Counted from the stretch's first letter, positions 1 to 26,386 are shown. The stretch: 26,386 nt of DNA from Candidatus Hydrogenedentota bacterium (GCA_029974275.1 JARKSN010000128.1:1-26386); one strand, 5' to 3'. Numbers and translations are program-made. Notes: generated by a model not told the origin, from the sequence alone.

Positions 1-1734
1 ACGGTTTCATTGACGTTGACGACGTCGGGTCAGGGAACGATCGGCGTGGACAAGGCGGCTCCGTATCATCCCGGCGACGTGGTGACGTTGACGGCGACGC
101 CGGCCTCGGGTTGGACGTTCCAGGGCTGGTCGGGCGATCTGGGTGGCACGACGAATCCGGTTTCGCTGACGCTGGACGCGAACAAGAGCGTGAGCGCGAC
201 GTTTGTGCGCGTGAGCGCGACGTTGACGTTGACGACGTCGGGTCAGGGTGCGATTGGCGTGGACAAGGCGGCCCCGTACTACGTGGGCGACGTGGTGACG
301 TTGACGGCGACGCCGGCCTCGGGCTGGACGTTCCAGGGCTGGTCGGGCGATCTGAGCGGATCGACGAATCCGGCTTCGCTGACGCTGAACACGAACAAGA
401 GCGTGACGGCGACGTTTACGCAGCTGTTGGATGTTTCGGCGAACCAGGACAACTGGATGTATGAAATCACGCGCAACCGCAACTTCCAGCTTCCGTGGGA
501 GGAAGCGTCTGCGGCGCAGAACCAGAAGTTGTACAACAAAGCGATGATGTTCCAGGGCCTTACGGAACAGTACAATCTCCGGTATGGACAGATTGTGGAC
601 ATGTGGTACACCGATTTTACGCGTTCGACCCCGACCCTGTACGACACCGCCGGGGATAGCGCTTGTTGGACGGGCGTGTATCTGGCCGGGCTTGCGAACC
701 AGTATGCGGTGACGCGCGATCCGGCGGTGCTGGCCAAGATCAACAGCATCCTGGACACCTACGTGATGCTGGGCACCTGCACGGGCAAAATTGGGTACAT
801 CGCTCGTTTCGCGGCCCCGGCTTCTGACCCGGCGTACTACAATTACTACGTCAACTACACGAAGAACGGCTACTATCCGTGCGTGGCGCCGTATGAGGAC
901 CGCATCTATCTCGGATTTAGTTCGCGGGACACGTACGTCGGCACTTGCTACGGCTTGGCGAACGTGTGGGCGCGCGTCGATGACGCCGCCACGCGCGAAC
1001 GCGTGCGTGTCATTGCCGAGGTCATCATCGATACGCTGGCAGGCGACAGCTGGGACATCAAGTGCCCGCCTCCCGGCAATCAGACGACCCTGAATGCAGT
1101 GGCCTACGGATTCCAGGTGATGTGGATGAGTTTCGGCCTGGCGATCAACAACCCGAAGTACAACAGCAAGTTCAACAGCCCGCCGTTCCCGAACTTGAAC
1201 TACGCGAATCGTTTTGAATTGGCGGCGACGGTGGGCAACTTCGATTTGAAAGCGAAGGATTTTGGCGATTATTTCGCGAACAATCTGGGCGCGATGCAAT
1301 TGTGGATCATCTACACGATGGACACCAATTCGAGCCGTCGCGCGACGGTTTTGCAGAAATTCCGTCCCTATGGCGCGGATGATCACTTGCAGCCGGGCTT
1401 CTCTGCGGCGTTCATGAATGCTACGGGCGACATCTTCAACAACGTCGCGCGCGGCACGCTGCAGGGCGGTTTGTTGGACTTCCAGAACACGCCGAAGTGG
1501 ATTCGCGCCGTGGATCAGACCGATAATCCCAAATATCTGCCGCACAACGGCGACAATACGTTGTCGAACTATGCACTGCTGGTGCGCGACCGTCCGCTTA
1601 GCGATTACTTGTGGCAGCGGTCTCCGGCGCTCTTGAAGGATGGGTACGATGGGCTGCCGATCGAGTACGCCGCTCTCGACGTCTTCGTCCCGTACTGGAT
1701 GGGCCGTCAATGCGGCGCGATTCAAGCGCCGTAA
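1..1734 (+). CDS. 5'-truncated large, probably extracellular protein: at least 2 InlB B-repeat/Flg_new-like beta repeats plus a ~430-aa C-terminal domain of unknown function; paralog of 8662..11517
   Basis: The frame is open from base 1 to TAA at 1732-1734. It has two 'LTLTTSGQG..GDVVTLTATPASGWTFQGWSGDL..NP.SLTL..NKSV.ATF' repeats. The C-terminal domain aligns by eye with the 8662 gene product, and both end in FVPYWMGRQCGAI.AP. Confidence 0.85.
   Translation, partial: TVSLTLTTSGQGTIGVDKAAPYHPGDVVTLTATPASGWTFQGWSGDLGGTTNPVSLTLDANKSVSATFVRVSATLTLTTSGQGAIGVDKAAPYYVGDVVTLTATPASGWTFQGWSGDLSGSTNPASLTLNTNKSVTATFTQLLDVSANQDNWMYEITRNRNFQLPWEEASAAQNQKLYNKAMMFQGLTEQYNLRYGQIVDMWYTDFTRSTPTLYDTAGDSACWTGVYLAGLANQYAVTRDPAVLAKINSILDTYVMLGTCTGKIGYIARFAAPASDPAYYNYYVNYTKNGYYPCVAPYEDRIYLGFSSRDTYVGTCYGLANVWARVDDAATRERVRVIAEVIIDTLAGDSWDIKCPPPGNQTTLNAVAYGFQVMWMSFGLAINNPKYNSKFNSPPFPNLNYANRFELAATVGNFDLKAKDFGDYFANNLGAMQLWIIYTMDTNSSRRATVLQKFRPYGADDHLQPGFSAAFMNATGDIFNNVARGTLQGGLLDFQNTPKWIRAVDQTDNPKYLPHNGDNTLSNYALLVRDRPLSDYLWQRSPALLKDGYDGLPIEYAALDVFVPYWMGRQCGAIQAP
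10..417 (+). repeat. Intragenic tandem repeat: two 195-nt near-identical copies (10..204 and 223..417), period 213 nt
   Basis: Both copies begin ttgacgttgacgacgtcgggtcaggg and share long exact stretches such as ggcgacgtggtgacgttgacggcgacgccggcctcggg and tggacgttccagggctggtcgggcgatctg. Confidence 0.92.
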
Positions 1735-1769
1735 GCGCGGAATCGACGGCAAAACCTGTGTGATGTTCC

Positions 1770-1801
1770 GATGCCCTGGCGCGACCGAGCGCCAGGGCGT
1801 C
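1770..1801. terminator. Stem-loop between convergent genes, possible terminator
   Basis: gatgccctggcgc-gaccga-gcgccagggcgtc forms a 13-bp stem with one G-U pair. There is no clear U-tract. Confidence 0.5.
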
Positions 1802-1830
1802 GCGCTTGAGACGGCTTTGGATCGAGGAGT

Positions 1831-2247
1831 TCAGTTCTTCGTCTTGCGCTCGTCTTGCTTGATCCGGTTCCACATGGCGATGGCGTCTTCCGGGGTGGCG
1901 GCGCGGGTTTCGCCGAAGACGTGATCGTGGCGGCGGATCATTTTCTCGTGGGCGCGGCGCAGTGCGTTTTCGAGGGTGAAGCGGCCTTCCGCCTCTGCCG
2001 CGGCAGCGACGCCGAACATGCAGAACAGCGCGTCGCCGAATTCCTCTTCGACATGCGCGTTGTCGGAAGTCTCGAAGGCTTCGATGAGTTCGCGGCCTTC
2101 CTCGCACGCGAACGTTGCAAAATCGCGTGCGGTCTGCTCGCGGTCCCAGGGACATCCCTCGGGGCTGCGCAAGTGGCGCGCCAAATCGGCCAGCGCCTGA
2201 AGCCATTCCTGCTCGTTTTCCGGGGTTTTCTTCCAGTGTGGAAACAT
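1831..2247 (-). CDS. mazG: MazG-like nucleotide pyrophosphohydrolase (single domain)
   Basis: Contains LRSPEGCPWDREQT, EE.RELIEA, VEEEFGDALF and EKMIRRHDHVF, typical MazG motifs. The start is placed at ATG 2247 (AGAGGA upstream). In-frame alternatives are 2271 and 2319. Confidence 0.85.
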   Translation of the reverse strand: MFPHWKKTPENEQEWLQALADLARHLRSPEGCPWDREQTARDFATFACEEGRELIEAFETSDNAHVEEEFGDALFCMFGVAAAAEAEGRFTLENALRRAHEKMIRRHDHVFGETRAATPEDAIAMWNRIKQDERKTKN

Positions 2248-2299
2248 GAATTCGGCATCCTCTGGTTGCATCGATCGCGGTGTTAGGGTTCTGATCGAT

Positions 2300-3619
2300 T
2301 CATTCTCTTTCAGAGTCATGCGGCGATTGCGCCGATAGTCGCTGGGCAAGGCGCACGAATCTGCGAGCGATGTCATCGTTTCGGAAGGTTGCATGTCCGC
2401 GCAGATAGGTGCGCGTTCGGTTTCCCAAGGGTTTTTGCCAGTGTTCGGGGATGCCGCCGGCGCCGAGGATGGCTCCCGTGATGGAGCCGGCGGTTGCGCC
2501 GGTGCAATCATTATCGAGCCCCATGGCGACGGTAAAGCCGATGGTGCGCGTGAAATCGCCGTTTCCGAGATGGAGGCCAAACACCGTCAGGCAGGCGTTG
2601 TTGTTGGTGTGCACCCAGTTCATGCCGTCGAACCGTGCGTCCACCAGTGCGCGCGCTTCGCGCCAATCGCGCAGATTTGGGCAGTGCTGGAGCGCCCAGC
2701 GGACGTCGCGCGCCAGGCGGCAGTCGCGGGGGATTTCCGTAAGCCCGATGCGAATGGCTTCCAGGGGCGCGTCGACGACGAACGCCGCCGCAATGGCTGC
2801 CGCGAACAACATGGCTCCGTAGACGCCGTTGCCGCGGTGGGACAGGCTGGCGTCGCGATAGGCCATTTCCGCGGCGCGTTCGGGCCATCCGGGCGCGGCG
2901 TAGCCCCAGGGATCGCTGCGGATATCCGCGCCGATCCATTCGAGGTAGGGATTGTTTTGCGTTGCCGCGCGGGTCGCGGGCACGCCTGCTTTGAGATTTT
3001 CCAGGACGACCTGTTCGGCGGTGCAGGCGATCGGCAGGAAGTCGAGCCATGCCCGTCCCACGTCGTCGGTTGTAAACTGCGGGCCGCATTGTTCCAGGAT
3101 CAACAGGCCGATCAGGGTGTAGGCTAGGTCGTCGTCCGCCTCGATGGCGCGGATATTCCCTTCGAGATAGGCGCGGATCGGGCTGGTTTCATAGCGTATC
3201 TCGTCCGGCCGCGGATGCCCTTTCCAATACGTTTCAGGCGGAAAGGCCGTACCCGTGCGGCGGGCAAGCGCCTCCATGTCCGCGACGGACCATCCCTCGA
3301 CTGGAACGCCGAGCATGCATCCTGCGGCGCGTCCGAGCCAGGCGCCGCGCATGCGATCGCGCAGGTCGGCAGGGCTGAGGCGCGTGGCGAACCGGCGCGG
3401 GCCGCTGGGCCGCAGTTTGCGGATGTCTTCGAGGGCGTCCGGTTCGCGGCGGCGCATTGCGGGGGGCGGTTCTGCTGTGCGGAGATCGCGCATCGCCGCG
3501 GCGATGGCTTTGTGTGCGCGCGCGATGATTGGCTGCACGTGCACTCCTTGTTCCCGGCGCAAATCCGCCCAATGCTGGAGTTGTTCCACGGCGTGGCCGA
3601 TTTCCTTGAAATAGGGCAC
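2300..3619 (-). CDS. ADP-ribosylglycohydrolase (DraG/ARH family) protein
   Basis: Contains GAWLGRAAGCMLGVPVEG, DDDLAYT, SHRGNGVYG and GLDNDCTGATAGSITGA. The GTG start at 3619 follows AAAGGAG. Confidence 0.88.
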   Translation of the reverse strand: MPYFKEIGHAVEQLQHWADLRREQGVHVQPIIARAHKAIAAAMRDLRTAEPPPAMRRREPDALEDIRKLRPSGPRRFATRLSPADLRDRMRGAWLGRAAGCMLGVPVEGWSVADMEALARRTGTAFPPETYWKGHPRPDEIRYETSPIRAYLEGNIRAIEADDDLAYTLIGLLILEQCGPQFTTDDVGRAWLDFLPIACTAEQVVLENLKAGVPATRAATQNNPYLEWIGADIRSDPWGYAAPGWPERAAEMAYRDASLSHRGNGVYGAMLFAAAIAAAFVVDAPLEAIRIGLTEIPRDCRLARDVRWALQHCPNLRDWREARALVDARFDGMNWVHTNNNACLTVFGLHLGNGDFTRTIGFTVAMGLDNDCTGATAGSITGAILGAGGIPEHWQKPLGNRTRTYLRGHATFRNDDIARRFVRLAQRLSAQSPHDSERE

Positions 3620-3672
3620 GATTTTTCTCCTTTGCGGCGGATGCCGACGCTTCCCCACGGTTGTTCGGCAGC

Positions 3673-3681
3673 AGTATAGCA
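3673..3681 (-). promoter_or_regulatory. Extended -10 promoter element (TGcTATACT) for the ARH-mazG unit
   Basis: The minus strand reads TTTTTGCTATACTG ~55 nt upstream of the ARH start and just downstream of the hyd terminator. Confidence 0.5.
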
Positions 3682-3705
3682 AAAAATCGCGCGTCGCTTT
3701 TGGGT

Positions 3706-3753
3706 GAAAAGAACGCGCGGCCGACTCCGGCGGAGCCCGGAGTCAGCCGCGCG
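3706..3753 (-). terminator. Intrinsic terminator of the hydrogenase operon
   Basis: A 17-bp stem (3714-3730 with 3737-3753, one G-U) is followed on the minus strand by TTCTTTTC, 18 nt after the hydA stop. Confidence 0.8.
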
Positions 3754-3771
3754 CCATGGCAGTCCGCGCGA

Positions 3772-5703
3772 TTATTCGATGTACTTGCCGCGCGGGGTGT
3801 AGTGCGTGTGCAGCAACTTGTGGCTGATGTGGCCGCAGGGTCCGTCGGTGAGGAATTCTCCATAGAGTTTCAGCACCGCCGGGTTCTCGTGCGACTTGCG
3901 AATTTCGTAGGCCGCGTCTTCGCTGTAGATGGCCTTGGCGCGCGCCGCGCGGATGGCCGGGCTCGTCGGGATCGGCTGTCCGCCGCCGCCGAGGCAACCG
4001 CCGGGGCAGGCCATGAATTCGATGAAGTGGCATTCGCTGAATTTGCCGCCGCGCTTGATGTCGTCCATGACTTTTTTTGCGTTGGCGGTGCCGTGGGCGA
4101 CGGCGACTTTGACGACCGCGCCCTTGAGCCAGTCCCAGTTCGGCACGAGGTGCTTCAGGATATCCGGCACGGGGCCGACCGCCGTGATCGGGAGTTCGGC
4201 GTACTTGACGCCTTCGAACCCGCGCACGGGGATGATGTCGGCATGCGCGAAGATGTCCTCGACCTTGATGCCGCAGACCATCTCGATGACGGTGCGGAGG
4301 GCCGCTTCCATCACGCCGCCGGTGGCGCCGAAGATAACGCCGGAGCCGGTGGCCGTGCCGAAGGGATCGTCGAAGTCGCTCTTGGGCAGTTTCGGCAGGT
4401 CGATGCCGGTCTCGCTGATCATCTTGGCCAGTTCGCGCGTGGTCAGGCCATAGTCGATGTCCTTGTAGCCGCTGTCACACATCTCGGGCCGGTTGCACTC
4501 GAACTTCTTGGCCGAGCACGGCATCAACGCGACGGTCACGACGTCTTTCGGGTCGATGTTCATCTGTTTGGCGTAGAAGGTCTTGATGACCGCGCCGAAC
4601 ATCTGCTGCGGGCTTTTGGCCGACGACAGGTTGGGCAGGTATTCGGGATAGAAATGTTCGATGTATTTCACCCAGCCCGGCGAACAGCTCGTGAACTGCG
4701 GCAGCGCGATGTTCTTGTCGCCTTGAACCAGCGCCTTGTACAGACGCAGGATCAATTCCGTGCCTTCCTCGATGATCGTCAGATCGGCGGTGAAATTCGT
4801 GTCGAACACCTTGTCGAATCCGCACAAACGCAGCGCCGTGTTCATCTCGAAGGTCAGCGGCTGCCCGGGTTCGAGGCCGAAGCATTCGCCGATGCCCGCC
4901 CGCGGACTGGGCGCGGTCTGGATGACGACGTGCTTGGTCGGATCGTCGATGGCCGCCCAGACGTCGTCGGTCGGGTCGTTGGCGCGCAGGGCTCCGGTTG
5001 GGCAACGGTTGATGCACTGGCCGCAGTTGATGCAGACGACCTCGGCCAGGGGCTTGTCCATGAAGGTGACGACCTTGGATTCCGCGCTGCGGCCTTCGAC
5101 TTCGAGCACGCCGACTTCCTGGAAATCGATGCACGTGCGGATGCAGCGGCGGCACAGCACGCATTTGTTCATGTCGCGGAACACGGAATGGCTCGATCGG
5201 TCCTCCGCATACGTTGGCGTTTCGGGATGGCCGAAGCGGAAGAAGTCCACGCCGTATTCCTTGGCGAGCGCTTGCAGTTGGCAATTGTTGTTGCGGCTGC
5301 ACGTGTAGCACTCGCCGTAGTGGTTGGCAAGCAGCAAGTCGATGATGTGCCGCCGCGCCTGGCGCACCTTTCGGGTGTGGGTGAACACCTTCATCGGGGC
5401 GGTGATCGGAAAGGCGCACGAGGCTTGCAGCGTTCGTTGGCCTTCGACTTCGACGACGCAGATGCGGCATACGCCCGCGACGCAGAGGTCTTCGTGGTAA
5501 CACAACGTCGGAATGTGGATGCCGACTCGTTTGGCTGCTTCGAGGATCGTCGTGCCTAGCGGGACTTTGACCGGCTGGCCGTCGATCTCGACCGTGATCA
5601 GCCCTCCAATGGTCCCCTCTGTTTCCTGCACGTTGATCGTGTGGCCGCGCTGGCTTAATGGCACGCGTGAAAGGTCCACGCCGCTTCCTGTGGTAGATGC
5701 CAT
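3772..5703 (-). CDS. hydA: [FeFe]-hydrogenase catalytic subunit, NAD(H)-dependent multimeric group A3 type
   Basis: H-cluster motifs FTSCSPGW, LMPCSAKKFE and EFMACPGGCLGGGGQP are present. The N-terminus has a 2Fe-2S domain (PTLC..GVCRIC..ASC), a His-ligated 4Fe-4S (HYGECYTC..C) and two 4Fe-4S motifs (CVLCRRCIRTC, CINCGQCINRCP). The C-terminus has the small-subunit-like RKSHENP..HKLLHTHY. Confidence 0.96.
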   Translation of the reverse strand: MASTTGSGVDLSRVPLSQRGHTINVQETEGTIGGLITVEIDGQPVKVPLGTTILEAAKRVGIHIPTLCYHEDLCVAGVCRICVVEVEGQRTLQASCAFPITAPMKVFTHTRKVRQARRHIIDLLLANHYGECYTCSRNNNCQLQALAKEYGVDFFRFGHPETPTYAEDRSSHSVFRDMNKCVLCRRCIRTCIDFQEVGVLEVEGRSAESKVVTFMDKPLAEVVCINCGQCINRCPTGALRANDPTDDVWAAIDDPTKHVVIQTAPSPRAGIGECFGLEPGQPLTFEMNTALRLCGFDKVFDTNFTADLTIIEEGTELILRLYKALVQGDKNIALPQFTSCSPGWVKYIEHFYPEYLPNLSSAKSPQQMFGAVIKTFYAKQMNIDPKDVVTVALMPCSAKKFECNRPEMCDSGYKDIDYGLTTRELAKMISETGIDLPKLPKSDFDDPFGTATGSGVIFGATGGVMEAALRTVIEMVCGIKVEDIFAHADIIPVRGFEGVKYAELPITAVGPVPDILKHLVPNWDWLKGAVVKVAVAHGTANAKKVMDDIKRGGKFSECHFIEFMACPGGCLGGGGQPIPTSPAIRAARAKAIYSEDAAYEIRKSHENPAVLKLYGEFLTDGPCGHISHKLLHTHYTPRGKYIE

Positions 5704-5706
5704 GAT

Positions 5707-6909
5707 TTATGCCCTCCCCGCGAGCTTTGTCTCGCCGCGTCCCATGAGTTCATCTGGGAAATGCTTCACAATGGAAAGAAACGCGACCGCGCTCGATTGG
5801 CCCAGGCCGCATTTCGAGGCGAGTTGCATGGTCTCGCCCAGCGAACACAGCTCTTGCAGGTATTTCATCGAACATTGGCCCCGCTGGAGCGACTCGATGC
5901 CTTCGAGAAGGGTCAGATTGCCCGAGCGGCACGGCGTGCATTGGCCGCAGGATTCCTCGACAAAAAACTCAGTGAAGCATTTGGCGACGTGCAGCATGTC
6001 GCGTCCCGGTCCGAACACGATGATCGAACCGCCCGTGGGGATGTCCTCGTAGGCGATGGTCCGTCCGAATTCCGAGGCTGGCACGCAATGGCCCGAGGCG
6101 CCGCCGATCTGGACGGCCTTGGCGTTCTCGCCGCCGACTTCCTTCAGCAGCTCTGTCACGGTGATGCCCATCGGGAACTCGTACACGCCCGGACGCGTGC
6201 AATCGCCGGACACGCTGAATAACTTGAGGCCGGTGGACTTGGCCGTGCCGACGCCCTTGAACCAGTCCGCGCCCTTTGACACGATGCAGGCGATCCACGC
6301 GAGCGTCTCGACGTTGTTGACGACCGTCGCATGCCCTTGGAAACCGGTGTCCACGGGATACGGCGGGCGGTTGCGGGGTTCGCCTCGATAGCCTTCGAGC
6401 GATTCGATCAGCGCGGTTTCCTCGCCGCAGATGTAGGCGCCCGACCCCATGCGGATGACGATGTCGAAATCGAAGCCTTTCTTGCCCAGAATGTCCTTGC
6501 CCAACAAACCGTCTTCGCGGCGTTTGGCGAGGATCGCTTCGAGTTGGCGGCGCAGATAGGTGTACTCGCCGCGCAGGTAGATGATGCCCGTGGTCGCGCC
6601 GATGGCATAGCCCCCAATCGTCATGCCATCGATCACGAGATCGGCGTATTCGGTCAGAATGACGCGGTCTTTGAACGTTCCTGGTTCCCCTTCATCGGCG
6701 TTGCAAACAACAAACTTGTGATCGTCCTTGGCGGCTGCGGCCAGGTTCCACTTCACCCCCGTGGGGAACCCGGCGCCGCCCCGGCCTTTGATGCCCGAGG
6801 CGCTAATGGCGGCAATGACGGAGGCTCGGTCGAGGGCGAGGGCGGCCTTGATGGGCTTCACCGGCTCGACGAGCGCGAAGGTCAACGGGCCTACGTGTGT
6901 GGCGCTCAT
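5707..6909 (-). CDS. hydB: NuoF-like FMN/NADH-binding diaphorase subunit of the [FeFe]-hydrogenase (short, 400 aa)
   Basis: Contains GRGGAGFPTG.KW, CNADEGEPGTFKDR, GAYICGEETAL, NNVET and ESCGQCTPCR..CGLG. The ATG at 6909 overlaps the hydC stop (ATGA) and has a GAGGAG RBS. Confidence 0.93.
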   Translation of the reverse strand: MSATHVGPLTFALVEPVKPIKAALALDRASVIAAISASGIKGRGGAGFPTGVKWNLAAAAKDDHKFVVCNADEGEPGTFKDRVILTEYADLVIDGMTIGGYAIGATTGIIYLRGEYTYLRRQLEAILAKRREDGLLGKDILGKKGFDFDIVIRMGSGAYICGEETALIESLEGYRGEPRNRPPYPVDTGFQGHATVVNNVETLAWIACIVSKGADWFKGVGTAKSTGLKLFSVSGDCTRPGVYEFPMGITVTELLKEVGGENAKAVQIGGASGHCVPASEFGRTIAYEDIPTGGSIIVFGPGRDMLHVAKCFTEFFVEESCGQCTPCRSGNLTLLEGIESLQRGQCSMKYLQELCSLGETMQLASKCGLGQSSAVAFLSIVKHFPDELMGRGETKLAGRA

Positions 6910-7427
6910 ACCAAGTGCTCCTCTCTCCGCTCGACGGCATACACGCTGAATACGCGGCGGCAGCCTTCGAGAATCTCGTGGACCTTGTCGGGCGTCACGC
7001 GCGTGAAGACTTGGTCGTTCACCAGCATCGCAGGCCCTTGGTCGCACATGCCCATGCAGTTGGCCCACTCGAGCGTGAACTTGCCGTCCGGGGTCGTCTC
7101 GCCAAACGCGATGCCGAGGTCGTTCTCGAGTTGACGCGCGACGCGGTCCTTGTTCTGCATGTCGCAGGAAATGGTTTGACACAGGCGGATGACAAACTGG
7201 CCCTTCGATCGGTGGTCCAAGAAGCTGTAAAACGACACGACGCCGTAGACCTCGACCGGATGAATGTCCAACAAATCGGCCACGACCTGCATCGCATAAT
7301 CGCTGATGTGGCAATACTGCCGCTGCACTTCCTGAAGAATCGGGATAAGGGATGACCGGTTGCGGCCGTATTCCTCGGTCCAGCGTTCGATGTTGTTCCG
7401 GAGCTTTTCGCGTTCGGTGATCAGCAT
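6906..7427 (-). CDS. hydC: NuoE-like 2Fe-2S subunit of the [FeFe]-hydrogenase
   Basis: Contains LIPILQEVQ..VYGVVSFYS, CQTISC and NCMGMCDQGP thioredoxin-like 2Fe-2S ligands. A GAAGGAGG RBS lies upstream. Confidence 0.93.
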   Translation of the reverse strand: MLITEREKLRNNIERWTEEYGRNRSSLIPILQEVQRQYCHISDYAMQVVADLLDIHPVEVYGVVSFYSFLDHRSKGQFVIRLCQTISCDMQNKDRVARQLENDLGIAFGETTPDGKFTLEWANCMGMCDQGPAMLVNDQVFTRVTPDKVHEILEGCRRVFSVYAVERREEHLV

Positions 7428-7430
7428 GCT

Positions 7431-7811
7431 TCAGCCCTCCTTCTGCTGCAGGAGTTCGTCAACCAGCTTGACGAGCGCCTTGGGCTCGATCGGCTTTTCC
7501 ACGAACGCCTCCACCGGAAGCACCGCATCGTCCTTGTCGTATTTCATGCCCGTGACCCGGCTGACGCTCGTCAACAGCAGAATGGGTTTCGCGAAGCCTT
7601 TCCGGCGCAACTCCTGCGCCATCGCCATGCCGTCGTCCGGCTGCTCCATCATCACGTCGAGAATGAGCAGGTCCGGCTTGACCCTATCGACGCTCTTCAT
7701 GCCCTCGTCCCGGTTGTAGGCCGAGGCTACCGTGTGGCCCTCCTTTTCCAGAAATAGGCGGATGGCGTCCACCACATCCGGATCGTCGTCCACTGCGAGA
7801 ATCGTTGCCAT
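7431..7811 (-). CDS. Single-domain response regulator (receiver only)
   Basis: Contains ILAVDDD, LLILDVMM (phospho-Asp), LLTS and EKP over 126 aa with no output domain. The RBS is GAAGGAG. Confidence 0.92.
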   Translation of the reverse strand: MATILAVDDDPDVVDAIRLFLEKEGHTVASAYNRDEGMKSVDRVKPDLLILDVMMEQPDDGMAMAQELRRKGFAKPILLLTSVSRVTGMKYDKDDAVLPVEAFVEKPIEPKALVKLVDELLQQKEG

Positions 7812-7873
7812 ACGCGTTCTCCTTCTTCGACGGGCGGAGGCCCGTCTTGCCCTGCCACGCACCCTAGGCGCAC

Positions 7874-7895
7874 AATCGTGAAAAATATCACGATT
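7874..7895. promoter_or_regulatory. Palindromic operator, Rex-like (CRP/FNR-like spacing)
   Basis: AATCGTGA-AAAATA-TCACGATT is a perfect 8-bp inverted repeat. The 18-bp core has 3 mismatches to the Rex consensus TTGTGAANNNNTTCACAA. Confidence 0.65.
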
Positions 7896-7904
7896 CGAGG
7901 CCCC

Positions 7905-7933
7905 ATCATACCCCATTTGCCTGCGCTTTGCAA
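7905..7933 (-). promoter_or_regulatory. Sigma70-type promoter of the receiver-hydCBA operon
   Basis: The minus strand has TTGCAA (7933-7928), a 17-nt spacer and TATGAT (7910-7905). Confidence 0.7.
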
Positions 7934-8123
7934 CCTCTTTTTTTGCGAAGGCGCCAAAACGGCATTCTGGAGAATCGGCGCGCCTTTTGGGCGCCTCTCG
8001 TGTATGGGGCCTGAATCAGAAAAAGCGAAGCTTCGTAGGGTTGATGACAGGCTTGCGGAGTATGCGGAGAAACAAGAGCATATAGGGTATTCGTACTAAT
8101 TTATTTATACTTTTTCGCACCTA

Positions 8124-8152
8124 TTGACACTTTTCGTTTGAAGCGTCATAAT
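8124..8152 (+). promoter_or_regulatory. Near-consensus sigma70 promoter
   Basis: TTGACA (8124-8129), a 17-nt spacer and CATAAT (8147-8152), preceded by an AT-rich tract (about 8097-8115). Confidence 0.75.
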
Positions 8153-8661
8153 AGGCTTGGTTGGGTTTTCCGGCGTCTTTTGCGGGGAACGCGACTTACA
8201 GGGTGCCCGTCGTCGCGGATGCGGCATGGGCACAAGGGGGGGCGAAGGTGAAGGCATCGTGTTGCTCCGCGAGGAGCGGCGAGATGGGCGGGCGTCGCAG
8301 TCTCACGACGCGCGGGGATCCACCTGGGCGATTCGACAAGGTTCGGCTTCGTAGTTCAGTTTCTTCACTATGCTGCATAGATTTCCGTCTGTTTGGCCTG
8401 CCGTTTTTCTCACAAATCCCGCCGATGGGAAGAACCATTTTCACTCGGAAACCGGTTAGTTCGCTTAGAGCGTTTTCGTTTGGCCTCCGGGCGCCGCCCC
8501 GGACGCGGGCTTCTCCCTCGGGAGCGGCTCGAAACCGGGGATCGCCCCTCGAAGCGGAAGGGCGGCCAGTGCGGAAGGGTTTGTAGTGCGATGTAGTGTG
8601 CCATTGCAGTAGTGAATATAAGGCTGGAACGTTTGGGACGAGGCTCCCTGAAAGGAATGCA

Positions 8662-11517
8662 ATGAGGATTCACTATCAAGCGCGTTGTACAGCGTTGGTT
8701 CTGATAGGCGTGACGGCGGCTCTGTTGGGCGGGACGATCGCCGAAGCCACCACCAATCGCGTGTTGCTCGTCGGCGACAGTTGGACGGGCGCCATGTGGA
8801 GCTACCGGAACTTGCGCGATACGTTTGTGGCGGCCGGATTTTCCGACCCCGTGGAGAAGGGCGACGTAACGGCCATCGGCGGCACCACGGCGGCGTGGTG
8901 GGCGCAGTCGGCCAATCTGGCGCTTATCACAAGCGAACTGAACAACAATCCGACCATTGACATGGTTCACCTCAGCATGGGGGGCAACGATTTTCTGGCG
9001 GGCCAGGGCGCCGGAGGATGGTATGTGTCGATGGGGTCCGCGGCGGAGACGGCGCTATTCACCACGATCAAGAACAACATCGAGGTCGTGATCCAGCATA
9101 TCTTGAATCTTCGCCCGGACATTCACATCGTGATCTGCAGTTACGACTACATCAACTTGTGGGACACGTTGAACATTCAAGCCAACCAACTGATGTGGGC
9201 CAACCTCGGCTCGCCGACCCCGCGTCAGTTGAATGAAGCGCTGATCCGGCTGGGGGAACGGCAGCGCGATCTCGCCCAGGATTACGGCGCGGCGGTGACC
9301 TACGTCAACAACTGGGGCCTGATGCATTATTACGAGGGGTATAACGCGGTTTTTCAGCCCGGCCAGTATGCGGCTCCGTGGGGCCACCCGAGCTATCCAT
9401 GGGAGAAATCGACCTGCGGCGGCAACAACGGCGATGACGCGATTCACCTGAATGATCACGGGTATGACCTCATTGCGCTCAACTGCTACGTCAACTTCTA
9501 CCGGTATTTCATCGACCCGAATGCGGGCTCGTTGCCTCCCGGCATCGATGACTATTACCCCGCCATGCCGCCGGCGGACTACCAGACGCTGTTCTACGAC
9601 GGCTTTGAAAGCGGCTACGGCAATTGGATCACCAGCGGCGTGTCGCTCAAGTCGTTGAACACCTATTGGGGGACATGGTCGCTCGAACTGGACAACAGCG
9701 ATTACGCGATCCGCGCGCAGAACATGGCCGGCTATGAGAACGTGAAGGTGACGTTCGCGAACAAGATCAGCGGCTACGATGTGTTCCCGCAGGACAAGAG
9801 TTACATCGAATACACGACGAATTACGGCTCGTCGTGGAACATCCTCCAGACGTTTACGGCCAACGGCGATTGGACCCTTCGGGAATACCTGTTGCCGTCG
9901 AGTTGCAACAACAACTCGCTGTTCGGCATCCGGTATCGCTCGGGCACCAACAGCGGCAGCGACGACGCGTGGCTGGACGAGGTCCGCATTCAGGCGACCG
10001 CCATTCCGTACACGCTGTACACGATGACGGCCCGCGCGAACGGCGCCGGCACGGTGAGCGTCAGCCCGGCGGCCTACTACGGCAACAATCAGTATATCGC
10101 CGGCACGAACGTCACGCTGACGGCCACCCCGGTCAACGGCTGGACCTTCACCGGGTGGTCCGGGTCGATCTCGGGCACGACGAACCCGGTCGTGGTTAAC
10201 ATGAATGCCTCGAAGAACATCACGGCGACGTTTGTCGATGCATCCGGAAGGCCCGGCATGACGGCCGATCAGACCGACTGGATGCGGTGGGTGAGCTGGA
10301 AGTATTTCAGCGCGAACTGGCCGGTCGCCAACGCGACGCAGAACCAGGCGATGTACAATAAAGCCGAGGAAGCGCAGAGCGCGTTCAACACCTACCACCA
10401 GCCGTATGGTCAGGCCGCCAATATCTGGTACACCGATTACACGCGCCAGACGATCGGCGAGTACCACGCCATCGGCGACAGCACGACGTTCCTGGGGTAT
10501 TACCTTGGCGGTCTGTGCAACAAGTACGCCGTCACCGGCGACGGGGCGACGTTGACCCTCATCAACAACGTGCTCGACACGCTCGACTGGATGACCTTGT
10601 GCACGGGCAAGACGGGCTATATCCCGCGTTTCGTCGGCTTGGCGAATGACCCGGCGTATCAGTCCTACTACCAGAACTACGGCAACGGCTATGCCGCCTG
10701 CGTGGCGCCGTGGCAGAATTACGTCTGGCTGGACTACAGTTCGCGCGACACCTACACCGGCGCCGCGTTCGGCTTGGCCAACGTGTGGATTCACGTCGCC
10801 GACGCCAACACCCGCGCCAAGTGTCAGACGATCACCGAGCGCATCCTGGATCGCCTGATTGCCGATTCGTGGAACGTGATTAGCCCGACCAACAAGTTCA
10901 CGAACCTGACCCCGGGCTTCGTCGCCATGTGGCAGCGCATCGCCATCACGATGAACGATCCCAAATACGGCTCGCAGACCAGTTACGGCCAATGGTTCGG
11001 GCTGTGGCACGACGCGGGCGGCATGGATATCCACGACAAGTATTTCGCCGATTACTTTGCGAACATCTTGGGCACGTGCCAGCTCTACCTCGTGCGCAAG
11101 ATGGAGACCAATCAGGACAAGATCAACACCCTGAACGACCACCTGCTCAAGGCGGCCGAGTCGGATGGCGGCGATCACCTGAACGCCCATATGGCGGCGT
11201 GCTATGTTGCCGCATCGGGCAGCCCCACCCGCAACGTCCCGCGTGGCGTGTTGCAGGGCGGCATGATCGACCTGCCCTCCCAGGCCTACTGGATGATCGG
11301 GGTGGACAACTCCGCCAACCCTGCCTATCCGCATAAGGACGCCGACAATTCGCTGTGCGCCATTCTCCCGCATGACAAGGTGCGCGGTGAATACGTGTGG
11401 CAGAACAGTCCGTGCGATTTGGCCGGCGGCGCGAATGCTCCGATCGCGTTCATGATGCTCGATCGCTTCGTGCCCTACTGGATGGGGCGTCAGTGCGGCG
11501 CCATCGCGGCCCCGTGA
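8662..11517 (+). CDS. Secreted multidomain protein: signal peptide, SGNH/GDSL hydrolase, putative beta-sandwich domain, one InlB B-like repeat, C-terminal domain of unknown function
   Basis: An AAAGGA RBS precedes ATG 8662. The hydrophobic N-terminus ends in AEA. SGNH blocks are VLLVGDSW, GG, GGNDF and DAIH. 'LFYDGFESG..W...WLDEVRI' resembles a jelly-roll module, and 'GTNVTLTATPVNGWTFTGWSG' is the repeat. The C-terminus is paralogous to the first gene. Confidence 0.85.
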   Translation: MRIHYQARCTALVLIGVTAALLGGTIAEATTNRVLLVGDSWTGAMWSYRNLRDTFVAAGFSDPVEKGDVTAIGGTTAAWWAQSANLALITSELNNNPTIDMVHLSMGGNDFLAGQGAGGWYVSMGSAAETALFTTIKNNIEVVIQHILNLRPDIHIVICSYDYINLWDTLNIQANQLMWANLGSPTPRQLNEALIRLGERQRDLAQDYGAAVTYVNNWGLMHYYEGYNAVFQPGQYAAPWGHPSYPWEKSTCGGNNGDDAIHLNDHGYDLIALNCYVNFYRYFIDPNAGSLPPGIDDYYPAMPPADYQTLFYDGFESGYGNWITSGVSLKSLNTYWGTWSLELDNSDYAIRAQNMAGYENVKVTFANKISGYDVFPQDKSYIEYTTNYGSSWNILQTFTANGDWTLREYLLPSSCNNNSLFGIRYRSGTNSGSDDAWLDEVRIQATAIPYTLYTMTARANGAGTVSVSPAAYYGNNQYIAGTNVTLTATPVNGWTFTGWSGSISGTTNPVVVNMNASKNITATFVDASGRPGMTADQTDWMRWVSWKYFSANWPVANATQNQAMYNKAEEAQSAFNTYHQPYGQAANIWYTDYTRQTIGEYHAIGDSTTFLGYYLGGLCNKYAVTGDGATLTLINNVLDTLDWMTLCTGKTGYIPRFVGLANDPAYQSYYQNYGNGYAACVAPWQNYVWLDYSSRDTYTGAAFGLANVWIHVADANTRAKCQTITERILDRLIADSWNVISPTNKFTNLTPGFVAMWQRIAITMNDPKYGSQTSYGQWFGLWHDAGGMDIHDKYFADYFANILGTCQLYLVRKMETNQDKINTLNDHLLKAAESDGGDHLNAHMAACYVAASGSPTRNVPRGVLQGGMIDLPSQAYWMIGVDNSANPAYPHKDADNSLCAILPHDKVRGEYVWQNSPCDLAGGANAPIAFMMLDRFVPYWMGRQCGAIAAP

Positions 11518-11547
11518 TCGGGTCGTAGCGCGATTCGTGACAGTCTC

Positions 11548-11583
11548 CAAGGCGGGGCGTCCTGCAAAGGGCGCCCCGCCTTG
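11548..11583. terminator. Strong stem-loop between convergent genes, probable terminator
   Basis: caaggcggggcgtcct-gcaa-agggcgccccgccttg forms a 16-bp stem with one U-G pair and a GNRA loop. A T6 tract follows at 11594-11599. Confidence 0.7.
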
Positions 11584-11644
11584 CATCGTGACGTTTTTTC
11601 GGAAGGCGTCGGGGCTTCCCGCGCTTTTCGGACGTTATTCGCGT

Positions 11645-13651
11645 TTACAGGCCTTCTTCGATTTGCCTGCGCTCCAGTGCGCGGATGCGGTCGCGGCATT
11701 CGGCGGCCTTTTCAAATTCCATGCGGTCGGCGGCGGCTTTCATGCGTTTGCGGAGGTCGCGCAGGGTTTTGTCGAGGTTGAAAGAGGCGACATATGCGGC
11801 CTCTTCCTCGGCGGCCTTGGGCACGGTGACGTAGTCGCGTTCGTGGATGCTTTGGAGCGCCTCCGAGATGTTTTTTTGCACCGAACGCGGCGTGATCTTG
11901 TGCTTTTTGTTGTACGCGAGTTGCTTGGCGCGGCGACGGCTCATCTCGGCGATGGCGCGCTCCATCGACCCCGTCACGGAGTCCGCGTACATCACCACGC
12001 GTCCGTTCACGTTGCGGGCGGCGCGTCCGCAGGTCTGCACGAGACTCGTCTCGGAGCGCAAATATCCTTCCTTGTCCGCATCGAGCACGGCCACAAGCGC
12101 CACCTCGGGAATGTCGAGTCCTTCGCGCAATAAGTTGATGCCGACGAGCACGTCGTATTCGCCCGCGCGCAACGCCCTCACCAACTCGATGCGGTCCAAT
12201 GTCTCGACGTCGGAGTGCATGTAGCGCACGCGGATGTTGAGATCGGCCATGTATGCGGTGAGGTCTTCGGCCATGCGTTTGGTCAGCGTCGTGACGAGCG
12301 CGCGCTCGTTTTTCTGGACAACCTTGCGCACTTCGTCGAGGAGATCGTCGACCTGGTTGCTCGCGGGGCGCACCTCGATGGGCGGGTCGACGAGTCCCGT
12401 CGGGCGCACAACCTGCTCGACGACGAGTCCTTCGCTTCGGGTAAGTTCGCGGTGGGCCGGCGTGGCGCTGACGTAGAGCGCCTGTTTCACGCGCTTCTCG
12501 AACTCGGGGAATTTGAGGGGTCGGTTGTCGCGCGCGCACGGCAACCGGAATCCGTAGTCGATCAATTTGTCCTTGCGCGACGCATCGCCCTTGTACATCG
12601 CCTCGATTTGCGGCACGGTCACGTGGCTTTCGTCGATCACGACGATGAAATCCTCGGGGAAATAATCGAGCAACGTATACGGCGGCTCGCCCGGCATGCG
12701 GCCATCGAGATGGCGCGAGTAATTCTCGATGCCGTTGCAGTAGCCGATCTCGGCCATCATCTCGAGATCAAAGCGCGTGCGTTGTTCAAGGCGTTGCGCT
12801 TCGAGCAGTTTGTTTTCCGCGCGCAAGAGATTGAGGCGTCCTTCGAGTTCGACCTGAATCGACGCGATCGCGCGCTGCAAGGTGTCGGCGGTCGTGGCGT
12901 AATGCGTGCCGGGATAGATGGCCGTGCGCCGCAGCTTGCGGTTGACGATCGAGCGCAATGGATCGATCTCGTACAAACCGTCGACTTCGTCGCCGAAGAA
13001 CTCGACGCGAATCGCGACGGCTCCCTCGTAGGCCGGGAACACGTCGATGGTGTCGCCGCGCACGCGAAACGCGCCGCGATGAAAATCGATGTCGTTGCGC
13101 TGATACTGCATCGCGATGAGGCCCGCGATGAAGTCGTCACGGGCGATCGTGATGCCCGTGGCGAGTTCGATGCGCAATTGCTGATAGACCTCCGGCGAGC
13201 CGATGCCGTAGATGCACGACACGCTCGCGACGACGATCACGTCATGCCGCGTGAGTAACGATTGGGTCGCGGCGTGGCGCATCTTGTCGATCTCTTCGTT
13301 GATCGACGATTCTTTTTCGATGTACGTGTCCGTTGTCGGCACATACGCCTCGGGCTGGTAATAATCGTAATAGCTGACGAAGTATTCGACGGCGTTTTCG
13401 GGGAAAAGGTCTTTGAACTCGGCGTATAGCTGCGCCGCGAGGATTTTGTTTGGGGCAATGACCAACGCGGGGCGGTTCACTTCGGCGATGACGTTCGCGA
13501 CGGTGAACGTCTTGCCCGAACCCGTGACGCCGAGAAGCACTTGATGCGGGAGACCGTCGCGCAGACCTTCCGCGAGCGCCGCGATGGCCTGCGGCTGATC
13601 GCCTTCCGGCTTGAACGCGCTGACCAGCCGGAACCGATTTTCCCGATTCAT
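11645..13651 (-). CDS. uvrB: Excinuclease ABC subunit B
   Basis: Contains [53 protein letters not shown] and a C-terminal UVR coil (FEKAAECRD). Confidence 0.98.
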
Positions 13652-15726
13652 TTGGTGAAAGCCTTCAGCGCGTGGGGAGGGAGTTTGTGCACTTCGGTGA
13701 CGCCCGCAACCGTGCGCACCGTCGCCGCGACGCGGTCGACGCTGTCGTTATCGGGGGCTTCGAAGACAAACTCGAACACGCTCTTGCCGGCGGCGTCTGG
13801 CTTGAGTTCCGCGCGTGAAATGCTGATGTTCATCGGGCGCAACGCGTTGGTGATGTCGGCCAGCAGGTTGGGCCGCTGCGACGTGGTGACGCGCATGCCG
13901 ACGGTCACGTGGTCTTCGCCCTCCCAGCTTGCCTCGATGATGCGGTGCGGATCGCGCGTGGTGCGCGCGAAGTTTTTGCAGTCGGCGCGATGGATCGTGA
14001 TGCCGGGACTCTTGGTCGCGTATCCGATGACGGGCAGTCCGGGCATCGGATCGCAGCATTTTGCGAACTGGACGGCAATGTTTTTGGCTCCCTGCACGCG
14101 GATCATTTTGTGGCGCGTGGCGTCGTCGACGGCGCGAATGCGGGGGGGCGGAGCGGCGGGCGTGGGGATGACGACGACCGTGTCCTTGCGCAATTGTCCT
14201 TCGAGCGGTTCGAGTTGGCCTAGCTCGCGCAGGCGCTGCCGGATGCGCGATCGGGCCTTGCCGGTGACGACGATGTCGAGCCAGTCAAGGTGAGGCGTCT
14301 GGTTTTTCGAGGTGAGAATCTCGACGACGTCGCCCGTCTGCAAATTGTAGCGCAACGGCACCATGCGGGCATTCACCCGCGCGCCGATGCAGTGATGGCC
14401 GACGTCGGAGTGGACGAGATACGCGAAATCGAGCGGCGTTGCGCCGACGGGAAGCTCTTTCACTTCTCCCTTGGGCGTGAACACGTACACGTCCGATGTG
14501 CTGACGTCGCGGCGGACGCTGTCGATGAGTTCATCGGCGGCGTGGGCGTCTTGCAGCCATTCGTACATCTGCCGCAGCCACTGCAACTGTTCGTCGAACT
14601 TTTTGTCGTCTTGTTTGCTGGCGCCTTCCTTGTACTTCCAATGCGCGGCGATGCCTTCCCGGGCGGTGCGGTCCATCTCCTCGGTGCGAATCTGAATCTC
14701 GAGCGCCATGCCGTTTTCGCGCATGACCGTCGTGTGGATGGACTGATAGCCGTTCACCTTGGGCATGGCAATGTAGTCCTTGAAGCGTCCCGGCACCGGA
14801 GGCCACAAGTGGTGCACGACGCCCAGCGCGTTGTAGCAGCCCGACACCGTCTGCGTGATGATGCGCACGGCGAGGACGTCGAGAATCTCGTTGTAATCTT
14901 TCCCTTGCTGCAGCATTTTCTGATAGATGCTGTAGAGATGCTTGGGCCGCCCGATGACCGTCGCCGAGACTTCGGCTTCCTCGAGTTTTTCCTCGAGGAA
15001 TTTGATGGTTTCATCGAGCCACGCCTCGCGCTCGCGGCGTTTCATCGCCACCGACGCGGCGACGTTTTTGTATTCCACGGGCTTGATGGCGTGGAAGGCG
15101 TGGTCTTCCAGTTCCCACTTCCATCGCGCGATGCCAAGCCGGTGCGCGAGCGGCGCGTACAGTTCGAGCGTCTCGCGTCCGATGATGACGCGCTTTTCCT
15201 GCGGCAGGAACTCGATGGTGCGCATGTTGTGCAGCCGGTCCGCCAGCTTGATGAGGATGACGCGCACGTCCTTGGCCGTGGCGACGAGCATTTTGCGCAG
15301 GTTGACGGCTTGCTTTTCGACGTCCGTGACCTTGGCCGACGGAAAGTTGATCGCGCCGATCTTGGTCACTCCGTCGACCAGCGCGGCGATTTCGCCGCCG
15401 AAGGTGTGTTCGAGTTCCGCGCGCGAGACGGGCGTGTCTTCGAGCGTGTCGTGCAACAGGGCCGCGGCGATGGTCGTCGTGTCGAGTTCCAACTGGGCGA
15501 GAATCTTGGCCACGGCGATGCAATGCGAAACATACGGCTCGCCCGACAGGCGCATCTGCCATTTGTGCGCCTCGTTCGCCACGCGATACGCGTTGCGGAC
15601 GAGTTCCAAGTCGGCCTCCGGTGAATTTTTCCGGATCAACTTCAGCAATTTGGCGAATTCGGTTCTCACGCGTGCGTCTGTCCCTTTTCGTCTCCCGTGA
15701 AATACGATCTTAGCATGTTCGCCCAT
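13648..15726 (-). CDS. rel: Bifunctional (p)ppGpp synthetase/hydrolase (long RSH, Rel)
   Basis: Has the HD motif [21 protein letters not shown], synthetase [18 protein letters not shown] and [29 protein letters not shown] and an ACT domain. The start is uncertain: ATG 15726, or GTG 15669 if TGCTAAGAT at 15715-15707 is the -10 box. Confidence 0.95.
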
Positions 15727-15906
15727 CGCGTTCCTACGGCGGGTTCGGGGACCGGAGCCGGGCTCCGAGCCGCGTCGATCGGCGCAAGGCCGCCTCGCCG
15801 GAAGCGCCTTGCCTTCTGGACAAACGCCCGCGTCCGCGACTATTGTGGTGAACGTTGCAGGATGGCGCCCCCGGGGCGCATAAACGGAAACGGGAGATCG
15901 TGTCAC

Positions 15907-18627
15907 ATGAAACGCCGCAATCTTTTTTTCGTGGGCGCCGCGGTTGTCTGGGGCGCCGCCGGCGCTTTGGCGCAGCAGGCCATTACGCTTCCTCCGGCTG
16001 CGCCGGCTCCTGCGTCCGTCGCCGTCCAGTCTTCCGAAGAGGGTTTTGCCGATTCGCTTCCGTTGTTCCAAGCGATCGAGCGCGGCGAAATGGCGACGGT
16101 CGTGGAGATGTTGACCGCCAACCCCGATCGCATCCATGCGCGCGATCGCGAGAACAATTCGCTGCTGCACTACGCGGCGCGGCGCGGACAGCGCGATCTG
16201 TTTGAGCTTATCGCGAGCAAGGTCACGGACGCGAGCCCGCGCAATACGGACGGTTCGACGCCGATGCATGGCGCGGCCATGTTGGGTTATCCCGATTTGC
16301 TGACGATTCTAGTGGACAAAGGCGCGGACGTGAGCGTGCGCAACAAGGATGGGGCGGCTCCTGTTCATGCGGCCGCCATGACCGGTCAGCAGGCGGCGAT
16401 CGAGTGGCTTGCGTCGAAAGGCGCGGACATCAACTCCAAGACCAACGCCGGCATGACCGCGCTCCATCTGGCCGCCGCGAACGGGCATTCATCTCTGGTC
16501 GAATATCTCATCGGCAAAGGATGCGACGCCAACGCGAAGGACTACAGCGGCGCGGCGCCCTTGTATCTGGCGGCGCTGAACGGCCACGAAGGGGTGGTGA
16601 CGGCGCTGTTGGCGAAGGGCGCGTCGATCAGCGATCGCAACAACAGCGGTCAGACGGCGCTGCATGCCGCGGCGTTTCGCGGCCACGCCGGCGTCATCAA
16701 GGCGCTGATCGATCGCGGGGCCGATCTGGGAGCGCGGGATATGAACGGGCGCACCGCCTTGTACCTCGCCGCGGAACAAGGACGAGAACGCGCCGTCGCA
16801 GCGCTGCTGGCGGCCGATTCGCCGGTGGATGTCCGGTCGTTTGACGGCCAGACGGCGCTGCATGCCGCCGCACAAAACGGCCACAAGGTCGTAGCCGCCG
16901 CGCTGCTTGCAAAAGGGGCCAAACTCGATGTGAGGGACAATCTCGGAGGCACGGCGCTTCATCGCGCGGCCGAGCGGGGGGACACGGAGATGCTGCGGGT
17001 GGCGCTCGAGGGCGTCGAGGTGAATACGCGCGACAACCAGGGCCAGACGGCGTTGCATTTGGCCGCATTCCGGGGTCGCGTCGACGCCGTCGAGGCGCTG
17101 TTGGCGGCCAAGGCGGACCTCAAAGCCGTGACGCTTGCGGGGCAGACGGCGTTGCATTTGGCCGCGACGAGCGGCAGCGACGCCGTGGCGGCGTTGCTGC
17201 TGCAAAAGGGGTGCGCCGCAGAGGACCGGGACGCCATGGGCCGGACGCCGTTGCACGCCGCCGCTGAAAACGATCGGCTCGGCGTGGCCGAACGGCTTGT
17301 CGGGCACAAAGCTGACGTGAACGCCCCCGACGCCGACAGCAACCGTCCGCTGCATCTGGCGGCGGGCAAGGGCCATGTTCAGATGGCCGATTTTCTGCTG
17401 ACGCATGGCGCTGCGATCGACACGCGCAATGTCGAGGAACAGAGCGCCCTGCATCTGGCCGCCGCCGAAGGAAAGGCCGATGTCGTGGCGCATCTGGTTG
17501 CGCTGGGAGCCGATGTGAATCTGATCGATCTGGAAGGCGCGACGCCGCTTTCGCTGGCGGTGGGCAAGAGCCAACGGCAAGTCGCGGACTTGCTCCGTGC
17601 GAACGGCGCGATGGATCCTCTCCTCGCGAAATCCAGCTTTTATGCGGATGCGCGGCATCCCATTCATCGCGCGGCGGCGGTGAGCGATGCGGCCACGCTC
17701 AAGACGCTGTTGGGAGCGGATCCGGACGGCGTGAACCGGGTGGACGAGCGCGGCGCGACGCCGCTCCGGTGGGCGGCGTATGCCGGACGCGCCGACAATG
17801 CCGAGCTGTTGCTGGCGCAGGGCGCGTCTGCTGCGGCGCGCGATGCCATTGGCGCGACGGCGCTGCATTGGGCCGCGCAGCAGGGCTTTGGCGACGTGGC
17901 GGAAATCTTGCTGGCGCGGGGCGCGGCCATCAACGCCGCGGCCAACAACGGATCCACGCCGTTGTTGTGGGCGGCCGAATCCGGCAAGTCCGATGTCGTC
18001 GCCATGTTGTTGGCCAAGGGAGCCGATCTTTCCATTCGCAGCTGCAACGGGCGGACGCCGCTGTGGTGGGCGGCCTACATGGGCCGCGAGGACGCCGTGC
18101 GGCAATTGCTGGACAAGGGGGCCGATCTCAAGACGGGCGACGCGATCGGTTTGTCGCCGTTGCACGCCGCGGCGAATGCGGGCGAGGTGAAGGTGATGAC
18201 GCTGCTTCTCGATCGCGGAGCTCCCGTCGACATGCGCACTTTCAAGGGGAAGACCGCTCTCGACGCTGCGTGCGCCGGAAACCAGATAGCGGCCGTTCAG
18301 ACGTTGCTGGATCGGGGCGCCGACGTGAACGCCAAGGATCTCGACAACGTTACGGCGATCATCGTCGCGGCGGAAGGCGGCTACAAGGAGCTGGCCGAAC
18401 TGTTGTTGAGCCGGGGCGCCGACGTGAATAGCCAGAATATCTATGGCCTTGGCGCGCTGCATTGGGCTGCTTTGCGCGGCCATCGCGAGATCGTCGAACT
18501 GTTGCTCGCGCACGGCGCGAACGCCAATCTGAGGGACAACAGCGGCAAGACCGCGCTCCAGTTTGCATTGCGTGAAGGCAAACAAGACGTGGTCGATCTC
18601 CTCCGCACGCACGGCGCGGTCGAGTAG
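15907..18627 (+). CDS. Exported ankyrin-repeat protein (~26 repeats)
   Basis: A GGGAG RBS precedes ATG 15907. The signal-like MKRRNLFFVGAAVVWGAAGALA is followed by a Pro/Ala linker, then repeated G.TALH.AA..G...V..LL..GA..N units. Confidence 0.93.
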   Translation: MKRRNLFFVGAAVVWGAAGALAQQAITLPPAAPAPASVAVQSSEEGFADSLPLFQAIERGEMATVVEMLTANPDRIHARDRENNSLLHYAARRGQRDLFELIASKVTDASPRNTDGSTPMHGAAMLGYPDLLTILVDKGADVSVRNKDGAAPVHAAAMTGQQAAIEWLASKGADINSKTNAGMTALHLAAANGHSSLVEYLIGKGCDANAKDYSGAAPLYLAALNGHEGVVTALLAKGASISDRNNSGQTALHAAAFRGHAGVIKALIDRGADLGARDMNGRTALYLAAEQGRERAVAALLAADSPVDVRSFDGQTALHAAAQNGHKVVAAALLAKGAKLDVRDNLGGTALHRAAERGDTEMLRVALEGVEVNTRDNQGQTALHLAAFRGRVDAVEALLAAKADLKAVTLAGQTALHLAATSGSDAVAALLLQKGCAAEDRDAMGRTPLHAAAENDRLGVAERLVGHKADVNAPDADSNRPLHLAAGKGHVQMADFLLTHGAAIDTRNVEEQSALHLAAAEGKADVVAHLVALGADVNLIDLEGATPLSLAVGKSQRQVADLLRANGAMDPLLAKSSFYADARHPIHRAAAVSDAATLKTLLGADPDGVNRVDERGATPLRWAAYAGRADNAELLLAQGASAAARDAIGATALHWAAQQGFGDVAEILLARGAAINAAANNGSTPLLWAAESGKSDVVAMLLAKGADLSIRSCNGRTPLWWAAYMGREDAVRQLLDKGADLKTGDAIGLSPLHAAANAGEVKVMTLLLDRGAPVDMRTFKGKTALDAACAGNQIAAVQTLLDRGADVNAKDLDNVTAIIVAAEGGYKELAELLLSRGADVNSQNIYGLGALHWAALRGHREIVELLLAHGANANLRDNSGKTALQFALREGKQDVVDLLRTHGAVE

Positions 18628-18640
18628 CGCGCCGCAAATA

Positions 18641-18697
18641 AACAGAAAACGGACCCGACCGCAGCGAATCCGTGCGCGCGGCGGGTCCGTTCTTCTT
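18641..18697. terminator. Probable bidirectional terminator between the ankyrin gene and pepF
   Basis: The stem aacggacccg(a)ccgc...gcggcgggtccgtt is flanked by an A-rich tract on the left and cttctt on the right. Confidence 0.7.
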
Positions 18698-18703
18698 GTG
18701 AAG

Positions 18704-20506
18704 CTACGTCAGTTCTTCGAGTTCGCGCACCAATCGTTTGAAGCGTTTCATGGCCGTCGCGACGGGCTCGGGCCGTTCCATGTCCACGCCGGCGTCGCGC
18801 AGGAGGTCGAGCGGGTATTTCGAGCCGCCGCCGCTGAGGAACGCGAGGTATGCCTTTCGTTCGGCGTCGCCGCCGCGCATCACGCGTTCGGACAAGGCGA
18901 TCGCGGCGGAAAGCCCCGTCGCGTATTTGTAGACGTAGAACGCGTGGTAGAAGTGCGGAATGCGCAGGCATTCGAGTGACAGCGCGTCGTCGATAGCGAA
19001 GCGTTTGCCGAAGTAGCGTTCGAGGAGTTTGCGGTATTCCGCGCGCAGCACGTCGAGGGTGAGGGCCTCGCCGGATTCGGCGATGGCGTGGGTGATTTTC
19101 TCGAATTCGGCGAACATGGTCTGGCGTACAATCGTGCCGCGAATCTCGTCTATCTCGCGGTTGAGCAGAAACGCCCGCGCGGTTTTGTCGTCGGCTTTGG
19201 CGAGCAGGTGGGCGTTGAGAAGCTGTTCGTTGAACGTCGACGCCACTTCCGCCACGAAGATGGAGTAGCCGTAATAATGGTACGGCTGCGTCTTTGCGCT
19301 GTACTGCGTGTGCATCGAGTGACCGGCCTCGTGCGCCAGCGTGAAGACGCTGTCCAGCACGTCTTCGCGGTAATTCATGAGGATGTACGGAGGGCCATCG
19401 TACCCGCCCGCCGAAAACGCGCCGCTCCGTTTGCCTTGATTCTCGTAGCGGTCCACCCAGCGCCCCAGGAGTCCGGCGCGCAACACGCGGCAATAGTCGT
19501 CGCCCAACGGGGCCAAGGCCGCACAGATCATGTCGACGGCCTTGGGGTAGGGGGTGCGCGTGCGGCCTTGCGACACGATTGGCGCGTAGGTGTCGTAGAC
19601 GTGAATTTCCTTGAGCTTTAGCGCCTTGCGCCGCACGTCGAAGTAGTGATGAACCGAGTCGAGTTGTGAATGCACGGCCTTGATGAGGCTGTCGTAGACG
19701 TTGACCGGGACATTGTCCGAGAACAGCGCCGCGCCTATCGCGGAGGGGTGGTTGCGGACTCGCGCGTGGTAGACGTCCTGCAGGATGGAAGCGGTCAACG
19801 TCGCGGCGAGCGTGTTCGCGTGGGCCTCGTATTGCTTATAGAACTGTTCGAATGCGGTTTTCCGCACGGCGCGTTTCGGCGACTCGAGCAAGCTGCGAAA
19901 CGATCCTTGCGTCAACTCGACCGTGTTGCCTTTCTCGTCGACGACGCGTCCGAACTTGAGATCCGCGTCGTTGAGTTGTTCGAAGATGCGGTCCGGCGAA
20001 CCGGCAATCTCGCCCTGCATGGCCAACAGGCGTTCTTCGCTCTCCGACAGGATATGGGGCCGGTACCGCAGCAGTTTCTCAAGCGCGAACCGGTACGGCG
20101 CGATCTCCTTCGCTTTTAGGAAGGCGTCCATCTTTTTTTTCGGGATCGCCTGAATTTCCGGCGCAATGAAACTCGCCGCTTCCTGCGCCACGGTGGCGAC
20201 ATGGATGAACCGTTGCAGCATCCCTTGGTACACGCCGTTGGCGACATCTTCCGAGGATTTCAGGAAGACATAGGATTGCAGGCGTTCCGCCTCGCGATCG
20301 AAGGCGGCGTTGAAGTCGTAGCACGCGCGCAGCGTGGCCGCTGATTTTCCGAGTTGGCCGCGGAAACGGCTGAATTCGCCGATTTGCGCCGAGAGCCGTT
20401 GGAAGGCTTTCTCCCACGCAGGGTCGTTTTGGCATAGGGGCGCCAAGTCCCACGTATCTTCCGGTTTCACTTCGCTGCGCGATGGCAGCCGCTTCGTCTT
20501 TGCCAT
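18704..20506 (-). CDS. pepF: Oligoendopeptidase F (peptidase M3B)
   Basis: Contains TWDL near the N-terminus, GKRSGAFS, TLAHEAGHSMH (HExxH), FVAEVAST.NE, RQTMFAEFE and IPHFY..FYVYKYATG. The RBS is AAGGAG. Confidence 0.95.
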   Translation of the reverse strand: MAKTKRLPSRSEVKPEDTWDLAPLCQNDPAWEKAFQRLSAQIGEFSRFRGQLGKSAATLRACYDFNAAFDREAERLQSYVFLKSSEDVANGVYQGMLQRFIHVATVAQEAASFIAPEIQAIPKKKMDAFLKAKEIAPYRFALEKLLRYRPHILSESEERLLAMQGEIAGSPDRIFEQLNDADLKFGRVVDEKGNTVELTQGSFRSLLESPKRAVRKTAFEQFYKQYEAHANTLAATLTASILQDVYHARVRNHPSAIGAALFSDNVPVNVYDSLIKAVHSQLDSVHHYFDVRRKALKLKEIHVYDTYAPIVSQGRTRTPYPKAVDMICAALAPLGDDYCRVLRAGLLGRWVDRYENQGKRSGAFSAGGYDGPPYILMNYREDVLDSVFTLAHEAGHSMHTQYSAKTQPYHYYGYSIFVAEVASTFNEQLLNAHLLAKADDKTARAFLLNREIDEIRGTIVRQTMFAEFEKITHAIAESGEALTLDVLRAEYRKLLERYFGKRFAIDDALSLECLRIPHFYHAFYVYKYATGLSAAIALSERVMRGGDAERKAYLAFLSGGGSKYPLDLLRDAGVDMERPEPVATAMKRFKRLVRELEELT

Positions 20507-20572
20507 GAAACGCTCCTTTTCACTGCCCAGTGTGCACGGGCGGCGCCAGTATACCCGACGGCCGCACGTGGT

Positions 20573-22297
20573 TCACGGCAAATCCGGCGGCGGCGTGGGC
20601 GGCCATGCGCCGCGCCGTTCGTGCTGTTGTCTCGCCCATGCCCAGGACCGTTCCTCGATGAGGCGGATGCCGTCTTCGGTAAGCGGCTTCTCCCGGGGCG
20701 TGTGCGTGATGACGCGCCATTTCACGTCCACGTTGGGTTGAAACGCCTTGATGTACCAATCGGGCGCGGCGCGGTCATGGGCCATCATGCGTTTTTGATC
20801 GGGAGGGACAGGGTTGCGGGCCGCGACGTAATCGTTCAGGCCGGCATAGTCGAGGATAACGACATGCGGCAAGGTCCATGCGGCCACCCCCACGCACGGT
20901 TCCAGCAGTACGGGGAAATCCTTGCCGTCGATTTTCGCGCCTACTTGGCGGGGCGGGTAAATCTGGCTCCTGTGCTCGAAGAATATCTTGTGCCCCTGAT
21001 GGCGCGTGCAGACGTTATGCCGGATCATCGTGGACTGCAGTTCATCAAAGGTCTGGGCGTACCAGCGGAGGGCCCTGGGCCATGCAGGCGCGATCGGCGC
21101 AAACATCCAACGCGTTTTTTCCCGCGTGTTCAGGTTGTGCGTCAGAGCCCAGTGCGTCCAGGGGACGGGCAGCGAAAGCGCAAGAAAGAGGGCCGCCATC
21201 ATGAACGCCTTGCATGCGGACACCCCCATCCGATCCAACAACAGCAGTGTTGCGAAAGGCGCGAGCACGACAAGATGGTGGTACACGCGGTATTCGAAGT
21301 GGTCTCCCCCCACGAGGAGGCCGTAGTACAAAAAATGCAGCGTCAGCGCCGCGACGGACAAAAGCAGCCCCCATCGCATGCGTGGGCGGAGTTGCGGCTT
21401 CGCCAACCACATCGCCGCCGCCGCCAGCGCCAGCGCGAACCCGAACCAAAGCGCATATTCGAGGATAAAGGACGCCATATAGCGGATGCCGCTCTCGGGC
21501 CACGGGGCGACGATTTTGGCGTAGTAGGTGTTGGGCAGCCATTCGCCATAAAAGCTGCGCCGCCACGCCATGTGCGCGGGCGGCAACGCCAACGGAAATG
21601 CCGAGAGGATGCTGCGTAGGCCGTCGGTCTTCCAACGCGTTGCGTAAGTATAGAAAAGAACCGGTCCTGACGCCGCGACCAACAGCAGGCCATCCGGGCG
21701 CGTCAAGGCGGCCAGCGCCGCGCATGCCGCATACGTAGCCTGCGTCCTGATCCCTCCCTCGGGAAGACGCGTCGAGAAGCGCACCCACGCAACGACAAAG
21801 AACGTGAACATGGCCGTTTCGAGCCCGGAACTCGTCCACGCCAGAAAGGTGCGATTGAGCAGAACAAAGGCCAGCGCCCACGCCACGAAGACCACGCGCC
21901 ATGCGCGCAACTCCAGGCGCCACGACATCTGGAAAACCATCCACGCCAAAATCCACAAGGCCAGTCCGGAAAACAGCAGCGTCACATAGTTGGCCGATTG
22001 GGGAGGAAGAACGCCAAGAACACGCCATAATGCATCCAACAAAACGACCCACAAAAAATTTGTATAGCCCTCGACCGGACGAAACGGCGGCGGGTTCCAG
22101 ACGTAGCCGTAGCCCAGATGGGCGTTGCTGATATAGCGGAACGAAATAAAGGCGTCGTCGGTAAAAAACCAGAACAGCTTCCACCCCGCGATAAGCCCGG
22201 CCGTCGCCAACGCCAGCGCCGCCGCCAACCCGAGTATTTCCAGCGTCCATGCGGATTTCGCGGAGGCGGATGCGGAGTCTGTTCTTTCCTCGGCCAT
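20573..22297 (-). CDS. Polytopic membrane protein, GT-C glycosyltransferase of the AftB-like type
   Basis: Contains DDAFISFRY, VEGYTNFLW, SGLET, TRPDG, LPNTYYAK, GGD..EYR and GLND, plus many hydrophobic segments. An AGGAAGGA RBS precedes ATG 22297. Confidence 0.75.
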   Translation of the reverse strand: MAEERTDSASASAKSAWTLEILGLAAALALATAGLIAGWKLFWFFTDDAFISFRYISNAHLGYGYVWNPPPFRPVEGYTNFLWVVLLDALWRVLGVLPPQSANYVTLLFSGLALWILAWMVFQMSWRLELRAWRVVFVAWALAFVLLNRTFLAWTSSGLETAMFTFFVVAWVRFSTRLPEGGIRTQATYAACAALAALTRPDGLLLVAASGPVLFYTYATRWKTDGLRSILSAFPLALPPAHMAWRRSFYGEWLPNTYYAKIVAPWPESGIRYMASFILEYALWFGFALALAAAAMWLAKPQLRPRMRWGLLLSVAALTLHFLYYGLLVGGDHFEYRVYHHLVVLAPFATLLLLDRMGVSACKAFMMAALFLALSLPVPWTHWALTHNLNTREKTRWMFAPIAPAWPRALRWYAQTFDELQSTMIRHNVCTRHQGHKIFFEHRSQIYPPRQVGAKIDGKDFPVLLEPCVGVAAWTLPHVVILDYAGLNDYVAARNPVPPDQKRMMAHDRAAPDWYIKAFQPNVDVKWRVITHTPREKPLTEDGIRLIEERSWAWARQQHERRGAWPPTPPPDLP

Positions 22298-22689
22298 TCC
22301 TTCCTTTCTGTGCGTGGCGCCTGTCGAGACGGAGCGGTATAGTAACCAGAGCGTTGCGCGCGAATCCAGGCGCCCACGCGACAGGAGACGGGCTTTGTCG
22401 GGACTTTGACGCGGAAGGGAAGCCGTGCGCCCTTCGCATTGCCAAGGCGGCGGCGTGAAGATGCCGTAGCGCGGCTCGTGCCGCGATGCCGTGTCCATTC
22501 CCAAGGATTCCGGCTGGCGAAACCGCCAGTGGGGTGATAGGATGTCCTTGGACGGCCGGATGCTAAAGCAGTTTAACTTTTTATGTCGGCGGTCAGTCTT
22601 GTGAGAGCATTTTCGCCAGGGTTTCTTGAGTGTACAGGGCGTAGGCATCATTGGCGACAATGCTCTGGATGGGCGAAAGGAGCGGGCGC

Positions 22690-23685
22690 ATGCAACGACG
22701 GGACGGCGCATGGGATTGTCTTGTCATCGGCGCGGGCGTGACGGGGCTTCTTGCCGCACGCATCCTGAAGGATCGCGGCAAACGAACGCTCGTTTTGGAG
22801 AAGTCGACCGGCGTAGGCGGCCGCATGGCGACGCGGCGCATCGAAGAGGCTGTTTTCGACCATGGCGCACAGTTCTTCACGGTGCAGGATTGCCGATTCG
22901 AGGCGTGGGCGCGACTTTGGCGCGAGCAGGGCGTGATCACAACCTGGTCCATGGGATTTGCCAGCGCCGACGGACGCCTGCAGCCGGACGCGATTCCGCG
23001 ATTTCGCGGCGCGCCTGGCATGACGAGCGTGCCCAAATGGCTGGCGAGCGACCTCGATATCTGTCTGGGCGACGCCGCCGTGGGCGTGTCACGCGACGAA
23101 GGCGTCTGGCGCGTCGACACGGAAGACGGTGCGGTGCATCGCGCAGGCGCCTTGATTCTCACGGCTCCCGTGCCGCAAAGTCTCGCGTTGTTCGCCGCAT
23201 CTCCGGAACTCTTGCCGCGATTCGCGCGCGAAATATTGTCTGCCATCGAATACGATCCATGTTTTGCCGTCCTGGCCATACTCGATGGCCCCAGCGGGCT
23301 GCCCGCCCCGGGCGGATTGCGCGCGCCCACCGAATCGATCGCCTGGATGGCCGATAATCACATCAAGGGCGTTTCTCCCCATGCATCCGCCCTCACGATC
23401 CACGCCGGACCACATTTCACGCGCGAATACCTGGAGAGCGACCGGGAATTCGTCGCCAAGGTGCTGTTGGGAGAGGCGCTTCCCTGGCTTCGGTCGCCTG
23501 TCCGTCAAGCGCACGTGCATTGCTGGCGCTACAGCCAGCCGCTGCATACACATCCCGAACGTTTCCTGGGGATTGCCGAGCCGGCCCCGCTGCTCTTCGC
23601 CGGCGACGCATTCGGAGGGCCACGGATCGAGGGGGCGGCGTTGTCCGGTTTGGCGGCTGCGGATTACGTGCTTGGCGCGGAGTGA
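22690..23685 (+). CDS. FAD-dependent oxidoreductase, renalase-like
   Basis: Contains VIGAGVTGL (Rossmann), EKS.GVGGRMATRR, FDHGAQFFT, WRYSQP and AGD..GG.RIEGAALSG. The RBS is AAGGAG. Confidence 0.9.
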   Translation: MQRRDGAWDCLVIGAGVTGLLAARILKDRGKRTLVLEKSTGVGGRMATRRIEEAVFDHGAQFFTVQDCRFEAWARLWREQGVITTWSMGFASADGRLQPDAIPRFRGAPGMTSVPKWLASDLDICLGDAAVGVSRDEGVWRVDTEDGAVHRAGALILTAPVPQSLALFAASPELLPRFAREILSAIEYDPCFAVLAILDGPSGLPAPGGLRAPTESIAWMADNHIKGVSPHASALTIHAGPHFTREYLESDREFVAKVLLGEALPWLRSPVRQAHVHCWRYSQPLHTHPERFLGIAEPAPLLFAGDAFGGPRIEGAALSGLAAADYVLGAE

Positions 23686-23692
23686 GGGGCGG

Positions 23693-24532
23693 TCATGCGC
23701 CGACGACTTCGTCGAGGTCCTGGAGCAGCGCACGCATCTCGTTGACCCGTTCTGTCTGGCCGATTCGTTCGTAGGCATGAATCAGATTCTGCAGGACGCG
23801 CGAGACGATCATGACGGCGTTGGCCGGTTCGGCGAGAAGGTGCAGGTGATTGGGCGCGAGCGTGGCCCGGAGTTGGGCCATCTCGCGCGATGACAGTATC
23901 CGGCCTCCGTTGAAACAATCGAACAGCACATCGCGCCCGGCGACATGCGCCCGCGCCAGAAAATGGCCCGGCACGTTGCATCCCGTGATGTTCAGCCCCG
24001 ACCGGCGCCCGATGAGGATGAAAATCGCCGCCAGCGTGATGGGCAGGCCCAGCCCCGTTTCCATCACGTGGATCAGGTTGTTGTTCATCGGATCGTGGTA
24101 ATCATCCACATTGCCGCGCAGCCGTTTGCTGATGAACAGAAACCGGCTCAACGACACCGGTTCCATCGGCCTCCCGGAACCGTAGAACTCTTCCGACAGA
24201 TTGTTGAGCATTTCGCAAAGGCGGATCGGCGTTTTCCAGCCGTGTTGGAAATCAGACAACAGTTGGAACGCCGTCTCCAGCTTTTCCGATTCGTCCTCGA
24301 ACAACGGCCATTGCCGCCACAAGCGGCGATCGCTTTCCTCGGCCCGGCGCCGCGACAAGAGCGAATGTAGCGCCGCCCGCTGCTTCAAGCTCAGCCGTTT
24401 TTCCCACTCGGGCATGCTGACCAGCAGATCCGGCCCCAGCGCGATTAACTCCCGCTCGACATGCTCGCGCACCACCGGCGAATCGTCATCCAATAATTGC
24501 AGCAGATAGGGCAACTGTTCATGTTTCGACAT
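23693..24532 (-). CDS. SirB1-like / transglutaminase-like core protein
   Basis: Contains LL.LLDDDS..V at the N-terminus, GNVDDYHDP.N, GLPITL, PGHFL, DCFNGG and RVLQNL..AY. Confidence 0.82.
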   Translation of the reverse strand: MSKHEQLPYLLQLLDDDSPVVREHVERELIALGPDLLVSMPEWEKRLSLKQRAALHSLLSRRRAEESDRRLWRQWPLFEDESEKLETAFQLLSDFQHGWKTPIRLCEMLNNLSEEFYGSGRPMEPVSLSRFLFISKRLRGNVDDYHDPMNNNLIHVMETGLGLPITLAAIFILIGRRSGLNITGCNVPGHFLARAHVAGRDVLFDCFNGGRILSSREMAQLRATLAPNHLHLLAEPANAVMIVSRVLQNLIHAYERIGQTERVNEMRALLQDLDEVVGA

Positions 24533-24566
24533 ATTGCAACACCATTCCCGCGCCATTTCCGCAAGC

Positions 24567-24575
24567 AGTATACCA
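24567..24575 (-). promoter_or_regulatory. Extended -10 element (TGgTATACT) upstream of the SirB1-like gene
   Basis: The minus strand reads CATGGTATACTG ~35 nt upstream of ATG 24532. The form is the same as at 3673-3681. Confidence 0.45.
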
Positions 24576-24727
24576 TGAACGGCCTGGGCGTTTTCGAAGG
24601 CGTCGGCGGCCCCAGGCCGTCGCGTCGACGCAGGCGTTCCATCCGCAGCAGCGGACGCCCAAGCGCTCCGTCCGCTCGACGCGTTGGCCAGGGGAGCGGA
24701 ACGCTTGGGCGCCATGAATGGGCTACG

Positions 24728-25639
24728 TCATGGATGCGTATGGGCCATGTGGCTCAGTTCATGCACGATCATGCCGCCTCGGTTCACCGGAAATGGATTG
24801 CCAAATTCGCCGAGATACCGCAAAAATTCGACGTGTCCGTCCATGAACAAAACATTGCAGCCTCCGGGAACGTGATTGAAATGGCTCGCTTCGTCGTCCG
24901 AAATTTCATCCCACATGATCGCGAGTTGCGACTGGGCCTGGCTGCTGGCGGCGGGATTGTTGATGTCGGTGATGAGAAAACGCTCGATTCCTTCCTTGAG
25001 GCGATAGATGATTCCGCCGCCGCCGTTTCCGGTTCCGGGCGAGACCGGCCAATCGGCGTTGACGGCCTCAACCGCTCCCTCGGGCGTGTCGCTCAGCCGC
25101 TCATGGAGGTCTTCGATGCTGGTCTCGAAAAGGGCGGCCTTCGCTTCGTCATTCGCCATGCCGTTCTCGATTGCCCATCCCAGGTACACGTAGGGGTGTT
25201 CGTACACCTCGCACGGCTCGACCTTGCCGTTGCCTTTCGTGGGCCACGTAATCGCGCCGTCATCGTCCCAGAGCGTCGACGCCGTATATCCCGCGTCCCA
25301 CAGTTCGACCGCCGTCGAGGCTGAAGGGTTGCTCGGGCAAACGAGCGCATTGAGATCGCTCAGATATTCGGGAAAAACCTTCTCCGCGTCGAACATGGTT
25401 GCGCCTCCGGCGGCGTCGCCGTTGCAATTGAGCGATTTCATCGGGGGGAACATGTCCCGGTTCTCGCCGGAGTACATCTTGAACACGAGTCCCATTTGCT
25501 TGAGGTTGTTGGCGCAGCTTGCCCGGCGCGCCGCTTCGCGGGCGCGGGCCAGCGCAGGCAGCAGGATGGCCGCCAGAATTCCGATGATGGCGATGACGAC
25601 GAGCAGTTCGATGAGCGTAAAGCCTTGTGGGCGTTTCAT
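24728..25639 (-). CDS. DUF1559-family protein with prepilin-type N-terminal cleavage/methylation motif and C-terminal H-X9-DG motif
   Basis: Begins [48 protein letters not shown] and contains [19 protein letters not shown]. The RBS is GAGGGA. It ends [11 protein letters not shown]. Confidence 0.92.
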
Positions 25640-25773
25640 GTCTTGATTCCCTCACGAATTTGGCCGTGTTGCATGCCAGAAACGCGCCGCTTCCTGTATC
25701 CGCCGCGACTCACGAAGCCGGCCAGCGAAGGAAGGCGTCTTTCTGTGCACATGAAATAGAGATCGGTTGTTCG

Positions 25774-26109
25774 TCAGGCGAGAACGAAAGGAGGGCCGCG
25801 TCGACCGGCAGGAGGCCACAATTTCTGAACCGCCGCGATGGAGGCGAAAGCCGTGCGTCGGCGTTCGACAACGGAAAACGCGGCATAGACAAAACACGCC
25901 GCCGCAAGCAGCGAATCGCCGGCAAGCAAGACGCACAACGCGCAGAGAGGGGGGCCGGAGGCAGGTTCATGATCGTGTCCGCAGGGAATGGCCATGTGGG
26001 CCAATGCGGCCACATATAGAGCCAGCAGACACGCGCCCGTCCATCGCGCGACGTTTCGCCGCGTTGCGCCGCGTCGCGTGTTGCGTATGGGGTCATTCCA
26101 AGAATTCAT
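25774..26109 (-). CDS. Small DUF2946/CruR/CutF-like leader protein with CxxC and terminal RGPP
   Basis: 111 aa: Arg-rich N-terminus, hydrophobic WTGACLLALYVAALA, HMAIPCGHDHE, LCALC, and RRGPP four residues before the stop. It lies just downstream of a good promoter. The RBS is weak and the start is uncertain (ATG 26109 or GTG 26112). Confidence 0.7.
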   Translation of the reverse strand: MNSWNDPIRNTRRGATRRNVARWTGACLLALYVAALAHMAIPCGHDHEPASGPPLCALCVLLAGDSLLAAACFVYAAFSVVERRRTAFASIAAVQKLWPPAGRRGPPFVLA

Positions 26110-26185
26110 CACGCACGACCATTGTCACAAGACGAAAGACAACGAATGCAACAAAACGCCTCACTCATCCCGCCCAGTTTGATTT

Positions 26186-26214
26186 AGAATAGAGAAGCGT
26201 TGTTTTTTTGTCAA
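26186..26214 (-). promoter_or_regulatory. Sigma70-type promoter driving the leader ORF and the DUF1559 gene
   Basis: The minus strand has TTGACA (26214-26209), a 17-nt spacer and TATTCT (26191-26186). Confidence 0.72.
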
Positions 26215-26386
26215 TGGCCCTTCGTGCCAGGGCCATCGCATTAACATTCTGAGCCATTAGGGCTTTTCCGCCCGATATACGTCCCGCTTTTACCATTTGG
26301 CTCCCGAGTTTCGTCTTTGTAGCGCCCGGTCTCTGTGCCGGGCGGTTTTACGGCAAGCGATGCGACGAATCCACGCCATCCCGGAT

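What the first reader, a model, noticed from the sequence alone, without database searches (positions are those of the whole stretch)
24728..26214. Candidate metal-sensing ribosome-stalling leader (CxxC + RGPP) controlling a His-tailed DUF1559 prepilin-like gene
Seen in sequence: a TTGACA-17-TATTCT promoter, then a 111-aa ORF with a hydrophobic segment, H-x4-C-G-H-D-H, CALC and RGPP (25800-25789) near its end, then a 134-nt spacer and a DUF1559 gene. Established: a signal/TM segment + CxxC + C-terminal R(A/G)PP is the layout of DUF2946 leaders such as Bordetella CruR and Rhodobacter CutF, which regulate downstream copper genes post-transcriptionally. RAPP-type motifs are ribosome arrest motifs (ApdA, ApdP). 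Inference: this is such a regulatory uORF, but its target is a prepilin-type DUF1559 protein rather than a TonB receptor, copper chaperone or oxidase. I know of no description of this pairing. It would give a functional clue (metal handling) for a large uncharacterised family.
Basis: partly seen in the sequence, partly recalled or inferred. Interest (0 to 1): 0.82.

Follow-up and report, generated by a model that had tools for sequence, protein, structure and literature searches.

The report
Stalling leader before pilin-like gene
A small membrane-peptide gene with histidines, a CxxC motif and the ribosome-stalling ending RGPP sits in front of a pilin-like gene of unknown function; it is a distant relative of known copper-sensing leader peptides, and a real but already catalogued example of that kind of switch.

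Summary
The 111/112-aa ORF (25774-26112, minus strand) has two hydrophobic segments, H-x4-C-G-H-D-H, CALC, and RGPP four residues before the stop. A 134-nt spacer and a DUF1559/H-X9-DG prepilin gene follow.

It is not a chance ORF. A profile of the peptide finds it in 87 of 135 genomes of the phylum (Hydrogenedentota by relatives' names). In 119 copies, R-x-P-P lies within 15 residues of the stop in 117. CxxC lies 42-45 residues before it in 101, matching the 45 +/- 2 ruler of DUF2946/CruR. dN/dS is below 0.5 in 37 of 37 close pairs. A DUF1559 gene follows in 101 of 119. Other copies head efflux, ABC, catalase or hemA genes.

The window's peptide is below Pfam's DUF2946 cut-off (16.7 vs 23.7 bits), but 25 of 30 relatives hit that family.

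Best reading: a CruR/CutF-type nascent-chain sensor, probably of a metal, controlling the pilin-like gene in cis. Stalling, ligand and direction are inferred.

The pairing is not new. A 2025 survey lists DUF1559 among genes enriched downstream of RAPP uORFs in its source data. This scan has also noted it on other DNA.

The parts
26186..26214 (-). sigma-70-like promoter TTGACA-17-TATTCT
   Evidence: 10 of 12 matches. Similar sites lie upstream of 27 of 83 related leaders and in 0 of 83 control stretches.
25774..26112 (-). leader ORF, 112 aa from GTG (111 aa from ATG at 26109), stop included
   Evidence: Conserved in 87 of 135 genomes of the phylum. dN/dS below 0.5 in 37 of 37 close pairs of relatives.
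25987..26040 (-). first hydrophobic segment (about residues 25-42) after an Arg-rich N-terminus; likely signal anchor
   Evidence: Kyte-Doolittle 15-residue mean up to 2.19. A like segment is present in 97 of 115 relatives scored. No dedicated signal predictor was run.
25969..25998 (-). His/Cys cluster H39-x4-C44-G-H46-D-H48
   Evidence: H39 is invariant and H46 is at least 90% conserved in 30 leaders.
25933..25944 (-). CALC (C57-x-x-C60), at the start of the second hydrophobic segment
   Evidence: Invariant in 30 of 30 leaders. A CxxC 42-45 residues before R-x-P-P occurs in 101 of 119 copies.
25888..25950 (-). second hydrophobic segment (about residues 55-75)
   Evidence: KD mean about 2.0. 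A like segment is present in 92 of 115 relatives scored.
25789..25800 (-). RGPP, candidate ribosome-arrest motif, 44 residues after CALC and 4 residues before the stop
   Evidence: R105, P107 and P108 are invariant. R-x-P-P lies within 15 aa of the stop in 117 of 119 copies. RAPP and RGPP are shown arrest motifs in other proteins (PMC12992588, passages read).
25640..25773 (-). 134-nt spacer with a long hairpin (about 25673-25750) and a GAGGGAA Shine-Dalgarno at 25647-25653
   Evidence: The fold is not more stable than shuffles (z 0.81). The SD is not clearly sequestered.
24728..25639 (-). DUF1559 / H-X9-DG prepilin-type gene, 303 aa, stop included
   Evidence: Its relatives sit downstream of 101 of 119 leaders. 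blastp from this protein hits 85 of 85 distinct complete partners, the window's own among them, at 150 bits or more.
24731..24763 (-). C-terminal [11 protein letters not shown]: an HExxH motif plus a His-rich tail
   Evidence: HExxH occurs in the last 32 aa of 54 of 87 complete partners. It is absent from the other prepilin-type paralogs of this genome.

Best explanation
The small ORF is a cis-acting regulatory leader of the DUF2946 (CruR/CutF) kind. While it is translated, its N-terminal hydrophobic segment engages the membrane. The ribosome then pauses at Arg-Gly-Pro-Pro, four codons before the stop. At that moment the CxxC, fixed 44 residues upstream, has just left the exit tunnel. Together with the conserved histidines, it is placed to bind a ligand, most likely a thiophilic transition metal (Cu or Zn class). 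Ligand binding changes how long the ribosome stays parked. The parked ribosome then sets expression of the DUF1559 pilin-like gene 134 nt downstream, in one of two ways: it keeps Rho off the C-rich spacer (the CruR way), or it keeps the start region open (the CutF way). The controlled protein is one subfamily of DUF1559 with a C-terminal HExxH/His-rich tail, so it is plausibly an envelope metal-binding protein. Shown here: the anatomy, its conservation, the ruler, purifying selection, and the conserved pairing. Inferred: arrest, the ligand, the sign of the response, and the role of the DUF1559 protein.
For: Family resemblance. The window's peptide gives DUF2946 as its best Pfam hit: residues 35-108 align to profile positions 42-117 of 117, running to the profile's end. 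Of 30 relatives, 25 hit DUF2946 at E up to 1 and 9 at E up to 5e-4, where it is the only family hit. Relative P0008 carries a precomputed PF11162 label.

Defining features from Roy et al. 2022 (PMC9426467, passages read). These are CXXC, RAPP three residues before the end, 45 intervening residues conserved to 1-2, an export signal, first position in the operon, and a long spacer (162 nt). Here the spacing is 44. Among the 101 copies with both motifs it is 42 (2), 43 (28), 44 (59) or 45 (12). The motif lies 1-9 residues from the stop in 116 of 119 copies. The sequence between the motifs is not conserved.

Conservation. The leader is found in 87 of 135 genomes of the phylum. dN/dS has a median of 0.195 and is below 0.5 in 37 of 37 pairs.

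Pairing. 101 of 119 copies precede a prepilin/DUF1559 gene, with a median spacer of 116 nt. Genes beyond the DUF1559 gene are not conserved in 8 loci examined. This genome has 13 DUF1559 hits and only one leader. In a control set of 78 prepilin loci fetched without regard to leaders, 2 have such a leader.

Link to metals. Leaders of the same family and ruler head OEP (2), Cation_efflux (1) and ABC (2) genes in the same phylum. Partner tails carry HExxH in 53 of 80 cases with a CxxC leader, against 1 of 7 with a CxxC-less leader.

Arrest motif. RAPP and RGPP are the strongest arrest motifs, and CruR arrest was shown in vitro (PMC12992588, passages read).

Rho and EF-P genes are both present in this genome.
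Against: The window's own peptide is below Pfam's gathering score (16.7 vs 23.7 bits, E 0.012). Single-sequence searches found almost nothing: none, and 5 at E up to 0.001 among 1.84 billion representatives.

No stalling, metal binding or regulation was measured.

The spacer shows no convincing regulatory structure. Its fold is no better than shuffles (z 0.81), and the SD is not clearly sequestered or released by a parked ribosome (paired probability 0.60 vs 0.50).

The target has no known link to metals. Its model was poor (pLDDT 64).

The CxxC/His-tail co-variation rests on few independent lineages.

Fifteen relatives lack the CxxC yet keep RGPP, so the sensor need not be a metal site.
Confidence: 0.72

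Rival explanations
1. The leader is an arrest peptide that reports thiol-redox state, oxidative folding or export capacity of the envelope, not a metal. The nascent CxxC would be oxidised or engaged by the export or Dsb machinery, and this would release the pause.
For: The partner protein has four nearly invariant cysteines (C42, C72, C101, C143) and needs export by the prepilin route. RAPP/RGPP leaders upstream of DsbA and thioredoxin-like genes and of sec genes are reported (PMC12992588, passages read). One relative heads a catalase gene.
Against: The invariant His residues beside the CxxC, the efflux-type targets OEP and Cation_efflux in the same leader family and the His-rich tails of the partners fit a metal better. 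With 44 residues between the CxxC and the arrest site, the CxxC is unlikely to have reached the periplasm when the ribosome pauses (inference from tunnel length).
Confidence: 0.13
2. The small ORF encodes a stable two-helix membrane protein that works together with the pilin-like protein, for example as a metal-binding partner or assembly factor. On this reading the R-x-P-P ending is structural and not regulatory.
For: Two hydrophobic segments are present. The peptide is under purifying selection. It is strictly adjacent to one DUF1559 subfamily.
Against: The 43-44 residues between the CxxC and R-x-P-P keep their length but not their sequence. This is expected of a ruler in the exit tunnel, not of a folded protein. 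The same leader type heads unrelated genes: hemA, OEP, CDF, ABC and catalase. Tandem leader-leader-gene arrangements occur. RAPP-like motifs are otherwise avoided in proteomes (PMC12992588, abstract and passages).
Confidence: 0.1
3. It is a chance ORF in G+C-rich DNA, and its motifs are coincidental.
For: Many spurious long ORFs overlap real genes in this window. No close homologue was found in a word-indexed protein search.
Against: There are 119 related copies with invariant H, C, C, R, P, P and a fixed ruler, and dN/dS is well below 1.
Confidence: 0.01

Closest known systems
CruR (Bp2923) of Bordetella pertussis, prototype of Pfam DUF2946 (Roy et al. 2022, PMC9426467; arrest shown in vitro in PMC12992588)
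   Same: A small first gene with an N-terminal export or anchor segment. CXXC is followed at a fixed distance (45 there, 44 here) by R-A/G-P-P a few residues before the stop. The spacer before the regulated gene is long (162 nt there, 134 nt here). A Rho gene is present in this genome.
   Different: The target is a DUF1559 prepilin-type protein, not a TonB-dependent transporter/PepSY_TM pair. The motif is RGPP, not RAPP. The phylum is Hydrogenedentota, not Proteobacteria. The Pfam score is below the cut-off. An invariant His pair lies upstream of the CxxC. Nothing has been tested experimentally.
CutF of Rhodobacter capsulatus and 'CutF-like' proteins (Ozturk et al. 2023, PMC9973294; preprint 10.1101/2025.02.05.636593)
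   Same: A leader under 150 aa with a Cys motif and a Pro-Pro motif within 15 residues of the end, followed by a same-strand gene. The proposed logic is the same: the nascent chain senses a metal and a parked ribosome changes expression downstream.
   Different: CutF has CxxxC about 70 residues before a PPP motif and senses copper in the periplasm. It needs EF-P and acts through a stem-loop that shields the SD. No such stem-loop is evident here, and the ruler here is the CruR one.
RAPP/RGPP uORFs upstream of 'DUF1559 domain-containing protein' in the survey of Fujiwara et al., EMBO J 2025 (PMC12992588, source data of Fig. 4B)
   Same: The same pairing. The one listed example that I read has CLIC, 43 residues, then RAPP two residues before the end.
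   Different: It is listed only as an enriched annotation class (112 vs 68) and is not discussed in the main text. The RGPP tables were not in the part of the file held, so I could not check whether this locus or its class is listed there.
Sec/YidC-monitoring arrest peptides with RAPP-like motifs (ApdA, ApdP, SecM)
   Same: A C-terminal R-A/G-P-P type arrest motif in an exported leader upstream of the regulated gene.
   Different: Those leaders monitor the export machinery that the downstream gene encodes, and they carry no conserved CxxC/His cluster. Here the downstream gene is not sec or yidC.

Membership tests
DUF2946 / CruR-type leader | Match to Pfam PF11162 above the gathering score | tested here: inconclusive
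   Window peptide: 16.7 bits against a 23.7 cut-off, E 0.012, aligned to the profile's end. Relatives: 25 of 30 at E up to 1 and 9 of 30 at E up to 5e-4. P0008 is labelled PF11162.
DUF2946 / CruR-type leader | Conserved CXXC | tested here: met
   C57ALC60. Invariant in 30 of 30 leaders. Present at the ruler distance in 101 of 119 copies.
DUF2946 / CruR-type leader | R-A-P-P-like motif a few residues before the C-terminus | tested here: met
   RGPP lies 4 residues before the stop. R-x-P-P lies within 15 residues of the stop in 117 of 119 copies: RGPP 67, RAPP 37, RSPP 7, RDPP 5, RPPP 1.
DUF2946 / CruR-type leader | About 45 residues (+/- 1-2) between CXXC and RAPP | tested here: met
   44 here. 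The range is 42-45 in all 101 copies with both motifs. The family value is taken from PMC9426467.
DUF2946 / CruR-type leader | Export signal or N-in/C-out first transmembrane segment | tested here: met
   An Arg-rich N-terminus is followed by an 18-residue hydrophobic segment, by hydropathy only. No SignalP or TMHMM-type tool was available.
DUF2946 / CruR-type leader | First gene on the strand, with a long spacer before the regulated gene | tested here: met
   A promoter-like site lies upstream. The spacer is 134 nt here and has a median of 116 nt in relatives.
DUF2946 / CruR-type leader | Downstream genes belong to copper or metal homeostasis | tested here: not met
   The target is DUF1559, of unknown function. 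Related leaders in the phylum do head OEP and Cation_efflux genes.
DUF2946 / CruR-type leader | Translation arrest at the motif and a response to copper | not testable with these tools
   This needs toeprinting or PURE translation and reporter assays.
CutF-like leaders | A stem-loop in the spacer that shields the SD and is opened by the stalled ribosome | tested here: inconclusive
   Window: the SD is not sequestered in the minimum-energy fold, and its paired probability is 0.60 free vs 0.50 with a parked ribosome. Family: mean unpaired SD probability is 0.38 vs 0.48, with no proper control.
Sec/YidC-monitoring arrest peptides | The downstream gene encodes a Sec or YidC component | tested here: not met
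   The downstream gene is a DUF1559 prepilin-type gene.
DUF1559 / H-X9-DG prepilin-type proteins (the regulated gene) | Prepilin N-terminal methylation motif plus DUF1559 and the H-X9-DG C-terminal domain | tested here: met
   PF07963 at E 6.4e-10 and PF07596 at E 2.7e-13. TIGR04294 at 30 bits against a cut-off of 19.

The most novel reading that the evidence does not exclude
The leader-associated DUF1559 proteins, which carry a C-terminal HExxH and His-rich tail, are metal-handling pilin-like envelope proteins switched by a nascent-chain metal sensor. This would give the first functional assignment for a branch of the very large DUF1559 family. In Hydrogenedentota the same leader scaffold has been rewired to many outputs: efflux pumps, catalase and, in a CxxC-less form, hemA. 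In a sizeable share of loci the arrest codons themselves (CCU-CCN, spelling CCUCC) act as the anti-Shine-Dalgarno that the parked ribosome hides.
Probability: 0.3. Interest if true: 0.7.

Novelty: new member of a known kind. Interest (0 to 1): 0.48.

Why it matters
DUF1559/H-X9-DG prepilin-like proteins form one of the largest uncharacterised families in Planctomycetota, Verrucomicrobiota and related phyla. This genome alone has 13 hits.

A sensor-type leader attached to one subfamily offers a cheap experimental handle: find what relieves or strengthens the pause, and you learn when the cell wants this protein.

The locus also extends CruR-type control to an uncultured phylum. The fixed 42-45-residue ruler holds over about a hundred very divergent sequences, which supports sensing at the mouth of the ribosome tunnel.

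The leaders are mostly missing from protein databases, so motif surveys built on annotated proteins undercount them.

Tried and rejected
Searches for relatives of the single peptide. The word-indexed protein search found nothing. The exhaustive representative search gave only 5 hits, of which 2 are small proteins of the same layout. Profiles over six-frame genomes were needed.

Structure of the DUF1559 partner. AlphaFold2 on a 27-row alignment gave mean pLDDT 64.4 and pTM 0.61. Foldseek against the PDB gave no match at E up to 0.001; only the N-terminal helix resembles type IV pilins. No metal site can be read from this model.

Spacer RNA. The fold is no better than shuffles. There is no intrinsic terminator in the spacer; the terminator-like sites reported lie inside the leader ORF. 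The SD-exposure test across 95 loci rose from 0.38 to 0.48, but it lacked a proper control, so I do not count it. C exceeds G in the first 80 nt of 71 of 95 spacers. That is compatible with a Rho site, but the leader coding region is C-rich too.

Expression. No RNA holder is listed. Laying a run labelled metatranscriptomic, but flagged as probably DNA, gave only short low-depth contigs inside the DUF1559 gene and none on the leader. This tells nothing either way.

Operon partners. The genes after the DUF1559 gene differ between loci: Transglut_core2/HEAT here, and ABC, ankyrin or a Peptidase_S41-RNase PH-Ham1-Sua5 block elsewhere. I do not include them in the unit.

Scan of genome contigs with the partner alignment. 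It used the generic prepilin N-terminus as its pattern and covered 1 of 64 parts of the collection. It served only as a control set, not as a census across phyla.

Profile-profile comparison with bona fide DUF2946 sequences. This was not run, because the only such sequences I saw were in a paper's supplement.

Full report
**What is there.** On the minus strand, a sigma-70-like site (TTGACA-17-TATTCT, 26214-26186, 10 of 12 matches) precedes an ORF at 26112-25774. The ORF is 112 aa from GTG, or 111 aa from the ATG one codon later. The peptide starts with an Arg-rich stretch. It then has a hydrophobic segment (about residues 25-42), the cluster H39-x4-C44-G-H46-D-H48, and C57ALC60 at the start of a second hydrophobic segment (about 55-75). 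After a non-descript stretch it ends R105GPP108-FVLA-stop. A 134-nt spacer follows. The next gene (25639-24728, 303 aa) carries the prepilin N-terminal methylation motif, DUF1559 (Pfam SBP_bac_10) and the H-X9-DG domain, and ends [11 protein letters not shown].

**It is a real, conserved gene.** Searches with the single peptide found almost nothing, because such small ORFs are rarely annotated. Six-frame searches of genomes did find it.
- With a 7-sequence profile, 67 of 133 genomes of the order matched.
- With a 30-sequence profile, 87 of 135 genomes of the phylum matched at E up to 1e-4. The phylum is Hydrogenedentota by the names that sources give the nearest relatives.
- I fetched every match row except three that lie at contig ends. 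This gave 115 loci holding 119 leader-like segments.
- In the 30-leader alignment, the invariant residues are H39, C57, C60, R105, P107 and P108.
- R-x-P-P lies within 15 residues of the stop in 117 of 119 copies: RGPP 67, RAPP 37, RSPP 7, RDPP 5, RPPP 1.
- A CxxC lies 42, 43, 44 or 45 residues before it in 2, 28, 59 and 12 copies. Eighteen copies have no CxxC at that place.
- The residues between the two motifs keep their number but not their identity.
- For 37 pairs of leaders at least 55% identical, dN/dS was 0.05-0.40 (median 0.195), and none reached 0.5.

**The pairing.**
- A prepilin-type gene starts within 900 nt downstream in 99 of 119 copies. In two more it overlaps the leader frame. 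The median spacer is 116 nt.
- blastp from the window's DUF1559 protein hits all 85 distinct complete partners, the window's own among them, at 150 bits or more. Of these, 77 (again including its own) score above its best paralog in the same genome (182 bits). The partners are therefore largely one subfamily.
- This genome has 13 DUF1559 hits but a single leader.
- Genes after the partner differ between loci. The conserved unit is leader plus DUF1559 gene.
- As a control, I used 78 prepilin/DUF1559-type loci fetched across phyla without regard to leaders. Only 2 carry an upstream R-x-P-P leader. One of these is from a Planctomycetaceae record and has CSVC, 43 residues, then RGPP. Six Hydrogenedentota-titled paralog loci at 44-46% identity have none.
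- A sigma-70-like promoter pattern lies upstream of 27 of 83 leaders and of 0 of 83 control stretches.

**What it resembles.** Roy et al. 2022 (PMC9426467; passages and section 10 read) define DUF2946/CruR by these features:
- an export signal;
- CXXC;
- RAPP three residues before the end;
- first position in the operon;
- a long spacer (162 nt in Bordetella).

In their model the ribosome arrests at RAPP. Copper bound by the nascent CXXC relieves the arrest, and Rho then terminates before the transporter gene. The locus here meets every sequence-level feature, including the ruler (44). By score it is only a distant relative: 16.7 bits against a cut-off of 23.7 for the window's peptide. Of 30 relatives, 25 hit DUF2946 at E up to 1 and 9 at E up to 5e-4. 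One relative is labelled PF11162 in the protein collection.

CutF of Rhodobacter (PMC9973294 and preprint 10.1101/2025.02.05.636593; passages read) works the other way round. Copper strengthens the stall, which melts an SD-shielding stem-loop. CutF also has a longer distance between its Cys motif and its Pro motif.

Fujiwara et al. 2025 (PMC12992588; passages read) show that RAPP and RGPP are the most robust arrest motifs. They also show that CruR arrests in vitro with the two Pro codons in the P and A sites.

**Mechanism proposed, and what is not settled.** With 44 residues between the CxxC and the arrest site, the CxxC has just emerged from the exit tunnel when the ribosome reaches RGPP. This is an inference from tunnel length. 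It fits Roy et al.'s finding that CruR does not need export.

Which step the parked ribosome controls is open. The window's spacer holds a long hairpin (about 25673-25750), but its fold is no better than shuffles (z 0.81). The GAGGGAA SD is neither clearly sequestered nor clearly released. Across the family, the first 80 nt of the spacer have more C than G in 71 of 95 loci. The genome has both rho and efp. Rho-dependent attenuation and control of initiation therefore both remain possible.

One family-level hint favours initiation control in part of the loci.
- The arrest codons spell CCUCC in 45 of 117 leaders.
- With one leader per 45%-identity cluster, CCU is used at the first Pro in 26 of 69 cases, against 92 of 505 other Pro codons in the same leaders (Fisher p 4e-4).
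- This window of the mRNA is predicted to pair with the partner's SD region better than other leader windows do (-8.1 vs -5.8 kcal/mol).
- The window's own locus does not show this pairing.
- Any Pro-Pro pair is C-rich, so I record this as an idea, not a result.

**Why a metal, and which way.** The ligand set (two conserved His, CxxC) and the kinship to CruR point to a thiophilic metal. In the same phylum, leaders of the same family and ruler head two OEP genes, a Cation_efflux gene and two ABC ATPase genes. Efflux genes make sense only if the metal switches them on. If all copies work alike, the DUF1559 gene would also be metal-induced. This is an inference.

The partner proteins end in HExxH in 54 of 87 complete cases and have at least two His in the last 15 residues in 68 of 87. 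HExxH occurs in 53 of 80 partners behind a CxxC leader, but in 1 of 7 behind a CxxC-less leader. The seven come from few lineages, so this is only a hint.

A redox or export sensor remains a fair rival, because the partner has four conserved cysteines and one relative heads a catalase gene.

**Novelty.**
- Roy et al. mention 'a few' DUF2946 proteins in Planctomycetes, but no DUF1559 in the text or in the 3 supplements held.
- Ozturk et al. 2023 do not mention DUF1559 in the text or in the 3 small supplement files held. Their File S1 list was not held.
- A full-text search for 'DUF1559' returns 4 papers, none on regulation judging by their titles and abstracts in the search listing.
- However, the Fig. 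4B source data of Fujiwara et al. 2025 list 'DUF1559 domain-containing protein' among 30 product classes enriched downstream of RAPP uORFs: 112 vs 68, 6.46-fold, adjusted p 1.05e-31. The main text does not discuss it. The RGPP tables lie beyond the stored part of that file.
- Earlier notes of this scan describe the same pairing on other genomes. They led me to the survey, which I then checked myself.

The finding is therefore a well-supported new member of a known kind. It is catalogued but unstudied, and it still offers a first handle on DUF1559.

Noticed in passing
L093, L105, L106, L107, L108, L110, L111, L113, L118 (related genomes): A sub-branch of the leader family lacks the CxxC: GPFR(I/V)L(L/I)F sits in its place. 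It keeps the same 44-residue distance to a terminal LLRGPP. In these 9 loci it sits directly upstream of glutamyl-tRNA reductase (hemA; GlutR_N plus Shikimate_DH). This may be an arrest-peptide control of tetrapyrrole synthesis. 'Glutamyl-tRNA reductase' does not occur in the held part of the 2025 survey's Fig. 4 data.
   Followed up: partly
L072, L078, L084, L068, L096, L086 (related genomes): Leaders of the same family and ruler head other genes: outer-membrane efflux proteins (OEP), a Cation_efflux plus Band_7 protein, ABC ATPases and a catalase. The scaffold is therefore reused for several outputs within one phylum.
   Followed up: partly
L012, L077, L088, L140, L142 (related genomes): Tandem arrangements occur, with two leaders in a row before one DUF1559 gene, or two leader-DUF1559 pairs in a row.
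   Followed up: no
L098, L109, L132, L141, L145, L151 (related genomes): Six leaders lack RAPP, RGPP or RSPP near the end. L098, L141, L145 and L151 end in RDPP and L132 in RPPP; one search counts RDPP 5 and RPPP 1 in all. Motif searches restricted to RAPP and RGPP would miss these.
   Followed up: no
family-wide; window 25789-25800: The first Pro codon of the arrest motif is CCU about twice as often as other Pro codons in the same leaders, so the motif often spells the anti-Shine-Dalgarno CCUCC. The window has CCU CCU, but no predicted pairing with its own SD.
   Followed up: partly
window 23693-24715 (-): The gene that starts 12 nt after the DUF1559 stop encodes a Transglut_core2 protein with a HEAT-like N-terminal part. 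It is not found after the partner gene in 8 other loci.
   Followed up: partly
L190 (Planctomycetaceae record): A His-rich ORF with CSVC, 43 residues, RGPP and 2 residues before the stop ends about 280 nt upstream of a prepilin-type gene. The same unit with the same ruler therefore exists outside Hydrogenedentota.
   Followed up: no
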